DNA from: Sphingomonadaceae bacterium
GTDB taxonomy: Bacteria > Pseudomonadota > Alphaproteobacteria > Sphingomonadales > Sphingomonadaceae
DNA: 64,000 nucleotides
Assembly: GCA_020850455.1 (NCBI GenBank)
Contig: JADZEQ010000005.1
Span: forward strand, 96,873-160,872
Direction of reading: 5' to 3'
This document shows, one piece after another, positions 1-64,000 of this stretch. The notes below the pieces were generated by a model, which was not told the DNA's origin, ran no database searches, and saw nothing but the letters and a program-made list of their open reading frames with translations. Both the position numbers and the translations under genes were made by a program. How positions within the stretch are numbered: position 1 is the first letter of the stretch; each line of letters starts with the position of its first letter.

Positions 1-2827
1 CACGGGTAGCCTGAAAGCCCCCCTCCAGCCCCGAGAAATTATTGAGTCCGACGAAATTGACGTAATTGGTGCCGAGCAGCAGCAACTGCGCCATAATGGC
101 ATTATTATCCTCATTCGCCGACAAGTGGCAGTCCGAACAGCCCTTTGTCTCCGTCGTACGTACGGTGTGCGGGAAGTGCGGCGCAAAGGCTTGCGAGGAA
201 AAACCGATCGCGCTGATCGGCGGTTGCTGCACGTAGATCCTCTCTCGATTCAAATTGGTAGAGGAGAGAACTAGTGCGGAGGATGAGCGTACCGGTGCAA
301 TGATATTGCCCTTGGTGGTCTGATGGACACCGAGTTGGAACATCTCGTCGCGCGCCACCTGTGGGTTATAGGTAGCGAAGTTGCGCGTTTCCTCCCCCTC
401 AAAGCGGTGACTATTGGTGCGCCAATTTGCCTCAATCGGCAGGTGACAGCCGCCGCAGCTGGTTGTCCAGGACAGATGGCAGGTGAAGCAAGTCATTTTG
501 TCATCGCCATGCGCGCGATTTTCCGGCGCAATGCCTTCGCCCCAGCGCATCTGCCCATCTTCACCCACACGGCCCATCAGCTTGGCGCGCGCCGCGCGCG
601 CATTAAATCGGGGGTTGCCGCGGGTTACCGTGTCGCGCACCAAACTCACCTCCCAAGTCAACTGAGGGTCGGTGATGGAACGTTGGAGGAGGGTGCGGCG
701 ACCATCGCGCTCCACCCATTCAAAGCGGCGCTGACCGTCCGGGTTGCGCAGCAACGACAGGTTGGTGCCGCCCGGCGGTGCCGCTGGGCCAGAGGTTAGC
801 AGCGTGGGATAGGCATCGGCAGTGCCGTGGCAATCCTTGCATCCAATCTCAATCGCATTGGCAACTTCGCCATAGATGAAGCCGTTGCCATGACTGTCTT
901 GCGCAAAGTGGCAATCGGCGCATTGCAGCCCCTTTTCGGCGTGAATATCCATAAGGTGGACAGTGCGCCCCGGGTTGGTACCAATCGGCGTGAATTGACC
1001 TTCACCTTCGCGCCGCCAGCGCTGCGGGTCATCATGCGGGACAATATTTCCCTCCGCATCCAGCAAATTGCCTTCGCGGTCGCGGCGGAACACCGCACGG
1101 AAATTCCAGCCATGGCCGTGGTAATCCGCAAATTGTGTATCATTAAGGCCGGGGTTTAGATCATAAACATTGCGCAGAAACTGGAGGTCGGCCCACAGAC
1201 CGCGCGGGGCAGCCCCTTCAGGATTGCGATCATTTACCTGCCGGATTTCGGATGCGGTGGGGTGACGTTGCTGACGATAGGTGCGCTGATACTCCTCCTC
1301 GCTCATGCCGGCAGGGCGCGGGGTGGTGTTCTCCGGCCCGGGCCACATAGCTGGCGCGTCGGATTCATAATCCCACATGGTGTAGCCCAGATAGCTGTTC
1401 AGAAAGATATTGGGCTGGTGCATGTGGCAATTCATGCACTGTGCGGTGGGAATCGCGCGGGTAAAAGCGTGGCGAATTGGGTGCCCGCTTTCGCGTGCCT
1501 CAGGCGCTCCGGCGGGGATCAGCGCGCCATGTTCGCCACCATGTCCGCCCGATGCTTCGCCGTGCGGGGTGCGTTGCTGCAAATTGGCAATGGTGGGATC
1601 GACCGTTGCCGTTTGCCCATCGCGACCATAGCGTGCCCACACGCTCGAATGTCGGGGTTCGCGGTCATTGGCATAGATGACATGGCAACCCGAACAGCCC
1701 GATGAACGATAATCGCCCGGCTGATCATTGGTGCCCATGAACCACATATAGGGGTCGTTTAGGCGGGTTTTATGGAGGTTGAGTACAGGAATGGCCACGC
1801 GCAAGCCGGTGCCCGGCCCACGATTGGATTGGCGCAAATCGGGGCGTCCCGGTTCGTCGAGCCGTTGAATTTGGCCGGTTACATTGGGTAGGCCGATTTC
1901 GGGAAAGATCGGGTTTATGACACGACCGCCGCGTTCAAAAACACGGAAAATATCACCGGGTGGCGTCACTGTCCAATTGGGTAGCGGGTATAGTCGAGCG
2001 AGCGCGCCGCGTGCCTGTTCCTCCGGCGTCAAAATTTCATCCGCGCTCGTCGTTACTTCGCAGGCGCGGGCCCATTGGTCGGGCGGCAGGATGGAGGATG
2101 GGCTGGTTATGCACGCGGCATCGCCATCGCGCGTATATGCTTCGCCCAAAAGGTAATTTTTGAACGGAACGATGCCATTATTATAGGATGCGCCACCAAA
2201 GAACATCGCCGCGGTTGACATGAGCGAACGTTCCGCATTCTCGATGATTTCGAGGTGGCAGCTGCCGCATGCTTCGCGCGCCACGCGATAGTCGGCCGGA
2301 TTGACAAAGCGGACGAATTCGGGGGCTTCACGGTTGAGCAGAGCATAACTGCGTTGGGGGTTTGCCGACGATGGCCAATTCCAGCTTTGTGGATAACGTG
2401 GCAGGACATGCGCGCGTTCCATCGCCGCCATATTGGCGGGCGCATCATAGCCAATGGCAGGATCGCCGCGCACGCGTGCATCGCCGCCATGGCAATCGAC
2501 ACAGCCTAATTGTACCGCGGGGCTGGCATGCATGGATGTTTCATCGGTGCGCGTGTGGCAGGAAAAACAGCCCTCCGATTTTGCCATGACGGCGGCACGT
2601 TGTTCTTCGAAAGTCGTGCCGGGCTGGTTGCGAGGTGCGGGTGGTGCAGTGACATAATGTCGTTCAACCGGGCGTTCATCCCCGCTGGCGATGGCTTGCG
2701 GCGCTGCAGCAAATAAAGCGCAGGTGAGCATGATCAGCGCGGCGAGCATCACGGCAGCGCGCCCGCGCGCAAAACGCAAAATCAATTTGGTGGTCAAGGG
2801 CGCGTCGCTGGGCATCATCAAGCTCAT
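1..2827 (-). CDS. Large multihaem c-type cytochrome, N-terminal ~940 aa (3' end lies beyond the left window edge, so it is absent from the ORF track)
   Basis: My own translation of the minus strand from ATG 2827-2825 stays open to position 1. Sec-type leader KLILRFARGRAAVMLAALIMLTCALFAAAPQAIA. Ten CXXCH motifs read directly: CFSCH (nt 2555-2569), CVDCH (2489-2503), CGSCH, CSGCH, CMNCH, CADCH, CKDCH, CFTCH, CGGCH, CSDCH. The start overlaps the upstream stop (ATGA, 2825-2829). Confidence 0.8.
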   Translation of the reverse strand, partial: MSLMMPSDAPLTTKLILRFARGRAAVMLAALIMLTCALFAAAPQAIASGDERPVERHYVTAPPAPRNQPGTTFEEQRAAVMAKSEGCFSCHTRTDETSMHASPAVQLGCVDCHGGDARVRGDPAIGYDAPANMAAMERAHVLPRYPQSWNWPSSANPQRSYALLNREAPEFVRFVNPADYRVAREACGSCHLEIIENAERSLMSTAAMFFGGASYNNGIVPFKNYLLGEAYTRDGDAACITSPSSILPPDQWARACEVTTSADEILTPEEQARGALARLYPLPNWTVTPPGDIFRVFERGGRVINPIFPEIGLPNVTGQIQRLDEPGRPDLRQSNRGPGTGLRVAIPVLNLHKTRLNDPYMWFMGTNDQPGDYRSSGCSGCHVIYANDREPRHSSVWARYGRDGQTATVDPTIANLQQRTPHGEASGGHGGEHGALIPAGAPEARESGHPIRHAFTRAIPTAQCMNCHMHQPNIFLNSYLGYTMWDYESDAPAMWPGPENTTPRPAGMSEEEYQRTYRQQRHPTASEIRQVNDRNPEGAAPRGLWADLQFLRNVYDLNPGLNDTQFADYHGHGWNFRAVFRRDREGNLLDAEGNIVPHDDPQRWRREGEGQFTPIGTNPGRTVHLMDIHAEKGLQCADCHFAQDSHGNGFIYGEVANAIEIGCKDCHGTADAYPTLLTSGPAAPPGGTNLSLLRNPDGQRRFEWVERDGRRTLLQRSITDPQLTWEVSLVRDTVTRGNPRFNARAARAKLMGRVGEDGQMRWGEGIAPENRAHGDDKMTCFTCHLSWTTSCGGCHLPIEANWRTNSHRFEGEETRNFATYNPQVARDEMFQLGVHQTTKGNIIAPVRSSSALVLSSTNLNRERIYVQQPPISAIGFSSQAFAPHFPHTVRTTETKGCSDCHLSANEDNNAIMAQLLLLGTNYVNFVGLNNFSGLEGGFQATR

Positions 2828-4830
2828 CAAAAGGAAAAAATGACGTTGGCGAGAATGGAATAATAAGCATCATAACGCGGCTGATTGGTGAAAAGATCCT
2901 TGAAACCTTCACCAGGAATCAACGCCGCGGCCGACAGCCGCATGATGATATTCTGATTGGCATGGGGCCGCCAAATGGCGGATACCGACGTGTCCCAGCC
3001 AATGTCACGGCCAATATTGGTCTGATTGCGCAGCGCGCCCAAAATTGCTGTATTTTCAAACCATAGATGATTGAAATTGGTGGACAACCGTAGTTCAGGC
3101 GTCAGGTCGAAATCACCGCCAGCTCCCAGCAATATCGTGCCGGGGTTGATGAAATTGGACTGTCCCTGCTCTTTTGATGAGCGCAGACTGTTCAAAATGC
3201 CGTTACGCCCATTGATGCTGACCGCGCGTCCACCGCCGATGAAGGGGATGGACTGGCGGATCCAATAGCTTGTATCTGCGCCGGCAAATTGCGGGTTTTC
3301 AAAAATTGCATCGAAGCCGGTTTCGACATCATCATATGGGTCGCCGTCGCCTGATGCGTAAAGCCCCGAAAGGCGAAAGCGCATCCAGTTATGATCATAG
3401 CTCGCCTCAAATGCGCCAAAAACTGCGGAGATGCGGGCATTGCGATCCGTAATAGGATTAGCACGATCTTGCCCAAATGCGCCATAAATCGATGCAGTTA
3501 GATTGATGCGACCGACGCGACCGTCGGCATTATAGCCTACATAATAGACGTCATAATCATGCCCGCGCAGCGTGCCGATCAGCGATGGACGGGTAGGAAA
3601 GCCGTTATGGTCAGCCTTTTGTTCATCGCCCTCGCGATTGCGATTGTAAATCAGGCTGATCTGACTGGTTAAGCCCGGGATGGGCAAATCTTGCCGATAG
3701 AGATTGGCGATAAAAAGGAAATCGTCGCGTGGCGTCTGCCCCAGATCATTGAGGCCGCTGTTCGTATCCTTTTCTAGTCGCCAGAAGGCGGCCAGATTAT
3801 ACTGGAAACGATTGCCGTCGCGGTTGCCGAACAGGCGGATGCCCAGTTGGTTGTCATTGAACAAGAAGCCGCGAAAGTCCGACTGAAATGGTTGTATGCC
3901 GACACGGATGGAATGAAAATCATACCGACTGCCGTCATTGCCCAGATGCTTGTCGATGAATAATTCTTGCACCCCGATAAAATGGTCAAAGCGGTGCGAG
4001 GGCGCAGACGGTTGTACCGACAAGATGCGCCGTTCGGGGACATCAACAAAGGAAGCATTATAGGCGAGGGTCAGTCGATATTCGATGTCGGGCGGTTTGA
4101 AGGCCGTCATCCCCTTGGTCAGCGCAACGCCAAAAATGAGGCTCTGTGAAAAAACGACGCTTGCCGGGCGACCAAATACATCGGTGCTCTGCGGGCGTTC
4201 GGTGGTTTGCACGCCGACGGGCAGAGGAAAGGTGCGTGGTTCAACCACCGTGTCCGACGTCGCGCTGAGCGTGAAAAACCAGTCATCGCCGTGCAGCGGA
4301 ATGAAACTGGGCAGACTGTCCACATTGATCGGCCGGTCGCCCTTCAAGAAATTCTGGCGATAGGGGTCAAGGCGCGAGCGACATACATCCTGCACCGCGA
4401 CAAAGACCTGCTCCACCGGGCAAAATGCAGTGATCAGACGCCAACGGTCGGGGATGGGCAATGTATCTGTAGGAAAGGCTTGCGGCGGCAGGGCGCGGAT
4501 GGCACCGGGATTGTCCTGTGTGACCGCTTCGGGGAGGCCGGGCTGGTATCCGGGACGCCGCCGCCCCTCCAATATCTGGTCGAGCAGGCTGGGGTCAACA
4601 CGTCGTTCCCAGTTGAGCGGCGGTGGCGGTGGGGTGCCGTTTGGATCAATCGCCGGTTCCCCCGGCGTGGCTGGGGGCGGTAAATTATCTACAGGGGGTG
4701 GCGGCGCTGAACTGATGGGGGGCGGTGCTTCCGCAGCATCGGGCGGATTGCCGCCCGTGCCATCGCCCGTCACACCACCCGTCGCGCCAATCGCGGCGAC
4801 AAGCGGCAGGAGGAGGGAGGCACCAGACAT
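2827..4830 (-). CDS. Putative outer-membrane beta-barrel protein (porin / alginate-export-like), 667 aa
   Basis: ORF track. Hydrophobic leader, then a Pro-rich stretch (APPPISSAPPPPVDNLPPPATPGEP). Long G/N/D/Y/R-rich region with alternating polarity. C-terminus ...YYSILANVIFSF ends in Phe, as in OM barrels. The family guess is from memory, not a search. Confidence 0.55.
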   Translation of the reverse strand: MSGASLLLPLVAAIGATGGVTGDGTGGNPPDAAEAPPPISSAPPPPVDNLPPPATPGEPAIDPNGTPPPPPLNWERRVDPSLLDQILEGRRRPGYQPGLPEAVTQDNPGAIRALPPQAFPTDTLPIPDRWRLITAFCPVEQVFVAVQDVCRSRLDPYRQNFLKGDRPINVDSLPSFIPLHGDDWFFTLSATSDTVVEPRTFPLPVGVQTTERPQSTDVFGRPASVVFSQSLIFGVALTKGMTAFKPPDIEYRLTLAYNASFVDVPERRILSVQPSAPSHRFDHFIGVQELFIDKHLGNDGSRYDFHSIRVGIQPFQSDFRGFLFNDNQLGIRLFGNRDGNRFQYNLAAFWRLEKDTNSGLNDLGQTPRDDFLFIANLYRQDLPIPGLTSQISLIYNRNREGDEQKADHNGFPTRPSLIGTLRGHDYDVYYVGYNADGRVGRINLTASIYGAFGQDRANPITDRNARISAVFGAFEASYDHNWMRFRLSGLYASGDGDPYDDVETGFDAIFENPQFAGADTSYWIRQSIPFIGGGRAVSINGRNGILNSLRSSKEQGQSNFINPGTILLGAGGDFDLTPELRLSTNFNHLWFENTAILGALRNQTNIGRDIGWDTSVSAIWRPHANQNIIMRLSAAALIPGEGFKDLFTNQPRYDAYYSILANVIFSF

Positions 4831-4833
4831 GAA

Positions 4834-6837
4834 TTATAGCCCCTGACAGACGTTTTGTCGGTCAGTATCGAGAAAGGGCGTGAAGGGGCAGTTGATATAA
4901 ATCAGCCGCGCATTTCGCCCGCCCGCCAATTGCACGACAATCTGGTCGGCGCGTTTGTCCACCGGCGCGTTATTTGGCGCACCGCTGCCCAATCGGCCGT
5001 TGGCGTTGGCGAGGCCCAGAAAGCTGATCATATCATCCTGATCGATGCCGTCGCCCGAAACGCCCAACCCCCCAATCAACTGGTTGCCGCGATATACCGG
5101 CACCGACCCAGGGAAGATTTGCACCCCATTGGCTATGCGGTTGGTGCCGGGCAGGCTTTGTGGAACATTGGTGCAAACCTGTTTGACGTCGGTCGCATTG
5201 ACGCCCAGCACGAACAGCAGGTGCGACAAAATGTCGGGGAAAATCAGCGCTGATTGCAGGCCGGTCGACAGCGGATTGAAACCGCCCGCCGTGCGAGAAA
5301 AAGGACCATTCGGCTGCGCGACTTCGCCGTCAGGAAAAAACGGTCGATGCAAATTGCCATTGGCGCGGTCGGTAAAGGCATGGGTACCAGTGAGGGCGTT
5401 GGGGTCATTCAAAAATGTCCGAACCGCGCTGACATAAGATGCGACGGTAGGGTCAGGATCCGCCAACAACTGCGCACCAGCTGTTGCGCCGGAGAAAAAG
5501 GCCGCCGTGCGCGCCTTTTGCAAACTGACATCGATACCGAAAATCGGTGCATCGGGCGAACGGACGAGGCCGAGGGCGCGACCATTTGTATCGACAAGCG
5601 ATATGGTCACCTGCGCTTGACTGCCCAATGGCCGGCGAATCTGCGCGCGTGCGCGCGCCATGATCGTGAAGGCTTCTTCCAAAATGGTGCGCGCTTCGGC
5701 TTGGGTGATTGCGCTGACGCTGCCGCCGTCGCTGCCCGCAACTATGGGGTAGCGGTTGGCGCCCGCCCCGTTGGACAACACCATTGCGTCGCTGCGGGCA
5801 AATTCCCCCGCCTGAACCAGCCGCAAACCCGATGCTTCGGTGCCATAAGTGCTGCCTGCCAAAATGGTTGGCGTCGGGAATCCATAATATCCGCGCACCT
5901 GCACCAAATTGCCCGCACTGCCGTTGAGGCTGGCAAAGCTGGGCGCGCTGCTTGTCATCAGCCCGCCATAGCTGGCATCGCTATAGCGCAGGAGTGTGCC
6001 ATCCACGGGGATGCGTTCGGCGCGAATTTCATCTGGCGCTTCAAATCCACGCGTTCCGGCGAGTGCGGCAAATTCCTCCGCATCATTGTCAATGTCGGTG
6101 ACTTCCGGGTCAAATCCATAGTCGCCATCGGCCATTACGCCGACCCCGCCGACGAGCACGCCGCCTTTGTACAGCGGAAAGCCCCCGGCATCCGCCGACA
6201 GGCCAAGCGGGGATCGTTTGGGGCCGATCAGCGCGCCAGCCCCGACATTGCCGTCAACATAACGTGCGGCGAGGTCGGAACAGGGCAATTGGCTGAATTG
6301 CACGCCATAAAGCGGGCCGGATTCTAGCCCCGGTGTCAGCGATGACGGCGGGAAATGTTCCTGCACAATCATGCTGGCCGTGCGGCTGGAAAAGGCGTTG
6401 CCGCCGCTCGACAAATAGGCACCGGTAATCGCCTTGGCGATCGCTGCAGCCGTCGCGGGTACCGCCTGATTTTGCGCATCGCGATTATCGCCATTGGCCG
6501 CCGCGCGGACGATAGCGGTCGCGCTGGCCCCGGTCATGCGGAAAACGCCGAGTACATTGCCCGACCGGTCAACCACTGCGATGACAGATTTGATGGAACG
6601 CGCCTGCGATTCAGCAACCGCCTGGGCGATGACCCGTTCAACATCCGCCGCGCTCAGCGATTGTGCAGCGGGCAGGGTGAATGCCGCGCCGGTCGGCGTG
6701 GGGGTTGGCGTGGGTGCAGGGGCGGGCGCACCGCCGCCACCGCCGCCACCGCCGCCACCACCGCCGCCGCAGCCGGCCAGCATCAGCGCCGACGCGCTTA
6801 CCCAACCAATCGCCTGCTTCATAACCACGCCCCGCAT
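4834..6837 (-). CDS. Lipoprotein with two GlcG/DUF336-like (haem-degrading / HbpS-like) segments, 667 aa
   Basis: Lipobox LMLAGC followed by Gly13 and an (AP)3(TP)3 tether. Two segments resemble GlcG/DUF336: SAADVERVIAQAVAESQARSIKSVIAVVDRSGNVLGVFRM and EARTILEEAFTIMARARAQIRRPLGSQAQVTISLVDTNGRALGLVRSPDAPIFGIDVSLQKARTAAFF. The start may be M1 (6837, ATGA overlap) or M6 (6822). Confidence 0.6.
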   Translation of the reverse strand: MRGVVMKQAIGWVSASALMLAGCGGGGGGGGGGGGGAPAPAPTPTPTPTGAAFTLPAAQSLSAADVERVIAQAVAESQARSIKSVIAVVDRSGNVLGVFRMTGASATAIVRAAANGDNRDAQNQAVPATAAAIAKAITGAYLSSGGNAFSSRTASMIVQEHFPPSSLTPGLESGPLYGVQFSQLPCSDLAARYVDGNVGAGALIGPKRSPLGLSADAGGFPLYKGGVLVGGVGVMADGDYGFDPEVTDIDNDAEEFAALAGTRGFEAPDEIRAERIPVDGTLLRYSDASYGGLMTSSAPSFASLNGSAGNLVQVRGYYGFPTPTILAGSTYGTEASGLRLVQAGEFARSDAMVLSNGAGANRYPIVAGSDGGSVSAITQAEARTILEEAFTIMARARAQIRRPLGSQAQVTISLVDTNGRALGLVRSPDAPIFGIDVSLQKARTAAFFSGATAGAQLLADPDPTVASYVSAVRTFLNDPNALTGTHAFTDRANGNLHRPFFPDGEVAQPNGPFSRTAGGFNPLSTGLQSALIFPDILSHLLFVLGVNATDVKQVCTNVPQSLPGTNRIANGVQIFPGSVPVYRGNQLIGGLGVSGDGIDQDDMISFLGLANANGRLGSGAPNNAPVDKRADQIVVQLAGGRNARLIYINCPFTPFLDTDRQNVCQGL
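6730..6768 (-). repeat. In-frame (GGC/GGT)13 tract encoding Gly13 directly after the lipobox Cys
   Basis: Minus strand reads tgc ggc ggc ggt ggt ggc ggc ggt ggc ggc ggt ggc ggc ggt gcg. It is followed by (AP)3(TP)3. Confidence 0.9.
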
Positions 6838-8246
6838 CAGCGCACCGCCGAAATGGCGCGCACCGCGCTCGACAAAGATGTTTGGAAATCACGCGGGCGA
6901 TAGGTGTTGGGGTCACGCACCGCCGCATAAGCGCGGTTGATGTCAGCGCGGACTGCCGCCGCCGCCCCAACTGTTATTTGCCCGCCGGAAACCATTGCGT
7001 TGAGCAAGGTGTCGATGCCCATGACGGCCTGCACCGAGCCTTCATAATCGGTATAGCGCGGGCGGATCGCTTCGCCAGCAATTGCATTGGCGAGCGCGCG
7101 CGTTTCATTAGGACCAAAGCTTTGCGCGGCAAGCGCGCCGCGCACCTCCGCCGTAACGGCCAGCAATTCGCGCGCAGCGGCAGTGGCGCTTGCCCTGTTG
7201 CTGCCCATCGCGGCGTGAAAGGCACGTGCTTTTTCGTCGAACCGGCTGACGAGGGCAGGTGCTGCAACCCGCGCGGCGGCAGAAAGCATGATCATATTCT
7301 CATCATTAAAGGGGGGCATGCCCTGTGGAATGGGGCGGCCCGGGTTACGCACGGCGGTGACATTTGCGTTATCGCTATCGACGATGCGGCGATGACAACT
7401 GTGACAGTCGTAGAAATAAAATTCGGGGAACACCCCCTCTGTCCCGCGCGCGGAGGTAAAGAGCGACAGCGCCCGTTCGATCGCCATTGCCTGACCGACC
7501 GCCCACATACGCACATGGTCGGGCCGCCCCTTGCGTTCGATATAGTCGCTATCCTCATTATGGTGGGCTTGCAGCGTCGAAAATAGGTCGAGTTCAAAGG
7601 ATATGCGCGGGTGGCCCGCCGCCATGATGCGGTGGGTGACAAATTGCCCCTCGCCCTCGCTGCCGAAATGGCAGTCGAGGCAGACAGCTGCGCGCACCGC
7701 CGGGTTTTCGAGCTGTCGCATACCACGCCGGATATTGTCGGCATGCTGCTGCGCTTCGGGTAGTGTGCCTGCATAATGGCTGGAAATCCAACCACTCGCT
7801 GCACCATGGCAGGATTCACAATTAACCCCGTCGGTCAATTGATAGCGAAAGGCGCCCCCACTGGCCTCTGCCCTGCTCGAATGGCAGCCAAGACACATCG
7901 GTGCAGAGCTGGCATCACCGATACCTAGATTGCGGGCAATGGTTTGGCTGCGCGTATTGGAAAGGACAGCATAGGCACGGCTATGTGCGCCGCCAAGGCT
8001 GGAGGGTTCCTGCCATTTGGCGATTTCATCCTGCCGGACGGGGACGCCATCACCGGTCATCCGGCCATGACAGGTTGACCCAGCGCAGGATGCAACGCCA
8101 AGGCTGGGGCCGGTTTCAGCAGCGTTCGACCGAGCGCTAGGCGCTGTAACCAGCACCATGGCGAGCAAAAAAGCGGCAGCGCCGGTCATGGCGAGCCATT
8201 GCCCCGCTGATCTGCGCCATTTGTTGCCCAAACTTGCAACCTGCAT
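6837..8246 (-). CDS. Secreted pentahaem c-type cytochrome, 469 aa
   Basis: Signal-like N-terminus (WLAMTGAAAFLLAMVLVTAPSARS). Haem motifs: CAGSTCH (a CX4CH, nt 8067-8087), CLGCH, CESCH, CLDCH, CHSCH. Confidence 0.75.
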   Translation of the reverse strand: MQVASLGNKWRRSAGQWLAMTGAAAFLLAMVLVTAPSARSNAAETGPSLGVASCAGSTCHGRMTGDGVPVRQDEIAKWQEPSSLGGAHSRAYAVLSNTRSQTIARNLGIGDASSAPMCLGCHSSRAEASGGAFRYQLTDGVNCESCHGAASGWISSHYAGTLPEAQQHADNIRRGMRQLENPAVRAAVCLDCHFGSEGEGQFVTHRIMAAGHPRISFELDLFSTLQAHHNEDSDYIERKGRPDHVRMWAVGQAMAIERALSLFTSARGTEGVFPEFYFYDCHSCHRRIVDSDNANVTAVRNPGRPIPQGMPPFNDENMIMLSAAARVAAPALVSRFDEKARAFHAAMGSNRASATAAARELLAVTAEVRGALAAQSFGPNETRALANAIAGEAIRPRYTDYEGSVQAVMGIDTLLNAMVSGGQITVGAAAAVRADINRAYAAVRDPNTYRPRDFQTSLSSAVRAISAVR

Positions 8247-8289
8247 TGGCCCTTGACCCCCTCTTGGCTTAGCTGTGCCTTACCGTGGC

Positions 8290-9645
8290 CTATACCACCC
8301 CAAAGGCGAGCATCGCATCGGCCACTTTCTTGAAGCCCGCGATATTGGCGCCTTTGACATAGTCGACATGGCCGCCAGATTGCGTGCCATAGGTGACGCA
8401 GCGATCATGAATCCCCTCCATGATGTCGAGCAGCATCTGTTGCAATTCAGCCTCTTTCCAGCTGCGCCGCTCGCTGTTCTGACTCATTTCCAAGCCGGAA
8501 ACGGCAACCCCTCCCGCATTGGCGGCTTTACCGGGGGCGAAGAGGATTTTGGCGTCGCGGAAAATATGCGCGCCCTCCAAATTGGTGGGCATATTGGCCC
8601 CTTCGCTGACAGCAACACAACCATTGGCGACGAGCGTGCGGGCATCATCGCCCAGCAACTCATTTTGCGTGGCGCAGGGCAAAGCGACATCGCATTTGAC
8701 ACCCCATGGCGTTTTGCCTGCATGGAAACTGGAGCCGGGAAAGGCCGCGACATATTCCTCGATCCGCCCACGACGGTGGGTCTTATGTTCCTTTACCCAG
8801 TTGATCTTTTCCTGATTTATCCCGTCAGGATCATGAATGAAGCCGCCGCTGTCCGAAAGGGTGAGCACTTTGCCGCCCAACTGCGTCACTTTTTCGGCTG
8901 CATGGGTGGCGACATTGCCCGAACCCGAAATAACCGCGCTCTTGCCTTTGAGATCCTGACCCTTGGTCCGCAACATAGCGGCAAGGAAATAGACCGCGCC
9001 ATAACCGGTGGCTTCGGGCCGGATCAGCGAACCGCCATATTCCAGCCCCTTACCGGTTAAGACACCGTTCCAGTGATTGGTCAGGCGTTTATATTGACCG
9101 AACATGAAACCAACTTCGCGCGCGCCAACACCAATGTCGCCCGCCGGGACATCCACATCGGGGCCGATATGGCGATATAGTTCGTTCATAAAGCTTTGGC
9201 AGAAGCGCATAATCTCCCGCACACTTTTGCCCTTGGGGTTGAAATTGGAACCGCCCTTGCCACCACCCATGGGAAGGCCTGTCAGCGAATTTTTGAACGT
9301 CTGCTCAAAGGCGAGGAATTTCAGGATAGATTCATTGACGCTGGGGTGGAAGCGAATCCCACCCTTATAGGGGCCGATCGCATTGTTGTTTTGCACCCGC
9401 CAGCCGCGCTGCACGCGGATATTGCCCTTGTCATCCTCCCAACACACGCGAAAGGAAACCACGCGATCGGGTTCGGCGATGCGCCGCAAAATCTGTTCGC
9501 GGTGATAATCTTCTTTATCAGCGATGAAGTCGAAAATATCCTCCGCAACTTCGTGTACGGCTTGGATAAATTCGCTCTGTCCGGGGTTGCGCTTGGCCAC
9601 CCCCTCCATAAAGCGATTAAGATCGACATGATCTTCGATGGCCAT
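8290..9645 (-). CDS. gdhA: NADP-specific glutamate dehydrogenase
   Basis: 451 aa. GPYKGGIRFHPSVN and LTGLPMGGGKGGSNFNPKGKS (Glu/Leu/Phe/Val dehydrogenase active-site region). Full-length collinear similarity to GdhA as I remember it. Confidence 0.95.
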   Translation of the reverse strand: MAIEDHVDLNRFMEGVAKRNPGQSEFIQAVHEVAEDIFDFIADKEDYHREQILRRIAEPDRVVSFRVCWEDDKGNIRVQRGWRVQNNNAIGPYKGGIRFHPSVNESILKFLAFEQTFKNSLTGLPMGGGKGGSNFNPKGKSVREIMRFCQSFMNELYRHIGPDVDVPAGDIGVGAREVGFMFGQYKRLTNHWNGVLTGKGLEYGGSLIRPEATGYGAVYFLAAMLRTKGQDLKGKSAVISGSGNVATHAAEKVTQLGGKVLTLSDSGGFIHDPDGINQEKINWVKEHKTHRRGRIEEYVAAFPGSSFHAGKTPWGVKCDVALPCATQNELLGDDARTLVANGCVAVSEGANMPTNLEGAHIFRDAKILFAPGKAANAGGVAVSGLEMSQNSERRSWKEAELQQMLLDIMEGIHDRCVTYGTQSGGHVDYVKGANIAGFKKVADAMLAFGVV

Positions 9646-9778
9646 GCGCCTTCCCCCATATTTGCCATGGGGTCAGCCCCCCGGCTTTGGCGCGACCCCA
9701 AATGCACGGCCCCAGTCTTGATGCAGGGTGCTTCATGCAGTGGATAGTGTCTAATGGATAAATATCAGCGATAAAAGC

Positions 9779-9829
9779 CCCCCTGCGGCAAAATCCCGCG
9801 CAAAAATTGCAGCAATTTTTTGCAGGGGG
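9779..9829. promoter_or_regulatory. Nested inverted repeat in the gdhA / ccmI-like divergent intergenic region
   Basis: Outer arms CCCCCTGC (9779-9786) / GCAGGGGG (9822-9829). Inner perfect palindrome AAAAATTGC-A-GCAATTTTT (9802-9820). Confidence 0.3.
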
Positions 9830-9893
9830 ATGTGACGGGGCGCACGGTTGCGCTGGCGTGGCGACGACAAAATGCTAACAGGCGCTAGTTTAT

Positions 9894-10865
9894 GTGGGGG
9901 AAGACTGGACCATGGCGGATGATGAAGCGGCGGATATCGTGGGCCCTGCGGCAACAACGCCATCGCCGATCGCGCGCTGGGCGCTGCTGATTCTCGCGGC
10001 GCTGATGCTGGTTGGTGCGCTTGGCTTTGCCTTGTGGCGCAGCGGCTGGATGGCGGGTGACAGCGCCACCACAAGCAGCGCCCCCAGCGGTGATTTGGCA
10101 GCGCTAGAAGCGGCGACTCGCAGCAACCCGGATGACCTTAGGGCATGGCAGCAATTGGGTGACGCGCGGTTCGATGCGCGTGATTATGGCGGGGCGGTTA
10201 TCGCCTATCGTCGGGTGACAGAATTGGCCCCGGCGGTTGCAGCCAATTGGTCGGTGCTGGGTGAATCCTTGGTACTCGCATCGACGCGTGATCCCATCCC
10301 GCCCGAAGCCTTGGCCGCGTTTAACCGCGCCATCGCGCTAGATGCAAAGGACCCGCGCGCGCGCTATTTTCTGGCGGCCAAGCGGGATATTGACGGCGAC
10401 CATGCGGGGGCGATTACCGCATGGCTGGCGCTGTTGGCTGATACGCCGCAGGGCGCGCCATGGGAAACCGACGTGCGCCGCACCATCGAACAGGTGGCAG
10501 AGCGGAACAATATCGACGTCGCATCGCGCCTAGCCGCCGTACGACAACGGGCGCTGACACCCGAAGAATTGCCGGTCGCTGCGCGCGCCATCCCCGGGCC
10601 GAGCCGCCAGCAGATGCAGGACGCATCGGCGCTGCCCAAGGGACAGCAGGACATGATGATACAGGGGATGGTCGATGGTCTGGAACAAAGGCTGGTCGCC
10701 AACCCGCAGCAGGTCGATCGCTGGATCATGCTGATGCGATCGCGGATGACGCTGGGGGAGAGCCAAAAGGCGGGGGATGCGCTGCGCCGGGCGATTGCCG
10801 CGAATCCGGCGGCCGAGCAAAGGCTGCGGGCGGAGGCGCGCCTGTTACAGGTGCCGGGGGCTTAA
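9894..10865 (+). CDS. TPR protein resembling cytochrome c biogenesis factor CcmI/CycH
   Basis: Single TM helix (WALLILAALMLVGALGFALW), TPR-like repeats (DLRAWQQLGDARFDARDYGGAVIAYRRVTELAP...) and a C-terminal MMIQGMVDGLEQRLVANPQQVDRWIMLMRS typical of CycH-type proteins. Start uncertain. Confidence 0.55.
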   Translation: MGEDWTMADDEAADIVGPAATTPSPIARWALLILAALMLVGALGFALWRSGWMAGDSATTSSAPSGDLAALEAATRSNPDDLRAWQQLGDARFDARDYGGAVIAYRRVTELAPAVAANWSVLGESLVLASTRDPIPPEALAAFNRAIALDAKDPRARYFLAAKRDIDGDHAGAITAWLALLADTPQGAPWETDVRRTIEQVAERNNIDVASRLAAVRQRALTPEELPVAARAIPGPSRQQMQDASALPKGQQDMMIQGMVDGLEQRLVANPQQVDRWIMLMRSRMTLGESQKAGDALRRAIAANPAAEQRLRAEARLLQVPGA

Positions 10866-10949
10866 AATACCCCAATGCATAGCCGCCATATCCGCTGTGA
10901 ATATGATGTAACTATTTGAAATATATTTATTTTATAAAATAGACCTCAT

Positions 10950-12248
10950 TCAGCCAACGCTGCCCAATTCGCCCGATACCAGCCGGGCGATCAGGCGGCG
11001 GACCCCGGTCAAGCGTGCGCCATGGTGGATGGCGCGGTCGCGCAAAAAGGGCAAAATCGCCCCGTCGGATTGATACATTGGCGTCAAAATGCGGCTGAGT
11101 GCCTGATAGAGGCGGACATGGTCTTGCCGCCAATATTGGTAGAGGCGGACAATGTCGCCCACCGCATCCGCCGTATCAACCGCGCGTGCCAGCGCCAACG
11201 CATCCATCAACGCCATGTTGGCGCCCTGACCCAATTGTGGACTGGTCGCATGCCATGCATCACCCAGATGGATGATGCGTCGGTGGGTTGCTGCTTTGCC
11301 GGTACGATGCCGATAGGTGGCGAGCGTCAGTGCATCAAAATCGGCCACTTGGTCGACAAAGGGCGCGGCATCGGGCCAGAGTTCGCAAAAGGCCGCGCGC
11401 CATGGTGCAATGCTGGCTGCCCTTGTTGCGGCGGCATCCTTTATCCGCACGCTCCAGAACAAGGCTGCGCCGGGATTGCCGGTTGCCGGATTGCGCCCGA
11501 TCGGCAGGATACCCGCCATTTTATGGCCAGCAAAATAGCGTTGTTCCAGCGCGTCGGGCAAAATTGTCGAACCGTCGGGCACATCGACACTGGTCCAATA
11601 GGCACCATAAGGGAGAATATGGTTCTTCCCGCGCGTCAGCGGGCCATTGGCCCCGCTCGCGTCGATCAGCAGATCAAATCGCCCGCCCGTCGTGCCATCG
11701 GCAAAGCATGGCCGGGCCGCATCGCCATCCACCGTCGCATCGCACAATATTTTATCGCATAATATGGGGATGGCTGCACTGTGCACCGCCGCGAACAGGA
11801 CATCGAACAGGCTGCTGCGGTGGATGCCGAGCGCATATTTGCCCGCCCCCAAGCCGGCATATTCCATGTCGAGCGCGCGCAGCCCATTGGCGACGTTCCA
11901 GCCAATCAGCCGGGAAACGGGGGTGGCAAGCGGGACGATTGCTTCGAGCAGGCCAAGCTTTGCCAAGACCCGTTGGCCCGTCGGCTGGATCAGCAGCCCC
12001 GAACCCACCGGGCGCGGCGCGTCAAATTGTTCAAAAATCGTGACCCTGTGCCCTGCGCGCGCCAAAAATAGCGCGGCGGCCATGCCGCCCGGCCCGCAGC
12101 CGACAATCGCGATATCCTGTGGTTGCAGCAATATAGTCCCCCCTTTGCCCGATGGGTTGCAACTGCTTAGCGGGGCATTCGCCCGCGCGCACGTCCAATT
12201 GCCCATGCCGCTGGCGGCGCGGGGGTTGGCCAAATGGCACATTACCAA
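10950..12248 (-). CDS. FAD-dependent monooxygenase (UbiH / salicylate-hydroxylase type)
   Basis: Rossmann motif IAIVGCGPGGMAAALFLARAGHRVTIFE and LGDAWHATSPQLGQGANMALMDA. The ORF-track start is probably too far upstream. TTG at 12131, preceded by AAGGGGGG, would place the GxGxxG about 10 aa from the N-terminus. Confidence 0.75.
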   Translation of the reverse strand: MVMCHLANPRAASGMGNWTCARANAPLSSCNPSGKGGTILLQPQDIAIVGCGPGGMAAALFLARAGHRVTIFEQFDAPRPVGSGLLIQPTGQRVLAKLGLLEAIVPLATPVSRLIGWNVANGLRALDMEYAGLGAGKYALGIHRSSLFDVLFAAVHSAAIPILCDKILCDATVDGDAARPCFADGTTGGRFDLLIDASGANGPLTRGKNHILPYGAYWTSVDVPDGSTILPDALEQRYFAGHKMAGILPIGRNPATGNPGAALFWSVRIKDAAATRAASIAPWRAAFCELWPDAAPFVDQVADFDALTLATYRHRTGKAATHRRIIHLGDAWHATSPQLGQGANMALMDALALARAVDTADAVGDIVRLYQYWRQDHVRLYQALSRILTPMYQSDGAILPFLRDRAIHHGARLTGVRRLIARLVSGELGSVG

Positions 12249-12330
12249 AAGTTCATTTGGGTGCGGGATGGCGCGGGCTTAGCGTCCCCGGCGTCCGCGT
12301 GATTGCGGGCGTTTTTCGTGGGAGGCGACG

Positions 12331-12492
12331 TTGGAAAAATCGCAATTTGGTGGTGCACTGGCGCTCGATGATGTGCCGCAAATCGGCGCGGTGGCGGCGC
12401 ATGGCGCGCATTATAGCCAGACGCAAGCGGGTGGGAATACGATTTTCGACGTGGTGGTCACCATCGTCGTCCTCAACCATCCGGGTAGCTGA
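12331..12492 (+). CDS. Unannotated small ORF, 53 codons (below the ORF-track cutoff)
   Basis: TTG at 12331 with GGGAGG 5 nt upstream. Translation: LEKSQFGGALALDDVPQIGAVAAHGAHYSQTQAGGNTIFDVVVTIVVLNHPGS. Third-position G+C by hand count is 34/53. It ends 5 nt before the next gene. The opposite-strand ORF (12253..12480) is Arg-rich and looks like a shadow ORF. Confidence 0.35.
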   Translation: MEKSQFGGALALDDVPQIGAVAAHGAHYSQTQAGGNTIFDVVVTIVVLNHPGS

Positions 12493-12497
12493 AGCGG

Positions 12498-13484
12498 ATG
12501 ATCATTCCGCCGTCGCTGGCGCAATATTTCGCCGATCGCGGCGGGGATGATGCGCGCGCGGCGGCGGCAGCCATGGCCATGGGCGCGTGGCGCGCGCGCG
12601 ATGATGTGCGCACCATCGACGCATTGCTGGCCCGCTGGGCACAGTGCCCGCCCCAAGACCCCGCCGCGCTACAAGCCGCGCTGGCCCCGCATATATATGA
12701 TCGGGGCTGGGTCGATGCGCTGCTGGCATCGGCGGTTGACCTGTTGCGCGCCGACCCGCTCAACGCGTTGCCCTGCACCATTTTGCCGGGGCCGTTGCTG
12801 CCGGGCCTCCTCCTCCTCAGCCATGCGGGCGTCACGATGACCTTGCATCTTGTCGATGCGATGGCGCTGACCGCGTCTGCCGAGGCAATGGAGGATGCCA
12901 ATCTGGTGTTTGACGGGGGGTTGAGCGCCATCGTCCATCTTGCGGGTGGGGCAATATCCTATCGCCGTGCCCAACTTGGTGCGGGTGATGGCGCAGATTG
13001 TTGCAACGCCAAAGTCAGCCCGCCGTTGCTGTTCTTTGCGGGCGATATAATCGCCATGGACGGTGCGCGCGATGCGATCAGCATCATCGGCGCGGCATGC
13101 GATGCCTTGATGCTGCGCATTTCGATGGGGACGCCGGCACCGGGCAGCCGCCATTTCGCCCACCGATTGTCCGATGGCGCGTGCGTGGCGCAGCTATGCG
13201 GTGATGGTGCGGCTTCGCGGCTGCTCATCCTGCTGCAATATCTGGGCGCGCGGCGTGCGGTCATCGACGATGCGGCGATGTTGCTGTTGCGGCAATATAT
13301 GGGCGATGCCGAACCGCAATTGCGTTGGGCGGCGGCGCGGATCGCCATTGCGCATGATCCATCCGCCATGCGCGGGGCGATTGCCGATATGGCGGCTGGC
13401 GATGGGGATGATGCGGTGCGCCGTGCGGCGACGGCGACCTTGCCGCTGATCGATGCCGCATTATCGGCGCGGCAGGCGGCCTGA
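12498..13484 (+). CDS. Hypothetical protein: beta-rich domain plus C-terminal HEAT/PBS-lyase-like helices, 328 aa
   Basis: ORF track. C-terminal RWAAARIAIAHDPSAMRGAIADMAAGDGDDAVRRAATATL resembles a HEAT_PBS repeat. It appears paralogous to the next gene but lacks that gene's His cluster. Confidence 0.55.
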   Translation: MIIPPSLAQYFADRGGDDARAAAAAMAMGAWRARDDVRTIDALLARWAQCPPQDPAALQAALAPHIYDRGWVDALLASAVDLLRADPLNALPCTILPGPLLPGLLLLSHAGVTMTLHLVDAMALTASAEAMEDANLVFDGGLSAIVHLAGGAISYRRAQLGAGDGADCCNAKVSPPLLFFAGDIIAMDGARDAISIIGAACDALMLRISMGTPAPGSRHFAHRLSDGACVAQLCGDGAASRLLILLQYLGARRAVIDDAAMLLLRQYMGDAEPQLRWAAARIAIAHDPSAMRGAIADMAAGDGDDAVRRAATATLPLIDAALSARQAA

Positions 13485-14394
13485 CGTGGCGCGCGAACTG
13501 GGCCATGCCGATGTGGCGGACACTGCCGATCTTGCCGAAGTTGTCGACGCCATCGACCATTATTCGGGTGATCTGGGGACCGGGGAAGGGGCGGATTTTG
13601 CCGGTCATTGGCTGGGCAAGCTATATGGCAATCAGGATTTTCTCTTTGCGCATATCCTCAACATTCTAAAAGACAGGGGGGCGGCAGAGGCGGCCCGCAA
13701 TGGTTATGGCGCGCAGGTGCTGATGCTCCATCGGCAGGCGGGGCGTTATTTCATGCGCGTCAATTTCTGGCCCGCCGCCGATGACCCGGTGCTGCTGGCC
13801 AGCGGGGCGAGCCATTATGCCTATCACGAACCGCATGACCATAATTTCAGCTTTGTCACGCTCGGCTATCATGGGCCGGGCTATCGCAGTCGCTGGTTCA
13901 CTTATGAAAATGGCGCGGTGGCGGGCTATGCGGGGGAGGATGTGGCGCTCAACCCGAGTGAAGAAGGGGGACTGACCCCGGGGCGCATCCTCCACTATCG
14001 GCGCAGCGTCGATGTCCATGAACAATTGCCCCCCGACGCGCTGTCGGTCAGCATCAATATAGTGGCGGAGGATGCGGCGACCCCGTGGCGCGACCAATAT
14101 TTTTTTGATCTGGGGGCGGAACGCATCGCCGCGCTGCCGACGATCACCCAAGGTGAAATCGCCTTGCGCATGGCGGCAATTTTGGGGGAGGATGGGCGCG
14201 ATCTGGCGCATGAATTTGCCCGCCACCACCCATCGCACCGTATGCGTTGGCAGGCGTGGCGCGCGCTGGGCGCGGCGACTGAGGGGGCCGATCGTATCGC
14301 GCTGTTTGAACGGGCGAGTGGGGATGCATCCGCGCTGGTGCGCGGTGCGGCCGGGGCGATGTTGCGGTGCATAGAGGATGCGGCAATAGTTTAG
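13453..14394 (+). CDS. Hypothetical cupin-like protein with C-terminal HEAT-like helices (probable start GTG 13486)
   Basis: His-rich core YAYHEPHDHNFSFVTLGYHGPGY ... ILHYRRSVDVHEQ. C-terminal RWQAWRALGAATEGADRIALFERASGDASALVRGAAGAML. GTG 13486 lies 1 nt after the upstream stop (TGA 13482-13484). Confidence 0.55.
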   Translation: MPHYRRGRRPDVARELGHADVADTADLAEVVDAIDHYSGDLGTGEGADFAGHWLGKLYGNQDFLFAHILNILKDRGAAEAARNGYGAQVLMLHRQAGRYFMRVNFWPAADDPVLLASGASHYAYHEPHDHNFSFVTLGYHGPGYRSRWFTYENGAVAGYAGEDVALNPSEEGGLTPGRILHYRRSVDVHEQLPPDALSVSINIVAEDAATPWRDQYFFDLGAERIAALPTITQGEIALRMAAILGEDGRDLAHEFARHHPSHRMRWQAWRALGAATEGADRIALFERASGDASALVRGAAGAMLRCIEDAAIV

Positions 14395-14403
14395 GAAACG
14401 GCG

Positions 14404-15126
14404 ATGATCGCATTGTGCATGGCGGATCTGGTGCAGGGGCGCGAACTGGCGGCGGCGCTGACGATGGCGGGACATTTGACCAAGCTGATGCCCGCTTGCC
14501 CCGTACGGATCGATGATCATTATGACGCGATTATCGCCGAATATGCCGGACGACAGGCGGGGCTGGATGCACGGGTGCGTGGCTGGCGCGCCGTCGCGGG
14601 CGGGCGGGTGCTGCTCTGCCTGCTCCGCCGTGACAGCATGGCCGCGCGGGTCTGCGCGCTCAACGCCGGGGCGGATGATGTCATCGCCACACCGCCGCGC
14701 GGATCTGCCCTAAAGGGCGCGGGCGGCGAACTGGTGGCGCGGACGGCGGCATTGCTGCGCCGGGCGGGTGGACGCGCGCATATGCTTGCTTGCGATGACC
14801 TCCACATCGATCTGGTCGCCCGTGCGGTGCGCCGCGCCGACCACCGCATCCCCATGCCGCCGCGCGAATTTGACCTGCTCGCCCGGCTGGCGCGCACGCC
14901 GGACCAGCCGGTGGCGCGGGCCGACCTCCTTAAAACCGTATGGCGGATCACTTTCGACCCCGGCACCAACCGCGTCGATGTCCATGTAGCGCGGCTGCGC
15001 CAGCGGATTGACGCGCCCTTTGCCAACCGCCCCAGCCCGCACGTCATGCTGCGCACCTGCAAGGGGGTGGGTTATGCGCTGGTCAGCCGTGCGGGGGCGG
15101 CGATTCCAGCTTTTGCGATGCAGTAA
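14404..15126 (+). CDS. OmpR/PhoB-family winged-helix regulator with degenerate (pseudo-)receiver domain
   Basis: C-terminal wHTH: LHIDLVARAVRRADHRIPMPPREFDLLARLARTPDQPVARADLLKTVWRITFDPGTNRVDVHVARLRQRI...GVGYAL. In the N-terminal receiver-like part, the acceptor region reads YDAIIAEYAG (Glu where Asp is expected), the beta4 end reads LLCLLRRDS (no Thr/Ser) and the beta5 end reads ADDVIATPP (no Lys). Confidence 0.7.
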   Translation: MIALCMADLVQGRELAAALTMAGHLTKLMPACPVRIDDHYDAIIAEYAGRQAGLDARVRGWRAVAGGRVLLCLLRRDSMAARVCALNAGADDVIATPPRGSALKGAGGELVARTAALLRRAGGRAHMLACDDLHIDLVARAVRRADHRIPMPPREFDLLARLARTPDQPVARADLLKTVWRITFDPGTNRVDVHVARLRQRIDAPFANRPSPHVMLRTCKGVGYALVSRAGAAIPAFAMQ

Positions 15127-15251
15127 AGCGCGGACGAAGGCAGCGGGATGGCGGGTGACGGGCGGGTGTTTTTCCACCATTAGTTGCTTGTGCGCGGCGC
15201 GAAATCTGGTCTATGGCCCCATGCGATCGGATTAACAAAAGGGTAGGGGCG

Positions 15252-15374
15252 ATGGCCGAGAATAAGGATTTTGAAGCGGCGGCGGCAACCTATGCGGGCT
15301 TTGTGTCCAAGGGGCGTGTCGCGGTGATCGTTGCTGCTTTGGCAGCTTTGCTCGTCATCTTTTTGATCAGCTAA
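15252..15374 (+). CDS. Small membrane protein, 40 aa (resembles the aa3-type cytochrome oxidase subunit IV-like family often found upstream of pntA)
   Basis: MAENKDFEAAAATYAGFVSKGRVAVIVAALAALLVIFLIS. One C-terminal TM helix. It ends 6 nt before the pntAA ATG. Below the ORF-track size cutoff. The family call is from memory. Confidence 0.5.
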   Translation: MAENKDFEAAAATYAGFVSKGRVAVIVAALAALLVIFLIS

Positions 15375-15380
15375 GCCAAG

Positions 15381-16511
15381 ATGGCGACACGCATCGCAGC
15401 GCTGGCTGAAAGCGCGGCCGGGGAAAATCGCGTCGCGATTAGCCCCGAAACGGTCAAGAAATATATCGCGCTGGGTGCCGAGGTTGCGGTGGAAAGCGGT
15501 GCAGGGGTGCGCGCAGGCGTTGCCGATGCCGATTATACGGCGGCGGGGGCGAGCGTTGGCAAGCGCGCCGATGTGCTGAAAGGCGCGGCCATCATCCTGT
15601 GCGTCGCACCGCCTGAGGCGAAATCGATAAAGGGTGCGGGCGAAGGGGCATGGCTGGTCGGCGCGCTCAACCCCTTTGGCGCGCGCGACACGATTGCCGA
15701 TTATGCCAAGGCCGGGCTGGAAGCGCTGGCGATGGAATGGATGCCGCGCATCACCCGCGCGCAGTCGATGGATATATTGTCGAGCCAGTCGAATCTGGCG
15801 GGTTACAAGGCGGTGTTGATGGCGGCAGACGCCTATGGCCGCGCCTTTCCCATGATGATGACGGCGGCGGGCACGATTACCGCGGCCAAGGCCTTTGTCA
15901 TGGGGGTGGGCGTTGCCGGTTTGCAGGCGATTGCCACCGCGCGGCGGCTGGGCGCGCAGGTTTCGGCAACCGATGTCCGTTCGGCGACCCGCGAACAGAT
16001 TATGTCGCTGGGTGCCAAGCCGGTTTTTGTCGAAAGCGTCGCGGGCATAGAGGGGGAGGGCGCGGGTGGTTACGCCAGCGAAATGTCCGCCGAATATCAG
16101 GCGGCGCAGGCCGAACTCGTCTCTGGCCATATTGCCAAGCAGGACATCGTCATCACCACCGCGCTGATACCGGGGCGGCCCGCGCCGCGCCTCATTTCCG
16201 ATGCGCAATTGGCAACGATGCGCGCAGGCAGCGTCATCGTCGATCTGGCGGCGGAAAGCGGCGGCAATGTCGAAGGGGTAGTGGCCGGTGAACGCGTTGT
16301 AAAACATGGCGTTACCATCATCGGCGTGAAAAATATCACCTCTTTGATGGCCGCCGACGCCTCCGCATTATTCGCGCGCAACCTGTATAATTTCCTGTCG
16401 GCTTTCTGGGACAAGGAAAAGGGTGCGCCGGTGCTCGACGATGAAATCGGCAACGCCATCCGCCTGACACAGGGCGGCAAAATTGTGCATGAACGGTTGG
16501 CAGGGGGCTGA
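15381..16511 (+). CDS. pntAA: NAD(P) transhydrogenase subunit alpha part 1
   Basis: 376 aa. Alanine dehydrogenase/PNT fold. NAD site VMGVGVAGLQAIATARRLGAQV. Followed by pntAB and pntB. Confidence 0.95.
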   Translation: MATRIAALAESAAGENRVAISPETVKKYIALGAEVAVESGAGVRAGVADADYTAAGASVGKRADVLKGAAIILCVAPPEAKSIKGAGEGAWLVGALNPFGARDTIADYAKAGLEALAMEWMPRITRAQSMDILSSQSNLAGYKAVLMAADAYGRAFPMMMTAAGTITAAKAFVMGVGVAGLQAIATARRLGAQVSATDVRSATREQIMSLGAKPVFVESVAGIEGEGAGGYASEMSAEYQAAQAELVSGHIAKQDIVITTALIPGRPAPRLISDAQLATMRAGSVIVDLAAESGGNVEGVVAGERVVKHGVTIIGVKNITSLMAADASALFARNLYNFLSAFWDKEKGAPVLDDEIGNAIRLTQGGKIVHERLAGG

Positions 16512-16514
16512 GCC

Positions 16515-16805
16515 ATGGACTTTATCTCTATCCTATCCATCTTCGTGCTGGCCTGTTTTGTCGGCTATTATGTCGTCTGGTCGGTGACGCCCGCGCTGCA
16601 CACGCCGCTGATGGCGGTCACCAACGCGATTTCGAGCGTGATTATCGTCGGCGCGCTGGTCGCCGCGACGACCGGCATGGCCAGCCATATTTCGGCGGCG
16701 CGCTGGTTGGGGCTGATTGCGGTCGTGCTCGCCAGTATCAATATTTTCGGCGGCTTTGCCGTCACCGAACGCATGCTCGCCATGTATAAGAAAAAGGATA
16801 AGTGA
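16515..16805 (+). CDS. pntAB: NAD(P) transhydrogenase subunit alpha part 2 (membrane)
   Basis: 96 aa with three hydrophobic helices and a C-terminal [10 protein letters not shown]. Confidence 0.9.
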
Positions 16806-18295
16806 CCGTGGCGAACCTTATCCTTTCGGCTGCAGGGGCACAGCATATGATGCCCCCGGCGTGGGCGCTGCTCGCTTACCTCATCGCGGGTATATTGTTT
16901 ATTTTGGCGCTGCGTGGGCTGAGCTCGCCTGCATCCTCGCGCCGGGGCAATCGCGCCGGGATGATCGGCATGTTGATCGCGGTGGCGACGACGATGCTAC
17001 TCAAGGCGCCGGTTGCGCCGGGGCAATTTTTGCCGAGCCCGACGGCGGATGATCTGGTGACGCTGGGGCAGATTGTCGCGGCGATCAGCGTCGGCGCAAT
17101 CATCGGCCTGTTTACCGCGCGGCGGATTGCGATGACCGACATGCCGCAATTGGTGGCGGCGTTCCACAGCCTCGTCGGCCTCGCCGCTGTGCTGGTGGCG
17201 GCTGCGGCCTTTCTCAGCCCCGCGGCCTTTGGCATCGTCGGCGCGGACGGGCATATTTTGCCGGTCAGCCGCGTTGAAATGGGGCTGGGCAGCGCGATTG
17301 GGGCGATTACTTTTTCAGGATCGGTCATCGCCTTTTTGAAACTGGCGGGCAAAATGTCGGGCGCGCCGATTTTGCTGCCGCTGCGCCATTTCATCAACCT
17401 TGGCACGCTCGCCGCGATATTGGGGCTGGTTGGATATTTCACGCAGGATCAGGCGCCGTGGGTGTTCTGGACCATCACCATCCTCGCCTTTGTCATCGGC
17501 TTCCTCCTCATCATCCCCATCGGCGGGGCGGACATGCCGGTCGTCGTTTCGATGCTCAACAGCTATTCGGGCTGGGCGGCGGCGGCGATGGGTTTCACGC
17601 TGCACAATAGCGCGATGATCATCACCGGGGCCTTGGTCGGCTCATCGGGTGCCATCCTCTCCTACATCATGTGCCGGGCAATGAACCGCAGCTTTATCTC
17701 GGTCATCGCGGGTGGTTTCGGTGCGGATGCAAGCGCGGGCGGCGGCGAAGCGCGCGAACAACGCCCGTGGAAGCGCGGCAGTGCGGAGGATGCGGCGTTC
17801 CTGATGCAACAGGCCGAAAGCGTCATCATCGTGCCGGGATATGGCATGGCGGTCGCGCAGGCGCAGCATGCGCTGCGCGAAATGGCGGATATGCTCAAGA
17901 AAGAGGGTGTGTCGGTCAAATATGCGATCCACCCCGTTGCGGGGCGGATGCCGGGGCATATGAATGTGCTGCTCGCCGAAGCCAACGTCCCCTATGACGA
18001 AGTGTTCGAGCTGGAGGATATCAACGCCGAATTTGCACAGGCAGACGTCGCCTTCATTATCGGGGCGAATGACGTCGTCAACCCCGCGGCAAAGACCGAC
18101 AAATCTTCCCCCATTTACGGCATGCCGGTGTTCGACGTGGACAAGGCAAAGACCGTCTTTTTCGTCAAACGCTCCATGGGCGGGGTCGGCTATGCCGGGG
18201 TTGATAATGACGTCTTTTACATGGACCAGACGATGATGCTCCTCGCCGATGCCAAGAAAATGTGTGAGGAAATCGTCAAGGCGATGGCGCATTGA
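16802..18295 (+). CDS. pntB: NAD(P) transhydrogenase subunit beta
   Basis: Multi-TM N-terminal half plus the dIII domain ([16 protein letters not shown]...[18 protein letters not shown]...[12 protein letters not shown]). Start is either GTG 16802 (GTGA overlap) or ATG 16847. Confidence 0.95.
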
Positions 18296-18993
18296 TGCGC
18301 AAGCTGGGTCTGATTGGCGGGATAAGTTGGGCCGCGAGCGAGCAATATTACCGCATCCTCAATCTGGAATTGCAACGCCGCGCCGGGGCGGGGTGCAGCG
18401 CGCCCTTGGTCATGGACAGCCTCAACTATTGCGACCTCAAGCGCTTGTCGAGCGATGCGCAGTGGGGGAGCGCGACCGAGATATTGGTCGCCAGCGCGCA
18501 AAGGCTGGAGGGGGCGGGGGCGAGCGCCATCATGATCTGCGCCAATTCAATGTACAAGGTGGCCGACGCGGTGCAGGCGGCGATTTCGGTGCCGTTGCTT
18601 AACATTGTTGACCCCGTCGGTCGGGCGATGCGCGCAGCGGGCGTCGAAACGGCCGCCATTTTGGGGACGCGCAATGTCATGGCCGAACGCTGGTACCGCC
18701 AGCGGCTTGTCAGCCATGGTGTGTCCTTGTTTCCGGCTGACGATGGCGTTGTCGATATGGTCGATCGCATCATTTATGATGAGTTGATGCAGGGCGTAAT
18801 CAACAAGGCGAGTGAGCGTGAATTGCGCAGCCTGATTACCAGTTTTGACCAGCGTGGGGTGGATGCGGTTGCGCTCGCCTCCACCGAATTGTCGCTGCTG
18901 GTCGATACCGACGCAAATATCCTGCCGATATATGATTCAACCCGCCTCCACGCACTCGACGGCGTGGCGTGGATGCTGGGCGATATGCCTTGA
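18292..18993 (+). CDS. Asp/Glu racemase-family protein (YgeA-like) with non-canonical catalytic motifs
   Basis: KLGLIGGISWAASEQYYRILN, IMICANSMYKVAD, VALASTELSLLV. ATGA overlap with the pntB stop (18292-18295). Confidence 0.7.
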   Translation: MMRKLGLIGGISWAASEQYYRILNLELQRRAGAGCSAPLVMDSLNYCDLKRLSSDAQWGSATEILVASAQRLEGAGASAIMICANSMYKVADAVQAAISVPLLNIVDPVGRAMRAAGVETAAILGTRNVMAERWYRQRLVSHGVSLFPADDGVVDMVDRIIYDELMQGVINKASERELRSLITSFDQRGVDAVALASTELSLLVDTDANILPIYDSTRLHALDGVAWMLGDMP

Positions 18994-19013
18994 TTGCCCC
19001 ATAGGTCGGCAGG

Positions 19014-20477
19014 TCAACCATCCAATTCCCGCAACGATCCGGCAAAACGGCGGCCAACAGGGATGGTTGTGCCGTCGTGGAGCCGCACCTGCCGCCCGCC
19101 GCCCGCCCGCACTTCGACCGATGCTATGGCCCGACGCGCTATGGCATAGCTTTTGTGGATACGCAGAAAATCGGCGGGAAGTTCGCGCAATAGCCGGGTC
19201 AGCCCCATGGTGACCAGCAAGTTGCGCCCGTCGGCAGTCTGCACCTCCACATAATCATCGGCCGCGCGCAATATGACTATGTCATCAACCGCCAGCCTAT
19301 ATTGGCGCGACCCGTTTTTGAGTGTGAGGATCGGGTCGCCCGCCGCCTCTGCATGGCGCAGCCTTTCCTCCAATTCCGAAATGCGTTGTTGCGCCATGCG
19401 TTCAGCACGCAGCATCCCCAATTGTTCGAGGATGCATGCGATCAGCAAAATTGCGATGACAAAATAATAGCTGCGGTCGAGGAATTCGCCCCCTTCCCAT
19501 GTCATGGTCAGGAGCGCCGCCGTGCCGATCACCAGCGCAATCGCTGCCGCCTTGTTGCGGGCAATGGCTGTGTGCCAGAGCGCGCGTAGAGCGGTAACCA
19601 ACATGACCATCTGCCCCACGGCCACCACTGCCAAACTTTTATAATCAAAGCCGGCTATCCACAGCAGCATGGCCACAGCGGTGCAGGCGGCGATGCCGGT
19701 TATCGCGTATCGCCTGTCGGGCCAGAATCTTTTTGCCGCCCCGAAACAGAGGGTGAGCGTGGTCAATGTGGCGAGCAGTGCGATGCCGCTCACCCGAACC
19801 AAATGCCATGGATAGGGGTAATCGACAAAACTGCGCGCCACCTCTGCCAGCGCCTGCACCATAGATAATAAGGCGATCAGCGCGGGCAATATGGCGGGGC
19901 GTGCGCCGCGCGGTTGGAGCCATGCGGCGACCAGAAAATAGGCAAAGCAGACCGCCAGCAGGCCGAGCGCGACCAAGGTCGGCAGATAATGGGTACGGCT
20001 GGGCAATGCGGGGGTTTCATATGGTCCGATTTGGAGGAGGTGGATCGGCTGCACCAAGGGCGTCCATAAATGGTCGGCGCTGAAGCGGATGCGCAGATGG
20101 TTTTCGCCCGCGCGTACCGCGCCGCGCGGTACATTGAAGCTGGCGAAATATCGCCCCGCAACCTCCGCATGGGTTGCATCGGGCAGGCGGCCATTGCTGC
20201 CGATATGCTGGCCGTTCCAAATAATTTCGCTGCTCGCCAATGCCGCAATATGGAGGCTGAGTGGCCAGTCGAGCGGCAGCGCATCGGGCGGGACGATGAT
20301 TGACCGTTCAATGGTCAAAATCTGGCCGGGCGCAACATTGTCGGCCGTGTCGATCAGGTCACAGGGTGCGGCGGGTTGGTAACAGGTCGCCCCTGCCGGT
20401 GCCGGGAACAGCAAGATCAGAAAATAGAAAAGCATGGGCAGGCGGCGGAACATGCCCCGACGATAAACTGTTGCCAT
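19014..20477 (-). CDS. Membrane-embedded LytTR-family one-component regulator (periplasmic domain + ~7 TM + coiled coil + LytTR DNA-binding domain)
   Basis: 487 aa. C-terminal LytTR: YRLAVDDIVILRAADDYVEVQTADGRNLLVTMGLTRLLRELPADFLRIHKSYAIARRAI. Multiple hydrophobic helices between about aa 165 and 345. N-terminal extracytoplasmic segment of about 130 aa. Confidence 0.75.
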   Translation of the reverse strand: MATVYRRGMFRRLPMLFYFLILLFPAPAGATCYQPAAPCDLIDTADNVAPGQILTIERSIIVPPDALPLDWPLSLHIAALASSEIIWNGQHIGSNGRLPDATHAEVAGRYFASFNVPRGAVRAGENHLRIRFSADHLWTPLVQPIHLLQIGPYETPALPSRTHYLPTLVALGLLAVCFAYFLVAAWLQPRGARPAILPALIALLSMVQALAEVARSFVDYPYPWHLVRVSGIALLATLTTLTLCFGAAKRFWPDRRYAITGIAACTAVAMLLWIAGFDYKSLAVVAVGQMVMLVTALRALWHTAIARNKAAAIALVIGTAALLTMTWEGGEFLDRSYYFVIAILLIACILEQLGMLRAERMAQQRISELEERLRHAEAAGDPILTLKNGSRQYRLAVDDIVILRAADDYVEVQTADGRNLLVTMGLTRLLRELPADFLRIHKSYAIARRAIASVEVRAGGGRQVRLHDGTTIPVGRRFAGSLRELDG

Positions 20478-20496
20478 GCAATTGTCGCGTCGCGCC

Positions 20497-20555
20497 GCGG
20501 TCGTTCACCGACAGCTGCGGTCGTTCGCCGAACGACCGCGCGCTTCGCCGAACGG
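20497..20555. promoter_or_regulatory. Phased direct repeats plus a 23-bp perfect palindrome (candidate LytTR operator)
   Basis: GCGGTCGTTCaCCGA (20497-20511) and GCGGTCGTTCgCCGA (20517-20531). The core TTC(A/G)CCGA(C/A) starts at 20504, 20524 and 20544, an exact 20-bp period. Palindrome GCGGTCGTTCG-C-CGAACGACCGC at 20517-20539. Confidence 0.35.
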
Positions 20556-20633
20556 AACTGCCACTGGCCGAATGGCGGGCGACAGGCGCCGGTGCGCGCG
20601 CCAAGGGCTTGGCGATGCTGATCGAAAGGAAAG

Positions 20634-22103
20634 ATGATGCCGAAAGCCACCAACGCCCGCACCCGCATTGCCGCCACTTTATTTGGCTTATTTGCCATGC
20701 CGATTGGTAGCGCCGGTGCACAAACCGCCGATCCAGATGCGCGCGCGCTGTCGGCAACATTGCATGTGGAACCATATGATTTTCGTTTGGCCGATGGCAG
20801 CAACCTTGCGGCAGAACGTGGCAGCTTTCTGGTGCCGGAGGATCGCAATGACCCCAATTCGCGGCTGATATCCATTGGCTTTGTTCGTTTCCGGTCGACC
20901 AACCCCAACCCCGGCGCGCCGATAATCTATCTTGCGGGCGGGCCGGGCGGGTCGGGCATCGGCACCGCGCGCGGACCTCGTCAGCCGATATTTCTGGCGC
21001 TGCGGGCGGTGGCCGATGTTATCGCGCTCGACCAACGTGGGGTCGGCTGGTCCAACCAATTGCCGCGTTGCCGCGCGCCTGCCGCCATGCCCACCGCGCC
21101 GGTGCTGGGCGAAGCCAGCCTGACCGCCTATTATCGCCAGACGCTCACCCAATGTGTGGGGCAATGGCGCGCCGCTGGTGCCAGCATCAACGGCTATACG
21201 ACGGTGCAGAGCGCCGATGATGTGGAGGATTTGCGCCGCGCATTGGGCGTACCCCGTATCAATTTATGGGGCATAAGTTACGGCACCCATTTGGCCTTCG
21301 CCATATTGCGCCAATATCCGCAATCGGTCGAACGGGTCGTGCTGTCGTCAGCGGAAGGGCTGGAGCAAACGGTGAAAATGCCCGCCGATGTCGATGCCGC
21401 CTTTGAACGGATCGGACAGGCGGTGGGGGGCAATTTTGTCGCCCGGATGCGGCGGGTGCATGCGGCGATGGATGCGCATCCCATGGATTTCGCCTTTACC
21501 GGCCAAGATGGGGTGGCGCATCAATTTCGCGCCGACAGCTTCGTGATCCGGATGCTGGCTGGCGCATTGGCCAAAAACCCGGACGGCTATGCTGACCTCA
21601 ACCAATTATATGCGGCTTTGGAGGGTGGGCAGCAACAAGCGATCGCGCCGATGTTGTGGCAATATTTCTATGATGCGCCGTTGCAATTGGGCATGTCGGA
21701 ACTGATGGATATCGCCTCTGGTGTCAGCGATGCGCGGTTGGCGGCGGCAAGGCAGCAGGCGCGGCACAGCCTGACGGGCAGCGCGCTGAATTTTCCCATG
21801 CCGCAATTGGCGCACGCTGTTGTGGGGTTGGATTTGGGCGACCAGTTTCGCCGCGAAGTCCGCACCAACGTCCCCACATTATTATATGAAGGGGTGTTCG
21901 ATGTGCGCACGCCATTGGCCGAACAGGAACGTGCGGTGGCGGGTTTCAGCCGATTGCAACGCATCCGCATCGTCAATGGTGGGCATGATCTGTTTGAAGC
22001 CGATCCGCGAAATCTGGGGATTATCTGCGACTTTTTCGCCGGTCGACCCGTGACAGTCGAGGAAATTCGGCTGCAAGAAGCGCCGCCGGCTTCTGCGCCC
22101 TAA
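20634..22103 (+). CDS. Secreted alpha/beta-fold hydrolase (prolyl/tripeptidyl aminopeptidase-like)
   Basis: Signal peptide (RIAATLFGLFAMPIGSAGAQT). Oxyanion region IIYLAGGPGGSG, nucleophile elbow NLWGISYGTHLA, C-terminal VNGGHDLFE. Confidence 0.7.
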   Translation: MMPKATNARTRIAATLFGLFAMPIGSAGAQTADPDARALSATLHVEPYDFRLADGSNLAAERGSFLVPEDRNDPNSRLISIGFVRFRSTNPNPGAPIIYLAGGPGGSGIGTARGPRQPIFLALRAVADVIALDQRGVGWSNQLPRCRAPAAMPTAPVLGEASLTAYYRQTLTQCVGQWRAAGASINGYTTVQSADDVEDLRRALGVPRINLWGISYGTHLAFAILRQYPQSVERVVLSSAEGLEQTVKMPADVDAAFERIGQAVGGNFVARMRRVHAAMDAHPMDFAFTGQDGVAHQFRADSFVIRMLAGALAKNPDGYADLNQLYAALEGGQQQAIAPMLWQYFYDAPLQLGMSELMDIASGVSDARLAAARQQARHSLTGSALNFPMPQLAHAVVGLDLGDQFRREVRTNVPTLLYEGVFDVRTPLAEQERAVAGFSRLQRIRIVNGGHDLFEADPRNLGIICDFFAGRPVTVEEIRLQEAPPASAP

Positions 22104-22185
22104 TTGAACATCCACCCCCATTCAGGGCTTGGCAATTGGCATGGTGATTGTCACTATGCCCGCCAAGCAGAGAGAGAGGGAGGGG

Positions 22186-23403
22186 ATGATGCGTAATTGG
22201 GTAATGGCGGGTGCGGCCTTGTTGCTGGCGACAGGTCTGACCGACGGGGCGATGGCGCGGACGATCAGCGTCGCCGCCGGGCCGGATGCGCAAACCCGCC
22301 TGCAACTTGCGCTGATAGAGGCGACTTCGGGCGATGTCGTCGAAATTGGCGCGGGGACATTTGACCTGACCGATGGGCTCAACCTCGATGCCGATGGCGT
22401 CACCGTGCGCGGCGCGGGGGCGGAACGCACCATATTGAATTTTGCCGGGCAATTGGGCGCGGGTGAGGGGCTGTTGGTCACCGGCGACCATGTGGTGCTG
22501 CGCGATTTCACGGTGCGCGATACGCGCGGCGACGGGATAAAATCCAAGCAGGCCCATAATATCGTCTATCTCAACCTTCGGGTTGATTGGTCGGGTGAGC
22601 CAAAGGCAAGCAACGGTGCCTATGGCGTCTATCCGGTCGAAAGCGAAAATGTGCTGGTCGATGGTGTGTTCGTGCGCGGCGCTTCGGACGCGGGGATATA
22701 TGTTGGCCAGTCGCGCAACATCATCGTGCGCGACAGTGTCGCCGTACAAAATGTCGCCGGGATAGAGATTGAAAACAGCTATAATGCCGATGTGCATGAC
22801 AATGTCGCCACCGGTAATACAGGCGGCATATTGGTTTTCGATTTGCCCGGCCTGCCGCAACAGGGCGGGCATAATGTCCGCGTCTTCGACAATGTCATCA
22901 TCAATAATATGACCGCCAATTTCGCGCCGGCGGGCAATATTGTCGCATCGGTCCCGACCGGCACCGGCGTCATCATCATGGCCAACCGCGATGTGGAGGT
23001 GTTCGACAATATTTTTGACGGCAATGGCACCGCCGATGTGCTGATTTCGGGCTATCGATATGGTGCGGCCCCGGCGGGCTATACGCCCGCGCCGCAACGC
23101 GTGCGCATTCTGGCCAATATCCATGGCCGGTCGGGCTTTGCGCCGGGCCCGCAATTCCCCGGCGGTGCGCAAATGGCCGCCGCCATGGGGGGCAGTCTGC
23201 CGCCGATTATCTGGGATGGTTCGGGCAGCGAAATTCGCGTCAGCGACACGGTGCATGTTGCCAGCCTCGGCCTGCCCGACCTCAGCCAATCGCGTGAGGG
23301 GGCCAGCCCGACGATGGTTGATTTAACCGGCGATGCGCCTTGGCCGCGCCTCCCCACCATCACCTTGCCTGCCGCGATGGAGGCGGCGGCAAACCAGCCA
23401 TGA
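22186..23403 (+). CDS. Secreted parallel beta-helix repeat protein
   Basis: ATG 22186 preceded by GGGAGGGG (the ORF track starts at 22129). Signal MMRNWVMAGAALLLATGLTDGAMA. PbH1-like repeats such as NVAGIEIENSYNADVHDNVATGNTGGILVFD and NVRVFDNVIINN. Confidence 0.65.
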   Translation: MMRNWVMAGAALLLATGLTDGAMARTISVAAGPDAQTRLQLALIEATSGDVVEIGAGTFDLTDGLNLDADGVTVRGAGAERTILNFAGQLGAGEGLLVTGDHVVLRDFTVRDTRGDGIKSKQAHNIVYLNLRVDWSGEPKASNGAYGVYPVESENVLVDGVFVRGASDAGIYVGQSRNIIVRDSVAVQNVAGIEIENSYNADVHDNVATGNTGGILVFDLPGLPQQGGHNVRVFDNVIINNMTANFAPAGNIVASVPTGTGVIIMANRDVEVFDNIFDGNGTADVLISGYRYGAAPAGYTPAPQRVRILANIHGRSGFAPGPQFPGGAQMAAAMGGSLPPIIWDGSGSEIRVSDTVHVASLGLPDLSQSREGASPTMVDLTGDAPWPRLPTITLPAAMEAAANQP

Positions 23404-24443
23404 TGGCAAGATGGTGGCATCCGCTGCGCGTGAGCCTGTTGGCGCTCGCGGCGATGGCGCTGCTTGGCGGCGCGCGCGATGCGCCGCGCATCGATGATGC
23501 GGCGATTATGGCCGCGCAACCACCCGCCTTGCTGTCGGCCTATGGTTTTTTTGCCGGGCGCGCCGACCGGCCGGTGGCCGCGCTCATCCCCTATAATTTG
23601 GAAACCCCGCTATTTTCGGATTATGCGGACAAAAGCCGCTTTATCTATTTGCCCGCCGGTACGCATCTGACCGCGGATGGCGAGGGCATGTTGCGCTTTC
23701 CGGTCGGCAGCGTGATCATCAAAAATTTCAGCTTTCGTATGGCGGATGGCCACGAACGCACCGTGGAAACCCGTCTGCTCATCCATCAGGCGGGGGGGTG
23801 GGTTGCGCTCCCCTATATCTGGCGGGCCGATGGCACGGATGCTGATTTGCGGCTGGCTGGTGGGCGCTTTACCGTCGATTTCGTCCATCAGGGCCAAGCG
23901 CGGCAGGTGAGCTATGCCGTCCCCAACCGCAACCAATGCCGCACCTGCCACCAGCGCAATGAAGTGTTGGAGCCGATCGGCCCCAAATGGATAAATTTGG
24001 TGCCCGACGCGCGCCTCGCCAATGCCATCAGCGGTGCGGACTTGCTGCGCCGGACGCGGGCGATGGCGCGGTGGGATGATGAAGCCGCGCCCATTGACAT
24101 GCGGGCACGCGCCTATCTCGACGGGAATTGCGCCCATTGTCACAACCCGGCGGGCAGCGCATCGAACAGCGGGCTTTTCCTCGAATATGACCGGCCGATG
24201 GGCTTTGCCACCGGGCTGTGGAAACGGCCAACCGCCGCCGGACGGGGCAGCGGGGGGATGGAATATGCCATCGACCCCGGCCTGCCCGACCAAAGCTTTC
24301 TTCTCTATCGTTTGGCGAGCCGCGAACCGGGGGTGGAAATGCCCGAATTGGGGCGCAACATCGTGCATGAGGAAGGGGTTCGCTTGATACGCGACTGGAT
24401 TGGGGCCATGCACAGGGGTGAAGCGCCACGGGCCGGGCAATGA
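23400..24443 (+). CDS. Dihaem c-type cytochrome (resembles the SO_2930 / HNE_0200 family that pairs with beta-helix proteins)
   Basis: ATGA overlap with the upstream stop (23400-23403). Signal RVSLLALAAMALLGGA. CRTCH at 23937-23951 and CAHCH at 24129-24143. N-terminal LLSAYGFFAG...PLFSDYADKSRFIYLP. Family name recalled, not searched. Confidence 0.7.
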   Translation: MMARWWHPLRVSLLALAAMALLGGARDAPRIDDAAIMAAQPPALLSAYGFFAGRADRPVAALIPYNLETPLFSDYADKSRFIYLPAGTHLTADGEGMLRFPVGSVIIKNFSFRMADGHERTVETRLLIHQAGGWVALPYIWRADGTDADLRLAGGRFTVDFVHQGQARQVSYAVPNRNQCRTCHQRNEVLEPIGPKWINLVPDARLANAISGADLLRRTRAMARWDDEAAPIDMRARAYLDGNCAHCHNPAGSASNSGLFLEYDRPMGFATGLWKRPTAAGRGSGGMEYAIDPGLPDQSFLLYRLASREPGVEMPELGRNIVHEEGVRLIRDWIGAMHRGEAPRAGQ

Positions 24444-24477
24444 TGCGCCGCCAATAAAATGCGCTGACGGAGCCGAT

Positions 24478-25128
24478 ATGTCCCAGCCTCTCCTCTATGA
24501 TTATTTCCGCTCGTCCGCTTGTTATCGTGTGCGCATCGCGCTCAATCTAAAATCTGTTGCGTATCAGGCAGTGCCAACCAGCCTGTTGGCGGGCGACCAA
24601 AAAAGCGACAGCTATCGCGCGATCAACCCGCAGGGCTTTGTCCCGGCGCTGGTTGTCGATGGGGTGGTGCTGACCCAAAGCCTCGCCATCATCGACTGGC
24701 TCGACCATCAATATGCTGAACCGCGCCTCATCCCCGCCGAACCGCTGGAACGCGCGCGGGCATTGGCGCTGACGATGATGATTGCGGCGGATATTCACCC
24801 GATCAACAATCTGCGCATTCTGAAATATCTGGGCAATGACCTGGGCCTGCGCGAAGTGACGCGCGACAATTGGTATCGGCACTGGATTGTCGAGGGGTTC
24901 AACGCCTTGGAGGCGATGGTGGATCGGGAGGACGTGGCCGCACCCTTTTTGGCGGGGGATGCGCCGGGGATTGCCGATGTCTTCCTCGTCCCGCAAATGT
25001 ACAATGCCCGCCGCTTTGAGGTGGATTTGACCCCCTATCCCCGACTGGTTGCCGCCGATGCGGCCGCCCGCGCACTGCCGCCCTTTGCCGCCGCAGCGCC
25101 CGATATGGTAAAACCCGAAGGCTTATGA
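24478..25128 (+). CDS. maiA: Maleylacetoacetate isomerase (GST zeta class)
   Basis: MSQPLLYDYFRSSACYRVRIALNLKSVAY...INPQGFVPALVVDGVVLTQSLAIIDWL. The ORF-track start (24400) is an upstream extension. Confidence 0.85.
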   Translation: MSQPLLYDYFRSSACYRVRIALNLKSVAYQAVPTSLLAGDQKSDSYRAINPQGFVPALVVDGVVLTQSLAIIDWLDHQYAEPRLIPAEPLERARALALTMMIAADIHPINNLRILKYLGNDLGLREVTRDNWYRHWIVEGFNALEAMVDREDVAAPFLAGDAPGIADVFLVPQMYNARRFEVDLTPYPRLVAADAAARALPPFAAAAPDMVKPEGL

Positions 25129-25580
25129 CCGGCAAACTCAACCTCGAAGCCTTTTTACCCTATCGCTTGTCGATAGCATCCTATGCCGTGTCAGAGCGTA
25201 TCGCCGGGGATTACCACCAGCGCTTTGGCCTGAAAGTCCCCGAATGGCGGTTGATGGCGGTCTTGGGTGAAGGGTCGCCGCAAACCCAGCGCGAATTGGG
25301 GCGGGTGACGCGGATGGATAAGGTGACGGTCAGCCGTGCGGCGATGGCGCTGGCCGAACGCGGGCTGGTGTCGCGGGTGGCGAGCGTGCGCGACGGGCGT
25401 TCGCACCATCTGGCGCTGACCAAGGCGGGGTGGAGCCTCTATGCCGACATTGCCGCCGTCGCGCTGCGCCATGAGCAAGCGATTTTGGCGGGGTTTTCGG
25501 CCAAGGAACGCGCGCAGCTTGGCAATATGTTGTTGCGGCTGCGCGATGCGGCGGATGATTTGGCCGAGGGGGATGGTTAG
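25125..25580 (+). CDS. MarR-family transcriptional regulator
   Basis: 151 aa. wHTH EWRLMAVLGEGSPQTQRELGRVTRMDKVTVSRAAMALAERGLVSR. ATGA overlap with the maiA stop. Confidence 0.85.
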   Translation: MTGKLNLEAFLPYRLSIASYAVSERIAGDYHQRFGLKVPEWRLMAVLGEGSPQTQRELGRVTRMDKVTVSRAAMALAERGLVSRVASVRDGRSHHLALTKAGWSLYADIAAVALRHEQAILAGFSAKERAQLGNMLLRLRDAADDLAEGDG

Positions 25581-25681
25581 GCTGCGCTTGCCAGCCCGCT
25601 ATTTCGCCGATATAGTATCGTATGAAACTAAATGAGTGCGGGCGATTCTGGATGACCCGCGCATTGGATGAGGTAGCTGAC

Positions 25682-26788
25682 ATGGTGGAAACGGGCGAAC
25701 ATCTGAACCCTTTGGGGCTGGATGGTTTTGAATTTGTGGAGTTTTCGGCCCCTGAAAAGGGTGTGCTGGAACCCGTCTTTGCCGCCATGGGCTTTACCCG
25801 CATCGCGCGCCACCGTTCCAAGGATGTTGATTTGTGGCGGCAGGGGGAAATCAACCTCATCGCCAATTATGAACCGCGCAGCCCCGCCGCCTTCTTTGCC
25901 GCAGAGCACGGTCCGTCGGCCTGCGGCATGGGCTTTCGTGTCAAAAATAGCGCCGAAGCCTATGCCGAGGCGCTGCGGCGTGGGGCAGAACCGGTGGCGA
26001 ACAGCACCGGGATGATGGAATTGCGCATCCCCGCGATCAAGGGGATTGGCGGGGCCTTCATCTATTTGATCGACCGTTATGCCAGCCTCGACAACCCCGA
26101 TGCGCTGTCGATTTACGACATTGATTTCGAATATCTGCCCGGTGCCGAACGTTACCCCGTCGGCGCAGGGTTCAGCCGCATCGACCATCTGACGCATAAT
26201 GTTTATGCCGGGCGCATGGCCTATTGGGCCGAATATTATGAGCGTATCTTCAATTTCCGGGAAATTCGCTATTTTGACATCAAGGGGGAATATACCGGCC
26301 TGACGTCCAAGGCGATGACCGCACCGGATGGCAAAATCCGCATTCCGCTGAATGAAGAGGGCAAGGCTGGCGGCGGCCAGATTGAGGAATATCTGCGTGC
26401 CTATAATGGTGAGGGGATTCAGCATATCGCCCTCATTTGCGATGATCTGATCGGCTGTATCGACCGGTTAAAGGCGGCGGGTGTGCCGTTGATGGCTGCC
26501 CCGCCCGCAACCTATTATGAAATGTTGGAAGATCGTTTGCCCGGCCATGGCGAACCGGTCAGCGCATTGCAGGCGCGCGGCATTTTGCTCGACGGGTCGA
26601 CCGAGGCGGGCGACCCGCGCCTCCTCCTCCAGATATTTGCGCAGCCGCAAATCGGCCCGGTATTTTTCGAATTCATCCAGCGCAAAAAGGATGAAGGCTT
26701 TGGGGAGGGGAATTTCACCGCGCTCTTCAAATCGATGGAGGCGGACCAGTTGCGGCGCGGCGCGCTCGAAACAGCGGGAGAGGGCTGA
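25682..26788 (+). CDS. hppD: 4-hydroxyphenylpyruvate dioxygenase
   Basis: [16 protein letters not shown]..., IDHLTHNV..., [11 protein letters not shown]..., [40 protein letters not shown]. Start taken at ATG 25682 (ORF track 25622). Confidence 0.9.
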
Positions 26789-27378
26789 TGCCGGTACTGA
26801 CCAAAGTGGCTGATCGCGACATTGTCGCCGCTGTGCCGCAAGTGCGCCGCATTCACCACGTCGCCTATCGCTGCCATGACGCCAAGGAAACGGTGGACTG
26901 GTATGCCCGCATGCTCGGCTTTGCCTATACCAACGCCTTTGCCGAAGACACGGTGCCTTCGACTGGCGCGCACGACCCCTATATGCATATTTTCCTCGAT
27001 TGCGGGGGGGGCAATGTGCTTGCCTTTTTTGAGCTGCCCGAACAGCCCGCGATGGCGCGTGACCCCAATACGCCGGCATGGGTGCAGCATTTGGCCTTTG
27101 AGGTGGATGATTTTGAAACCCTGCTCGCCGCCAAAGCGCATCTGGAAGCAGAGGGGGTCGAAGTGCTTGGCCCGACATGGCACGGCATTTTCCGTTCCAT
27201 CTATTTCTTTGACCCCAATGGTCATCGGCTCGAACTGGCCTGCAACATCGGTACGGCGGATCAATATGCCGAATTGCAGGCGCTGGCAGGCCCGATGCTG
27301 GAGGAATGGAGCCGTACCAAACGCGCGCCCGACAGCGCCAAATGGTTGCATGTTGAACCCGGCAGCCTCAGCGAATAA
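26788..27378 (+). CDS. VOC (glyoxalase / extradiol dioxygenase) superfamily protein, 196 aa
   Basis: IHHVAYRCHDAKETVDWY...HLAFEVDDFETLLAAKAHLEAEGVEV...IYFFDPNGHRLEL. Its start overlaps the hppD stop by 1 nt. Confidence 0.7.
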   Translation: MPVLTKVADRDIVAAVPQVRRIHHVAYRCHDAKETVDWYARMLGFAYTNAFAEDTVPSTGAHDPYMHIFLDCGGGNVLAFFELPEQPAMARDPNTPAWVQHLAFEVDDFETLLAAKAHLEAEGVEVLGPTWHGIFRSIYFFDPNGHRLELACNIGTADQYAELQALAGPMLEEWSRTKRAPDSAKWLHVEPGSLSE

Positions 27379-27419
27379 CCAAATATTTGCGGCTCATTCC
27401 GGGTCGGCGGAGGAATCAG

Positions 27420-28427
27420 ATGAAATTGGCGAGTTTGAAGTCGGGCCGCGATGGCCATTTGGTCGTCGTGTCGGACGATTTGGCCTATTATGCCGATGCG
27501 GCGGCGATTGCGCCGAACCTGCAGGCCGCGCTCGACGATTGGGATAATCTTGCCCCGCGCCTCATCGCGCTGGCGAGCGACCTCAACCATGGTGCCATCC
27601 CGCGCGAACGATTCCACGAACATGATTGTGCGGCGCCGCTGCCGCGTGCCTACCAATGGGCGGATGGCAGCGCCTATGTGAACCATGTCGCGTTGGTGCG
27701 CCAGGCGCGCGGGGCCGAAATGCCCGACAGTTTCTGGCACGACCCCTTGATGTATCAGGGGGGTAGCGACGGATTTTTGGGGCCGCGCGATGGCATCCCC
27801 TTGGCGGACAATGGCTGGGGCTGCGACATGGAAGCCGAAGTGGTGGTTGTCACCGGCGATGTGCCGATGGGGGTCAGCGCGCAGGATGCGCGCAGCTATA
27901 TCCGGCTTGTCGGCCTCACCAATGATGTGTCGCTGCGGGGGCTGATTCCCGGCGAACTGGCCAAGGGGTTCGGGTTTTTCCAGTCCAAACCGGCGAGCGC
28001 ATTTTCCCCCGTATTTGTCACCCCCGATGCGCTCGGTGCGCGTTGGGACGGCGGCAAATTGCACGGTGCGCTGTGCGTCGATTTGAACGGTGCGCCGCTT
28101 GGCCGTGCGGATGCCGGGGTCGATATGACCTTTGATTTTGGCGAGCTCATCGCCCACGCGGCCAAGACGCGCAACTTGGGCGCGGGCACCATCATCGGTT
28201 CGGGCACCGTGTCCAATCGGGATGCGGATGGCGGGCCGGGCAAGCCGGTGGCGGATGGTGGCCTGGGCTACAGCTGCCTAGCCGAGGTGCGGACGATTGA
28301 AACCATATTGCATGGCAAGCCGACGACACCCTTTATGGTAGCAGGCGATGTGGTGCGCATCTGGATGGATGATGACCGGCACCACAGCATCTTTGGTGCC
28401 ATCGAACAGCAAGTGGCGGCGGCCTGA
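27420..28427 (+). CDS. Fumarylacetoacetate hydrolase (FAH) family protein
   Basis: MKLASLKSGRDGHLVVVSDDL... and C-terminal GTIIGSGTVSN. GGAGGA lies upstream of ATG 27420 (ORF track 27387). Confidence 0.8.
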   Translation: MKLASLKSGRDGHLVVVSDDLAYYADAAAIAPNLQAALDDWDNLAPRLIALASDLNHGAIPRERFHEHDCAAPLPRAYQWADGSAYVNHVALVRQARGAEMPDSFWHDPLMYQGGSDGFLGPRDGIPLADNGWGCDMEAEVVVVTGDVPMGVSAQDARSYIRLVGLTNDVSLRGLIPGELAKGFGFFQSKPASAFSPVFVTPDALGARWDGGKLHGALCVDLNGAPLGRADAGVDMTFDFGELIAHAAKTRNLGAGTIIGSGTVSNRDADGGPGKPVADGGLGYSCLAEVRTIETILHGKPTTPFMVAGDVVRIWMDDDRHHSIFGAIEQQVAAA

Positions 28428-28431
28428 ACCG

Positions 28432-28462
28432 GGTGCCCCCACCCATTGGGCGGGGGCGCACC
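28432..28462. terminator. GC-rich hairpin between convergent FAH-family and tadC genes (candidate bidirectional intrinsic terminator)
   Basis: GGTGCCCCCACCC-ATTG-GGCGGGGGCGCACC, an imperfect stem with a tetraloop. It is followed on the plus strand by TTATTT and abuts the tadC stop codon (28463-28465). Confidence 0.4.
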
Positions 28463-29464
28463 TTATTTCACCATCGCATCCTTGATGTCGCAAGCTGCGG
28501 GGCCGAGGATGACGATGAACAGCACCGGCAATATGAACAGGATGAGCGGCACGGTCATGATCGCGGGCAGGCGTGCGGCCTTTTCCTCCGCACGCATCAT
28601 CCGCTCGTTACGGAATTCGGCGGACAGCACACGCAGTGCGGAGGCGAGCGGCGTACCATATTTTTCGGTCTGGATCAGCGTCGTGACCACCCCGCGCACC
28701 GAATCCAGATCCACGCGATAGGCGAGGTTTTCGAGCGCCATGCGCCGTTCGGTCAAAAAGGATAGCTCGATCGATGTCAGCGCAAATTCTTCGCCCAAAT
28801 CGGGATAGGCCTTGCCCAATTCCTTGGCCACGCGGGCAAAGGCCGCATCGACGGTCAACCCGGCCTCGGCGCAAATGACGAGCAGGTCGAGTGCATCGGG
28901 CAACCCCTTGCGGATGGCGTCGGTGCGTTTGGCCTTGCGGTTGTTGATGAACAGATCGGGCGCCTTATAGGCGAGGATGAGCGGCACCGCGAAACCGCCA
29001 AATTTCTTGAGCGGTGTCCAATCGGGCACAATATCAACGACATAGATCATTGCCGCAGCGGTGAGGCCAATGACGATCGGCAACACCATGCGCGCGAAAA
29101 TAATGCTGACCGCCAGATCCTTGGAACGGATGCCCGCCTGTGCCAGCCGTTGCTGCACATCGCGCAATTGTTCATCCTGCAAGACTTTGAGCGAGGACAA
29201 AAGGCTGCGCATGCGGTTGGTGGTGACATTTTTTTTCACCAATTTGGCACGGCGTTTGCCACTCGACGCGGTAATCCCCGCCTTTAATTGTTCGCGCCGT
29301 TCGTTCAGTGATTTGACCCGCTTGACCATCGGGTCGCGCACCGTGGCGGCATTGTAGATGGCAAAGAGCACGGCGGCGACGCCTATCGCGGCCAGCATGG
29401 TCGCCGCCCAGACGACGTCGATGCCCAGAAAGGTGGCGGGGGGGGTGACAGGTGCGACGGACAT
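28463..29464 (-). CDS. tadC: Tad/Cpa pilus inner-membrane platform protein TadC (T2SS F family)
   Basis: 333 aa. T2SSF-type core LPDALDLLVICAEAGLTVDAAFARVAKEL...ALENLAYRV with flanking TM helices. Confidence 0.85.
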   Translation of the reverse strand: MSVAPVTPPATFLGIDVVWAATMLAAIGVAAVLFAIYNAATVRDPMVKRVKSLNERREQLKAGITASSGKRRAKLVKKNVTTNRMRSLLSSLKVLQDEQLRDVQQRLAQAGIRSKDLAVSIIFARMVLPIVIGLTAAAMIYVVDIVPDWTPLKKFGGFAVPLILAYKAPDLFINNRKAKRTDAIRKGLPDALDLLVICAEAGLTVDAAFARVAKELGKAYPDLGEEFALTSIELSFLTERRMALENLAYRVDLDSVRGVVTTLIQTEKYGTPLASALRVLSAEFRNERMMRAEEKAARLPAIMTVPLILFILPVLFIVILGPAACDIKDAMVK

Positions 29465-29482
29465 GATGCTTTCCTCCCTCCC

Positions 29483-30472
29483 TTAAATTTCGAAATTGAC
29501 CATTTTGGCCATGATGCCGACACCCATGCTCATCCAGACCAACCCGCCGATGCCGGTGTACATGACGCGCGGGTCATATAATTCCCCCGACCAGGGGAAG
29601 AATGCGGCGAGGTAATCGGGGTTCATCACATAAACCAACGCAAAGACGAGGAAGGGCAAAGCCCCGACGATCCATGCCGAAGCCTTTGCTTCGGAGGACA
29701 TCGCCTTGATCTTGAGTTTCATCTGCGCGCGTTTGCGCAACACTTCGGACAGGTTGGCGAGCGTTTCGGCCAAATTGCCCCCCGTTTCGCGCTGGATGGC
29801 GAGTGTGATGCAGAAAAATTGAAACTCGGGCGTGCCCAGCGCATCGGCGCTTTCCTGTAGCGCCGCCTCCATCGATTTACCGATACGGATACGTTCGATA
29901 ACTTGTTTGAATTCGACGCCGACGGGCCCGGGAATTTCGGTGCTGACCGCATTCAGTGTTTCCGCGATCGGCAGGCCCGAACGCAGGCCGCGCACCAAAA
30001 GGTCGATGGCGTCGGGGAAGCGCGCGGTGAAATTGCTGACCCGCTTGGTGATCAGCTTGCCGACCACCATATGCGGAATGCCAAGACCGACGCCGACCGC
30101 CAATAATATGGAAAACAATATTGGCGCGCCCTGGACGAGCATCGCCAGGAATATGAAGGTGGCGATGCCGATGCAGACCCACAAATAACGACCCAGCGTC
30201 CATTTCTTGCCGGTGCGCCGCAGGCGTTGCGCCATGCGTTCGGGGTTGGGCAACATGCGGCCCAGGCCCAGTTCCTGACTGGGCAAACGCGCGGCGATGG
30301 TGCGGCGCATCTGCGCGGCGAGCGCGGCTTCGTTGGATGGCACGATGCGGTCGCGCATCGCGGTCATCCGCCGCTTGATCGCCTTTTCGGGGTTGGGGCC
30401 GCCAAAGAGGAACAGCAATAGCGCGACCACGACGACAAAGGCGCCGGCGATCATAAAGAAATTGCTGTCCAT
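29483..30472 (-). CDS. tadB: Tad/Cpa pilus inner-membrane platform protein TadB
   Basis: 329 aa. FPDAIDLLVRGLRSGLPIAETLNAVSTEIPGPVGVEFKQVIERIRIG...FFCITLAIQRETGGNLAETL. Confidence 0.85.
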   Translation of the reverse strand: MDSNFFMIAGAFVVVVALLLFLFGGPNPEKAIKRRMTAMRDRIVPSNEAALAAQMRRTIAARLPSQELGLGRMLPNPERMAQRLRRTGKKWTLGRYLWVCIGIATFIFLAMLVQGAPILFSILLAVGVGLGIPHMVVGKLITKRVSNFTARFPDAIDLLVRGLRSGLPIAETLNAVSTEIPGPVGVEFKQVIERIRIGKSMEAALQESADALGTPEFQFFCITLAIQRETGGNLAETLANLSEVLRKRAQMKLKIKAMSSEAKASAWIVGALPFLVFALVYVMNPDYLAAFFPWSGELYDPRVMYTGIGGLVWMSMGVGIMAKMVNFEI

Positions 30473-30548
30473 GAACCTTAACTCTTTTCGCTATGGCAGA
30501 ACCGATGGGAATGTGGGGCGGCGCTATATATTGTCCGCCGCACCCCAA

Positions 30549-31826
30549 TCACCCCTTGGCCTTGCCCTTCATCAACCCCGAAACGCTCAGCTTGCTCAGC
30601 AGGCTTTGCTTTTTGGCATCCTTGGCATCGGCGACATTGTCCCCATCAGGGGCTTCGTCCCCGGCGCTGAGGATCATCGTTGCCAATTTGCCGATGCTGG
30701 TGCCCAGCCGCGTGCCGCGCGTCGTTTCGGCGAGGCTTTGGCCCAGTTTCGCCGCTTTGACCGCCAATTTGGCGTCGAGTGGCAGCACAAGGTCAATTTC
30801 GCGTTCGATGCTGGTTTCAAAATCCTTGCGGCTGACCTCTGTACCGGTCGGCGCGACCTTGTTGGCGACCAGAAACACGCGTGCATCGGGGCAGGCGGTC
30901 TTGAACGCCGACAGCAGGCGAATGGCATCGCGCGCACCGGCCAGCGTCAATTCGGTAACCAGCACAACTGCATTCAGATCATTGAGCAGGTGCGGATAGC
31001 TGATCATCATTGCGCGCGGCAGGTCGATCACCGTCGATTCAAAGGCGGCCTTTATCTCCTCCCGCAAGTGGAAGAAGGTGCCGCCATCGCTCATCAACGG
31101 TTGGTTGATGGGCGCTTCGGCCGACAGGATGGCCAGATTGTCATTGGCGCGCACCAGCGCACGTTCAATGAACAGCCCATCGATGCGTGACGGGTTGTCG
31201 ATCGCGTCGATCAGCCCGCGCCCCGGTTCGAGATCGAGTGTCAGCGCGCCGGTGCCGAAATGGACGTCGAGGTCGAGCAGCGCGGTGCGCCGTTTGCCCT
31301 GTTGCCCAAACAACCATGCGAGCGATGTGGCGATGGTCGATGCGCCGACCCCGCCGCGCGTCCCGACTACGGCGGTTACCGTGTGGCGGACATGGTCGAC
31401 CGCTTCGGTCATGCGCGGGGCGTTGAGCATCGCCTGCGCGTTCATGAAAACGTCGCGCACCTGTTCTGCAAAAATCGGTTTCAGCAGATAATCGTGGATG
31501 CCGCTCGACACCAAGTCGCGAAACAGGCGAACATCATTGACCTGGCCGATGGCAATCACCACCGTGCCGGGTTCGCAAACCTCTGCCAAACCGTTGATAT
31601 CGTTGATAGGGTCGCTCGATTCCGACAGGTCGACAAGCAGGATCGACGGGCTGGCGGTGATGGACAGCGACTGGACGGCATTGCGCAGCCCACCCTTGTG
31701 CACCTTGGCAACATCCCAACCCATGTCGTTGACGACGGGCTTGATCTGTTCGACCGTATCATCGTCGCACAAATAGGCTGCAAAGCTTTCGCGGGTCTGT
31801 TGCCCGCCACGGAAAGGCGCGTTCAC
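30549..31826 (-). CDS. cpaE: CpaE/TadZ pilus-assembly protein (receiver-like N-domain + ParA/MinD-like domain with deviant Walker A)
   Basis: 425 aa. VTAVVGTRGGVGASTIATSLAW, which is not the GxxGxGKT motif of a secretion ATPase. N-terminal receiver-like fold (ILLVDLSES...HDYLLKP). Lys-rich tail. Confidence 0.8.
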   Translation of the reverse strand: MNAPFRGGQQTRESFAAYLCDDDTVEQIKPVVNDMGWDVAKVHKGGLRNAVQSLSITASPSILLVDLSESSDPINDINGLAEVCEPGTVVIAIGQVNDVRLFRDLVSSGIHDYLLKPIFAEQVRDVFMNAQAMLNAPRMTEAVDHVRHTVTAVVGTRGGVGASTIATSLAWLFGQQGKRRTALLDLDVHFGTGALTLDLEPGRGLIDAIDNPSRIDGLFIERALVRANDNLAILSAEAPINQPLMSDGGTFFHLREEIKAAFESTVIDLPRAMMISYPHLLNDLNAVVLVTELTLAGARDAIRLLSAFKTACPDARVFLVANKVAPTGTEVSRKDFETSIEREIDLVLPLDAKLAVKAAKLGQSLAETTRGTRLGTSIGKLATMILSAGDEAPDGDNVADAKDAKKQSLLSKLSVSGLMKGKAKG

Positions 31827-32509
31827 TGGCCACCTCCTGAACTACCACCACCTGCGCCGCCGGACCCTCCGCCCGCCGCGCTGCTGGCATTGCTAAGTCC
31901 GCCCGCACCCGTCGGGGTGGCGGCGCGATAGGCTTCGATCGCGCGGCTGGCTGTCGCGGGATCATTGCTGGTGGCGCTTTGCCCAGCGATAAGATCATTG
32001 GGGTTGGCGACCATCGCAGCCAAATTGCTGTTGGTGGCGCAACCATAGTTGGATGTGGTGATCGAGCGATGTTCGGTGGCGCTGCGCGTTCCCCAATCGG
32101 GGCAGCCCGGCACCCGCGCCGATGCGCGCGAAATGACGATGCGGATATTGCCCGGCGCAATCACCCCTTCGGTTAGCGGCGCATGTTCGGCGAGCAATAA
32201 TCCCTTGCGGGCGAGCATCATGGCGACCGTATCACGCGCCCCGCGCACCGACGATGCAGCGGATGCGTCAATGGCGATCTGGTCGCCATAGCGCACCTCC
32301 ATCGCGTCGAGCCAATCGGAAACGCGGCGCGCCTCGCTGGGCGACAAAATGCCGTTCGATGCGTCGGCATCCAGAGCATAGTTGGAAATGCGAACCACCG
32401 GTTGGTGCACCGATTCAAGGCTGCGGTTCACCTCCCCCGTGTTCATGCAGGCACCCAGCGCCAGCGCGCCGGCCAAGGTGGCGATTGTTGCTAATTTGCG
32501 CATTTTCAT
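31823..32509 (-). CDS. cpaD: CpaD-like pilus biogenesis lipoprotein
   Basis: Lipobox ALALGAC. PGCPDWG...SNYGCATNSNLAAMVANPNDL. Gly/Ser-rich tail. Confidence 0.7.
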   Translation of the reverse strand: MKMRKLATIATLAGALALGACMNTGEVNRSLESVHQPVVRISNYALDADASNGILSPSEARRVSDWLDAMEVRYGDQIAIDASAASSVRGARDTVAMMLARKGLLLAEHAPLTEGVIAPGNIRIVISRASARVPGCPDWGTRSATEHRSITTSNYGCATNSNLAAMVANPNDLIAGQSATSNDPATASRAIEAYRAATPTGAGGLSNASSAAGGGSGGAGGGSSGGGQ

Positions 32510-32530
32510 GGGCCTTTCCTAGCCTGCGGT

Positions 32531-34165
32531 TCAATTGTTGGGACCAAAGCCGGGGGCGGCTTCGGCCTGTTCATTGCGCGCGCTGTTGCGGCGCGGACGA
32601 TCAGCAGCGACGGCAGCTGCCGGCGGCGCGACCATGGCGCTTGGCCCGGGGGCCGGCGCATCGCTCGGCGGGCCGGCGGGCGCATTCTCGAGGCTCGGCA
32701 TCGGGCGGCGCGCGCCCGATTCGCCATCGGCGATGCCGTTGGTCATCAATCGCTGCAAATCGGTCGGTGAGCGAAAACCATCGGTCGGCAGCACAATCTG
32801 ATCTGCCGAAACCGGCCGCACCAAATATGGCGTGATGACAATGACCAATTCGGTGTCGCCGCGACGGAAATCGTCGGATTTGAACAAAGTGCCCAAAATC
32901 GGCAGATCGGACAGGCCCGGTGTCCCCTCAATCGACCCGGCTGAACGATTGCTCATCAAGCCGGCGATCATAAAGCTTTCACCCGACCCCAGTTCGACCG
33001 TGGTTTCGGTGCGCCGGACGCTGAGCGCCGGGATGTTGAAACCATTGATCGAAATCGCCCCTTCGGTCGTCAGTTCGGACACTTCGGGGCGCACGCGCAG
33101 CGAAATGCGGCCGTTTGACAAAACCGTTGGCGTATAGGCCAGGCTGACACCATAGCGGCGATACTGGATGGTGATCGTGCCCGACTGCGGATCGGGAACG
33201 GGGATGGGATATTCACCGCCCGCCAAGAAGTCGGCGGTTTCGCCCGATACGGCGGTCAGATTGGGCTGGGCGAGCGTCGATACCATGCCGGTGCGTTCGC
33301 CAAGGTCCAGCGCGCCCAGCACATCGACACCGAACAGGCGGCCAATGCCTGCCAAGGTCGTGGCATTGGCCAGCGGGTTGACGGTGAAGTTGAGCGGCAC
33401 ATCCGCCGGATTGGTCACCGTCGCCCCGGTATAGGGGTTGTAAAATTGCTGGGTGCCATCCGGCAGGGTGCGGGTCGGCAATGTTTGCGGGGTAATTGTG
33501 CCCACGCCACGGCCACGGAATGCACCGAATTGAAAACCCGACGTCGGGTCACGGCTGACCAGATTGCCGCCCATCTGGCGCACCAGCGAACGGTTCACCT
33601 CTGCAATGCGGACCTGCAGATTGACCTGCAGCGGGGTTGCGGTTTGCAGACGCGAAATGACGCGCGTCCCTTCGCCGACAAAGGCGGTGACCAGCCGGTC
33701 AGCCTCTGCCGCGTCTTCGGGTGCGGCGACGGTGCCGGTCAACAGGACAAAGCCATTCATCGTCGTTGCGGTGATATGCGCTTCGGGCATGGCGAGGGCC
33801 AGCATCTGATCGATGGTTTCGATATTATTGCCAACCCGGGCCACCGCCGAATAAACAACCCGGCCTGCGCCGCTGGTTGCATAAACGCTGGTTTCGCCCG
33901 GTGCCTTGCCGAAGACATAAATCTGGGTGGCGGAACGCACCTGAACATCGGCCACTTCCTGATTGGCGACAAAAACATCGCTGACAGGGGCGGGCAGGTT
34001 GATCAGGCGGCCACGACCGACCGACAGGTTCAGTTCGCTATTTTCCACCTGTTCGCCCGGCGTCGCATAGAGCACGGCGGGGGTGGCCACGCAGGCGCTG
34101 AGCGCGATAGCCATGGCGATGCGACCGGCGTGCATGCGGCTGCGGTTCTTTTTCTGGGCGTGCAT
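32531..34165 (-). CDS. cpaC: CpaC/RcpA outer-membrane secretin
   Basis: 544 aa. Secretin C-domain LAQPNLTAVSGETADFLAGGEYPIPV...ELGSGESFMIAGLM...PGLSDLPILGTLFKS. Confidence 0.85.
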   Translation of the reverse strand: MHAQKKNRSRMHAGRIAMAIALSACVATPAVLYATPGEQVENSELNLSVGRGRLINLPAPVSDVFVANQEVADVQVRSATQIYVFGKAPGETSVYATSGAGRVVYSAVARVGNNIETIDQMLALAMPEAHITATTMNGFVLLTGTVAAPEDAAEADRLVTAFVGEGTRVISRLQTATPLQVNLQVRIAEVNRSLVRQMGGNLVSRDPTSGFQFGAFRGRGVGTITPQTLPTRTLPDGTQQFYNPYTGATVTNPADVPLNFTVNPLANATTLAGIGRLFGVDVLGALDLGERTGMVSTLAQPNLTAVSGETADFLAGGEYPIPVPDPQSGTITIQYRRYGVSLAYTPTVLSNGRISLRVRPEVSELTTEGAISINGFNIPALSVRRTETTVELGSGESFMIAGLMSNRSAGSIEGTPGLSDLPILGTLFKSDDFRRGDTELVIVITPYLVRPVSADQIVLPTDGFRSPTDLQRLMTNGIADGESGARRPMPSLENAPAGPPSDAPAPGPSAMVAPPAAAVAADRPRRNSARNEQAEAAPGFGPNN

Positions 34166-34169
34166 CTTC

Positions 34170-35198
34170 TTACCTCCCGACCGGGACGATGGTGACCTGA
34201 TCGCCGCGCGTCACGCGCACGACCGGGCCTTGGGGAACAGCAGGGGCGAGAGCGGGCGCGCCATTGCCAGGGTTGTTTTCGCCGCCCGCCATCGGGGCAG
34301 TGGGGGCGCGGACACCCGAAAAGCCACGGCGCAGATAACGGGAGACATCACCGCCGGTGGTTGCCCCACCACGCGCCATCGACGGGCGCGACGACATGCC
34401 GCGCATCATGCGCTGTTCGGCGGTGCTGTCACCGTCCCGCGGAACCGAGACGGTACCATCGGCGATCGATGCTTCGAGCTCACCCGCGCTATCGGCGATG
34501 GACCGCAGCGCGAGGCTGATGGTGCCGGTGGTGCGGGCAACCGCCACCGCTTCGGCGATTTGCGGCGTCACTTCGAGGGTGACGGTCGCATAAACCTGCG
34601 GCGTGGATTCGGTGCTGCTGGGGTCGGGCGCGCTGCGCTGGTCGACCGCCAAGACGCGCAGGTTGCGCACGATGGTTTCGGATGTGTGCAGCTTGGCCGA
34701 TGTGTTTTGTTCATCCTCCAGATCGAGGGTGAGGAGGACATCGACACGGTCACCCGGAAAGACGAAACCGGCAACCCCCTGGTCCGGCGACAAGGGCACG
34801 GTCACCGCGCGCATGCCGGGGCCAAGCGCGGCGGCGAGGAAGCCACGATCGCGCGGGTTGACCAGACTGCCCTTGGTAACCGGCGCACCTGCGGTCACCG
34901 CGATACGCACGACCGACCCGACCAGCGACTGGACGTTGGAGCCTTCTTCCAGATAATATTGGTCGGGTTTGACCAGACCTTCGGGCCATGGCTGATAACG
35001 CAGCGCATCGGCGGTCAAAATCGTGCCAACCGGCAGGGCGCGTGTGGCGACCAACACCTTGGGCCCGTTGATTTCCGGCGCTGCGGCGGCGCGCGCCTGC
35101 GGCGTCGTGCTGTCGCGCATCAACATATTGACGCCAAAAGCGGCGCCCAGGGCGACGATCATCGCAACGACGATCAGGGCAATCTTCCTTACATCCAT
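34170..35198 (-). CDS. cpaB: CpaB Flp pilus assembly protein (SAF domain)
   Basis: 342 aa. N-terminal TM helix IALIVVAMIVALGAAFGV. VLVATRALPVGTILTADAL...MRAVTVPL...GFVFPGDRVDVLLT. Confidence 0.85.
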   Translation of the reverse strand: MDVRKIALIVVAMIVALGAAFGVNMLMRDSTTPQARAAAAPEINGPKVLVATRALPVGTILTADALRYQPWPEGLVKPDQYYLEEGSNVQSLVGSVVRIAVTAGAPVTKGSLVNPRDRGFLAAALGPGMRAVTVPLSPDQGVAGFVFPGDRVDVLLTLDLEDEQNTSAKLHTSETIVRNLRVLAVDQRSAPDPSSTESTPQVYATVTLEVTPQIAEAVAVARTTGTISLALRSIADSAGELEASIADGTVSVPRDGDSTAEQRMMRGMSSRPSMARGGATTGGDVSRYLRRGFSGVRAPTAPMAGGENNPGNGAPALAPAVPQGPVVRVTRGDQVTIVPVGR

Positions 35199-35242
35199 GA
35201 CGGCTCTGCCTCCTCGACCACCAAAATGGGTCGACCTTCCAT

Positions 35243-35725
35243 TCAGTTGACGGGATTAAGCGGAAAATGGTTAACAAACTGTTGGTAGATGACCCAAAAG
35301 CCCGCCGCCGATATGGCAACGCCATAGGGCAGCTCCGGTTTTTCGGGGCCGCGCCCCATCCGGCGGCGCAATATCATCACCGCTGCGATGCCGCCGCCAA
35401 CCAGTGCCATCAGCAATAAAAAGGGCAGGATCAGCGACGGGCGGATCCACAGCGCCATCGCGCCGAGCATTTTGACATCGCCCCCGCCGATGCCGCCGAC
35501 AAAGAATAGCAGGGCAAAGGGAAGAAAAATGGCGAAGGCGAGGGCGATTTGCCAGCCGATTTGGGCGGCATCCAGTTGCAGGATATACCAAGCTACGGGC
35601 GCACAAAGCGCAATCAAGCCATTCAAATAATTTGGAATTTCGCGGCGACGCAAATCACCCCATGCAGCATAAAGCAACAGCAAGCCGATAAGGCTGGCAA
35701 GCAAAGCGGGTGCGGCCGACATCAA
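35243..35725 (-). CDS. cpaA: Prepilin peptidase CpaA (A24 family)
   Basis: 160 aa polytopic protein. Asp motifs RRREIPNYL and GGIGGGDVKMLGAM. Confidence 0.8.
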   Translation of the reverse strand: MMSAAPALLASLIGLLLLYAAWGDLRRREIPNYLNGLIALCAPVAWYILQLDAAQIGWQIALAFAIFLPFALLFFVGGIGGGDVKMLGAMALWIRPSLILPFLLLMALVGGGIAAVMILRRRMGRGPEKPELPYGVAISAAGFWVIYQQFVNHFPLNPVN

Positions 35726-35786
35726 ATCCCCCTGAAATGTTGGAAATCCCTAGACGAACAAGGTTGCCAAACCGTAACCATGACCC

Positions 35787-36755
35787 ATGCCGCCCAAAGA
35801 CTCCGTGACCGCCCCGACCCTGCTCGACCCGCAGGCGTGCCGCCGCGCCTTTCCCGATGGCAGCGTGATTGGCAGTTGGTCGGCGCGCGACGGCTGGCCA
35901 TTGCGGACATTGCGCTTTCCGCTGCCCGCAGCGGCGCGTGGCTCCATCCTCTTCATGGGGGGGCGCGGCGACCATTTTGAAAAATATCTCGAAAGCTTTG
36001 CGCAATGGACCAATGCGGGCTGGTGCGTCGAAAGTTTCGACTGGCGCGGGCAGGGTGGTTCGGGGCGGATGGGCAGCGACCCGGTGGTCGGCCATGCCGA
36101 TGATTTTCGTGTCTGGATCGACGACCTCGACCAATATTTTACTGCATGGCGTGCGCGCACCCCTGCGCCGCATTTCCTGATCGGCCATTCGATGGGCGGG
36201 CATTTATTGCTGCGTGCGCTCGCCGATGGGGCGATTGTACCCGATGGCGCGGTGCTGAGCGCGCCGATGCTGGGCTTTACCGCGCCCTACCCCGACCGTC
36301 TGGGCTTTTGGATTGCGCAATTGATGGTGCGCTTGACCGAGCCGGACCGCCGCGCCTGGAAATTGAGCGAAAAGCCCGGCTCGCCCCCCGCAGCGCGGCA
36401 GGGGCTGCTGACGCATGATGCCGCGCGTTATGCCGATGAACAATATTGGCGCACCGCGCACCCCGACATCGCCATCGGGCCGGCGAGTTGGCAGTGGGTG
36501 GCGGCTGCCTATGCCAGCTTCCTCCATTTGGCGAAATCAGGCGGGGTGGATCGCATCGCCTGTCCGGTGCTGGGGCTGGTTGCCGGGGCCGACCTGTTGG
36601 TGTCGGCGCGGCGTGCCCGCGCGTTACTCGCGCGCTTGCCGCACGGGCAAATCCATGTCTATGGGCGCGAGGCAGCGCATGAATTATTGCGCGAGGCGGA
36701 TGGCGTGCGTGATGATGTCATGGCGCGCATTGCGACATTTATGACAGGGGGTTAG
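35787..36755 (+). CDS. Alpha/beta hydrolase (lysophospholipase-like)
   Basis: ILFMGGRGDHFEKYLE..., nucleophile elbow FLIGHSMGGHLL. Confidence 0.65.
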   Translation: MPPKDSVTAPTLLDPQACRRAFPDGSVIGSWSARDGWPLRTLRFPLPAAARGSILFMGGRGDHFEKYLESFAQWTNAGWCVESFDWRGQGGSGRMGSDPVVGHADDFRVWIDDLDQYFTAWRARTPAPHFLIGHSMGGHLLLRALADGAIVPDGAVLSAPMLGFTAPYPDRLGFWIAQLMVRLTEPDRRAWKLSEKPGSPPAARQGLLTHDAARYADEQYWRTAHPDIAIGPASWQWVAAAYASFLHLAKSGGVDRIACPVLGLVAGADLLVSARRARALLARLPHGQIHVYGREAAHELLREADGVRDDVMARIATFMTGG

Positions 36756-36761
36756 CGGGGC

Positions 36762-37850
36762 ATGAGCCGCTTTGACATCGGCATTATCGGCGCAGGGATT
36801 GCCGGCGCGGGGCTTGCGGCGGAAATCGCCCCCCATGCCAGCGTCGTCATGCTGGAGATGGAGGATATGCCCGGTTATCACGCGACCGGGCGTTCGGCCG
36901 CCTATTTTAGCGAAACCTATGGCGGGGCGGCGATCCAGCCGCTCAGCACCGCGTCCAAGGCGGCGTTGGATGCCGGGGGCTGGCTCGAAACTTTGGGCGC
37001 GTTGCAGGTCGGGCGGGCCGGGGATGCTGCGCTGCGCGATGCATATTGCGCGCGCTATGCCGCATCGGGTGTTGCCATGCATGCGGTGGACCCGCACAGC
37101 CTGCTCCCCGGATTGCGCGATGACTGGGTGATCGGCCTTTATGAACCGACCTCTGCCGCGATTGATGTCGGCGGCGTGCATGGCGATGCGCTGGCCCGCG
37201 CCAGGCGGGCGGGGGCGGCGCTGCATTGTCGTGCGCGGTTGACCAGCGCGGTGCGCGCCGATGGCCATTGGCAGCTTGCCACCAGCGCGGGTGATTTTGC
37301 TTGCGGCATATTGGTCAATGCGGCGGGCGCATGGGCGGATGATATAGCGGTGCTGGCAGGGGCAAAGCCGCTTGGCATTACCCCCTATCAGCGTACGGTG
37401 GTGCAATTACGCACCGACCCGGCGGCGCCAGCGGGCATCCCCCATGTGTCGGATTTTGCCGGTAGCTTTTATTTCAAGCCGGAAGCGCAGGGGAAATTAT
37501 GGCTGTCGCCGCACGATGAAACCCCGGTTGCGGCGGGGGATGTCGCGCCAGAGGAATTGGACGTGGCGATTGCCATCGACCGGTTTGAACAGGTGGTTGA
37601 TTGGCGGGTGGCCGCGCTCGAACGGCGCTGGGCGGGACTGCGCAGCTTTGCGCCAGACCGCTTGCCGGTTTATGGCTTTGCGCCAGAGGTTGCGGGCTTT
37701 TTCTGGTGCGCGGGGCAGGGCGGCTTTGGCATCCAGACCGCGCCTGCCGCATCGGCCATGGCGGCGGCGTTGCTCCTTGGCCAAAGCCCCGCCGATTTTG
37801 TCGCAGACATTGACCCCATGCTATATGCCCCGACGCGATTTCAACATTGA
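36762..37850 (+). CDS. FAD-dependent oxidoreductase (DAO / glycine-D-amino-acid oxidase family)
   Basis: FDIGIIGAGIAGAGLAAEIA...MLEMEDMPGYHATGRSAAYF. Confidence 0.75.
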   Translation: MSRFDIGIIGAGIAGAGLAAEIAPHASVVMLEMEDMPGYHATGRSAAYFSETYGGAAIQPLSTASKAALDAGGWLETLGALQVGRAGDAALRDAYCARYAASGVAMHAVDPHSLLPGLRDDWVIGLYEPTSAAIDVGGVHGDALARARRAGAALHCRARLTSAVRADGHWQLATSAGDFACGILVNAAGAWADDIAVLAGAKPLGITPYQRTVVQLRTDPAAPAGIPHVSDFAGSFYFKPEAQGKLWLSPHDETPVAAGDVAPEELDVAIAIDRFEQVVDWRVAALERRWAGLRSFAPDRLPVYGFAPEVAGFFWCAGQGGFGIQTAPAASAMAAALLLGQSPADFVADIDPMLYAPTRFQH

Positions 37851-37902
37851 CGGCGGGCGGGCACGCCCTAAAATTGACGGGTCATAGCTTGGGAGTCGTA
37901 AC

Positions 37903-38070
37903 ATGGCGCATCATTTCGTGATTGAGCAAAATAAGGCGGGCGAATATGTCGCCAAGTTCAAATATAACAGCGAAGTGATCTTCTGGACCGAAGGCTATAG
38001 TTCCAAGAAGAATGCCGAAAACGCCATCGAATCGATCAAGAAAAACGGCCCCGGCGCGCCGACAAAATAG
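37903..38070 (+). CDS. YegP/DUF1508-like small protein, 55 aa (below ORF-track cutoff)
   Basis: MAHHFVIEQNKAGEYVAKFKYNSEVIFWTEGYSSKKNAENAIESIKKNGPGAPTK. The pattern F...W..Y.SK..A...I.S.K matches the YegP repeat as I remember it. Confidence 0.6.
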   Translation: MAHHFVIEQNKAGEYVAKFKYNSEVIFWTEGYSSKKNAENAIESIKKNGPGAPTK

Positions 38071-38073
38071 GGT

Positions 38074-38529
38074 TCAGGGCGTCGATGCGGCGGTGATTGC
38101 CGCATCGCTCGCCAATTGATCGACCAGTTCATTTTCGGCATGGCCGCTGTGCCCCTTTACCCAGCGCCACTCGATCTCGTGCGGTTGGGCGGCGGCCTGC
38201 AACCTTTGCCACAGATCCGCATTTTTGACCGGCTTTTTGTCTGCCGTGCGCCAACCGTTGCGCTGCCAGCCGTGAATCCATTTGGTGATGCCGTCGCGGA
38301 CATAGACGCTGTCGGTGGTCAATATGACGTGGCAGGGGCGTTTCAGCGCCTCCAACCCCATGATTGCGGCCATTATTTCCATGCGGTTGTTGGTGGTCAG
38401 CGCCTCGCCGCCTGACAATGTGCGGCTATTTTTACCCATACGCAGCAGCACCCCCCAACCGCCCGGGCCGGGGTTGCCCTTGCACGCGCCATCGGTGAAA
38501 ATTTCAACCTGCGGCGACGCCCCGTTCAT
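38074..38529 (-). CDS. rnhA: Ribonuclease HI
   Basis: [22 protein letters not shown]...[18 protein letters not shown]...ILTTDSVYV...[18 protein letters not shown]. Start taken at ATG 38529 (ATGA overlap with the thrB stop). The ORF track extends to 38805. Confidence 0.9.
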
Positions 38530-39494
38530 AGGGCAAAGGCAAAGAGCGCGCCCGCCGGATCGGCACGATAGGCGTCGAGGCGGCGCAGATAGGCCAGCGG
38601 ATCTTTTTTGACCACCAGCGCATTTTCCGGCGTGTCGAGCCAGTCGTGCGCGCGGGTCAGCAGGAAACGCAGCGCCGCGCCGCGCGCCAATATCGGCATG
38701 GCGGCGATTTCGGCATCGCTGAACGCACGCACCGATTGATAACCCTTGGCAAGGCTGGCGGCGAGCGCGGGGAGCGGGGTGGAGCCGTCGGCGGAAAAAC
38801 ACCATGCCGAATGGGTGACCGCAAAATCATAAGCGGTGATGTCGCGGCAGGCGAAGTAAAAATCGATAATGCCCGACACATCGTCACCCAAAACCAGCAC
38901 ATTGTCGGGAAAAAGGTCGGCATGGATGATGCCGGTGGGTAGATGCTGCGGCCAGAGTGTGGTGAGCGCATCGCATTCCTGCGCGACGCTGGCGTGGAGG
39001 CCGGGCAAAATTGCATCAAGCCGTTCGCCCAATAGGTCGCAGAGCGTGCGCCACCCCGCCGGGCCTTGTGGGTTGGCTGGGCCGCCGACAAAATCCGCCG
39101 CGCTGTGGTGCAGATGCGCGAGCGCCGCGCCCGCCGCATAGGCTTGGCGACCATTGGGACGCGACAGGCTGATCCCCGGCAAATATTGGATAAGGCAGGC
39201 CGGACGCCCCATCAACCGCTGGACATGGCTGCCATTGGCGTCGGGCAATATGCGCGGGACGGGGTTTTCTGCATCGGCCAAATGGTTGATAAGCGACACG
39301 AAAAAGGGCAAATCGTCGGCGTCGACCCGCTTTTCATAGAGGGTCAATATGTAACGGGTGCCGCCCGCTTCGATCAGATAATTGCTATTCTCCACCCCCT
39401 CGGCAATGCCCTTGGCGCTGGTCAGCGGCCCGATGCCGTAATTTTCGAGGAAGCGGGCGATATCTTCCGCCCCGACGTGGGTGAAGACCGCCAT
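38526..39494 (-). CDS. thrB: Homoserine kinase (ThrB type II, APH-like fold)
   Basis: [56 protein letters not shown]...[13 protein letters not shown]...IIDFYFA. Confidence 0.9.
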
Positions 39495-40468
39495 TATGCG
39501 CGCGCCACGTCGAGCCCGCGCGGCAGTTTGAAGATCATATTTTCCTCCGCCGTCACTTCTTCTTCGACGTGGAGCGTGTAATGCGCGGACAGAAGGTCGG
39601 TAACTTCGCGCACCAGCGATTCAGGTGCCGATGCCCCGGCGGTGAGGCCGAGCGTCGTCACCCCGTCGAGCCAGCCCAGCTCTATCTCCGCCGCCCGCTG
39701 GATGAGGTGCGCGCGCGTGCCCAGCCGTTCCGCCACTTCTGCCAGACGCAGGCTGTTCGAACTATTGGGTGCGCCGATGACCAGCATCAATTGCACGCGC
39801 GGGGCAATCGCCTTGACCGCCGCCTGCCGGTTGGAGGTGGCGTAGCAAATATCTTCGCCCTTTGGCCCCTCAATCGCCGGGAAACGCGCGCGCAGTGCAT
39901 CGACCACTGCGGCTGTATCCTCCACCGACAGCGTGGTCTGCGTCAAAAACGTCAGCGCATCGGGGTCGGGCGGGCTGAGCCGTGCCACATCCGCCACCGT
40001 TTCGATCAGCGTCATCGCCCCGTCGGGCAATTGGCCCAATGTGCCGATAACTTCGGGGTGGCCGGCATGGCCGATGAAGATGATGTGGCGGCCATTGCCA
40101 TGGGCGCGTTCGGCCTGTCGGTGGACTTTGCTGACCAAGGGACAGGTGGCGTCGAGGTAGAATAGGCCGCGCGCCTCTGCCTTTGCGGGCACCGCCTTGG
40201 GCACGCCGTGGGCGGAAAATACCACCGGCACACCGTCGGGGACTTCGCGCAGATGCTCGACAAAAATCGCGCCGCGCGCCTTGAGGTTGTCGACAACAAA
40301 GCGATTGTGGACGATTTCGTGGCGGACATAGACGGGCGCGCCATAATGCTCGATCGCCAGTTCGACGATGCGCACTGCCCGGTCGACGCCAGCGCAAAAA
40401 CCGCGCGGCGCAGCGACCAACAGGGTGAGCGGGGGCTTGGCATTTTCCATCATTTTGTCCATCGCCAT
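39494..40468 (-). CDS. ispH: 4-hydroxy-3-methylbut-2-enyl diphosphate reductase
   Basis: [21 protein letters not shown]...[10 protein letters not shown]...FSAHGV...[10 protein letters not shown]...GHAGHPEV...[10 protein letters not shown]. Start at ATG 40468. ORF-track residues upstream of it are Arg/Gly-rich and overlap the divergent lipoprotein gene. Confidence 0.92.
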
Positions 40469-40576
40469 GCCCCTATGCCCATGCCCCCCCGCGCGCAAGC
40501 AGCTTTGCTTGCAATTTATGGCGCTTGCGGGCAGGGAAGCCATGCCCCGCATCGGGGCCGGATTCAGGATTTTTGC

Positions 40577-41242
40577 ATGACACGCCCCCGCACGTCGATG
40601 ATTGCCCCCGCCACGCTTTCGCTTGCTGCCGCGCTGTTGCTCAGCGGTTGTGCAGGCGACAATGAAATTGATGTGTCTAACGGAGTGGGCATCACCGCCA
40701 GCCGCAGCCTGTGCCCCGCTGTCGGCATCCCCACTTACACCGGCGATGTGACGATTTTCGATCCGGCGACGAGCCGCGATGCCGCTGCCATCGACGTTGT
40801 CGCCAACATCACCAATGTGCGCACCCAGTGCAATGATCAGCAGGAACGCGTCTATGTCGGCGCAACCTTTGATGTGGAGGCTTCGCGGCGCGACGCCAGC
40901 CAAGCGCGCACCGTCGAAATCCCCTATTTCTCCACGATTTTGCAGGGTGGCAGCGCGGTTGTTGCCAAGGATGTGAACGTCGTTCGCATCAATTTTGCCG
41001 CTGGCCAGACGCGCGCCAGCACCACCGGCACCGCCGGTGCCTATGTCGATCGCAGCGCGCTCGAACTGCCCCAGGACATTCGGGAACGTATTACCCGACG
41101 CCGCCGTGCGGGCGATGCCGATGCCGCGGTTGACCCGATGGCGGAAACCGACGTGCGCGCGGCGGTGACCCGCGCGACATATGAATTGCTGATCGGATTT
41201 CAGCTCACCCAGGAACAATTGCAATATAATGTGACGCGCTAA
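40577..41242 (+). CDS. Hypothetical lipoprotein, 221 aa
   Basis: [27 protein letters not shown] (lipobox LLSGC). In frame with ORF-track entry 40208..41242, whose first 123 codons are antisense to ispH. Confidence 0.6.
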
Positions 41243-41282
41243 AGCCGCGCACCCGCGCCACGCGGCGCGGCAGGGAAAGCCC

Positions 41283-43025
41283 ATGACGATTTACGCCGAA
41301 ATGGCCGCGCATCTGAACGCGGCGCTTGACGCATTGGAAAGCGACGGGGTTCTGCCCGCCGGTTTGGACCGTGCGCCGATCACGCTCGAACCGCCGCGCG
41401 ATGCCAGCCATGGCGATATGGCAACCAACGCCGCGATGGTGTTGACCAAGGGGGCGGGCAAGCCCCCGCGCGTTTTGGCAGAGGCGCTGGCCGCCATATT
41501 ATCGGCATGTGATGCGGTCGCCCGGGTGGATATTGCCGGGCCGGGCTTTATCAACCTCAGCCTCACCGAAGATGCGTGGCGCGGCGAACTGCGCCAAATC
41601 CATGCGCTGGGCGATGATTATGGCCGCAGCAATTTGGGCGGCGGGATGATGGTCAACGTCGAATATGTGTCGGCCAACCCAACCGGGCCGATGCACATGG
41701 GCCATTGTCGCGGTGCGGTGGTCGGCGACGCGCTGGCCCAGATGCTCGAATATAGTGGGCACCGCGTGGTGCGCGAATATTATGTCAATGATGCGGGTGG
41801 GCAGGTCGATGTCCTCGCCCGGTCAGTCTATCTGCGCTATCGCGAAGCCTTGGGCGCGGATGTGGGTGAGATACCCGAAGGCCTCTACCCCGGCGATTAT
41901 CTGGTGCCGGTGGGGCAGGCGCTGGCAGAGGAATTTGGGGATCGTTTCGTTGGTGCGGGGGAGGATGCGTGGCTGGCGCTGTTCCGCACCCGTGCGGTGG
42001 CGGCCATGCTCGACCTGATCCGCTGCGACCTCGCCCTATTGGGTATCCACCATGACCTATTCTCCTCCGAAGCGGCGTTGCAGGCAGAGGGGCTGCCCGC
42101 CGCCGCCGAAAGCTGGCTGCGCGCGCATGACCTTGTCTATGACGGCATGCTCGATGCACCCAAGGGGGAGGTGAGCGAGGATTGGGAGCCGGTCGAACTG
42201 CCGCTGTTCCGTTCCAGCCAATTTGGCGATGATCAGGACAGGCCGATCAAGAAAAGCGACGGCAGCTGGACATATTTCGGCGCCGACCTTGCCTATCACC
42301 ATGAAAAGGCCAAGCGCGCCGATGCGCTGATCGACATTTGGGGTGCCGACCATGCGGGAACGGTGAAACGCATCAAGGCCGCCGTCGCGGCGCTGACCGG
42401 CGGTAAAACCCGTTTTGACGTGAAATTGGTGCAGATGGTGCGGCTGTTGCGCGACGGTGAACCGGTTAAAATGTCCAAACGATCGGGCAATTTTGTGACC
42501 TTGGCTGATGTCGTGCGCGAAGTGGGCAAGGATGTCGTGCGTTTCACCATGCTGACGCGCAAGGCCGACGCGCAGATGGATTTTGACTTTGCCCGGGTGG
42601 TCGAAGCGACCAAGGATAATCCGGTTTTCTATGTCAATTACGCCCATGCCCGTGCCGCATCGATGGCGCGCCGCGCAGCAGAAGCGGGGGTGGATTATGC
42701 CGCCGCCGACCATGGTGCAATTGACCTGTCCCATTTGGATACAGTCGATTTGGGGCTGGCGCGGATCGCCGCCACTTTTCCGCGCATGGTTGAATCGGCG
42801 GCTGCGGCGCGTGAACCGCACCGTATTGCCTTTTATTTGAATGACTTGGCAGCGGCATTCCACGGCTGGTATAATTTGGGCAATGACGACCCAAGTCGCC
42901 GGGTGGTGCAGGCAGAAAATGCCGAACAGACGATGGCAAAGCTTTTCTTAACCAGCGCAATCGGGCAGATATTGCGCAATGGCTTGCACCTGATGGGTGT
43001 CGAGCCGGTCGAAGAGATGCGCTGA
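41283..43025 (+). CDS. argS: Arginine--tRNA ligase
   Basis: 580 aa. HIGH-type [19 protein letters not shown] (KMSKS), anticodon-binding C-terminus. Confidence 0.95.
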
Positions 43026-43060
43026 CCGCCACGGCGTGTTGGTCAAAATGGGGGTGCGCC

Positions 43061-43864
43061 ATGAACGATAATAGCAACGAAACATCGGCCCTTGGCTTTG
43101 AGGAGGAAGAACGCCTCCCCTGGTTGGAGCCGATCGAAGATGCGGAGGACAGTGGCGTGTCCATGGGTCGGCTGATCGGTCTGGTGCTCGCCGGTTTGGT
43201 GGCCATTGGTCTTGTCGTTGGCGGGCTATGGTGGTGGCAAAATGTCGGCGGCCGCCCGCGCGCGGAACTTATCCCCGCGCCTGAGGGGGATTATCGTGTG
43301 CCGCCACGTGCGGAGGCTGGCCGCTTTGATGGCGATGGCGATGCCGCCGTCGCCGCGACGGAGGGGGTGCGCAGCGCCGGTCAGATTGACACCAGTGCCG
43401 CGCCGCAGGCACCCGTCGCGCCGCAGGCATCCACCGCGCCGCAGGCATCCGCCGCGCCAGCGGGCAACCGTCCTGCCGCCGCAACGCCACCAACCGGTGT
43501 CAATGCCCCGGCGCGACGCGCGGCAACCCCACCCGCCGCAGCCAATCGCAGCGTCGAGGGGCGGCCCGCCGCCGCGCCCGCGCGCCCCGGCACGCCAGCC
43601 GCCACCACTGGGGCGCCTGCCGCAGGTGGCAGCGGCATGGTGCAATTGGGCAGCTTTGCCAGCGAAAGCGCCGCCAATGCAGCATGGGCCAGTTTGAAGC
43701 GCCGCCTTGCATGGCTCGCCCCCTATAACAGCAATGTCGCACGCGCGGAGGTGGGCGGGCGTACCGTGTACCGCCTGCAAGCGGCCGCAGGGTCGAACAG
43801 CGCGGCGCGCAGCCTGTGCGCACGGTTGAGCGCGGCGGGCGAAGATTGCCTGGTCGCACGATAG
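43061..43864 (+). CDS. SPOR-domain protein with repetitive Pro/Ala linker
   Basis: TM helix LIGLVLAGLVAIGLVVGGLWWW. Linker APQAPVAPQASTAPQASAAP. C-terminal SPOR: GMVQLGSFASESAANAAWASLKRRL...VYRLQAAAGSNSAARSLCARL. Confidence 0.75.
   Translation: MNDNSNETSALGFEEEERLPWLEPIEDAEDSGVSMGRLIGLVLAGLVAIGLVVGGLWWWQNVGGRPRAELIPAPEGDYRVPPRAEAGRFDGDGDAAVAATEGVRSAGQIDTSAAPQAPVAPQASTAPQASAAPAGNRPAAATPPTGVNAPARRAATPPAAANRSVEGRPAAAPARPGTPAATTGAPAAGGSGMVQLGSFASESAANAAWASLKRRLAWLAPYNSNVARAEVGGRTVYRLQAAAGSNSAARSLCARLSAAGEDCLVAR
43400..43453 (+). repeat. Three tandem copies of an 18-bp unit (GCGCCGCAGGCAnCCnnC) inside the SPOR gene
   Basis: Unit starts at 43400, 43418 and 43436, with a partial fourth at 43454. 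Encodes (APQAxx)3. Confidence 0.8.
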
Positions 43865-44895
43865 GGGCGGGCAAAGGCGCGCCCGTCACCCCGGTTATTT
43901 TTGGGCTTGCCGGGCCTGAATTGCGCGGGGACGAACGCGCGCTGTTCGCCGCTGTTCGCCCCGCTGGCTATATTTTATTTGGCCGTAATATCATCGATGC
44001 GGCGCAGGTCGGCGCGCTGACCGCCGAATTACAGACGCTCGGCGCACACCGCCCAATCATCCTGATCGATCAGGAAGGGGGGGCGGTCGCGCGGCTGAAA
44101 CCGCCTGCATTTCCGGCCTTTCCCCCGGCGAGCGACTTTGCCGCCCTTTACACCCGGGCACCGCTAAGCGCGATTGCCGCCGCGCGCGCCAATGGGCAGT
44201 TGCTGGGGGCAACATTGTCAGCGCTGGGGCTGAACGCCAATGCCGCGCCGGTGCTCGACCTTTGTTACCCCGCAACGCATGCCGTGCTCGCCAGCCGATG
44301 TCTGGGCGATGCGCCGACGGCGGTCGCCGCGCTCGGCCGGGCGCTGATGCAGGGGATGGCCGAATATGGCGTTGCCGCAATTCTGAAACATCTGCCGGGG
44401 CAGGGGCGCGCGGTGCACGACAGCCATGTGGCGCTGCCGATTGTCGATGTGGATGCCGGCGCATTGGCGCGCGATATTGCGCCCTTTGCCGCGCTGGCGG
44501 GCGGCGCACCGGCGGCGATGGTCGCGCATATCGTCTATCCGGCGTGGGACGGCGCGCAGCCTGCCTCTGCCTCCGCCGCTGTGATTTCGCAGGTGATTCG
44601 CGGCGAAATCGGCTTTGATGGCCTGCTGATGAGTGATGCGATTGAAATGGCGGGGCTGGCAGGGTTGGGGGATATGGCGGCGCGTGCGCGCGCGGTCATC
44701 ACCGCCGGGTGCGATGTCGCGCTCCACTGCACCGGCGACATTGCGCAAATGCGCGATATCTGCGACGCCATACCAATGGGGACGGATTCGACGCTGATCG
44801 CGCGCCTGAACAGGGTGACGGCTGGCCATGCCGCTTGTGATGGCGACATGGTGGCGCTGGCCGCGCGCCGCGATGCGCTGTTGGGCATTGGCTGA
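43816..44895 (+). CDS. nagZ: Beta-N-acetylhexosaminidase (GH3, NagZ)
   Basis: PVIFGLAGPELRGDERALF...GYILFGRNI...ILIDQEGGAVARL...KHLPGQGRAVHDSH...SDAIEM. Start uncertain (ATG 43816 or TTG 43843; both overlap the SPOR gene end). Confidence 0.8.
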   Translation: MRTVERGGRRLPGRTIGAGKGAPVTPVIFGLAGPELRGDERALFAAVRPAGYILFGRNIIDAAQVGALTAELQTLGAHRPIILIDQEGGAVARLKPPAFPAFPPASDFAALYTRAPLSAIAAARANGQLLGATLSALGLNANAAPVLDLCYPATHAVLASRCLGDAPTAVAALGRALMQGMAEYGVAAILKHLPGQGRAVHDSHVALPIVDVDAGALARDIAPFAALAGGAPAAMVAHIVYPAWDGAQPASASAAVISQVIRGEIGFDGLLMSDAIEMAGLAGLGDMAARARAVITAGCDVALHCTGDIAQMRDICDAIPMGTDSTLIARLNRVTAGHAACDGDMVALAARRDALLGIG

Positions 44896-45665
44896 TGGAC
44901 GGTGCGGCGGTCTTTGACGATTGGCAAATGGGCAGCAATGTTGCCGCCGAACGTCTGCAAATCGACATTGCCGGGTGGGAAGGGCCGCTCGACCTGCTGC
45001 TCACCCTAGCGCGGAACCAGCGCGTTGATTTAAAAGCCATTTCAATATTGGAACTGGTTGAACAATATCTGGCCTTCGTGGAACAGGCGCGCGGCGCGAA
45101 CATCGAACTCGCCGCCGATTATCTGGTGATGGCGGCGTGGCTGGCACTGCTCAAATCGGCGATGCTGCTGCCAAAGGAGATAGAGCAAGACCCCAGTCCG
45201 GAGGAAATGGCGCTGCGGCTGCAATTGCGGCTGCAACGGCTCGCCGCGATGCGCGATGCTGGCGCACGGTTGCTGGGGCGCGACCGGCTGGGCCGCGATG
45301 TGTTCGCGCGTCCGTCGCCGGAGGGGGTGCGCACCATTCGCCGCCGCCTGTGGGATGCCGACCTTTATGAACTGATCGCGGCCTATGGGCAGGTGCGCGC
45401 GCGCACTGCCCCCGCGCTGCATGTCGTTGCCGCACGGCGGGTGATGAGCCTTGATACCGCGCTCCAGCGCCTGTCGACGATGCTGGGGCTGGCGATCGAC
45501 TGGCGCGACCTTATTTCCTTTCTGCCGCCCGAGGTTTCGGGGGATTTGCGGCGCTCCGCGCTCGCCTCCTCCTTTGTGGCGGCGCTCGAACTGGCGCGTA
45601 CCGGCCAGTGCGAATTGCAGCAGGAAGCTGCCTTTGCCCCACTTTATCTGAAGGCCAAAGCATGA
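44895..45665 (+). CDS. scpA: Segregation and condensation protein A
   Basis: LQIDIAGWEGPLDLLLTLARNQRVDLKAISILELVEQYLAFV. Confidence 0.85.
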   Translation: MDGAAVFDDWQMGSNVAAERLQIDIAGWEGPLDLLLTLARNQRVDLKAISILELVEQYLAFVEQARGANIELAADYLVMAAWLALLKSAMLLPKEIEQDPSPEEMALRLQLRLQRLAAMRDAGARLLGRDRLGRDVFARPSPEGVRTIRRRLWDADLYELIAAYGQVRARTAPALHVVAARRVMSLDTALQRLSTMLGLAIDWRDLISFLPPEVSGDLRRSALASSFVAALELARTGQCELQQEAAFAPLYLKAKA

Positions 45666-46261
45666 CGGGCGACCCCATCCCCGACTATGAACGCGCGGTG
45701 GAGGCGGCGGTATTTGCGAGCGCCGCGCCGCTGACGCCCGCCGAAATTGCGCAATTCGTCGGTGACGGCGATGTTGCGGGCGCGCTCCGCGCCATAGCGG
45801 CGCGCCATGCACCCGGTGGCATCCACCTCGTCGAGCGGGGCGGCCGCTGGCATTTCCAGACGGCGAGCGACCTTGCCCATTTATTGCGGCGGGAGCGGGA
45901 GGAGCCGCGCAAATTGTCGCGCGCGGCGATCGAAACGCTGGCCATCATCGCCTATCACGAACCCGTCAGCCGCGCGGAAATAGAGGCGATTCGCGGGGTG
46001 CAAACCGCCAAGGGCACGCTCGATGTGTTGATGGAGGCGGGTTGGGTGCGCCCCGCCGGACGGCGTGAGGTGCCGGGGCGGCCCTTATTGTACAAGAGCA
46101 CGGCGGATTTTCTGACCCATTTCGGGCTGGAAAGCCGCAAGGATTTGCCCGGGATTGACGATCTGCGCGCTGCCGGATTGCTCGACCCGGTCGATGTCGC
46201 GATGGATGGTTTCCGCTTTGATGATGGCGTTGATGGCGGCGATGACGCAGCAGGTGGATGA
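45662..46261 (+). CDS. scpB: Segregation and condensation protein B
   Basis: ERAVEAAVFASAAPLTPAEIA...LSRAAIETLAIIAYHEPVSRAEIEAIRGV...GRPLLYKSTADFLTHFGL. ATG 45662 makes an ATGA overlap with the scpA stop. Confidence 0.85.
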   Translation: MTGDPIPDYERAVEAAVFASAAPLTPAEIAQFVGDGDVAGALRAIAARHAPGGIHLVERGGRWHFQTASDLAHLLRREREEPRKLSRAAIETLAIIAYHEPVSRAEIEAIRGVQTAKGTLDVLMEAGWVRPAGRREVPGRPLLYKSTADFLTHFGLESRKDLPGIDDLRAAGLLDPVDVAMDGFRFDDGVDGGDDAAGG

Positions 46262-46333
46262 AATCTGTTTGACCGCTGGAATTATGGCCCCATCGCGCCT
46301 ACATGGGCGGCAGATGGATGGAGGTTTTGAACC

Positions 46334-46567
46334 ATGATGGGATTGAGCGTCTGGCACATTTTGCTGCTCGGTGTGGTGGTGTTGCTGTTGTTCGGTGGCG
46401 GTCGCTTTTCAAATATGATGGGCGATGTCGCCAAGGGCATTAAGGAATTTAAAAAGGGCATGTCCGACGAAGATGCCCCGGCTAGTCCGCCGCCGACCCG
46501 TATCGAAGGCCGCGCGGCGAGCGATGCGCCGATTGCCAGCGAGAGCCGCGAAAGCGAACCGCGATAA
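46334..46567 (+). CDS. tatA: Twin-arginine translocase subunit TatA
   Basis: [47 protein letters not shown] upstream. Confidence 0.9.
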
Positions 46568-46594
46568 CCAACGCAGCCGACGCGGGAATGCGCC

Positions 46595-46993
46595 ATGTTT
46601 GATGTTGCGCCGACGGAATTATTGCTGTTGGCGATGGTCGCTTTGGTGGTCATCGGCCCCAAGGATTTGCCCAAGGCGCTGCGCTTTGTCGGCAAATGGG
46701 TGGGGCGTGCGCGCGGCATGGCGCGCCATTTCCGCACGGGCATCGATGCGATGATGCGCGAGGCGGAACTGGAGGATATGGAAAAAAAATGGCGCGCGCA
46801 TAATGCGGAAATTATGCGCAGCTTTCCCGATTTGAACGCGCCCGTCCTGCCGCCCAATGCGCTGGGGCCGGGGGGCGATCGTGCCGCAATGCTGCCGCTC
46901 GACGGGGCCGCCGGGCCAGTTGCTGGGCCGCTCGCGGCGGGCGAAAGCGCCGGGCCGCCCGAACCGGCACCCATCGGGCCGGAAAAACCATGA
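46595..46993 (+). CDS. tatB: Twin-arginine translocase subunit TatB
   Basis: MFDVAPTELLLLAMVALVVIGPKDLPKALRFVGKWVGRARGMARHFR. Confidence 0.8.
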   Translation: MFDVAPTELLLLAMVALVVIGPKDLPKALRFVGKWVGRARGMARHFRTGIDAMMREAELEDMEKKWRAHNAEIMRSFPDLNAPVLPPNALGPGGDRAAMLPLDGAAGPVAGPLAAGESAGPPEPAPIGPEKP

Positions 46994-47799
46994 ACGCGAC
47001 CGAACAGGTTGGCGTTGATGCCGCATCGGCGCAAGATTCGGCCAAAGCTGCCGATGCAGCGGCGATAGAGGCGACGCGCGCGCCATTGCTCGACCATCTT
47101 ATCGAACTGCGGCGTCGCTTGCTCTGGGCGATGGCGGCGCTCACCGTCGCATTTTTCGTCGGGCTTTATTATGCCGATCAGATTTTCGCGGTGCTGGTAA
47201 AGCCGCTGCTGCGCGCGGGGCAGGACAGGGTGATCTACACCCAGATGTTCGAGGCTTTTTTCGTCCAGATGAAGGTGGCGTTATTCGCCGCCGTGATGAT
47301 CGCCTTTCCGGTCATCGCCACGCAAATCTGGCGATTTGTTGCGCCCGGCCTCTATGGGCGGGAGAAAAAGGCATTTCTGCCCTTCCTCATTGCATCGCCG
47401 GTGCTGTTCATCCTCGGTGCCAGCCTGTCCTATTTCTTTGCGATACCGATTGCGCTTAAATTTCTGTTGGGTTTTCAGGGGGATGTCGGCGGGGTTGCGC
47501 GCGAAGCCTTGCCGGCGGTGGGCAGTTACCTCGATTTTGTGATGCAGTTCATCCTCGCCTTTGGCATCGCCTTTCAGATGCCCATTCTCCTCATGCTCCT
47601 CGAACGCAGCGGCATCGTCACCTACGAACAATTAAAGGGCGCACGCCGCTATATGATCGTCGCGGCCTTTGCCATCGGCGCGGTTTTTACGCCCCCCGAC
47701 GCGGTCAGCCAATTATTGCTCGCCATCCCGCTATGCCTGTTGTTTGAAGGATCGCTCGCCGCAATCTGGCTGACACGGCGGCGCAAGAAAGCGGCTTAG
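46990..47799 (+). CDS. tatC: Twin-arginine translocase subunit TatC
   Basis: PLLDHLIELRRRLLW...six TM helices...TPPDAVSQLLLAIPL. Confidence 0.92.
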   Translation: MNATEQVGVDAASAQDSAKAADAAAIEATRAPLLDHLIELRRRLLWAMAALTVAFFVGLYYADQIFAVLVKPLLRAGQDRVIYTQMFEAFFVQMKVALFAAVMIAFPVIATQIWRFVAPGLYGREKKAFLPFLIASPVLFILGASLSYFFAIPIALKFLLGFQGDVGGVAREALPAVGSYLDFVMQFILAFGIAFQMPILLMLLERSGIVTYEQLKGARRYMIVAAFAIGAVFTPPDAVSQLLLAIPLCLLFEGSLAAIWLTRRRKKAA

Positions 47800-49892
47800 A
47801 GCGACAGTCGCGCCGTGAGGCGGATGTCGCGCCCGGCCAGCGGCACATAATCCTTGGTCAGGCTGGTGTGGCGGCGGGCATCGACGTCAAAAATATTGTC
47901 GGCGGAGAGGATGAGGGTGAGCGCGCGATTTTCGGGCAAGGGTTTCCACTGGGCGGACAAATTGACCAAAATCTGCGCGCGCGTTGGCGTTTCATGGGTG
48001 GCGAGCGCCTGCTGTGCGGCGGTCCATTCGCCTTCACCCCTGATGTTCCAGCCATCATTGCCCCAGCTTAGCCCGCCACGCAGCCGCAGCGGCGGGATTT
48101 GGGGGATGTTGCCGCCGTTGCTGAGCCGCGCGCGGACATAATCGGCGGCCAAATCGCCGCGCAACTGGGCTGAGCCGACATCTGCAATCGGCCCTTCGAT
48201 TTGCGCTTCGCCGCCCCAATAATGCGCATTCTGCTGGCGATATTGAAAGACCGGCAGGTCATCGATGCGCGTGCCGCTGTCAAATGGTGCAATGAAATTG
48301 TCGAACCATGCACCAAAAGCGGAAAATTTCGCGTGCACATCATTACCGAGGTGAAGATGTATGTCCCCCTCCGCCCCCCAGCTATCCTCCGCACGAAAAT
48401 CAGGATTGCCCAATTCATAGCTTTGCGTTGCGGTATGCGGCCCGTTTGACAGCAATTCTTCGGCATTGGGGGCGCGGCGCGTGCGTGACAAGGTAAAGCC
48501 CAGCGTGGAGCCAGTATCGCCCAAATCCATTTCCCAGCCGAGCGCGGCCGAAAAAAGCGTAAAACGCCGCGAAATCGCCCCGCTGTCGGTGGCAACGCGG
48601 CTTTGCGCCAGCCGCGCCGAGAGGGCAAGCCGGCCCCAATTTGTGGTGAGCCGCTGCTGCGTAAAAAAGGCGATATTCTGGCTGGTCGATGCGGGCAAAA
48701 AGGCTTCATCGCCGATGACATTCAGGTCGCGCAGCGACAGGCTGAGCCCGCTCGTCCCCCGCCAATCGCCGCGCGCCGCCTGTACCATGGTCAGCCGCCC
48801 CTCCACCCCCTTGGTCAAAAATTGCGTGCCGAGCACAGCATCGTCAAATTCGCCATGCGCATAATCGGCAAAGCCTGCGCGCAGCGTTATTTGGTCGACG
48901 AACGGGCCACCGACATGGACTGCGGCGCGCAAGTCGGCGCGCCATTGGTGGAGGCGGATTTGCGCGGCTTCATCGTCACCGGGGCGCGGCGGGATGCCAT
49001 ATATATTGTGCAGGCGGCCAATGGACACGCCCAAATTGCCGCCATCGTCTATCCAGGCAAGGCTGGCGGTCAGCGCGTAACTTTCGCCGGCGCTGTTGGG
49101 CAGGTGGCCGCGCAAATTGGCTGCGCCGGTCAGCATGTCGCCGCGCGCGTCATCACCCGTGCCATAGGCATCGGCCGCAGCGGCGAACAAGTCGCGCCGC
49201 AGGCCGGGGGCGGCAACATAGCCGCCGACATGGACATCATCATTTGCGGACCAACTGCCATCAATATGCGCGACCAAATGGGGGGTGAGCGCGGTGTCGA
49301 GCGCGATCGCCGCGCTGCGGCTGTCGGCGGCGGTGCCGCCATGCAGCAGCGCGTCGAGATGGACATGCGCTTGGGGCACGCGCAGCGGGATGCGCCGGTC
49401 GATGACATTCACCGCACCCGCGACCGGGTTGGCACCATAGAGGAGGCTCGCTGCCCCACGGATGATTTCCACCCGTTCCGCACCGAGGGTGTCGATGGCC
49501 ACCGCATGGTCGGCGCTGGTGCCCGATGCGTCAATCGAACCAATGCCGTCGGTCAATATCGGCGCGCGGTCGCCGCCAAAGCCGCGCAATAAGGGGCGGG
49601 AGGCGCCGGGGCTAAAGCTGCTTGCTGAAACACCCGGCAGGCTGGTGAGCGCATCGCCGATTTGCGCACGCAGCGTGCGGGCGAGTGCATCCCCCTCCAC
49701 CACCGCGACGCTGCCCAGGCTGTGGCGCGATGCGTCGATCGGCGCGGTCACCACCAGATCGGCATCGGGGGTGTGGAGATCATCATCCTGCGCGGTGTCG
49801 GCGCTGGCCGGTGCGCTGGCTTGCGCCGCAGCGATGGTCGGCAGGCTGATTGTGAGGAGGAGGAGCGGGAGGTTGCGGCGCAAATGGCGCAT
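47796..49892 (-). CDS. TonB-dependent outer-membrane receptor, 698 aa (substrate unknown; possibly metal/zinc)
   Basis: Signal MRHLRRNLPLLLLTISLPTIAAAQA. TonB-box-like DLVVTA. Plug IGDALTSLPGVSASSF...PLLRGFGGDRAPILTDGIG...VEIIRGAASLLYG. Start taken at ATG 49892 (ORF track 50183). Confidence 0.85.
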   Translation of the reverse strand: MRHLRRNLPLLLLTISLPTIAAAQASAPASADTAQDDDLHTPDADLVVTAPIDASRHSLGSVAVVEGDALARTLRAQIGDALTSLPGVSASSFSPGASRPLLRGFGGDRAPILTDGIGSIDASGTSADHAVAIDTLGAERVEIIRGAASLLYGANPVAGAVNVIDRRIPLRVPQAHVHLDALLHGGTAADSRSAAIALDTALTPHLVAHIDGSWSANDDVHVGGYVAAPGLRRDLFAAAADAYGTGDDARGDMLTGAANLRGHLPNSAGESYALTASLAWIDDGGNLGVSIGRLHNIYGIPPRPGDDEAAQIRLHQWRADLRAAVHVGGPFVDQITLRAGFADYAHGEFDDAVLGTQFLTKGVEGRLTMVQAARGDWRGTSGLSLSLRDLNVIGDEAFLPASTSQNIAFFTQQRLTTNWGRLALSARLAQSRVATDSGAISRRFTLFSAALGWEMDLGDTGSTLGFTLSRTRRAPNAEELLSNGPHTATQSYELGNPDFRAEDSWGAEGDIHLHLGNDVHAKFSAFGAWFDNFIAPFDSGTRIDDLPVFQYRQQNAHYWGGEAQIEGPIADVGSAQLRGDLAADYVRARLSNGGNIPQIPPLRLRGGLSWGNDGWNIRGEGEWTAAQQALATHETPTRAQILVNLSAQWKPLPENRALTLILSADNIFDVDARRHTSLTKDYVPLAGRDIRLTARLSL

Positions 49893-49937
49893 ATGGGCAC
49901 CTTTGTGGGGGGAGGGATTGCGCTGGCTGATAAGGAT

Positions 49938-49949
49938 ATGTTGTAACAT
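49938..49949. promoter_or_regulatory. Zur-box-like inverted repeat ATGTT-GT-AACAT, 46 bp upstream of the TonB-dependent receptor
   Basis: GGATATGTTGTAACATCGG read at 49934-49952. The core is one mismatch from the ATGTTATAACAT core I recall for alphaproteobacterial Zur sites. Confidence 0.3.
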
Positions 49950-50049
49950 CGGCAATGGCGATATCGGCACTTCATCGCAGCGAACAGGCCGTTCATCGAC
50001 AATTGTCGCCGTTGGTCGATGGCGCGCGCACTTGCCGCACGGGTGCGCC

Positions 50050-51072
50050 ATGGCTAAGCTTGGCGGCGTGACGATATTTTGTGCCAACAGCATCGACCTT
50101 ATCGGCAATACGCCGCTAGTCCGCCTATCTGGGCCGAGCGCCGCTGCGGGGGCGGAGATTTTCGGCAAATGTGAATATACCAACCCCGGCGCGTCGATAA
50201 AGGATCGGGCGGCGCTGTATATTGTGCGCGATGCTGAGGAGCGGGGGCTGCTTCACCCCGGCGGCACGATTGTCGAGGGGACGGCGGGCAACACCGGCAT
50301 CGGGCTGGCGCTGGTCGGCAATGCGCTGGGTTACAAGACGATCATCGTCATGCCCGACACGCAGAGCCGCGAGAAAATGGATACGCTGCGCGCTTTGGGG
50401 GCAGAGCTGGTGTTGGTGCCGCCCGCGCCCTTTGCCAACCCCGGCCATTTTGTCCACACATCGCGCCGGATTGCAGAGGAAACGGCGGGCGCGGTCTGGG
50501 CCAACCAGTTTGACAATATTGCCAACCGTCGTGCCCATGTCTGCACCACCGCCGCCGAAATATGGGATCAGATGGGCGGGCGGATCGACGGTTTTACCTG
50601 TGCGGCGGGCACTGGCGGCACCATTGCCGGTGTGGGCATGGGGTTGAAGGAACGCGACGCCAACGTCACCATCGCGCTCACCGACCCGCATGGCGCGGCG
50701 CTGTATAACCATTATGCCCATGGCGAATTGCGCGCGGAGGGGTCGAGCGTTGCCGAAGGGATCGGGCAAAGCAGGATAACCGCCAATCTGGATGGCGCGC
50801 CGATCGACACGCAATTTCGCATTTCCGATGCCGATGGCGATTATTGGGTGCGCCGCCTGCTCGATGAGGAGGGGCTGTGCCTCGGCCTGTCGTCGGGCAT
50901 AAATGTTGCAGGTGCCGTGGCGCTGGCGCAGCAATTGGGCAAGGGCAGCCGCATCGTCACAATTTTGGCAGATACCGGTTTTCGCTATCTCTCCTCGCTC
51001 TTCAACGAAGAATGGCGTGCGGCCAAGGGTTTTGCCCCGCTGCGCGTCGCAAACGCGGACAGAGCGGCATGA
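50050..51072 (+). CDS. cysK: Cysteine synthase / PLP-dependent CysK-family enzyme
   Basis: SIDLIGNTPLVRL...EYTNPGASIKDRAALYIV...TIVEGTAGNTGIGLALV...GTGGTIAGVG. Start at ATG 50050. The ORF-track extension (49462) is antisense to the receptor gene. Confidence 0.85.
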   Translation: MAKLGGVTIFCANSIDLIGNTPLVRLSGPSAAAGAEIFGKCEYTNPGASIKDRAALYIVRDAEERGLLHPGGTIVEGTAGNTGIGLALVGNALGYKTIIVMPDTQSREKMDTLRALGAELVLVPPAPFANPGHFVHTSRRIAEETAGAVWANQFDNIANRRAHVCTTAAEIWDQMGGRIDGFTCAAGTGGTIAGVGMGLKERDANVTIALTDPHGAALYNHYAHGELRAEGSSVAEGIGQSRITANLDGAPIDTQFRISDADGDYWVRRLLDEEGLCLGLSSGINVAGAVALAQQLGKGSRIVTILADTGFRYLSSLFNEEWRAAKGFAPLRVANADRAA

Positions 51073-51458
51073 GCGTTCTTAGCGAACGACAGGCATTGGC
51101 CGCAGAAAGCGCGCGGCGCGACGTGCGGCGGCGACTGATTATCGGCATCTCGGGGCTGGCACTGATGCTGTTGCTCGTCACGCTGGCGAGCATATTGACC
51201 AATGCGGCGCGGCGCGAAGCCGCGCTCGCCAAGGCACAGGCTGCAGCGGCCGGGGTGACCAACCCCGGCGGACAAAGCAGCAGCGGGGCAGAGGGTGGGC
51301 CGCTCGCCGATCTGGGGGTAACGCCCAGCGTCAACAGCGATGCGCCGTCCACCAGTGCGGTGCCGAGCGCCACCCCCCCGCAGCCACGGGTGCAGGATGG
51401 TCAGGTGCGGGTGCCCGACTTGCAGCCCGACCCGGCCATCGACACCCCCAAACGCTAG
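51069..51458 (+). CDS. Hypothetical membrane-anchored protein with disordered Pro/Ser-rich tail, 129 aa
   Basis: ATGA overlap with the cysK stop. TM helix LIIGISGLALMLLLVTLASIL. Confidence 0.45.
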   Translation: MSVLSERQALAAESARRDVRRRLIIGISGLALMLLLVTLASILTNAARREAALAKAQAAAAGVTNPGGQSSSGAEGGPLADLGVTPSVNSDAPSTSAVPSATPPQPRVQDGQVRVPDLQPDPAIDTPKR

Positions 51459-51467
51459 GGTCGGGGG

Positions 51468-52634
51468 GTGAAGGGCCGGACAGCGCGCCTTGCCGCGCTG
51501 CTATTGTTCCTCCTCATCACGGTGACATTGGCGGCGCTGGGCGGCGGTTGGCTGGCGCTGGGGCGGCTTGACCCGCTTTTTATGCTGCCGGGGCTGGGCT
51601 GGGCCGTTTTTGCGGCGACCAGCGTGCATCGTGGGGATGGGAGGGAGGCGCTGGGCTGGGCGGCAGCGCTGACCCTTGTGTCCGCGCTGAGCATCCTCTG
51701 GCTGGCCGTGCCGGGGACGGCGATGCCATGGGGCGCGTGGGGCATATTATTTTTGGGAAGTTGGGCGCTGCTGTGCGCTTGGGTGATGGCGGCGGCATGG
51801 TTGATGCGGCGCGGCGCGGCGCGGTGGCTGCGCCTGTTGCTGGGGGTAATGGCCGCAATCATCTGGGTGCAGGCGATGGGGCGGGCCTTGCCTTATGCCT
51901 ATGTGACCGCCCCGCCGTCGGTCAGGCCGCACGTTGCGCTGATCAGCGCGCTGCCGCTTGGCGGTACGATCGCGGGTTTTGGCGCGGATGGACGGCTCGG
52001 CATGCCAATGGCGCCCAGTCCGATGTATAGCGCGTTGGCGCGCGATTTTGCGCTGCGCACCCCGGCCAATGTGGCGGCCGTGCCGCGGGATATTACCCTC
52101 CTCCTCATCCAGCCGCCCGCGCTGGCGCCCGCAGATTTGGTCGCCTTGGACGCATTTGTGCGTGGTGGTGGGCGTGCGATCATCCTCGCCGACGGGCTAT
52201 ATTCGGGGGCATTGGCGCACGGAGCGGACGGCAGGGCAAATGCTGCGCCGGTGACCAGCCTGCTCACCCCCTTGCTCAGCCATTGGGGGCTGGAACTGGA
52301 CGCGCCCGACGGCCTGACAGAGCGTGCGGCGGTGGTGCATATCGACGGCGAAAAATTGCAATTGTTCAGCCCGGGGCGCTTTCGCACAATATCTGCGGAT
52401 GGGGCGTGCCGCCTCCTTGCCCAATCCTATATCGCCGATTGTCGCATCGGGGCAGGGCGCGCACTGCTGATCAGCGATGCCGATATGGTCGATGCGGCGC
52501 TGTGGCATGCAGCGCCGGGAGAGGGGGCGATGGCGGCGCGCAGCGGCAATGCGCGCTGGCTGGCGGCGCGACTGGCGGCATTGGGTGGCGTCCGCCCGCC
52601 CCGTGCGCTCGCTTGGCCCATTTGGCGTCGCTGA
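51468..52634 (+). CDS. Hypothetical polytopic membrane protein with GldG/DUF4350-like extracytoplasmic domain
   Basis: About four N-terminal TM helices, then ITLLLIQPPALAPADLVALDAFVRGGGRAIILADG. The family guess is weak. Confidence 0.45.
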   Translation: MKGRTARLAALLLFLLITVTLAALGGGWLALGRLDPLFMLPGLGWAVFAATSVHRGDGREALGWAAALTLVSALSILWLAVPGTAMPWGAWGILFLGSWALLCAWVMAAAWLMRRGAARWLRLLLGVMAAIIWVQAMGRALPYAYVTAPPSVRPHVALISALPLGGTIAGFGADGRLGMPMAPSPMYSALARDFALRTPANVAAVPRDITLLLIQPPALAPADLVALDAFVRGGGRAIILADGLYSGALAHGADGRANAAPVTSLLTPLLSHWGLELDAPDGLTERAAVVHIDGEKLQLFSPGRFRTISADGACRLLAQSYIADCRIGAGRALLISDADMVDAALWHAAPGEGAMAARSGNARWLAARLAALGGVRPPRALAWPIWRR

Positions 52635-52764
52635 ATCAGACTATCGAGTCGCGCCAGCCAAAAAATCCTTATTTCTGTGATATTTCATAATCTTGTTGTT
52701 GGCGCGCGCACCGCCGCCCCATTGACCGTGGCGCGGGTGATGCGGCTTGCCGTGCGGCAAAAGC

Positions 52765-52846
52765 AAAATGGACAGGAAAATGGGCAGCGAAATGCGCAAA
52801 ATTGGCGGAACAAAACACGAATATCCGTAAAAATCCGCAAAATCCC
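52765..52846 (+). promoter_or_regulatory. Two sets of A-tract direct repeats upstream of mraZ (candidate MraZ operator / dcw promoter region)
   Basis: AAAATGGAC (52765), AAAATGGGC (52777), GAAATGCGC (52789) at an exact 12-bp period, plus AAAATTGGC (52798). Then ATATCCG (52821), AAATCCG (52831) and AAATCCC (52840) at a period of about 10 bp. Confidence 0.35.
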
Positions 52847-52997
52847 CTTTTCACCCGCATTTGCCATGCTATGCAGGGGCTGGCGGAGGCTGGACTGAAG
52901 CTTTGACGATTCAAAAAACAGGCTGCGGCGCGCGACGGGCGCGCTTGCGGCAACGGGACGTCATTGCCCACGGCCAACGCACCAATTTGGGGAGGGG

Positions 52998-53507
52998 TTG
53001 GCAAAGAAAATGGCGCAATTGGGGGTCTTTACTGGCGCGCGCCTCGTCAGCCCCGACAAATTGGGGCGCTTTACCCTGCCTGCCGTTTTGCGCAATTCGG
53101 TCCCCGGCGACCCTGCCAGCCGCGCCATATTTATAACCACCCACGAAAATGCCCATTGTATGGTTGGGTCGGGCGTCGACCGCATCGAGCGCATTGGCCA
53201 ACGGCTCGACCGTGCGGAACAATTGGCCGCCGAACGGCGCGAACCATTTGACCGCTTTGCCCTCAGCCGCCGCCTCTATGGCCCGGGTGAATCCTGCCCG
53301 ATGGACAAGAGCGGCCGTTTTACACTCTCCGAAACGCTCAGCGAAGTCGCCGAATTTGCCGGCGACGTCTTTTTCCTGGGGGTCGGCGAATTTTTCGAAA
53401 TGTGGGACCCTGCCCGGCTGGAGGCATTGAGCGACCCCGCCTTTGACCATGCCAAAGCCTATTTGCGCGCCGCGCGCCGCGTCAAGGCGCGGGAGGATGC
53501 GAAGTGA
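52998..53507 (+). CDS. mraZ: Transcriptional regulator MraZ
   Basis: Two SpoVT/AbrB-like halves with [13 protein letters not shown] and [12 protein letters not shown]. First gene of the dcw cluster. Start ambiguous (TTG 52998 or ATG 53010). Confidence 0.8.
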
Positions 53508-54484
53508 GCGTTGCCGTCCCGCACATCCCCGTCCTCCTCAGCGAAGTGATTGCCGCGCTCGCCCCGGCTGCGGGTGAAACCCATATCGACGGCACATTTG
53601 GCGCGGGCGGCTATAGCAGCGCAATTTTGGCGCGCGGTGCATCGGTTATCGCCATTGACCGCGATGGCGATGCCATTGCCGAGGGGCAGGCGATGGTCGC
53701 CGCGCACGCTGGCCGCCTGACCTTGGTCGAAGGGCGTTATTCGACGCTGGATAGCATTTCTGCGGCGGCGGGCGCGGACAAGGTGGACGGGGTCACGCTC
53801 GACATCGGTGTTTCCTCCATGCAGCTCGACCGGGCGGAGCGCGGCTTTTCCTTTGGCGCCGACGGCCCCTTGTCGATGGCGATGGAAAAGGGCGGTGCCA
53901 ATGCCGCCGACTGGATCAACAGCGCCGATGAAGGCGATATTGCCGACGTCCTGTTCCATTATGGGGAGGAACGCCAGTCGCGCCGTGTTGCCCGCGCGAT
54001 TGTGGCGGCACGTCCGCTTACCCGCACCGGCGAACTGGCAGCAATTGTGCGCCGCGCGCTCGGCCATCGACCCGGTGCGCCCAAAGACCCGGCAACGCGT
54101 AGCTTTCAGGCCATCCGCATCCATGTGAATGACGAACTGGGCGAATTGGAGCGCGGGCTGGCGGCGGCAGAGCGCGTGCTGCGCCCCGGCGGGCGGCTGG
54201 CCGTCGTTGCCTTTCACAGTCTGGAAGACCGCATCGTCAAAAATTTCCTGCGCGTGCGCAGCGGCGGTGCGGCGCAATCGTCACGCCATTTGCCGGTCCG
54301 CCAGTCGGGCCCGTCGCCCAGTTTCCGGAATGTCGCCCGCGCGGTGCGCGCAGGGGATGCCGAATTGGCGGCCAACCCGCGCGCGCGTTCGGCGGTGCTG
54401 CGTGCGGCGGTGCGGACCGATGCGCCCGCATGGACGGGTGCGGTTGATGGGGGTTTTGAACGCTTGGGGAGGGTGAGTCGATGA
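53504..54484 (+). CDS. rsmH: 16S rRNA (cytosine1402-N4)-methyltransferase
   Basis: [13 protein letters not shown]...[10 protein letters not shown]...[15 protein letters not shown]...[16 protein letters not shown]. Confidence 0.92.
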
Positions 54485-54993
54485 TGTTCGCAGCGCGCAA
54501 ATTGCAGGGTCTGGGCCTGATCGTGATGCTGACCATAGCAGCGCTTTTCACCTATTCGATCAGCCTGCCGGTTTCATCGACGCGCAGCGAATTGCAGCGG
54601 GTGCGGGCAGAGGTGGCGCAACTGCGGGAGGAAAATCGCATGATCGAAGGGGACATTGCCGTCTTGTCCACCGCCGATCAGCTGGAACATTGGAATGGCG
54701 ATTTATTCGGCTATGCCCCGCCGGGGCCAGACCAATATCTGCGGTCGGAACGCGCGCTCGCCAATCTTGACCGCCTGCAAGTGCCCAGCGGGGTGCAGCC
54801 GCAAGCGCCGATCATCGTTGCAGCGAATGACACCCTCGATACAGCGGCGCGTGCGACAGATAGTGCCGATTCCGGGGAAGATGCGCCGCCAGCACCGCGC
54901 GCCGAACAGGTCGCGGTGACCGCCACGGTGGTTGGCGATATGCGCCGCACCGTGGCGCTTGCCAGCCCGACCGTTCCCGCGCTGCGCCGCTAG
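54481..54993 (+). CDS. ftsL: FtsL-like cell-division protein
   Basis: Position between rsmH and ftsI. Single TM helix ([17 protein letters not shown]) followed by a coiled coil ([26 protein letters not shown]). Confidence 0.6.
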
Positions 54994-55005
54994 GAGGGGG
55001 CGGCG

Positions 55006-56769
55006 ATGGCATCCGTCTTTGTTCCGTCGTCCGGGCAACAGGGCCATTGGATACCGCAAGCGGTGTCGCATTCGATTGCGCAGGGTGTTTCACAGCCCCA
55101 ACCGATGCGCCGTGCGGAAAGCCGCCAACGATTTGCACTGCTGGCCGACCGGCGCATAGGCATTGTCCTGATGGCGCTGGTGGGCATCACCGCCATTTTG
55201 TTGCTGCGTATCGGGCAATTGTTCATCAGCGGTTTTTTTGAACCGCCGCCGGTGTCGATCGGTTCGGTGATGAACCGGGCGGATATTGTCGATCGCAATG
55301 GGGTGCCATTGGCGCGCACCATCCCCGTCCATTCGATCCGCGTCGTGCCATCGCGGCTGATGCACGACCGGCAATGGCTCGCCCAGCAATTGGCGCAGAT
55401 TTTTCCCGACACTGATGCCGCAACCTTCTATCGCCGGCTCCATTGCCAAAATGGCTGTGTGCTGCGCCACCGTGCGACCCCGGCGCAATTAAACGCGGTC
55501 AATGAATTGGCCGATATCGGCTTTGAATATCCCGAAGTTGCCGAACGGCTCTACCCCCAAGGGCGGGTCGGCGCACATTTGCTGGGCTACATCCAGCCGG
55601 GGCGCGGCGGGGCGATGGGCGTGGAGCGGCAATTTGATGCCGAAATCCGTCATAATGGCACCAATGGTGCGCCAATTGCCCTGTCGATTGATGCACGGGT
55701 GCAAGCGGCGCTCGACTTGGAACTGTCGAGTGCGGTTACCGCGCTGGAGGCAAAGGGCGGGTCAGGCCTGATCCTCGATGTCGATAGCGGCGAAGTGCTC
55801 GCTATGTCGTCGGTTCCCAATTTTGACCCCAATAATGTCCGCTTTGCCACCCCCGAAGCGCAGTGGAACAGTGTCAGCTACACGACTTATGAATTGGGTT
55901 CGACCTTCAAGCCAATCACCGTCGCCTCGGCGATGGATGCAGGGGTCGTGACCGATATGGCCCGCCGTTATGATGCAACCCATGCGCTGCACATTGGCGG
56001 GCAGACGATCGACGACACCCACGCCATTCGGCGCTGGATGAATGTGCCCGAAATGTTGGTGCATTCATCGAATATTGTCGCGGCGCAAATTGCCGATGCG
56101 CTCGGCAAGGAACGGTTGCAGGCGACATTCCGCGCGCTCGATTTTGACCGTCGCCCCCCCATTGAGTTGCGCGAACGCGGGCTGCCGCGCTGGGCACGGC
56201 CATGGGGGCGGACGACGACGATGACCGCAGGTTTCGGCCATTCGGTGCAGGTGACCCCATTACACCTCGCCAGCGCTTATGCGACCTTGGTCAATGGCGG
56301 CATTTACCGCCCCGCCACCATTAGGCGCGTCGAACCGGGGCAGGCCCCCGCCACCGGCCGCCGCGTTTTTACCGAGGCAACCAGCGCGCGTATGCGCCAA
56401 CTATTACGGATGATCGTCAAAAGCGGCACAGGACGTAGCGCCGACGCGCCGGGTTATCGTATTGGAGGTAAGACCGGAACTGCCGAGCGCGCCATAGGTG
56501 GCAGCTATGTCGGTAATAGTATTGTGGCGACCTTTGCCGCGGTATTCCCGATGGATCGCCCGCGTTATGTTGTGCTTATAATGATAGATCGCCCGCCGGG
56601 AAATGCCTATTCTTTGGGGCAACGCACCGCTGCTTATACCGCCGCACCCGTTGTCCGAAAATTGGTGCAGCGGGTTGGCCCGATGCTTGGCGTCTATCCC
56701 GACATGACGCATGATGTCGATATTTCCGATCTGGAACCCTTGCTCTGGAAACCGAGGAGTGAGCGGTGA
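55006..56769 (+). CDS. ftsI: Peptidoglycan D,D-transpeptidase FtsI (PBP3)
   Basis: SxxK (GSTFKP), SxN (HSSN), KTG (GKTGTA). N-terminal TM helix. Confidence 0.9.
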   Translation: MASVFVPSSGQQGHWIPQAVSHSIAQGVSQPQPMRRAESRQRFALLADRRIGIVLMALVGITAILLLRIGQLFISGFFEPPPVSIGSVMNRADIVDRNGVPLARTIPVHSIRVVPSRLMHDRQWLAQQLAQIFPDTDAATFYRRLHCQNGCVLRHRATPAQLNAVNELADIGFEYPEVAERLYPQGRVGAHLLGYIQPGRGGAMGVERQFDAEIRHNGTNGAPIALSIDARVQAALDLELSSAVTALEAKGGSGLILDVDSGEVLAMSSVPNFDPNNVRFATPEAQWNSVSYTTYELGSTFKPITVASAMDAGVVTDMARRYDATHALHIGGQTIDDTHAIRRWMNVPEMLVHSSNIVAAQIADALGKERLQATFRALDFDRRPPIELRERGLPRWARPWGRTTTMTAGFGHSVQVTPLHLASAYATLVNGGIYRPATIRRVEPGQAPATGRRVFTEATSARMRQLLRMIVKSGTGRSADAPGYRIGGKTGTAERAIGGSYVGNSIVATFAAVFPMDRPRYVVLIMIDRPPGNAYSLGQRTAAYTAAPVVRKLVQRVGPMLGVYPDMTHDVDISDLEPLLWKPRSER

Positions 56770-58214
56770 GGAAATTGGGCGCATTGGTGGATGGGCTGGA
56801 TGCCGCCGCCGCTGCCGTGGATATAGCCGGGGTCGCCATCGACCATCGGCAGATTGTGCCCCATTGTCTATTTGGTGCCTTTCAGGGTGCCCGTTTTGAT
56901 GGCGAAAGCGTCATCGATGCCGCCGTGCAATCGGGCGCGGTTGCGGTGGTCGCGCGGGCAGAGGCGCAGGTCACCGGCGCTGTCCATATCGCCGATGCCC
57001 AACCGCGCCGCGCCTTTGCCCATGCCGCTGCGCGCTGGTTTGATGCGGCGCCCGCGCATCTGGTTGCTGTCACGGGCACCAATGGCAAAACCTCCACCGT
57101 CGAACTGACCCGCCAATTATGGCGCATGGCGGGGCGTGTTGCTGCCTCCATCGGTACATTGGGGGTGACGACCGCCGATGATCAGGTCAAAACCGGGCTT
57201 ACGACCCCCGATATCGTCACTTTTCTGGCCAATCTGGCGGGGTTGGCGCGCGAGGGGGTGAGCCACCTTGCCTATGAAGCATCGAGTCATGGTCTCGACC
57301 AATATCGTTGTGAGGGGCCGGGCGTCGCTGCTGCCGCTTTCACCAATTTGTCGCGCGATCACCTCGACTATCATGGGGATATGGACAGCTATTTTGCCGC
57401 CAAAATGCGCCTGTTCGACGATGTTGTGGTGGCGGGTGGCGATGCGATTATCTGGGCCGATGACCCCCGTTCGGCAGAGGTGGCTGCGCACGCATCGACG
57501 CGCGGGTTAAAGATTTGGAGCGTTGGCAAAAATGGTGATGCCATCCGCCTCCTGTCGCGCACCCCCGGCCCATTGGGGCAAATGCTCACCCTCCATGTGG
57601 CGGGATTGGGCGAAGTTTCGGTCAATCTGCCGCTGATCGGTGCCTATCAGGCAGCCAATGCGCTGGTCGCCGCTGCGCTGGTGATGGCGACGGGCGGCGA
57701 TGCCCGCGCCACATTATCCGCGCTCGCGCGGGTGCAGCCGGTGCGCGGGCGGCTCGAACGCGCGGGGCTGACGCGCCACGGTGCGCCCATATATATTGAT
57801 TACGCCCACACGCCCGATGCGATCGGCGCCGCGCTCGACGCGCTGCGTCCGCACACGACCGGGCGGCTGATTATCGTCTTTGGTGCGGGCGGTGACCGTG
57901 ATGCTGGCAAGCGCCCCGAAATGGGCGGCGCTGCGCGCGCCGGGGCCGATCTTGTCATCGTTACCGATGATAATCCGCGCGGCGAAGATGCGGCGGCGAT
58001 CCGCGCGGCGGTTTGTGCGGGGTGCCCCGATGCGCGCAATGTCGCGGGCCGACGCGACGCGATCGCCATGGCGGTTGGCGAAGCGGGCGAAGGGGACATC
58101 ATCCTGATTGCCGGAAAGGGGCATGAACAGGGGCAGATTATCGGGCGCGGGACGGATGAACGTATCCTGCCCTTTGATGATGCGAGCGTCGCGCGGGAAG
58201 AAGCGGCGCGGTGA
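56766..58214 (+). CDS. murE: UDP-N-acetylmuramoyl-L-alanyl-D-glutamate--2,6-diaminopimelate ligase
   Basis: VTGTNGKTST...FTNLSRDHLDYHG...DNPRGED. Confidence 0.92.
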   Translation: MRKLGALVDGLDAAAAAVDIAGVAIDHRQIVPHCLFGAFQGARFDGESVIDAAVQSGAVAVVARAEAQVTGAVHIADAQPRRAFAHAAARWFDAAPAHLVAVTGTNGKTSTVELTRQLWRMAGRVAASIGTLGVTTADDQVKTGLTTPDIVTFLANLAGLAREGVSHLAYEASSHGLDQYRCEGPGVAAAAFTNLSRDHLDYHGDMDSYFAAKMRLFDDVVVAGGDAIIWADDPRSAEVAAHASTRGLKIWSVGKNGDAIRLLSRTPGPLGQMLTLHVAGLGEVSVNLPLIGAYQAANALVAAALVMATGGDARATLSALARVQPVRGRLERAGLTRHGAPIYIDYAHTPDAIGAALDALRPHTTGRLIIVFGAGGDRDAGKRPEMGGAARAGADLVIVTDDNPRGEDAAAIRAAVCAGCPDARNVAGRRDAIAMAVGEAGEGDIILIAGKGHEQGQIIGRGTDERILPFDDASVAREEAAR

Positions 58215-59620
58215 ATATGGCGGTGCGCCTTGCCCCCTTGTGGAGCGGCAACGAAATCGCTGCGGCGACCGGCGGCAGCCTGTCCGAAGAATTTGTCGTG
58301 ACCGGCGTCAGCTTTGACAGCCGCGAAGTAGAAGCGGGCCATTTGTTCATCGCGATGCGCGGCGAACAGGCGGATGGCCATGCCTATATCGATAAGGCGC
58401 TGGCAGCCGGTGCTGCTGGCATCATCTGCGAACAGGCGATTGATGCGCCGCATGTGCGGGTGACAGATTCCTTTGCCGCGTTGCAGGCATTGGCCCGTGC
58501 GGCGCGTGCACGCTGCGCCGGACAGATTATCGGTGTCACCGGGTCGGCGGGGAAGACCGGCACCAAGGAAGCGCTGGCCGCAGCCCTGAACCGGCATACA
58601 CCCGGCCGCGTCCACAAATCGGTCAAAAGCTATAATAATCATACCGGCGTGCCGCTCAGCCTCGCGCGGATGCCGCGCGATAGCCGCTATGCCGTCCTCG
58701 AAATGGGAATGAACCATGTCGGCGAACTGGCCGAACTGACCGCATTGGTGCGCCCGCACGTTGCCATCATCACCACCATCGCGCCCGCGCACGTCGGCCA
58801 TTTTACCGGCGTCGAACAAATTGCCGATGCCAAGGCGGAGATATTTGGCGGGCTGGAGGCAGGGGGGCATGCGATTATTCCGCACGACAGCCCCTTTGCC
58901 GACCGGCTGGCTGCGGCGGCTGCGGCGGCCGGGGCCGCGCACATCACCCGCTTTGGCATCGGCGAAGGGGCGATGCCGCGCGCGCGCGACTGGGTGGGCG
59001 ACAGCCTGACCGGCGGGTCGTTGGTTACCGCCGAATGGGCGGGGCGCACATTATGCTTTCAACTCGCCCCGCCTGGCGAACATTGGGTCGCCAACGCCAT
59101 GGCCGTGTTGGCGGCGGTCGATGCGGTGGGTGGCGATCTGGCGGCGGCGGGGCTGGCGCTGGCGGACTTGCCCGGACTGGCCGGGCGCGGGGCGCGGCAT
59201 GCGCTGGCGCTGGCATCGGGCGGGCAAGCGGTGCTGATCGATGAAAGCTATAATGCGAACCCGGCGTCGATGCGCGCGACCATCGCCCAATTGGGGCGCG
59301 AAGCGGTGGGCAAGGGCCGTGCGTTGGTGCTGCTCGGCGCGATGAAGGAATTAGGCGCAGAATCAGACCATTATCATGCCGTCTTGGCCGATGATTTATT
59401 GGCGGCGCAGGTCGAATTTGCCTGGCTGGTGGGGGCGGAAATGGCCACGCTCACGCATGCACTTGAAGGACGCATCGCATTCGCGCATGGCGACAATATA
59501 GAAGGTCTGGCAGACGATATCGCGCGCGCGTTGCGCGACGGTGATCGGCTGTTGGTCAAAGGGTCCAATTCGGTCGGCCTGTCGCGCGTTGTTACCGCGC
59601 TGACGGGCGGGGGTGCATAA
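58211..59620 (+). CDS. murF: UDP-N-acetylmuramoyl-tripeptide--D-alanyl-D-alanine ligase
   Basis: [13 protein letters not shown]...EMGMNHVGE...[12 protein letters not shown]. Confidence 0.9.
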
Positions 59621-60690
59621 TGTTATATCTGCTCGCGGAACATTTGGGTTTTCCCGGCCCGCTCAACCTCATCCGCTATCTCAGCTTTCGGTCGGGTGCG
59701 GCGATTGCCACGGCCATGCTGATCGGCATGATCATCGCGCCAAAATTCATCATGATGCTGCGCGTCAAACAGGGCAAAGGGCAACCCATTCGGGAGGATG
59801 GGCCACAAAGCCACCTCGCCAAACGGGGCACGCCGACGATGGGCGGGCTGATGATCCTCATCTCGCTCACCATATCATCCTTGTTGTGGATGGATTTGTC
59901 GAACAGCCTTGTCTGGGCCTGTTTGTTCGTGACGCTGGGTTTTGGCTGCATCGGTTTCCTCGATGATTATGACAAGGTAACCAAGCGCAGCCACAAAGGT
60001 GTGTCGGGCAAAGTCCGCCTGCTCGCCGAATTTGCGGTGGCGGGGATAGCCTGTGTGCTCATCCTCCAGCGGACGGGCACCGGGCTCTATATGCCCTTTG
60101 TTTCGGGGCAATATGTTGAACTTAGCTATTTTTATTATGTCTTCGCGATGCTGGTCATCGTTGGCGCGGGCAATGCCGTCAATCTGACCGATGGGCTGGA
60201 TGGGCTGGCAACCTTTCCGGTGATTATCGCCAGCCTGACCTTTCTGGTCATCGCCTATCTGACCGGCAATGCCAAATTTGCTGCCTATCTGGGCATCCCC
60301 CATGTCGTGGGCGCGGGGGATTTGGCGATATTTTGTGCTGCGATCATTGGCGCTGGCCTCGCCTTTTTATGGTTTAATGCGCCGCCCGCCGCCATCTTCA
60401 TGGGCGACACGGGTTCCTTGGCCTTGGGCGGTGCCCTGGGGGCGATTGCGGTGACCGCGCAGCATGAAATTGTCCTCGCGGTGGTTGGCGGCCTGTTCGT
60501 GGTCGAAGCCTTGTCGGTCATCATCCAGGTCGGCTTTTACAAGCGCACGGGCAAACGCGTGTTCCGCATGGCCCCGATCCACCACCATTTTGAACAATTG
60601 GGGTGGAGCGAATCGACCGTGGTTGTGCGTTTCTGGATTGTGTCGATCGTGCTGGCGCTGGCGGGGCTCGCCACGCTCAAAATCCGGTGA
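59620..60690 (+). CDS. mraY: Phospho-N-acetylmuramoyl-pentapeptide transferase
   Basis: GTPTMGG...[13 protein letters not shown]...[11 protein letters not shown]...PIHHHFE. Confidence 0.95.
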
Positions 60691-62033
60691 GCGCGAGGGG
60701 CGATATCTTTCCCTTGGGCCCCGGTGTTGCCGGGCGGCATTTTGCCATGCTCGGCCTTGCGCGGACCGGGATTGCCAGCGTTGTGGCGCTGGTCGCGGCT
60801 GGGGCAAAAATTACCGGCTGGGATGACAGGGGCGATGCGCGCGATGCGGCAGCGGCAGCTGGGGCCAGCATCGCGCCGATTGATGCTGCGCTGCTCGCCG
60901 AATGTGATGCGCTGCTGCTGTCCCCCGGTGTGCCGCTCGACCAGCATCCCGTCGCGCAAATGGCGCGCACGATGGGCAAGCGCATCATCGGCGATATCGA
61001 ATTATTCGCGCTCGCCCGCGCACATCTGCCCGCGCATCGGGTGGTGGCCATCACCGGCACCAACGGAAAATCGACGACCACCGCGCTGATCCATCATATA
61101 TTGATGACAGCAGGGATCGAAGCGCAATTGGGCGGCAATATTGGCCTGCCGATATTGTCGCGCGCACCATTGGCTGCGGGTGGGGTCTATGTGCTCGAAC
61201 TGTCGAGCTACCAGATTGATTTGACGCACAGTTTTGCCGCAGATGTTGCGGTGTTGACCAATATCACCCCCGATCACCTCGATCGTTATGGCGGCGATTT
61301 TCATGCCTATGCCGCGTCCAAGGAACGGCTGTTCACTATGCAGCACAGCGACGCGGTTGCGGTTATCGCCTGCGATGATGACCCCTGCCGCCAGATCGCC
61401 AGCCGCATCAACCACCGGCTGATCCGCGTGTCGGCGGGCGATATCCGCCTTGACGACCAACGCCATTGGCCCGCGCTACAGGGGCCGCACAATGCGCAAA
61501 ACGCCGCCGTTGCCATCGCCGCGTTGCGCGCGCTGGGCCTGGATGAAGCGGCGATTATGGCGGGCCTCGCATCCTACCCCGGACTGCCGCACCGGATGGA
61601 ATTGGTCGGCGAAGTGGCAGGCGTGCGTTACTATAACGACAGCAAGGCAACCAACCCCGATAGCAGCGCCCCCGCGCTCGCCGCATGGCCGCCGGTGGGG
61701 GGCAAACCGCGCATCCACTGGATTTTGGGGGGGCGCGCCAAGGGCAAGGATATTGGCCCCTGCGCCGACTGGCTGGGCCATGTCGCCCATGCTTGGCTGA
61801 TTGGGGAGGCGGCGGGCGATTTTGCCCGCGCCATCGGGGATGGCGCACCGCATAGCCATGCGGGCGATTTGGCGCGCGCGCTTGCCGGGGCGCGCGCACT
61901 GGCACGGGCAGGGGATATCATCCTCCTCTCCCCCGCTGCGGCAAGTTTTGACCAATTTCGGGATTTTGAGGCGCGCGGCGATGCATTTCGCGCGCTGGTT
62001 AAGGAAATAGGGGGACAAGATGGCCAGTCGTAG
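60687..62033 (+). CDS. murD: UDP-N-acetylmuramoylalanine--D-glutamate ligase
   Basis: [10 protein letters not shown]...LELSSYQ...[15 protein letters not shown] 60687 makes a GTGA overlap with the mraY stop (ORF track 60603). Confidence 0.9.
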
Positions 62034-63243
62034 CGATGAAAATGCGCCAATCATCCCCAGTAATTTGCAACATCGGCGGCGACCCCAACCCTTGTCGCGC
62101 GCCGATGCGAGCAACCTGTCGCGCTGGTATGCAGAGGTGGACCGCGGGCTTTTGCTGATGATCATTGGGCTGATGGCGATCGGGCTGTTGGCGGTGGCGG
62201 TGGCCAGTCCGGTCGGCGCGCGGGTCGCGGCGCGGCGCGGCGTTGCGATGGGGGAACTTTACTATCTTTGGCGGCAGATATTCTGGGTATGCTCCGGCAT
62301 CTTGCTGATGCTGGTGGTGGGGCTGCGTTCCAAGTTGGACATCCGCCGATATGCGGTGCTTGGGACGGTGGTCGGCGTGCTCGCGCTTTTTGCCGTCATC
62401 ATTTTCGGGCACGAGGTTAATGGTTCGACCCGCTGGATTGGCAGCGGTATGTTCCGTTTGCAGCCGTCCGAATTTTTGAAGCCTTTGTTTGCGGTTTCCA
62501 TGGGCTGGCTGCTCGCCTGCGGCAGTGAGGATGAAAAAATCCCGGCCATGGGGCTTAGTTTCGCGGTCACATTGTTGATCAGCATCTTGTTGATGAGCCA
62601 GCCCGATTTTGGTCAAACCGTGCTGATTTGCGGCACTTGGTTGGCGATGGCCTTTATCGCTGGCTTGGATTTGCGCAAACTATGGTGGATCGGCGGATTG
62701 GCCAGCGCCGGGTTGGTCGGCACCTATTTTCTCTATGCCAATGCGCGGCACCGCATCGACGCCTTTTTATTCGGCACGGGTGATGGCGAGCAGGTTGACA
62801 GGGGCATTGATACGCTCTCCAACTCGGGGTTGATTGGTTCTGGCCCCTTTACCGGCACCGCCAAATTCCGCCTGCCAGAGGCGCATACCGATTATATTTA
62901 TTCGGTCATCGGCGAAGAATTTGGCCTGTTCGCCTGTGCGGGCATACTCTTGCTCTATGTCGCGCTGGTGGTGCGGGTGTTGCGCCGCCTGCGCGAAGAA
63001 CAGGACCAGTTCGTCATTCTCGCAGGTTCGGGGCTGGTGTTGCAATTTGCCGGCCAATTTCTGATCAATATATCGGTCAACCTCCACCTCCTCCCCTCCA
63101 AGGGGATGACCTTGCCCTTTATTTCCTATGGCGGGTCGTCGCTTTGGGCCTTGTGCATTTCGATGGGAATGTTGCTGGCATTGACGCGGCGAAACCCCTA
63201 TCGCGCGCGTCCGCAAGAAATAGCAGGATGGTGGGAAAAATGA
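62020..63243 (+). CDS. ftsW: Peptidoglycan glycosyltransferase / lipid II flippase FtsW (SEDS family)
   Basis: RWIGSGMFRLQPSEFLKP...PEAHTDYIYSVIGEEFG...LPSKGMTLPFISYGGSS. Confidence 0.9.
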   Translation: MASRSDENAPIIPSNLQHRRRPQPLSRADASNLSRWYAEVDRGLLLMIIGLMAIGLLAVAVASPVGARVAARRGVAMGELYYLWRQIFWVCSGILLMLVVGLRSKLDIRRYAVLGTVVGVLALFAVIIFGHEVNGSTRWIGSGMFRLQPSEFLKPLFAVSMGWLLACGSEDEKIPAMGLSFAVTLLISILLMSQPDFGQTVLICGTWLAMAFIAGLDLRKLWWIGGLASAGLVGTYFLYANARHRIDAFLFGTGDGEQVDRGIDTLSNSGLIGSGPFTGTAKFRLPEAHTDYIYSVIGEEFGLFACAGILLLYVALVVRVLRRLREEQDQFVILAGSGLVLQFAGQFLINISVNLHLLPSKGMTLPFISYGGSSLWALCISMGMLLALTRRNPYRARPQEIAGWWEK

Positions 63244-64000
63244 CGGGGGCAAGGCACCAGCCGGGCGGGGTTACACGCCATTATCTGCTCGCTGCAGGTG
63301 GTACGGGTGGGCATATGATGCCCGCTTATGCGCTGGCGGGGGAGTTGATCGGGCGCGGCCATCGCGTGGCGCTGATTACCGATGATCGCGGTGTCCGCTT
63401 TGGCACCGCGCCCGACGGGCTGGATGTCCATATTCTGCCCGCCGGGCGGCCGGGTGGCGGCATAGTGGGTTATGCGCGCGCGGCGCGCGGCATTTGGCGC
63501 GGGCGGGCACAAGCGATTGAATTGGCACGGAGTTTTCAGCCGAGCGCGGTCATCGGCTTTGGCGGCTACCCCGCGCTTCCCGCATTGCTCGCCGCGCGCA
63601 ATTTGGGCATAACTGCGCTGGTCCACGAACAAAATGCGGTGCTGGGGCGGGTCAATCGGTTGGTTGCGCGTCAGGTGGCGGCAATTGCCACCGCCTACAA
63701 GAATGTTGCGCGCATTCCCGCCGCTGCCGCATCGCGCGTCGCGCTGGTTGGCAATCCGGTGCGCGAGGAGATTTTGGCGCTGCGCGGGGAACCATTTCCC
63801 AGCGTCGATGGCGAAGGGATTTTTCGCCTGCTCATTACCGGCGGCAGTCAGGCGGCGAGTGTTTTTGCCGATGTCGTGCCAGAGGCGCTATCCCTCCTCC
63901 CCCTCCATTTTCGGCAGCGCTTGCAGGTGACGCAACAATGTCGGGCGGAGGATGTCGAACGGGTGCGCGCGCAATATCAAAGCTTTGGCATCCCGGCGGA
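63240..64000 (+). CDS. murG: UDP-N-acetylglucosamine--lipid I transferase MurG, N-terminal 253 aa (runs off the right edge; absent from the ORF track)
   Basis: My own translation from ATG 63240 (ATGA overlap with the ftsW stop): LLAAGGTGGHMMPAYALAGELIGRGHRV...GFGGYPALPALLAA...VHEQNAVLGRVNR...ITGGSQAA. Confidence 0.9.
   Translation, partial: MTGARHQPGGVTRHYLLAAGGTGGHMMPAYALAGELIGRGHRVALITDDRGVRFGTAPDGLDVHILPAGRPGGGIVGYARAARGIWRGRAQAIELARSFQPSAVIGFGGYPALPALLAARNLGITALVHEQNAVLGRVNRLVARQVAAIATAYKNVARIPAAAASRVALVGNPVREEILALRGEPFPSVDGEGIFRLLITGGSQAASVFADVVPEALSLLPLHFRQRLQVTQQCRAEDVERVRAQYQSFGIPA

Follow-up and report, generated by a model that had tools for sequence, protein, structure and literature searches.

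A conserved module of multihaem cytochromes, lipoprotein and predicted outer-membrane barrel with a possible role in electron transfer in a Sphingopyxis-like bacterium

Four co-directional, tightly packed minus-strand genes in a Sphingopyxis-like bacterium encode a pentahaem cytochrome, a lipoprotein, a predicted outer-membrane barrel and a giant cytochrome. Sequence comparisons and structural models lean modestly towards these genes being the outer-membrane arm of a multihaem, trans-envelope electron-transfer system that has not been characterised before. The module is conserved, widespread and unstudied, and it occurs in common oxygen-breathing bacteria; no description of the four genes as a module was found in the literature.

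Gene organisation, conservation and origin

Within the window, that is, the whole 64,000-nucleotide stretch of DNA that was analysed, the initial annotation had described four minus-strand genes, the last of them running off the edge. The open reading frames agree with this arrangement:

6837..8246, minus strand: cytA, secreted pentahaem c-type cytochrome, 469 aa (ORF and motifs)
4834..6837, minus strand: lipoprotein gene, 667 aa (ORF list)
2827..4830, minus strand: predicted outer-membrane beta-barrel gene, 667 aa (ORF list)
1..2827, minus strand: giant cytochrome gene, N-terminal 942 aa visible, open at the window edge (translation)
6835..6839, minus strand: cytA/lipoprotein junction, TGATG, one base common to stop and start (sequence read directly)
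4831..4833, minus strand: lipoprotein/barrel spacer of 3 nt, from stop codon to start codon (ORF coordinates)
2825..2829, minus strand: barrel/giant junction, TGATG, one base common to stop and start (sequence read directly)
8247..8289, minus strand: gdhA/cytA spacer of 43 nt, without a terminator-like site

The 3-nt gap had been noted previously and is borne out by the ORF coordinates. The two overlaps had also been placed correctly, but they are not four-base ATGA overlaps; the coding strand reads TGATG, with the stop codon first. The giant gene has alternative ATG codons 9 and 12 nt downstream of its TGATG start, and in a 92-%-identical metagenome contig (L001) a later Met was called as the start. 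Export of all four products is indicated by three Sec-type leaders and one lipobox. Read-through from gdhA into cytA is possible; gdhA itself is outside the module because, apart from one further locus (L036), it directly precedes cytA only in Sphingopyxis-like loci.

The co-occurrence on which a four-gene unit depends was found in a set of 80 related loci (L006–L085), 72 of which have enough upstream DNA to include the lipoprotein. In 71 of these 72 the lipoprotein, barrel and giant genes are direct neighbours in an unchanged order; the barrel is present in 78 of the 80 (the two exceptions are without upstream DNA) and cytA is nearby in 65 of the 80. The loci span the Sphingomonadales, Caulobacterales, Rhodospirillaceae and some Gammaproteobacteria. 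The longer order ccmI-gdhA-cytA-lipoprotein-barrel-giant is identical in the 92-%-identical contig and recurs in Sphingopyxis terrae (62–68 % identity) and four other Sphingopyxis loci, and identity to other genera drops in step with taxonomy. Among relatives the barrel is as conserved as the enzymes (47–75 % identity). The barrel-giant pair is kept in the distant members L087 and L088, which are without the lipoprotein, and persists even at 26–38 % barrel identity; the L088 neighbourhood also holds a cytochrome-b-like protein, a multihaem cytochrome and a cNMP-binding gene. Judged from gene order and sequence identity, the four genes are a real, conserved and co-inherited unit across several proteobacterial orders and not a chance assembly, with the barrel-giant pair as its most persistent core.

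Horizontal acquisition had been suggested from a G+C content of 52–53 % over the first 4.8 kb. The measured value for positions 1–4800 is 57.9 %, while positions 1–8246 have 59.4 % and the rest of the window 62.4 %; the only kilobase at 51.7 % is 3001–4000, inside the barrel gene. That the module is a recently acquired genomic island, foreign DNA downstream of gdhA, is very improbable. The slightly lower G+C and GC3 (0.61–0.67 for the four genes, 0.66–0.78 for 14 other window ORFs) would fit an island, as would the lack of an inner-membrane partner module, described below, from the Sphingopyxis neighbourhood. However, the housekeeping gene gdhA has a still lower G+C of 55.4 % (GC3 0.64), the order from ccmI to the giant gene is the same in the 92-%-identical contig, S. 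terrae and the four other Sphingopyxis loci, gene order is conserved in the wider Sphingomonadales, identity to other genera tracks taxonomy, and a look through the ORF lists turned up no integrase, tRNA or repeat boundary.

The four predicted proteins

The motifs that the initial annotation had read in the four proteins are present in the translations. In CytA, the CX4CH motif is at residue 54 and the four CXXCH motifs are at residues 118, 143, 189 and 281. A Sec leader is present, all haem motifs fall within residues 54–285 and the C-terminal half of about 185 aa is helical. The protein matches Pfam Cytochrome_C554 (1.4e-10, 42.4 bits, cut-off 20.8), and a profile of 26 homologues matches cytochrome c554 (PDB: 1bvb, 1.7e-6) and Thermochromatium c552 (PDB: 5ze8, 1.3e-3). 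Pentahaem homologues have the four CXXCH motifs in 63/63 cases, a CX3-4CH motif in 61/63 and the whole motif set in 60–63/63.

The giant cytochrome, expected to carry a Sec leader and at least ten CXXCH motifs in more than 940 aa, has exactly 10 in the 942 visible residues (at 87, 109, 187, 378, 464, 636, 663, 780, 791 and 897), together with a plain Sec leader (…QAIA/SG) and no lipobox. Full-length relatives (L001, L004) are 1402–1442 aa in length and consist of the conserved decahaem domain followed by an LVIVD beta-propeller of about 450 aa; Pfam LVIVD matches their C-terminal part at 2e-11. This propeller lies past the window edge, so it is absent from the window sequence. Ten CXXCH motifs are found in 76/79 homologues, and the haem domain has another 15 conserved His. 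Conservation in the propeller is limited to one Cys pair and one His. Since the haem motifs are kept across both the pentahaem and the giant homologues, they are not due to chance. Residue conservation among relatives revealed no candidate for a catalytic site. The sole family relative is Geobacter ExtM (NCBIfam, 1e-23, 83.6 bits, far below the cut-off of 800), and the PDB contains no match by sequence or by fold (AF2 model, pTM 0.70), which leaves the large cytochrome outside the characterised families.

The lipoprotein begins with ...LMLAGC, a LAGC lipobox with Gly at +2, followed by a Gly13 and (AP/TP) linker of about 35 aa. The remainder forms two tandem GlcG/HbpS-like halves, each with an insertion of about 100 aa, and is without CXXCH. 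Two GlcG/DUF336-like segments had been proposed, in keeping with a match to Pfam HbpS-like PF03928 (4.1e-22, 79 bits, cut-off 25, three stretches) and with the alignment of the two halves to each other (E = 1e-8). Matches in the PDB include EfgA/GlcG (6bws), PduO-C (5cx7), 2a2l, NahX, 4nkp and HbpS (3fpv/4bmw); those to EfgA, GlcG and PduO-C are at 6e-11 to 6e-8 and those to HbpS are weaker (2e-3 to 4e-3). The lipobox is found in 60/69 homologues and CXXCH in 0/69. By sequence, the protein is classified as an outer-membrane-type lipoprotein with domains of the tetrapyrrole-binding GlcG/HbpS family; binding of haem b is a possibility only at the level of the family.

The barrel protein has a Pro-rich and largely disordered N-terminal extension (aa. 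1–180) with the invariant motifs GRRRPG, PDRWR and DPYxQNxLKGD, followed by about 18 strands (aa. 184–666) that end in an aromatic residue. The terminal ...VIFSF, taken earlier as a barrel signature, has its counterpart in a C-terminal Y/F/W in 74/74 homologues. A Pfam search of the protein gave no match, and Alginate_exp weakly matches 4/27 homologues (best E 5e-4). In the AF2 model (pLDDT 51, pTM 0.54), 18 long strands are joined by short turns and long loops in alternation. Foldseek against the PDB identified AlgE as the best match (E 1.2e-14, TM 0.64 on target), with chitoporin, OprD/Occ porins and Campylobacter MOMP next. From the model and the aromatic C-termini, the protein is predicted, with low confidence, to be an outer-membrane beta-barrel with an 18-strand AlgE/OprD-like fold. 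Many Arg and Asp residues are invariant among homologues, and the 72-aa loop that joins strands 13 and 14 (~493–564), in which Arg, Ser, Asn and Gly abound, is almost invariant; strand parity in the model places it on the extracellular side. With this loop and 18 strands, the modelled protein looks more like a solute-specific channel of OprD/AlgE logic than a passive cytochrome sheath.

A linked inner-membrane module and the possible function

At least 53/80 loci carry a second conserved operon adjoining the lipoprotein-barrel-giant triad. Its products are an NAD(P)H/FAD flavoprotein that also has 4Fe-4S clusters and a pair of cNMP-binding domains, a membrane protein resembling cytochrome b, a decahaem cytochrome with an FHA domain and a membrane anchor, and a cNMP phosphodiesterase. 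The operon lies immediately upstream, in a single co-directional string, in 13 loci (L055, L062, L074 and L076–L085). Two preprints independently noticed inner-membrane modules of this type as well as a sibling porin-cytochrome cluster, 'ptd', and both call the function unknown. The inner-membrane module occurs in relatives and was not found in the 64-kb window or within 10 kb of any Sphingopyxis locus, and no Sphingopyxis name is among the best 120 homologues listed, in two lists; because of this, the full electron chain may be absent from this organism.

The four-gene module probably moves electrons at the outer membrane. The decahaem-propeller protein would be docked on the barrel, its propeller offering a surface for binding or docking, and the tethered lipoprotein would be the third partner in the complex. 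The haems are probably all six-coordinate since the conserved His and Met are sufficient for this, and if so, the giant cytochrome would serve as a wire and not as a catalytic haem enzyme. CytA would be a soluble carrier in the periplasm, connecting this complex with the inner-membrane module or, where a lineage lacks that module, with general respiratory cytochromes. Where the inner module is present, the simplest flow would run from NAD(P)H through Fe-S, haem b, the decahaem and CytA to the outer-membrane complex and end at an external or periplasmic acceptor, with gating by cyclic nucleotide.

The nature of the barrel makes a periplasmic redox system with its own solute channel, passing no electrons across the outer membrane, a possible though less probable reading. 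The barrel would be a substrate-specific OprD/AlgE-like pore, perhaps for an anion, admitting or releasing a soluble compound that is reduced or oxidised by a periplasmic giant cytochrome and the GlcG lipoprotein, with CytA as the link to the respiratory chain. The best fold matches are indeed specific channels (AlgE, OccD/OccK, chitoporin). Loops of the strand 13–14 kind form the pore constriction in the Occ family, and the near-invariant, extracellular loop and the many invariant Arg and Asp residues of the barrel fit such a role, as does conservation on a par with the enzymes, more than a mere sheath would usually show. The plain Sec leader of the giant cytochrome, without a lipobox, is consistent with a periplasmic location, and its one family relative, ExtM, is encoded in the Geobacter ext cluster, where the reduction of selenite and tellurite requires the porin ExtI. 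What the cytochromes themselves offer is harder to reconcile with soluble-substrate chemistry: there is no candidate catalytic site, the conserved His and Met suffice for six-coordinate haems, the propeller conserves just its Cys pair and His, Pfam describes LVIVD-repeat proteins as cell-surface proteins, and 15 haems in the outer-module cytochromes (25 with the inner decahaem) are many for such a reductase. The long Gly/Pro/Thr tether and the pairing of barrel and giant are just as compatible with a membrane complex.

Haem binding or degradation is reported for Streptomyces HbpS, and the lipoprotein profile does match this extracellular haem-binding protein (3fpv, 4bmw) and 4nkp. A device for haem or iron handling or sensing, and not an electron conduit, could be built on this basis, in which the lipoprotein binds or degrades haem, the barrel imports haem or iron and the cytochromes reduce ferric iron or haem or else sense redox stress; in keeping with it, the linked module has a hint of regulation in its FHA, cNMP-binding and phosphodiesterase parts. 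Such a device is nonetheless improbable, given that EfgA, GlcG and PduO-C match the lipoprotein more strongly than HbpS does, that distant relatives retain the barrel and giant without the lipoprotein, that an apparatus of 10 and 5 haems is out of proportion for sensing, and that the conserved neighbourhood has no TonB-dependent receptor, ABC importer or haem oxygenase.

Comparison with known systems

The initial annotation recognised no canonical member among these proteins, and Pfam, NCBIfam and PDB searches place neither cytochrome in a characterised enzyme family. Compared to the Geobacter ext cluster, the resemblance of the giant cytochrome to ExtM stays far below the family threshold. 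The likeness to porin-cytochrome conduits holds for the set of components, two multihaem cytochromes with a barrel and a lipoprotein, but does not extend to the architecture of the barrel. While MtrB and PioB form a 26-strand sheath, the barrel described here is modelled as an 18-strand AlgE/OprD-like fold with a conserved long loop.

Gene content, distribution and composition

The ORF list and translation bear out the anatomy first described for the left end of the window, with three complete minus-strand ORFs and a fourth frame that exits it. In order of transcription, the genes and junctions are:

6837..8246, minus strand: cytA ORF, 469 aa (ORF list)
6835-6839, minus strand: cytA/lipoprotein junction, TGATG on the coding strand, stop and start sharing one base (sequence)
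4834..6837, minus strand: lipoprotein ORF, 667 aa (ORF list)
2827..4830, minus strand: barrel ORF, 667 aa (ORF list)
2825-2829, minus strand: barrel/giant junction, TGATG on the coding strand, stop and start sharing one base (sequence)
from 2827, minus strand: open frame of the giant cytochrome, 942 codons up to the window edge (translation)

The initial annotation had read both junctions as ATGA overlaps, which the TGATG sequence corrects. The haem motifs were confirmed, with CX4CH at 54 and CXXCH at 118, 143, 189 and 281 in CytA and ten CXXCH in the truncated giant cytochrome, and the LAGC lipobox, the Gly13 and AP/TP linker and the ...VIFSF C-terminus were each found in the sequence. A terminator or promoter was sought in the gdhA-cytA interval and none was found; read-through from gdhA may occur. 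Many long plus-strand ORFs run antisense to the module genes within 1-8246, for example 5254..6327 (357 aa) and 6882..7586 (234 aa). These and a 'conserved' antisense ORF opposite the flavoprotein gene of related loci (e.g. L008:14992-17226) look like by-products of high G+C rather than genes, and a cluster of ~412-aa ORFs adjoining that flavoprotein gene was discarded as a spurious antisense ORF.

In a search with the giant cytochrome, 2682 representatives of 50-% identity clusters matched at E ≤ 1e-3. A scan with one genome per species gave at least 572 confirmed stretches of at least 600 pattern matches with two patterns, a bound on the number of genomes and not an exact count. The best 80 of the at least 572 loci come from Sphingomonadales (Sphingopyxis, Sphingobium, Novosphingobium, Sphingomonas, Erythrobacteraceae) and also from Caulobacterales, Rhodospirillaceae and Gammaproteobacteria such as Haliea and Sinimarinibacterium. 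When synteny in these 80 was scored by tblastn with the window's proteins, the barrel gene was directly upstream of the giant gene in 78, and the other two had no upstream DNA. Of the 72 loci long enough to include it, 71 have the lipoprotein gene upstream of the barrel gene. In the exception, a Sphingosinicellaceae MAG contig (L059:1-2935), cytA is followed directly by the barrel gene; the missing lipoprotein gene could be a true loss or an assembly artefact. CytA is present in 65/80 loci. Its gene is directly upstream in Sphingomonadales and in Caulobacterales; in Rhodospirillaceae and Gammaproteobacteria it is either downstream or separated by a few kb. Only in Sphingopyxis-like loci and one other (L036) does gdhA lie directly upstream of cytA.

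The barrel-giant pair is kept even at 26-38 % barrel identity. Two loci with distant members of the giant family (L087:294-9287 and L088:8129-18843; 32-42 % identity over matched segments) retain an upstream barrel homologue, and a lipoprotein homologue was detected in neither. The barrel homologue of L087 is 898 aa long with faint fibronectin-III (fn3) Pfam matches, and downstream in L088 there are genes for a cytochrome-b-like protein, a 726-aa multihaem cytochrome and a cNMP-binding protein. The module is real, it is both conserved and widespread, and it is uncharacterised; no paper dealing with it came up in literature searches.

Horizontal acquisition had been suggested from a low G+C estimate that proved to be wrong. 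The G+C content is 57.9 % over 1-4800 and 59.4 % over 1-8246, compared with 62.4 % in the remaining window, and a fall to 51.7 % is confined to the single kilobase 3001-4000. The GC3 of the four module genes is 0.61-0.67, that of gdhA is 0.64 and that of 14 other window ORFs is 0.66-0.78. On synteny and on the recomputed G+C and GC3, horizontal transfer is rejected; that the module is a genomic island is very improbable.

The four gene products

The barrel protein has no Pfam match at E ≤ 1, PF11854 included, and no sequence match in the PDB. Its AlphaFold2 model, calculated from 28 sequences, is of low confidence (pLDDT 51, pTM 0.54) and presents 18 long strands in residues 184-666, with short turns alternating with long loops. 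A Foldseek search with this low-confidence model returned AlgE first (E 1.2e-14), then chitoporin, OprD/Occ porins and Campylobacter MOMP, which places the model among 18-strand outer-membrane channels. The C-terminal residue is Y, F or W in 74/74 homologues. Barrel homologues carry the UniRef name 'Alginate export domain-containing protein', and Alginate_exp (PF13372) gave a weak match in 4 of 27 (best E 5e-4) and none in the window protein. Residues 1-180 are Pro-rich and modelled as disordered, yet they hold invariant motifs. A 72-residue segment between strands 13 and 14, modelled at low confidence, is almost invariant across orders:

barrel residues ~493-564, minus strand (window 2827-4830): near-invariant segment GFDAIFENPxFAGADTSYWIRQxIPFxGGGR...NGRNGILNSLRSSKEQGQSNFxNPG (alignment)

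By strand parity in the model, this segment should be an extracellular loop, and it may constrict the pore or offer a surface for docking. In a 90-% clustered protein collection more than 7000 relatives of the barrel are present, the closest named ones being nearly all from Sphingopyxis. A database look-up gave no exact record for the window protein itself, and a 92-%-identical contig (P0001) was used in place of it.

The lipoprotein matches the HbpS-like/GlcG family (PF03928) in three stretches with 79 bits, well past the gathering cut-off of 25. Profile matches in the PDB were 6bws (EfgA), 2a2l, 5cx7 (PduO-C), 9jth, 4nkp, 3fpv and 4bmw, and include NahX, a Desulfovibrio extracellular haem-binding protein and Streptomyces HbpS. 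The two halves of the protein align with one another (E=1e-8), and thus a tandem duplication is indicated in which each GlcG-like domain has a large insertion. Neither the window protein nor any of 69 homologues contains a haem c site (CXXCH); among these 69 the lipobox is conserved and the +2 residue is mostly Gly. The features identify the protein as a predicted outer-membrane-type lipoprotein from a tetrapyrrole-binding fold family.

CytA passes the gathering cut-off of Pfam Cytochrome_C554 (PF13435; 42.4 bits, cut-off 20.8). A profile of 26 homologues reaches cytochrome c554 (1bvb) at 1.7e-6 and, weakly, the Thermochromatium pentahaem c552 (5ze8) at 1.3e-3, and its five haem sites are kept in 60-63 of 63 homologues. 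A score of 17.7 bits with NF043010 (cut-off 400) sets CytA apart from the Nitrosomonas c554 equivalog, and with the MtrA/DmsE family TIGR03508 (cut-off 192.2) it reaches 17.3 bits.

Among full-length relatives of the giant cytochrome, that of Sphingopyxis terrae has 1442 aa and that encoded in a contig with 92-98 % identity to the window has 1402 aa. The first ~910 residues contain all ten haem sites, and a C-terminal LVIVD-repeat beta-propeller comes after them. In an 80-sequence alignment, ten CXXCH motifs are present in 76 of 79 relatives, and the haem domain has 15 further conserved His and several Met, so that there are ligands enough for six-coordinate haems throughout. The propeller shows no obvious catalytic metal site, with just one conserved Cys pair and one conserved His.

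The only curated relative of the giant cytochrome is ExtM (NF040943, cut-off 800), whose model scores 83.6 bits with the window fragment and 83.0 bits with a full-length relative. From these scores, it is classed as a distant relative of ExtM and not as an equivalog. By sequence or fold it matches no characterised multihaem enzyme (NrfA, octahaem tetrathionate reductase, HAO), the NrfA and octahaem models giving 11 bits or less; the MtrA/DmsE model TIGR03508 gave 14.3 bits (E=0.02, cut-off 192.2). Searches of the PDB returned nothing below E=0.68 by phmmer and nothing below E=6 by Foldseek with the predicted model (pTM 0.70). As far as the model can be relied upon, the Foldseek result excludes close structural kinship with solved multihaem proteins; more distant kinship may exist, as the method performs poorly on haem proteins that are rich in loops and modelled without haems. 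Public names of the relatives are 'hypothetical', 'LVIVD repeat-containing' and 'multiheme c-type cytochrome'. The sole paper found to join 'LVIVD' and 'multiheme' concerns the Uet cluster of Tenderiales. That system differs from the module: its LVIVD protein is a separate one, and its cytochrome is an undecahaem.

An inner-membrane operon and the role of the module

Clustering of all ORFs of the 80 loci identified a partner gene set, referred to here as the inner-membrane operon. One of its genes codes for a cytoplasmic protein of ~820 aa that combines a thioredoxin-reductase/YpdA-like FAD/NAD(P)H domain with two cNMP-binding domains and 4Fe-4S ferredoxin domains. Another encodes a ~290-aa membrane protein with weak cytochrome b561/DUF4405 similarity, a third a decahaem cytochrome of ~600 aa that has an FHA domain in the cytoplasm and a single transmembrane helix, and a fourth an SpdA/CpdA-like cyclic-nucleotide phosphodiesterase. 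Examples are:

L007:10343-16317, minus strand: inner-membrane operon
L055:9-4517, plus strand: inner-membrane operon
L078:818-5852, plus strand: inner-membrane operon

The operon adjoins the triad of lipoprotein, barrel and giant genes in at least 53 of the 80 loci. In most Sphingomonadales it lies just past the end of the giant gene, in convergent orientation. Loci L055, L062, L074 and L076-L085 have it immediately before the triad and in the same direction, and the genes therefore form one string of flavoprotein, cytochrome b, decahaem, (phosphodiesterase, CytA,) lipoprotein, barrel and giant. It also occurs standalone elsewhere in a genome (L086).

The inner-membrane operon is found neither in the 64-kb window nor within 10 kb of any Sphingopyxis locus. 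Among the best 120 homologues in each of two lists, where only part of the entries carry organism names, neighbouring genera are present and no Sphingopyxis is named, which suggests that Sphingopyxis keeps the outer module alone. In many Sphingomonadales (compared in L020, L032, L034, L036, L042 and L048) the arrangement is module, convergent inner-membrane operon, ccmI and gdhA; in Sphingopyxis (window 8290-10865) ccmI and gdhA immediately precede cytA and the operon is missing from the surroundings. The Sphingopyxis arrangement points to a lineage-specific rearrangement or loss. Near the module the window is otherwise housekeeping in character (ccmI/cycH, an FAD monooxygenase, pntAB and others), including:

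9894-10865, plus strand: CcmI/CycH-type TPR gene for cytochrome c maturation, adjoining gdhA
15381-18295, plus strand: pntA and pntB, proton-translocating NAD(P) transhydrogenase subunits, ~7 kb from the module

A ccmI homologue lies within a few kb of the module in many related loci, which may reflect functional proximity to a haem-rich operon or plain synteny. The pntAB genes are ordinary housekeeping genes and are mentioned since the partner operon of the relatives uses NAD(P)H.

All four module products are predicted from sequence to be exported, two with conserved haem c sites (5 and 10) and one as an outer-membrane barrel. Their genes are tightly packed and co-inherited, and in many lineages they are physically linked to the inner-membrane operon, which by its predicted domains can connect cytoplasmic NAD(P)H to periplasmic haems. 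On balance, the module is probably the outer-membrane arm of a trans-envelope electron-transfer chain. The giant cytochrome would dock on the barrel along with the tethered lipoprotein, and CytA would shuttle electrons between this outer complex and the FHA-decahaem or, where the latter is missing, the cytochromes of general respiration. Of the outcomes named beforehand as contrary to the initial annotation, none was found, as a barrel is predicted, the giant cytochrome lies outside the characterised families and the genes co-occur; the description was largely right, and its main interpretation survives as far as sequence analysis goes.

The same barrel could instead be a solute-specific pore, with the cytochromes remaining periplasmic. 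The AlgE/Occ-like fold of the model would suit such a pore, as would the near-invariant long loop, the many invariant charged residues and, by analogy, the parallel with ExtM and ExtI of Geobacter. Against it are the size of the haem chain and the lack of a visible catalytic site, and a solute pore is the main alternative, though a less likely one. Several PF03928 members bind haem, corrinoids or small ligands; a role of the module in haem or iron handling or sensing was also weighed and appears improbable. Returning to electron transfer across the envelope, a more complete form of the proposal would be a cyclic-nucleotide-gated conduit that connects cytoplasmic NAD(P)H with the cell surface by way of Fe-S clusters, a b-type membrane protein and 25 c-type haems in many common aerobic heterotrophs (Sphingomonadales, Caulobacterales, marine Gamma- and Alphaproteobacteria). 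Its outer-membrane unit would be of a new kind: the barrel would be AlgE-like with 18 strands, the cytochrome a decahaem with a propeller, and the GlcG-type lipoprotein, not itself a cytochrome, would bind haem b and belong to the electron path. With all of these elements together, the proposal is rather unlikely.

Most known outer-membrane multihaem conduits come from bacteria specialised in metal reduction or iron oxidation. The module is present in hundreds of genomes from ordinary aerobes of soil, fresh water and the sea, and its parts belong to none of the known conduit families; it appears to be a system of the porin-cytochrome kind built wholly from non-canonical parts, in ordinary aerobes. 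Most lineages have it together with the inner-membrane operon, by its domains NAD(P)H-linked and regulated by cyclic nucleotides, which was noticed just lately in two preprints. If the module does exchange electrons with the surroundings of the cell, redox reactions with minerals, humic matter, metals or reactive oxygen species would be far more general than assumed, and the module would represent a new structural solution for crossing the outer membrane. Sphingobium, Novosphingobium and Sphingopyxis, to which several of the hosts belong, can be cultured, and genetic methods work in many sphingomonads.

Comparison with known systems

The best structural matches to the 18-strand barrel model are AlgE and the substrate-specific OprD/Occ channels. 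The module differs from the AlgE system in having no alginate biosynthesis genes in its neighbourhood; in 78 related loci no polysaccharide synthesis or export genes lie by the barrel gene, the neighbours being cytochrome and lipoprotein genes. A further difference from AlgE and the Occ channels is that the module barrel carries 180 additional residues at its N-terminus and in every case has a multihaem cytochrome as its partner. Each half of the lipoprotein shares the fold family of GlcG, HbpS, PduO-C and EfgA (PF03928, DUF336). The known members are single-domain, oligomeric proteins of ~140-190 aa, whereas the module lipoprotein, encoded in a cytochrome operon, has two such domains with large insertions fused in tandem in a lipidated chain of 667 aa.

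With MtrCAB, MtoAB and PioAB, the module has in common an outer-membrane barrel, a decahaem and a lipoprotein encoded together, and periplasmic cytochromes that link the outer unit to an inner-membrane point of electron entry or exit. In contrast to the 26-strand MtrB/PioB family, the module barrel is modelled with ~18 strands and is AlgE/OprD-like. The MtrA/DmsE-type decahaem has ~330 aa whereas that of the module has 1400 aa and a propeller, and MtrC is a decahaem lipoprotein (OmcA/MtrC family TIGR03507) whereas the module lipoprotein has no haem c sites. Judged by its sequences, the module would work like a porin-cytochrome system, yet it fails to belong to MtrCAB/PioAB in barrel family, MtrA-type decahaem and haem lipoprotein. 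A paper on a Methylobacter PCC concerns an ordinary MtrAB-type cluster and is unrelated to the module.

The ptdABCDEFG genes of marine bacteria form a putative porin-cytochrome operon whose function is called completely unknown by its authors (bioRxiv 10.1101/2023.11.21.568154). They encode a pentahaem, a porin, an FAD oxidoreductase, a tetrahaem, a cNMP/4Fe-4S protein, a TM protein and a decahaem; PtdA is a pentahaem paired with the porin and related to T. tepidum c552 (5ZE8), which the CytA profile also reaches weakly. Compared by description alone, the inner-membrane part of Ptd matches the partner operon of the relatives and the outer part differs, with a tetrahaem PtdD and neither a GlcG-type lipoprotein nor a giant decahaem-LVIVD protein. 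The 'NHC' cluster of Ferrigenium straubiae consists of an FHA-domain nonahaem, a 5-TM protein and a 4Fe-4S protein (bioRxiv 10.64898/2026.01.22.701106). As in the partner operon, and in the same unusual architecture, an FHA domain in the cytoplasm is followed by one TM helix and by a multihaem domain in the periplasm, and a membrane protein and an Fe-S protein are encoded nearby. The likeness concerns only the partner operon, which is absent from the window, and the NHC cytochrome has nine haems rather than ten. The neighbourhood description in that preprint mentions no set of outer-membrane barrel, lipoprotein or giant cytochrome, and neither preprint describes a GlcG-type lipoprotein, an AlgE-like barrel or a decahaem-propeller protein.

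The nearest described analogue of the module is the extHIJKL-MNOPQS cluster of Geobacter sulfurreducens (PMC5877670), which comprises a non-haem lipoprotein, a small outer-membrane barrel, multihaem cytochromes and a membrane cytochrome-b/Fe-S module. ExtI is porin-like and associated with selenite/tellurite reduction, and ExtM is a 12-haem cytochrome whose role is unknown. The likeness lies in the overall logic of genes encoded together, the ExtM match of the giant cytochrome being about a tenth of the cut-off. Besides ExtM, no window protein matches the NCBIfam Ext models, and the barrel matches no Ext porin model. The rhodanese-type lipoprotein ExtH stands in contrast to the GlcG/HbpS-type lipoprotein of the module, which also has no counterpart of the selenocysteine pentahaem ExtKL. 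In place of the Rieske/cytochrome b proteins ExtOP, the relatives have the flavoprotein-Fe-S-cNMP protein, the cytochrome-b-like protein and the FHA-decahaem, and unlike Geobacter the hosts of the module are aerobic Alpha- and Gammaproteobacteria.

Follow-up and report, generated by a model that had tools for sequence, protein, structure and literature searches.

The locus described here raises the question of whether a very small open reading frame, two proteins of about 300 amino acids and a regulator, whose genes follow each other almost without spacing, belong together, and what such a set could do. The locus lies in a window of 64,000 nucleotides (the whole stretch of DNA that was analysed) from a Sphingomonadaceae bacterium. 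A preliminary description had reported four packed genes on the plus strand, and their coordinates were verified; the gaps between the genes, designated S, A, B and R, are 5, 1 and 9 nt. The features of the locus are the following:

12238-12283, plus strand: conserved element CACATTACCAAAAGTTCATTTGGGTG...GCTTAGC, candidate promoter/operator of the module
12320-12325, plus strand: Shine-Dalgarno sequence GGGAGG of S, 5 nt before the TTG; sequence and spacing kept in relatives
12331-12492, plus strand: S, 53 codons with TTG start; acidic N-terminal half, ...P.L...G motif, beta-branched hydrophobic C-terminal half
12498-13484, plus strand: A, 328 aa; N-terminal helices, cupin-like beta-sandwich without metal site, C-terminal HEAT-like helices
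13486-14394, plus strand: B, 302 aa from GTG; three-His cupin and C-terminal HEAT-like domain, probable metal centre
14404-15126, plus strand: R, 240 aa; OmpR/PhoB-type winged-helix regulator with pseudo-receiver domain

The longest open reading frame of B begins at 13453; the GTG start corresponds in alignments to the Met of the homologues, and gene callers leave 1 nt between A and B. The A-B gap of 1 nt found here is replaced by a 13-nt overlap of A and B in four other genera, and the two genes appear, from this spacing, to be translationally coupled. In the window the cassette is flanked by a FAD monooxygenase gene on one side and by the pnt operon on the other. The G+C content had been estimated by hand as 68-70%, which was too high: the computed value is 65.0% as compared with 62.0% for the window, and corresponds to the 94th percentile of equal-sized windows (maximum elsewhere 67.6%), with 58% for S and 62% for B. 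The excess is small and is no mark of foreign DNA. A foreign origin of the cassette was rejected because its G+C content is within the range of the window and because the module occupies inherited, syntenic positions.

The description of S as an unannotated open reading frame is correct for this locus but not for its relatives, in which gene callers predict S and the RefSeq homologues are listed as hypothetical proteins. S is a real conserved gene, as had been supposed: homologues from different genera are located upstream of A-B, and among close relatives the changes are mostly synonymous. The GGGAGG reported 5 nt before the TTG at 12331 was found, and relatives have ATG or GTG at this codon, behind the same GGGAGG and spacing. 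An S homologue preceded the A-B pair in 69 of the approximately 76 assessable loci, representing many Sphingomonadaceae genera. Beyond the first six codons S was 96-98% identical in relatives whose A and B proteins were 73-76% and 84% identical, respectively. Compared with locus L029, 11 codons differ synonymously and 7 non-synonymously, nearly all of the latter within codons 1-6. Judged from these comparisons, S is under purifying selection and, among close relatives, more conserved than A or B.

Across the family S varies in length between about 42 and 56 aa, and only Leu18 and Gly25 are near-invariant. Divergence is 0.59 in the N-terminal half and rises to 0.75 in the hydrophobic C-terminal half, which is clade-specific. 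In some clades the hydrophobic part is preceded by Gly-Gly or by an EVGG-x-x-Cys motif; Cys occurs in S of one clade only. No Pfam or NCBIfam model matched S, and every one of its 535 database clusters is named 'hypothetical'. In a mirror-tree comparison the divergence of S tracked that of A and not that of B (partial r(S,A|B) = 0.44 vs 0.10), a signal that may in part stem from fast evolution of both S and A. The possibility that S is a leader peptide or attenuator was rejected because purifying selection acts on the whole amino acid sequence, which is also kept from genus to genus. A type I toxin or membrane peptide is unlikely as well: the hydrophobic stretch comprises 10-15 residues, is rich in beta-branched amino acids and has acidic flanks, and S has no signal peptide.

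The co-conservation claimed for the four genes was found to hold for the S-A-B trio, which was present in essentially every locus examined, and only in part for R, which accompanied it in about half. The order S-A-B appears to be kept across essentially all of these loci, and A was upstream of B in 79 of 80. All 80 examined carriers of B belong to Sphingomonadales. B was detected in at least 70 of 201 Sphingomonadaceae genomes, a lower bound because the first-look filter scores only some of the candidates, and the module is present in about half of the sphingomonad genera. Relatives of B come from at least 563 species genomes and form 928 clusters at 50% identity. Outside the family B was found in none of 16 genomes of other families in the order and in none of about 298 other alphaproteobacterial genomes. 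The module is single-copy and appears to be vertically inherited and specific to Sphingomonadaceae. Its neighbours vary: the trio was found next to lepA, ruvX/DUF3089 or malate synthase, or was followed by R and an enoyl-CoA hydratase gene. A divergently oriented pair of 4HBT-type thioesterase genes lies upstream in 44 of the 80 loci, and 28 of them have an enoyl-CoA hydratase gene downstream of R; in genomes G022 and G006 the genes after R encode an acyl-CoA ligase, a DsbA-like isomerase and a hydratase. No exporter, protease, kinase, immunity gene or RRE-type domain was consistently found near the trio. The earlier remark that neither a kinase nor a transporter nor a known enzyme family could be recognised in the cassette was also borne out. 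Literature searches returned no description of an S-A-B(-R) module. Gupta and Mok (2007, PMC2241609) listed hypothetical proteins specific to Sphingomonadales, among them the adjacent Saro_2036 and Saro_2037, which may be counterparts of A and B.

The view that A and B are diverged paralogues was supported by their common architecture of N-terminal helices, cupin barrel and HEAT-like tail, and by the best matches of both AF2 models, which are thiol dioxygenases. The C-terminal helix pairs quoted earlier do align (BLASTP E 0.005; profile-profile E 1e-4, probability 56%, over the C-terminal 100 columns). HEAT-like tails are indicated in both proteins, as previously suggested, by matches to Pfam HEAT_2 (PF13646; 14.5 bits, E 0.045 for A and 20.3 bits, E 6.7e-4 for B), neither of which reaches the gathering cut-off (27.7 bits), and by the helical-hairpin architecture seen in both AF2 models. 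Apart from these sub-threshold HEAT matches, A, B and their homologues matched nothing in Pfam and NCBIfam at the cut-offs. A D-x-x-x-VR-x-AA-type motif, as in repeats of HEAT/PBS-lyase type, is present in the C-terminal helix pairs, but there are only about two repeats and they are fused to a cupin.

A beta core of the cupin superfamily is likewise predicted for both proteins, cupins being the best PDB matches of the two AF2 models. The model of B (pLDDT 94.4, pTM 0.87) was most similar to mercaptosuccinate, cysteine and 3-mercaptopropionate dioxygenases (E 2e-7 to 1e-5, TM on target 0.6-0.65), and that of A (pLDDT 76.5) to the thiol dioxygenases 4tlf and 4qm9 (E from 4e-5). The similarity to thiol dioxygenases (PDB 6e87, 4z82, 4qma, 4tlf, 6xb9, 8vni) extends over the N-terminal helices and the cupin barrel. 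The His cluster quoted for B, YHEPHDHNFSF ... HYRRSVDVHEQ, was found to contain the invariant residues H117, D118, H119, N120, Y171, D176, H178 and Q180. The three His residues were invariant in 50 sequences, and the spacing H117-x-H119...H178 resembles that in CDO. As in the three-His iron site of the thiol dioxygenases, B has an HxH...H arrangement and no Glu in cupin motif 1. Fold match and spacing thus suggest that the three His are probably the counterparts of the cysteine dioxygenase ligands and that B probably contains a metal centre, putatively Fe(II). That only the second of the two proteins keeps the putative His-based metal site was confirmed: no conserved His was found in 18 or in 73 members of the A family, all three putative ligand residues of B being missing. 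Since the His-based metal site is confined to B, the suggestion that A is a non-catalytic partner is plausible.

The similarity to thiol dioxygenases does not extend to the sequence level. Pfam CDO_I (PF05995) did not match B or three of its homologues at E <= 10, the same model found nothing in six-frame translations of the genome to which the window belongs and of 30 relatives (the B. subtilis control was detected), and a profile built from the B alignment picked up only chance matches among PDB sequences. A and B also differ from these enzymes by their additional C-terminal HEAT-like domain of about 80 residues, by forming a presumed catalytic/non-catalytic pair and by the presence of a micro-protein gene. 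Furthermore, the Ser-His-Tyr outer-sphere motif is apparently missing in B: read by eye, the strand after H178 is LSVS(I/L)NI, in which Asn and an aliphatic amino acid occupy the positions expected for His and Tyr.

The last gene had been called an OmpR-type regulator with a dead receiver, an assignment consistent with the match of R to Trans_reg_C (62.8 bits, cut-off 26.2) and with the lack of a Response_reg match. R aligns to MtrA, PrrA and RegX3; the alignment with MtrA/PrrA covers only the last part of the receiver, with Thr in place of the conserved Lys in GADDVIATPP. The receiver is degenerate in the whole R family (39 members), in which the phospho-acceptor column is occupied by E, D, N, S, G or a gap, and by E in the protein studied here. 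R is therefore predicted to have no normal phospho-acceptor. GlnR is an atypical, phosphorylation-independent regulator of the OmpR/PhoB family, and R resembles this type in combining a winged helix with a receiver-like domain devoid of the conserved Asp, Thr, Lys set; control by a partner protein, as in AmiC-AmiR, offers an analogy.

R constitutes a family of its own, linked to the S-A-B trio in Sphingomonadaceae. It is located directly downstream of B in 38 of the 80 loci, and within the genus the two genes co-occurred (14/16 vs 1/6 genomes, Fisher p = 0.004, for 22 related genomes that are not independent of each other). Family-wide co-occurrence was discarded as uninformative because the scores of R orthologues and paralogues overlap. 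To call R dedicated to the module was too strong, since in most Sphingopyxis the R orthologue is some 400 kb distant and has acyl-CoA genes as neighbours. Because it stays with these genes when the trio moves, R may serve the acyl-CoA genes rather than the trio. No kinase gene was found near R.

In close relatives the element at 12238-12283 is nearly unchanged within flanking DNA that otherwise does not align. Several genera have a related bipartite motif 70-99 nt upstream of S, namely TTAC-N4-5-(G/T)T.AA followed by TAGC approximately 22 nt further on; the strict pattern was present in 19 of 44 upstream regions, as compared with 0.05 in shuffled sequences. Rfam identified no RNA element, and scans detected neither a terminator nor a convincing sigma-70 promoter within or after the cassette.

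Taking these observations together, our tentative preference, held at slightly less than even confidence, is that A and B assemble into a heteromer in which B provides a metal/O2 site and A is a pseudo-enzyme holding S. The three-His site of B, probably occupied by Fe(II), would react with or sense O2 or a small ligand, and A would serve as the scaffold for S. The conserved N-terminal half of S could be the recognition element, with the clade-specific hydrophobic C-terminal half packing on A. S would then most likely be a tightly bound third subunit or modulator, although we would not quite give this role an even chance; that it is a substrate consumed by the complex is less likely and on the whole doubtful. 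The earlier suggestion of a cupin heterodimer that acts on or senses the peptide is one of two readings under consideration, next to that of S as a bound third subunit. R, free of control by phosphorylation, would be the likely transcriptional partner of the module, and could either pick up the module's output through contact with the HEAT-like tails or control the module promoter. The ancestral setting of the module and R would have included thioesterase, acyl-CoA ligase and enoyl-CoA hydratase genes.

In another interpretation, which we consider rather unlikely, the module is a RiPP-like system or one making a peptide-derived cofactor: S would be the precursor, A would bind its N-terminal 'leader', and B, as an Fe/O2 cupin, would oxidise a residue belonging to the variable C-terminal 'core' or close to it. 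The precursor-first order before a catalytic/non-catalytic pair in 69 loci would fit this scheme, as would the lower divergence of the N-terminal half of S, its co-variation with A, the Gly-Gly or EVGG-x-x-Cys sequence before the hydrophobic part in some clades, and the fact that the closest folds of B are oxygenases. Some oxygenases of the thiol dioxygenase fold (ADO/PCO) act on protein N-termini. Small precursor genes also come first in the MbnB/MbnC and TglH/TglI systems, where a metal-dependent oxidative enzyme (a TIM-barrel MNIO) works with a peptide-binding, non-catalytic partner. The S-A-B trio resembles these systems in gene order, in the presumed division between enzyme and partner and in the co-variation of S with A, but its fold is that of cupins and A is a paralogue of B. 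Moreover, S contains no invariant residue that could be modified, its near-invariant positions being Leu and Gly and Cys being restricted to a single clade. There are no tailoring genes, no conserved protease, exporter, immunity gene or RRE-type domain nearby and no known class of maturation enzyme, and the N-terminal domain of A is all-helical in the AF2 model. The single-copy, vertically inherited, housekeeping-like character of the module, and the fact that S is more constrained among close relatives than its putative enzymes, also argue against a precursor role.

The genes around R would fit a different function, in which A-B would be a heteromeric dioxygenase of a small molecule (a thiol, an aromatic or an acyl-CoA-derived compound) in the flanking thioesterase/CoA-ligase/hydratase/thiolase pathway, R the regulator of this pathway and S a stabilising subunit. 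The frequent 4HBT-type pair upstream, the hydratase gene past R, the extended gene set in G022 and G006 and the fold similarity to small-molecule thiol dioxygenases speak for such a role. Yet the trio has left the CoA genes several times without being broken up; its neighbours are then lepA, ruvX or malate synthase, or in the present window the FAD monooxygenase gene and the pnt operon, and because of these moves the linkage to CoA genes may be mere inherited synteny. B has no CDO_I match, and to our knowledge the catabolic cupin dioxygenases have neither HEAT-like tails nor a conserved micro-protein. We regard this explanation as improbable. For B as a transposase, in a cassette that is part of a mobile element, one could cite the name given to its homologues in RefSeq and UniRef and the slightly elevated G+C content. 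No transposase model in Pfam or NCBIfam matches B, however, and it is confidently modelled as a cupin with helical repeats. Each genome has one copy, syntenic and together with S and A, the G+C content is within the range of the window, and no terminal repeats, target-site duplications or copy-number variation were seen around B; this explanation can practically be dismissed.

A bolder and unlikely reading can also be formulated, with S-A-B as a novel peptide-dependent metalloenzyme system: the pseudo-cupin A would present the approximately 50-residue peptide S to B, B would oxidatively modify or cleave it, and the product or the complex would control R. If true, Sphingomonadaceae alone would possess a cupin-based equivalent of the enzyme/partner pairs known from peptide maturation.

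Sphingomonads are abundant in water and soil, on plants and in bioremediation, and the module is widespread among them yet unstudied. S, A and B have no family model, and B bears a misleading name; the 'transposase' annotation should give way to a name such as 'cupin/HEAT-like domain protein'. The module brings together a conserved micro-protein, a pair of paralogues that would be enzyme and pseudo-enzyme, and an orphan regulator predicted to lack phospho-control. Its study may reveal a new cupin reaction or mode of sensing, a partnership between a micro-protein and a pseudo-enzyme, and the signal received by an atypical response regulator.

The cassette at window positions 12331-15126 comprises four tightly packed genes, coding for a small protein (S), two proteins of about 300 aa (A and B) and an OmpR-type regulator (R):

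12331-12492, plus strand: S, 53 codons, TTG start
12498-13484, plus strand: A, 328 aa
13486-14394, plus strand: B, 302 aa counted from a GTG (13453 is the start of a longer frame)
14404-15126, plus strand: R, 240 aa

The successive intergenic gaps are 5, 1 and 9 nt, and GGGAGG lies 5 nt upstream of the TTG of S. The single nucleotide between A and B is replaced by a 13-nt overlap of the two genes in Sphingomonas, Novosphingobium, Altererythrobacter and Allosphingosinicella; translation of A and B is predicted to be coupled. The G+C content, hand-counted in the preliminary description as 68-70 %, was overestimated: the computed value is 65.0 % against 62.0 % for the window, which is the 94th percentile among equal-sized windows (highest elsewhere, 67.6 %), and S and B are lower (58 % and 62 %), so that composition does not distinguish the cassette. 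Scans of the cassette and of the DNA directly downstream detected neither a terminator-like site nor a convincing sigma-70 promoter nor an Rfam element. It is flanked by a divergent FAD monooxygenase gene and the pnt operon.

Upstream of S, the segment 12238-12283 (CACATTACCAAAAGTTCATTTGGGTG...GCTTAGC) is nearly identical in close relatives, in flanks that are otherwise unalignable. A related bipartite motif, TTAC-N4-5-(G/T)T.AA followed about 22 nt further on by TAGC, was found 70-99 nt upstream of S at Sphingomonas, Sphingopyxis and Novosphingobium loci, whether or not an R gene adjoins the trio; the strict pattern occurred in 19 of 44 upstream regions, compared to 0.05 in shuffles. This element is a candidate promoter or operator.

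Some observations concern the flanking genes. The longest frame of the FAD-dependent monooxygenase ORF (10950-12248, minus strand) begins at TTG 12248, within the conserved element upstream of S; its Rossmann motif starts near residue 45, so that the real start is probably more downstream, for example at Met15. Immediately upstream of pntAA there is a 40-codon ORF (MAENKDFEAAAATYAGFVSKGRVAVIVAALAALLVIFLIS; 15252-15374, plus strand); a 40-aa gene, for which no Pfam hit is recorded, is called at the same site in every close relative examined. In some close relatives pntAA is separated from the 4TM gene of pntAB by DUF4160, DUF2442 and NucS_C-domain genes (4345-5565 in locus L035, 4198-5418 in L036), at a point corresponding to about 16511-16515 of the window, which lacks them; the three genes resemble a small insertion, mobile or toxin-antitoxin-like, in the transhydrogenase operon. 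The window's own genome (2.35 Mb, completeness 99.98 %) belongs, judged by its size against the 3.6-5.1 Mb of most same-genus genomes, to a reduced-genome Sphingopyxis lineage.

Relatives of B were found in at least 563 species-representative genomes, and all 80 examined were Sphingomonadales. B was present in 17 of 24 same-genus relatives and in at least 70 of 201 sampled genomes (at least 47 of 105 genera) of the family, these being lower bounds since only part of the candidates is scored by the first-look filter; searches of 16 genomes from the order's other families and of about 298 further alphaproteobacterial genomes did not detect it. An exhaustive profile search yielded 928 clusters at 50 % identity, and B is usually single-copy. 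Homologues are named 'transposase' in RefSeq and UniRef (e.g. WP_237836616.1, WP_317227862.1, WP_179407011.1), a name for which there is no support: no transposase model matches B, which has a cupin fold and is single-copy and syntenic. In one database representative of 901 aa (P0130) residues 1-296 make up a complete B, which may reflect fusion or read-through into the downstream gene.

Wherever present, the S-A-B trio is unbroken and its neighbours vary. Among 80 loci, a divergent pair of 4HBT-type thioesterase genes precedes the trio in 44, and R directly follows B in 38, followed in 28 by an enoyl-CoA hydratase gene; at other loci the trio adjoins ruvX/DUF3089 (11 loci), lepA (7 loci; this is the predominant arrangement in Sphingopyxis) or malate synthase. 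The tandem 4HBT (hot-dog) genes occur in many genera, for instance at L119 (4983-5785), L120 (4786-5609) and L121 (4883-5738), and in the window's clade the FAD monooxygenase gene takes their place. No kinase, exporter or protease gene recurs beside the trio in these 80 loci, in line with the earlier failure to recognise a kinase or transporter in the cassette.

The suggestion, made from sequence inspection, that A and B are diverged paralogues with a possible metal site only in B was largely borne out. Structure models were built on 18 sequences for A and 50 for B. The B model (pLDDT 94.4, pTM 0.87) consists of helices (16-71), a beta core (78-216) and five helices (222-301). Its best PDB matches (E 2e-7 to 1e-5, TM-score on the target 0.6-0.65) were mercaptosuccinate dioxygenase 8vni, the Ralstonia cysteine-dioxygenase homologue 4qma, mammalian cysteine dioxygenases and 3-mercaptopropionate dioxygenases. 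The A model (pLDDT 76.5) has the same three-part order and likewise matched thiol dioxygenases best (4tlf and 4qm9, E from 4e-5). In sequence, A and B can be aligned only over the last ~100 columns, that is the final strands and the HEAT-like helices (hhalign E 1e-4, probability 56 %; BLASTP E 0.005), and matches of both to Pfam HEAT_2 were below threshold. Residues invariant among the 50 B sequences include H117, D118, H119, N120, Y171, D176, H178 and Q180, an HxH...H pattern that, like that of three-His cupins, has no Glu in motif 1, while A has no conserved His among 18 or among 73 members. Neither protein matched Pfam CDO_I, a canonical CDO_I gene is absent from the genus, and PDB sequence searches gave chance matches only; thus the modelled relationship to thiol dioxygenases appears to be one of fold and ligand pattern, not of family membership. 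Homologues of A in the main Sphingopyxis clade (L016-L028) start with a conserved SRHDH(Y/F)PRAD, a motif that neither the window's A nor the other genera share. It is reminiscent of PHDHNF, B's metal motif, and might be a clade-specific tail reaching B's site.

The small ORF, previously unannotated, proved to be a real gene: it is kept across genera, differs between close relatives mostly by synonymous changes after the first six codons and is predicted by gene callers. In metagenomic relatives (A 73-76 %, B 84 % identical) it also has 53 codons and is 96-98 % identical from residue 7 on, with the Shine-Dalgarno sequence and its spacing preserved and ATG or GTG as start. The relative at L029 differs at 11 codons synonymously and at 7 non-synonymously, the latter nearly all within codons 1-6. 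An ORF of 46-50 codons with the consensus M.LP.IDI.ALPLLDTAVGLFGSL...SGPSVFE..VT..LI.YD directly precedes the A homologue in 13 of 14 same-genus loci. From 80 loci of other genera, including Sphingomonas, Stakelama, Novosphingobium, Altererythrobacter, Aurantiacibacter, Allosphingosinicella, Sphingorhabdus and Blastomonas, 69 such ORFs were assembled; at the others the upstream DNA was missing or the ORF escaped the search patterns. Independent gene callers predicted a 42-53-aa gene upstream of A in four genera. The family profile recovered 535 database clusters, all from sphingomonads and all named 'hypothetical protein', and no Pfam or NCBIfam model matched S.

S has a conserved, rather acidic N-terminal half (...IDL..LP.L.T.VG..G...), a short acidic or Gly-rich linker and a hydrophobic stretch of 10-15 residues that differs from clade to clade, contains much Val, Ile and Thr, and mostly ends in Tyr-Asp/Glu; Leu18 and Gly25 are the sole near-invariant residues. 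Homologues of the Allosphingosinicella type (e.g. L066, L070, L080, L103, L117) have a conserved KQKEVGG-x-x-C and a purely hydrophobic terminal tail; near the position of this Cys the other clades carry an acidic residue.

In R, Pfam recognises a strong Trans_reg_C domain and no receiver. Its alignment to MtrA/PrrA begins only at about residue 58, with Leu and Thr replacing the conserved Thr and Lys. When 39 R proteins of these loci are aligned, the position of the phospho-acceptor is occupied by E, D, N, S or G or is gapped, and the acidic pocket is not preserved, whereas the DNA-binding domain is highly conserved, in agreement with the view that the receiver is dead. That R is 'dedicated' to the module was too strong a claim. 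Hits to an R profile that fall in a distinct top class (at least 213 bits) occur in 14 of 16 same-genus genomes with B and in 1 of 6 without (Fisher p 0.004, the genomes being related and thus non-independent); the comparison is limited to the genus because orthologue and paralogue scores overlap family-wide. In lepA-type Sphingopyxis genomes the orthologue is unlinked from the trio; in one of them (G006) it sits about 400 kb away, next to genes for an acyl-CoA ligase, a DsbA-like protein and a hydratase. These results make R a partner that is ancestral and co-occurs with the trio, without being strictly dedicated to it.

In the mechanism we envisage, A and B would form a heteromer of a catalytic cupin with its pseudo-enzyme paralogue, and S would dock mainly on A. 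In a mirror-tree comparison of 63 loci the divergence of S followed that of A (partial r 0.44, controlled for B) and hardly that of B (0.10, controlled for A); as S and A are both fast-evolving, this is only suggestive of contact. We tentatively regard S as a bound third subunit or modulator, at somewhat less than an even chance, because in close relatives S over its full length is more constrained than A or B, because it has no invariant modifiable residue and because maturation or export genes are absent. That S is instead a precursor peptide we consider somewhat less likely; for it speak the gene order, the logic of a catalytic protein plus partner, and a leader-like N-terminal half next to a variable C-terminal half (divergence 0.59 and 0.75 over the 63 loci). 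The remaining, smaller probability is shared by A-B being an ordinary small-molecule dioxygenase of the adjacent CoA pathway and by something not yet considered. R has no phospho-acceptor, and its input is probably through ligand or protein contact, for which the HEAT-like tails would be candidate docking surfaces; alternatively, R may just control the module's promoter.

The observation is genuine and applies far outside the window: this is an uncharacterised, mis-annotated module of three to four genes confined to Sphingomonadaceae. The functional reading first offered, of a small peptide acted on or sensed by a metal-dependent cupin heterodimer, is best treated as a hypothesis. In this module a probable cupin metalloprotein with a pseudo-enzyme partner is joined by a conserved micro-protein, which is unusual, and by an OmpR-type regulator of the atypical kind.
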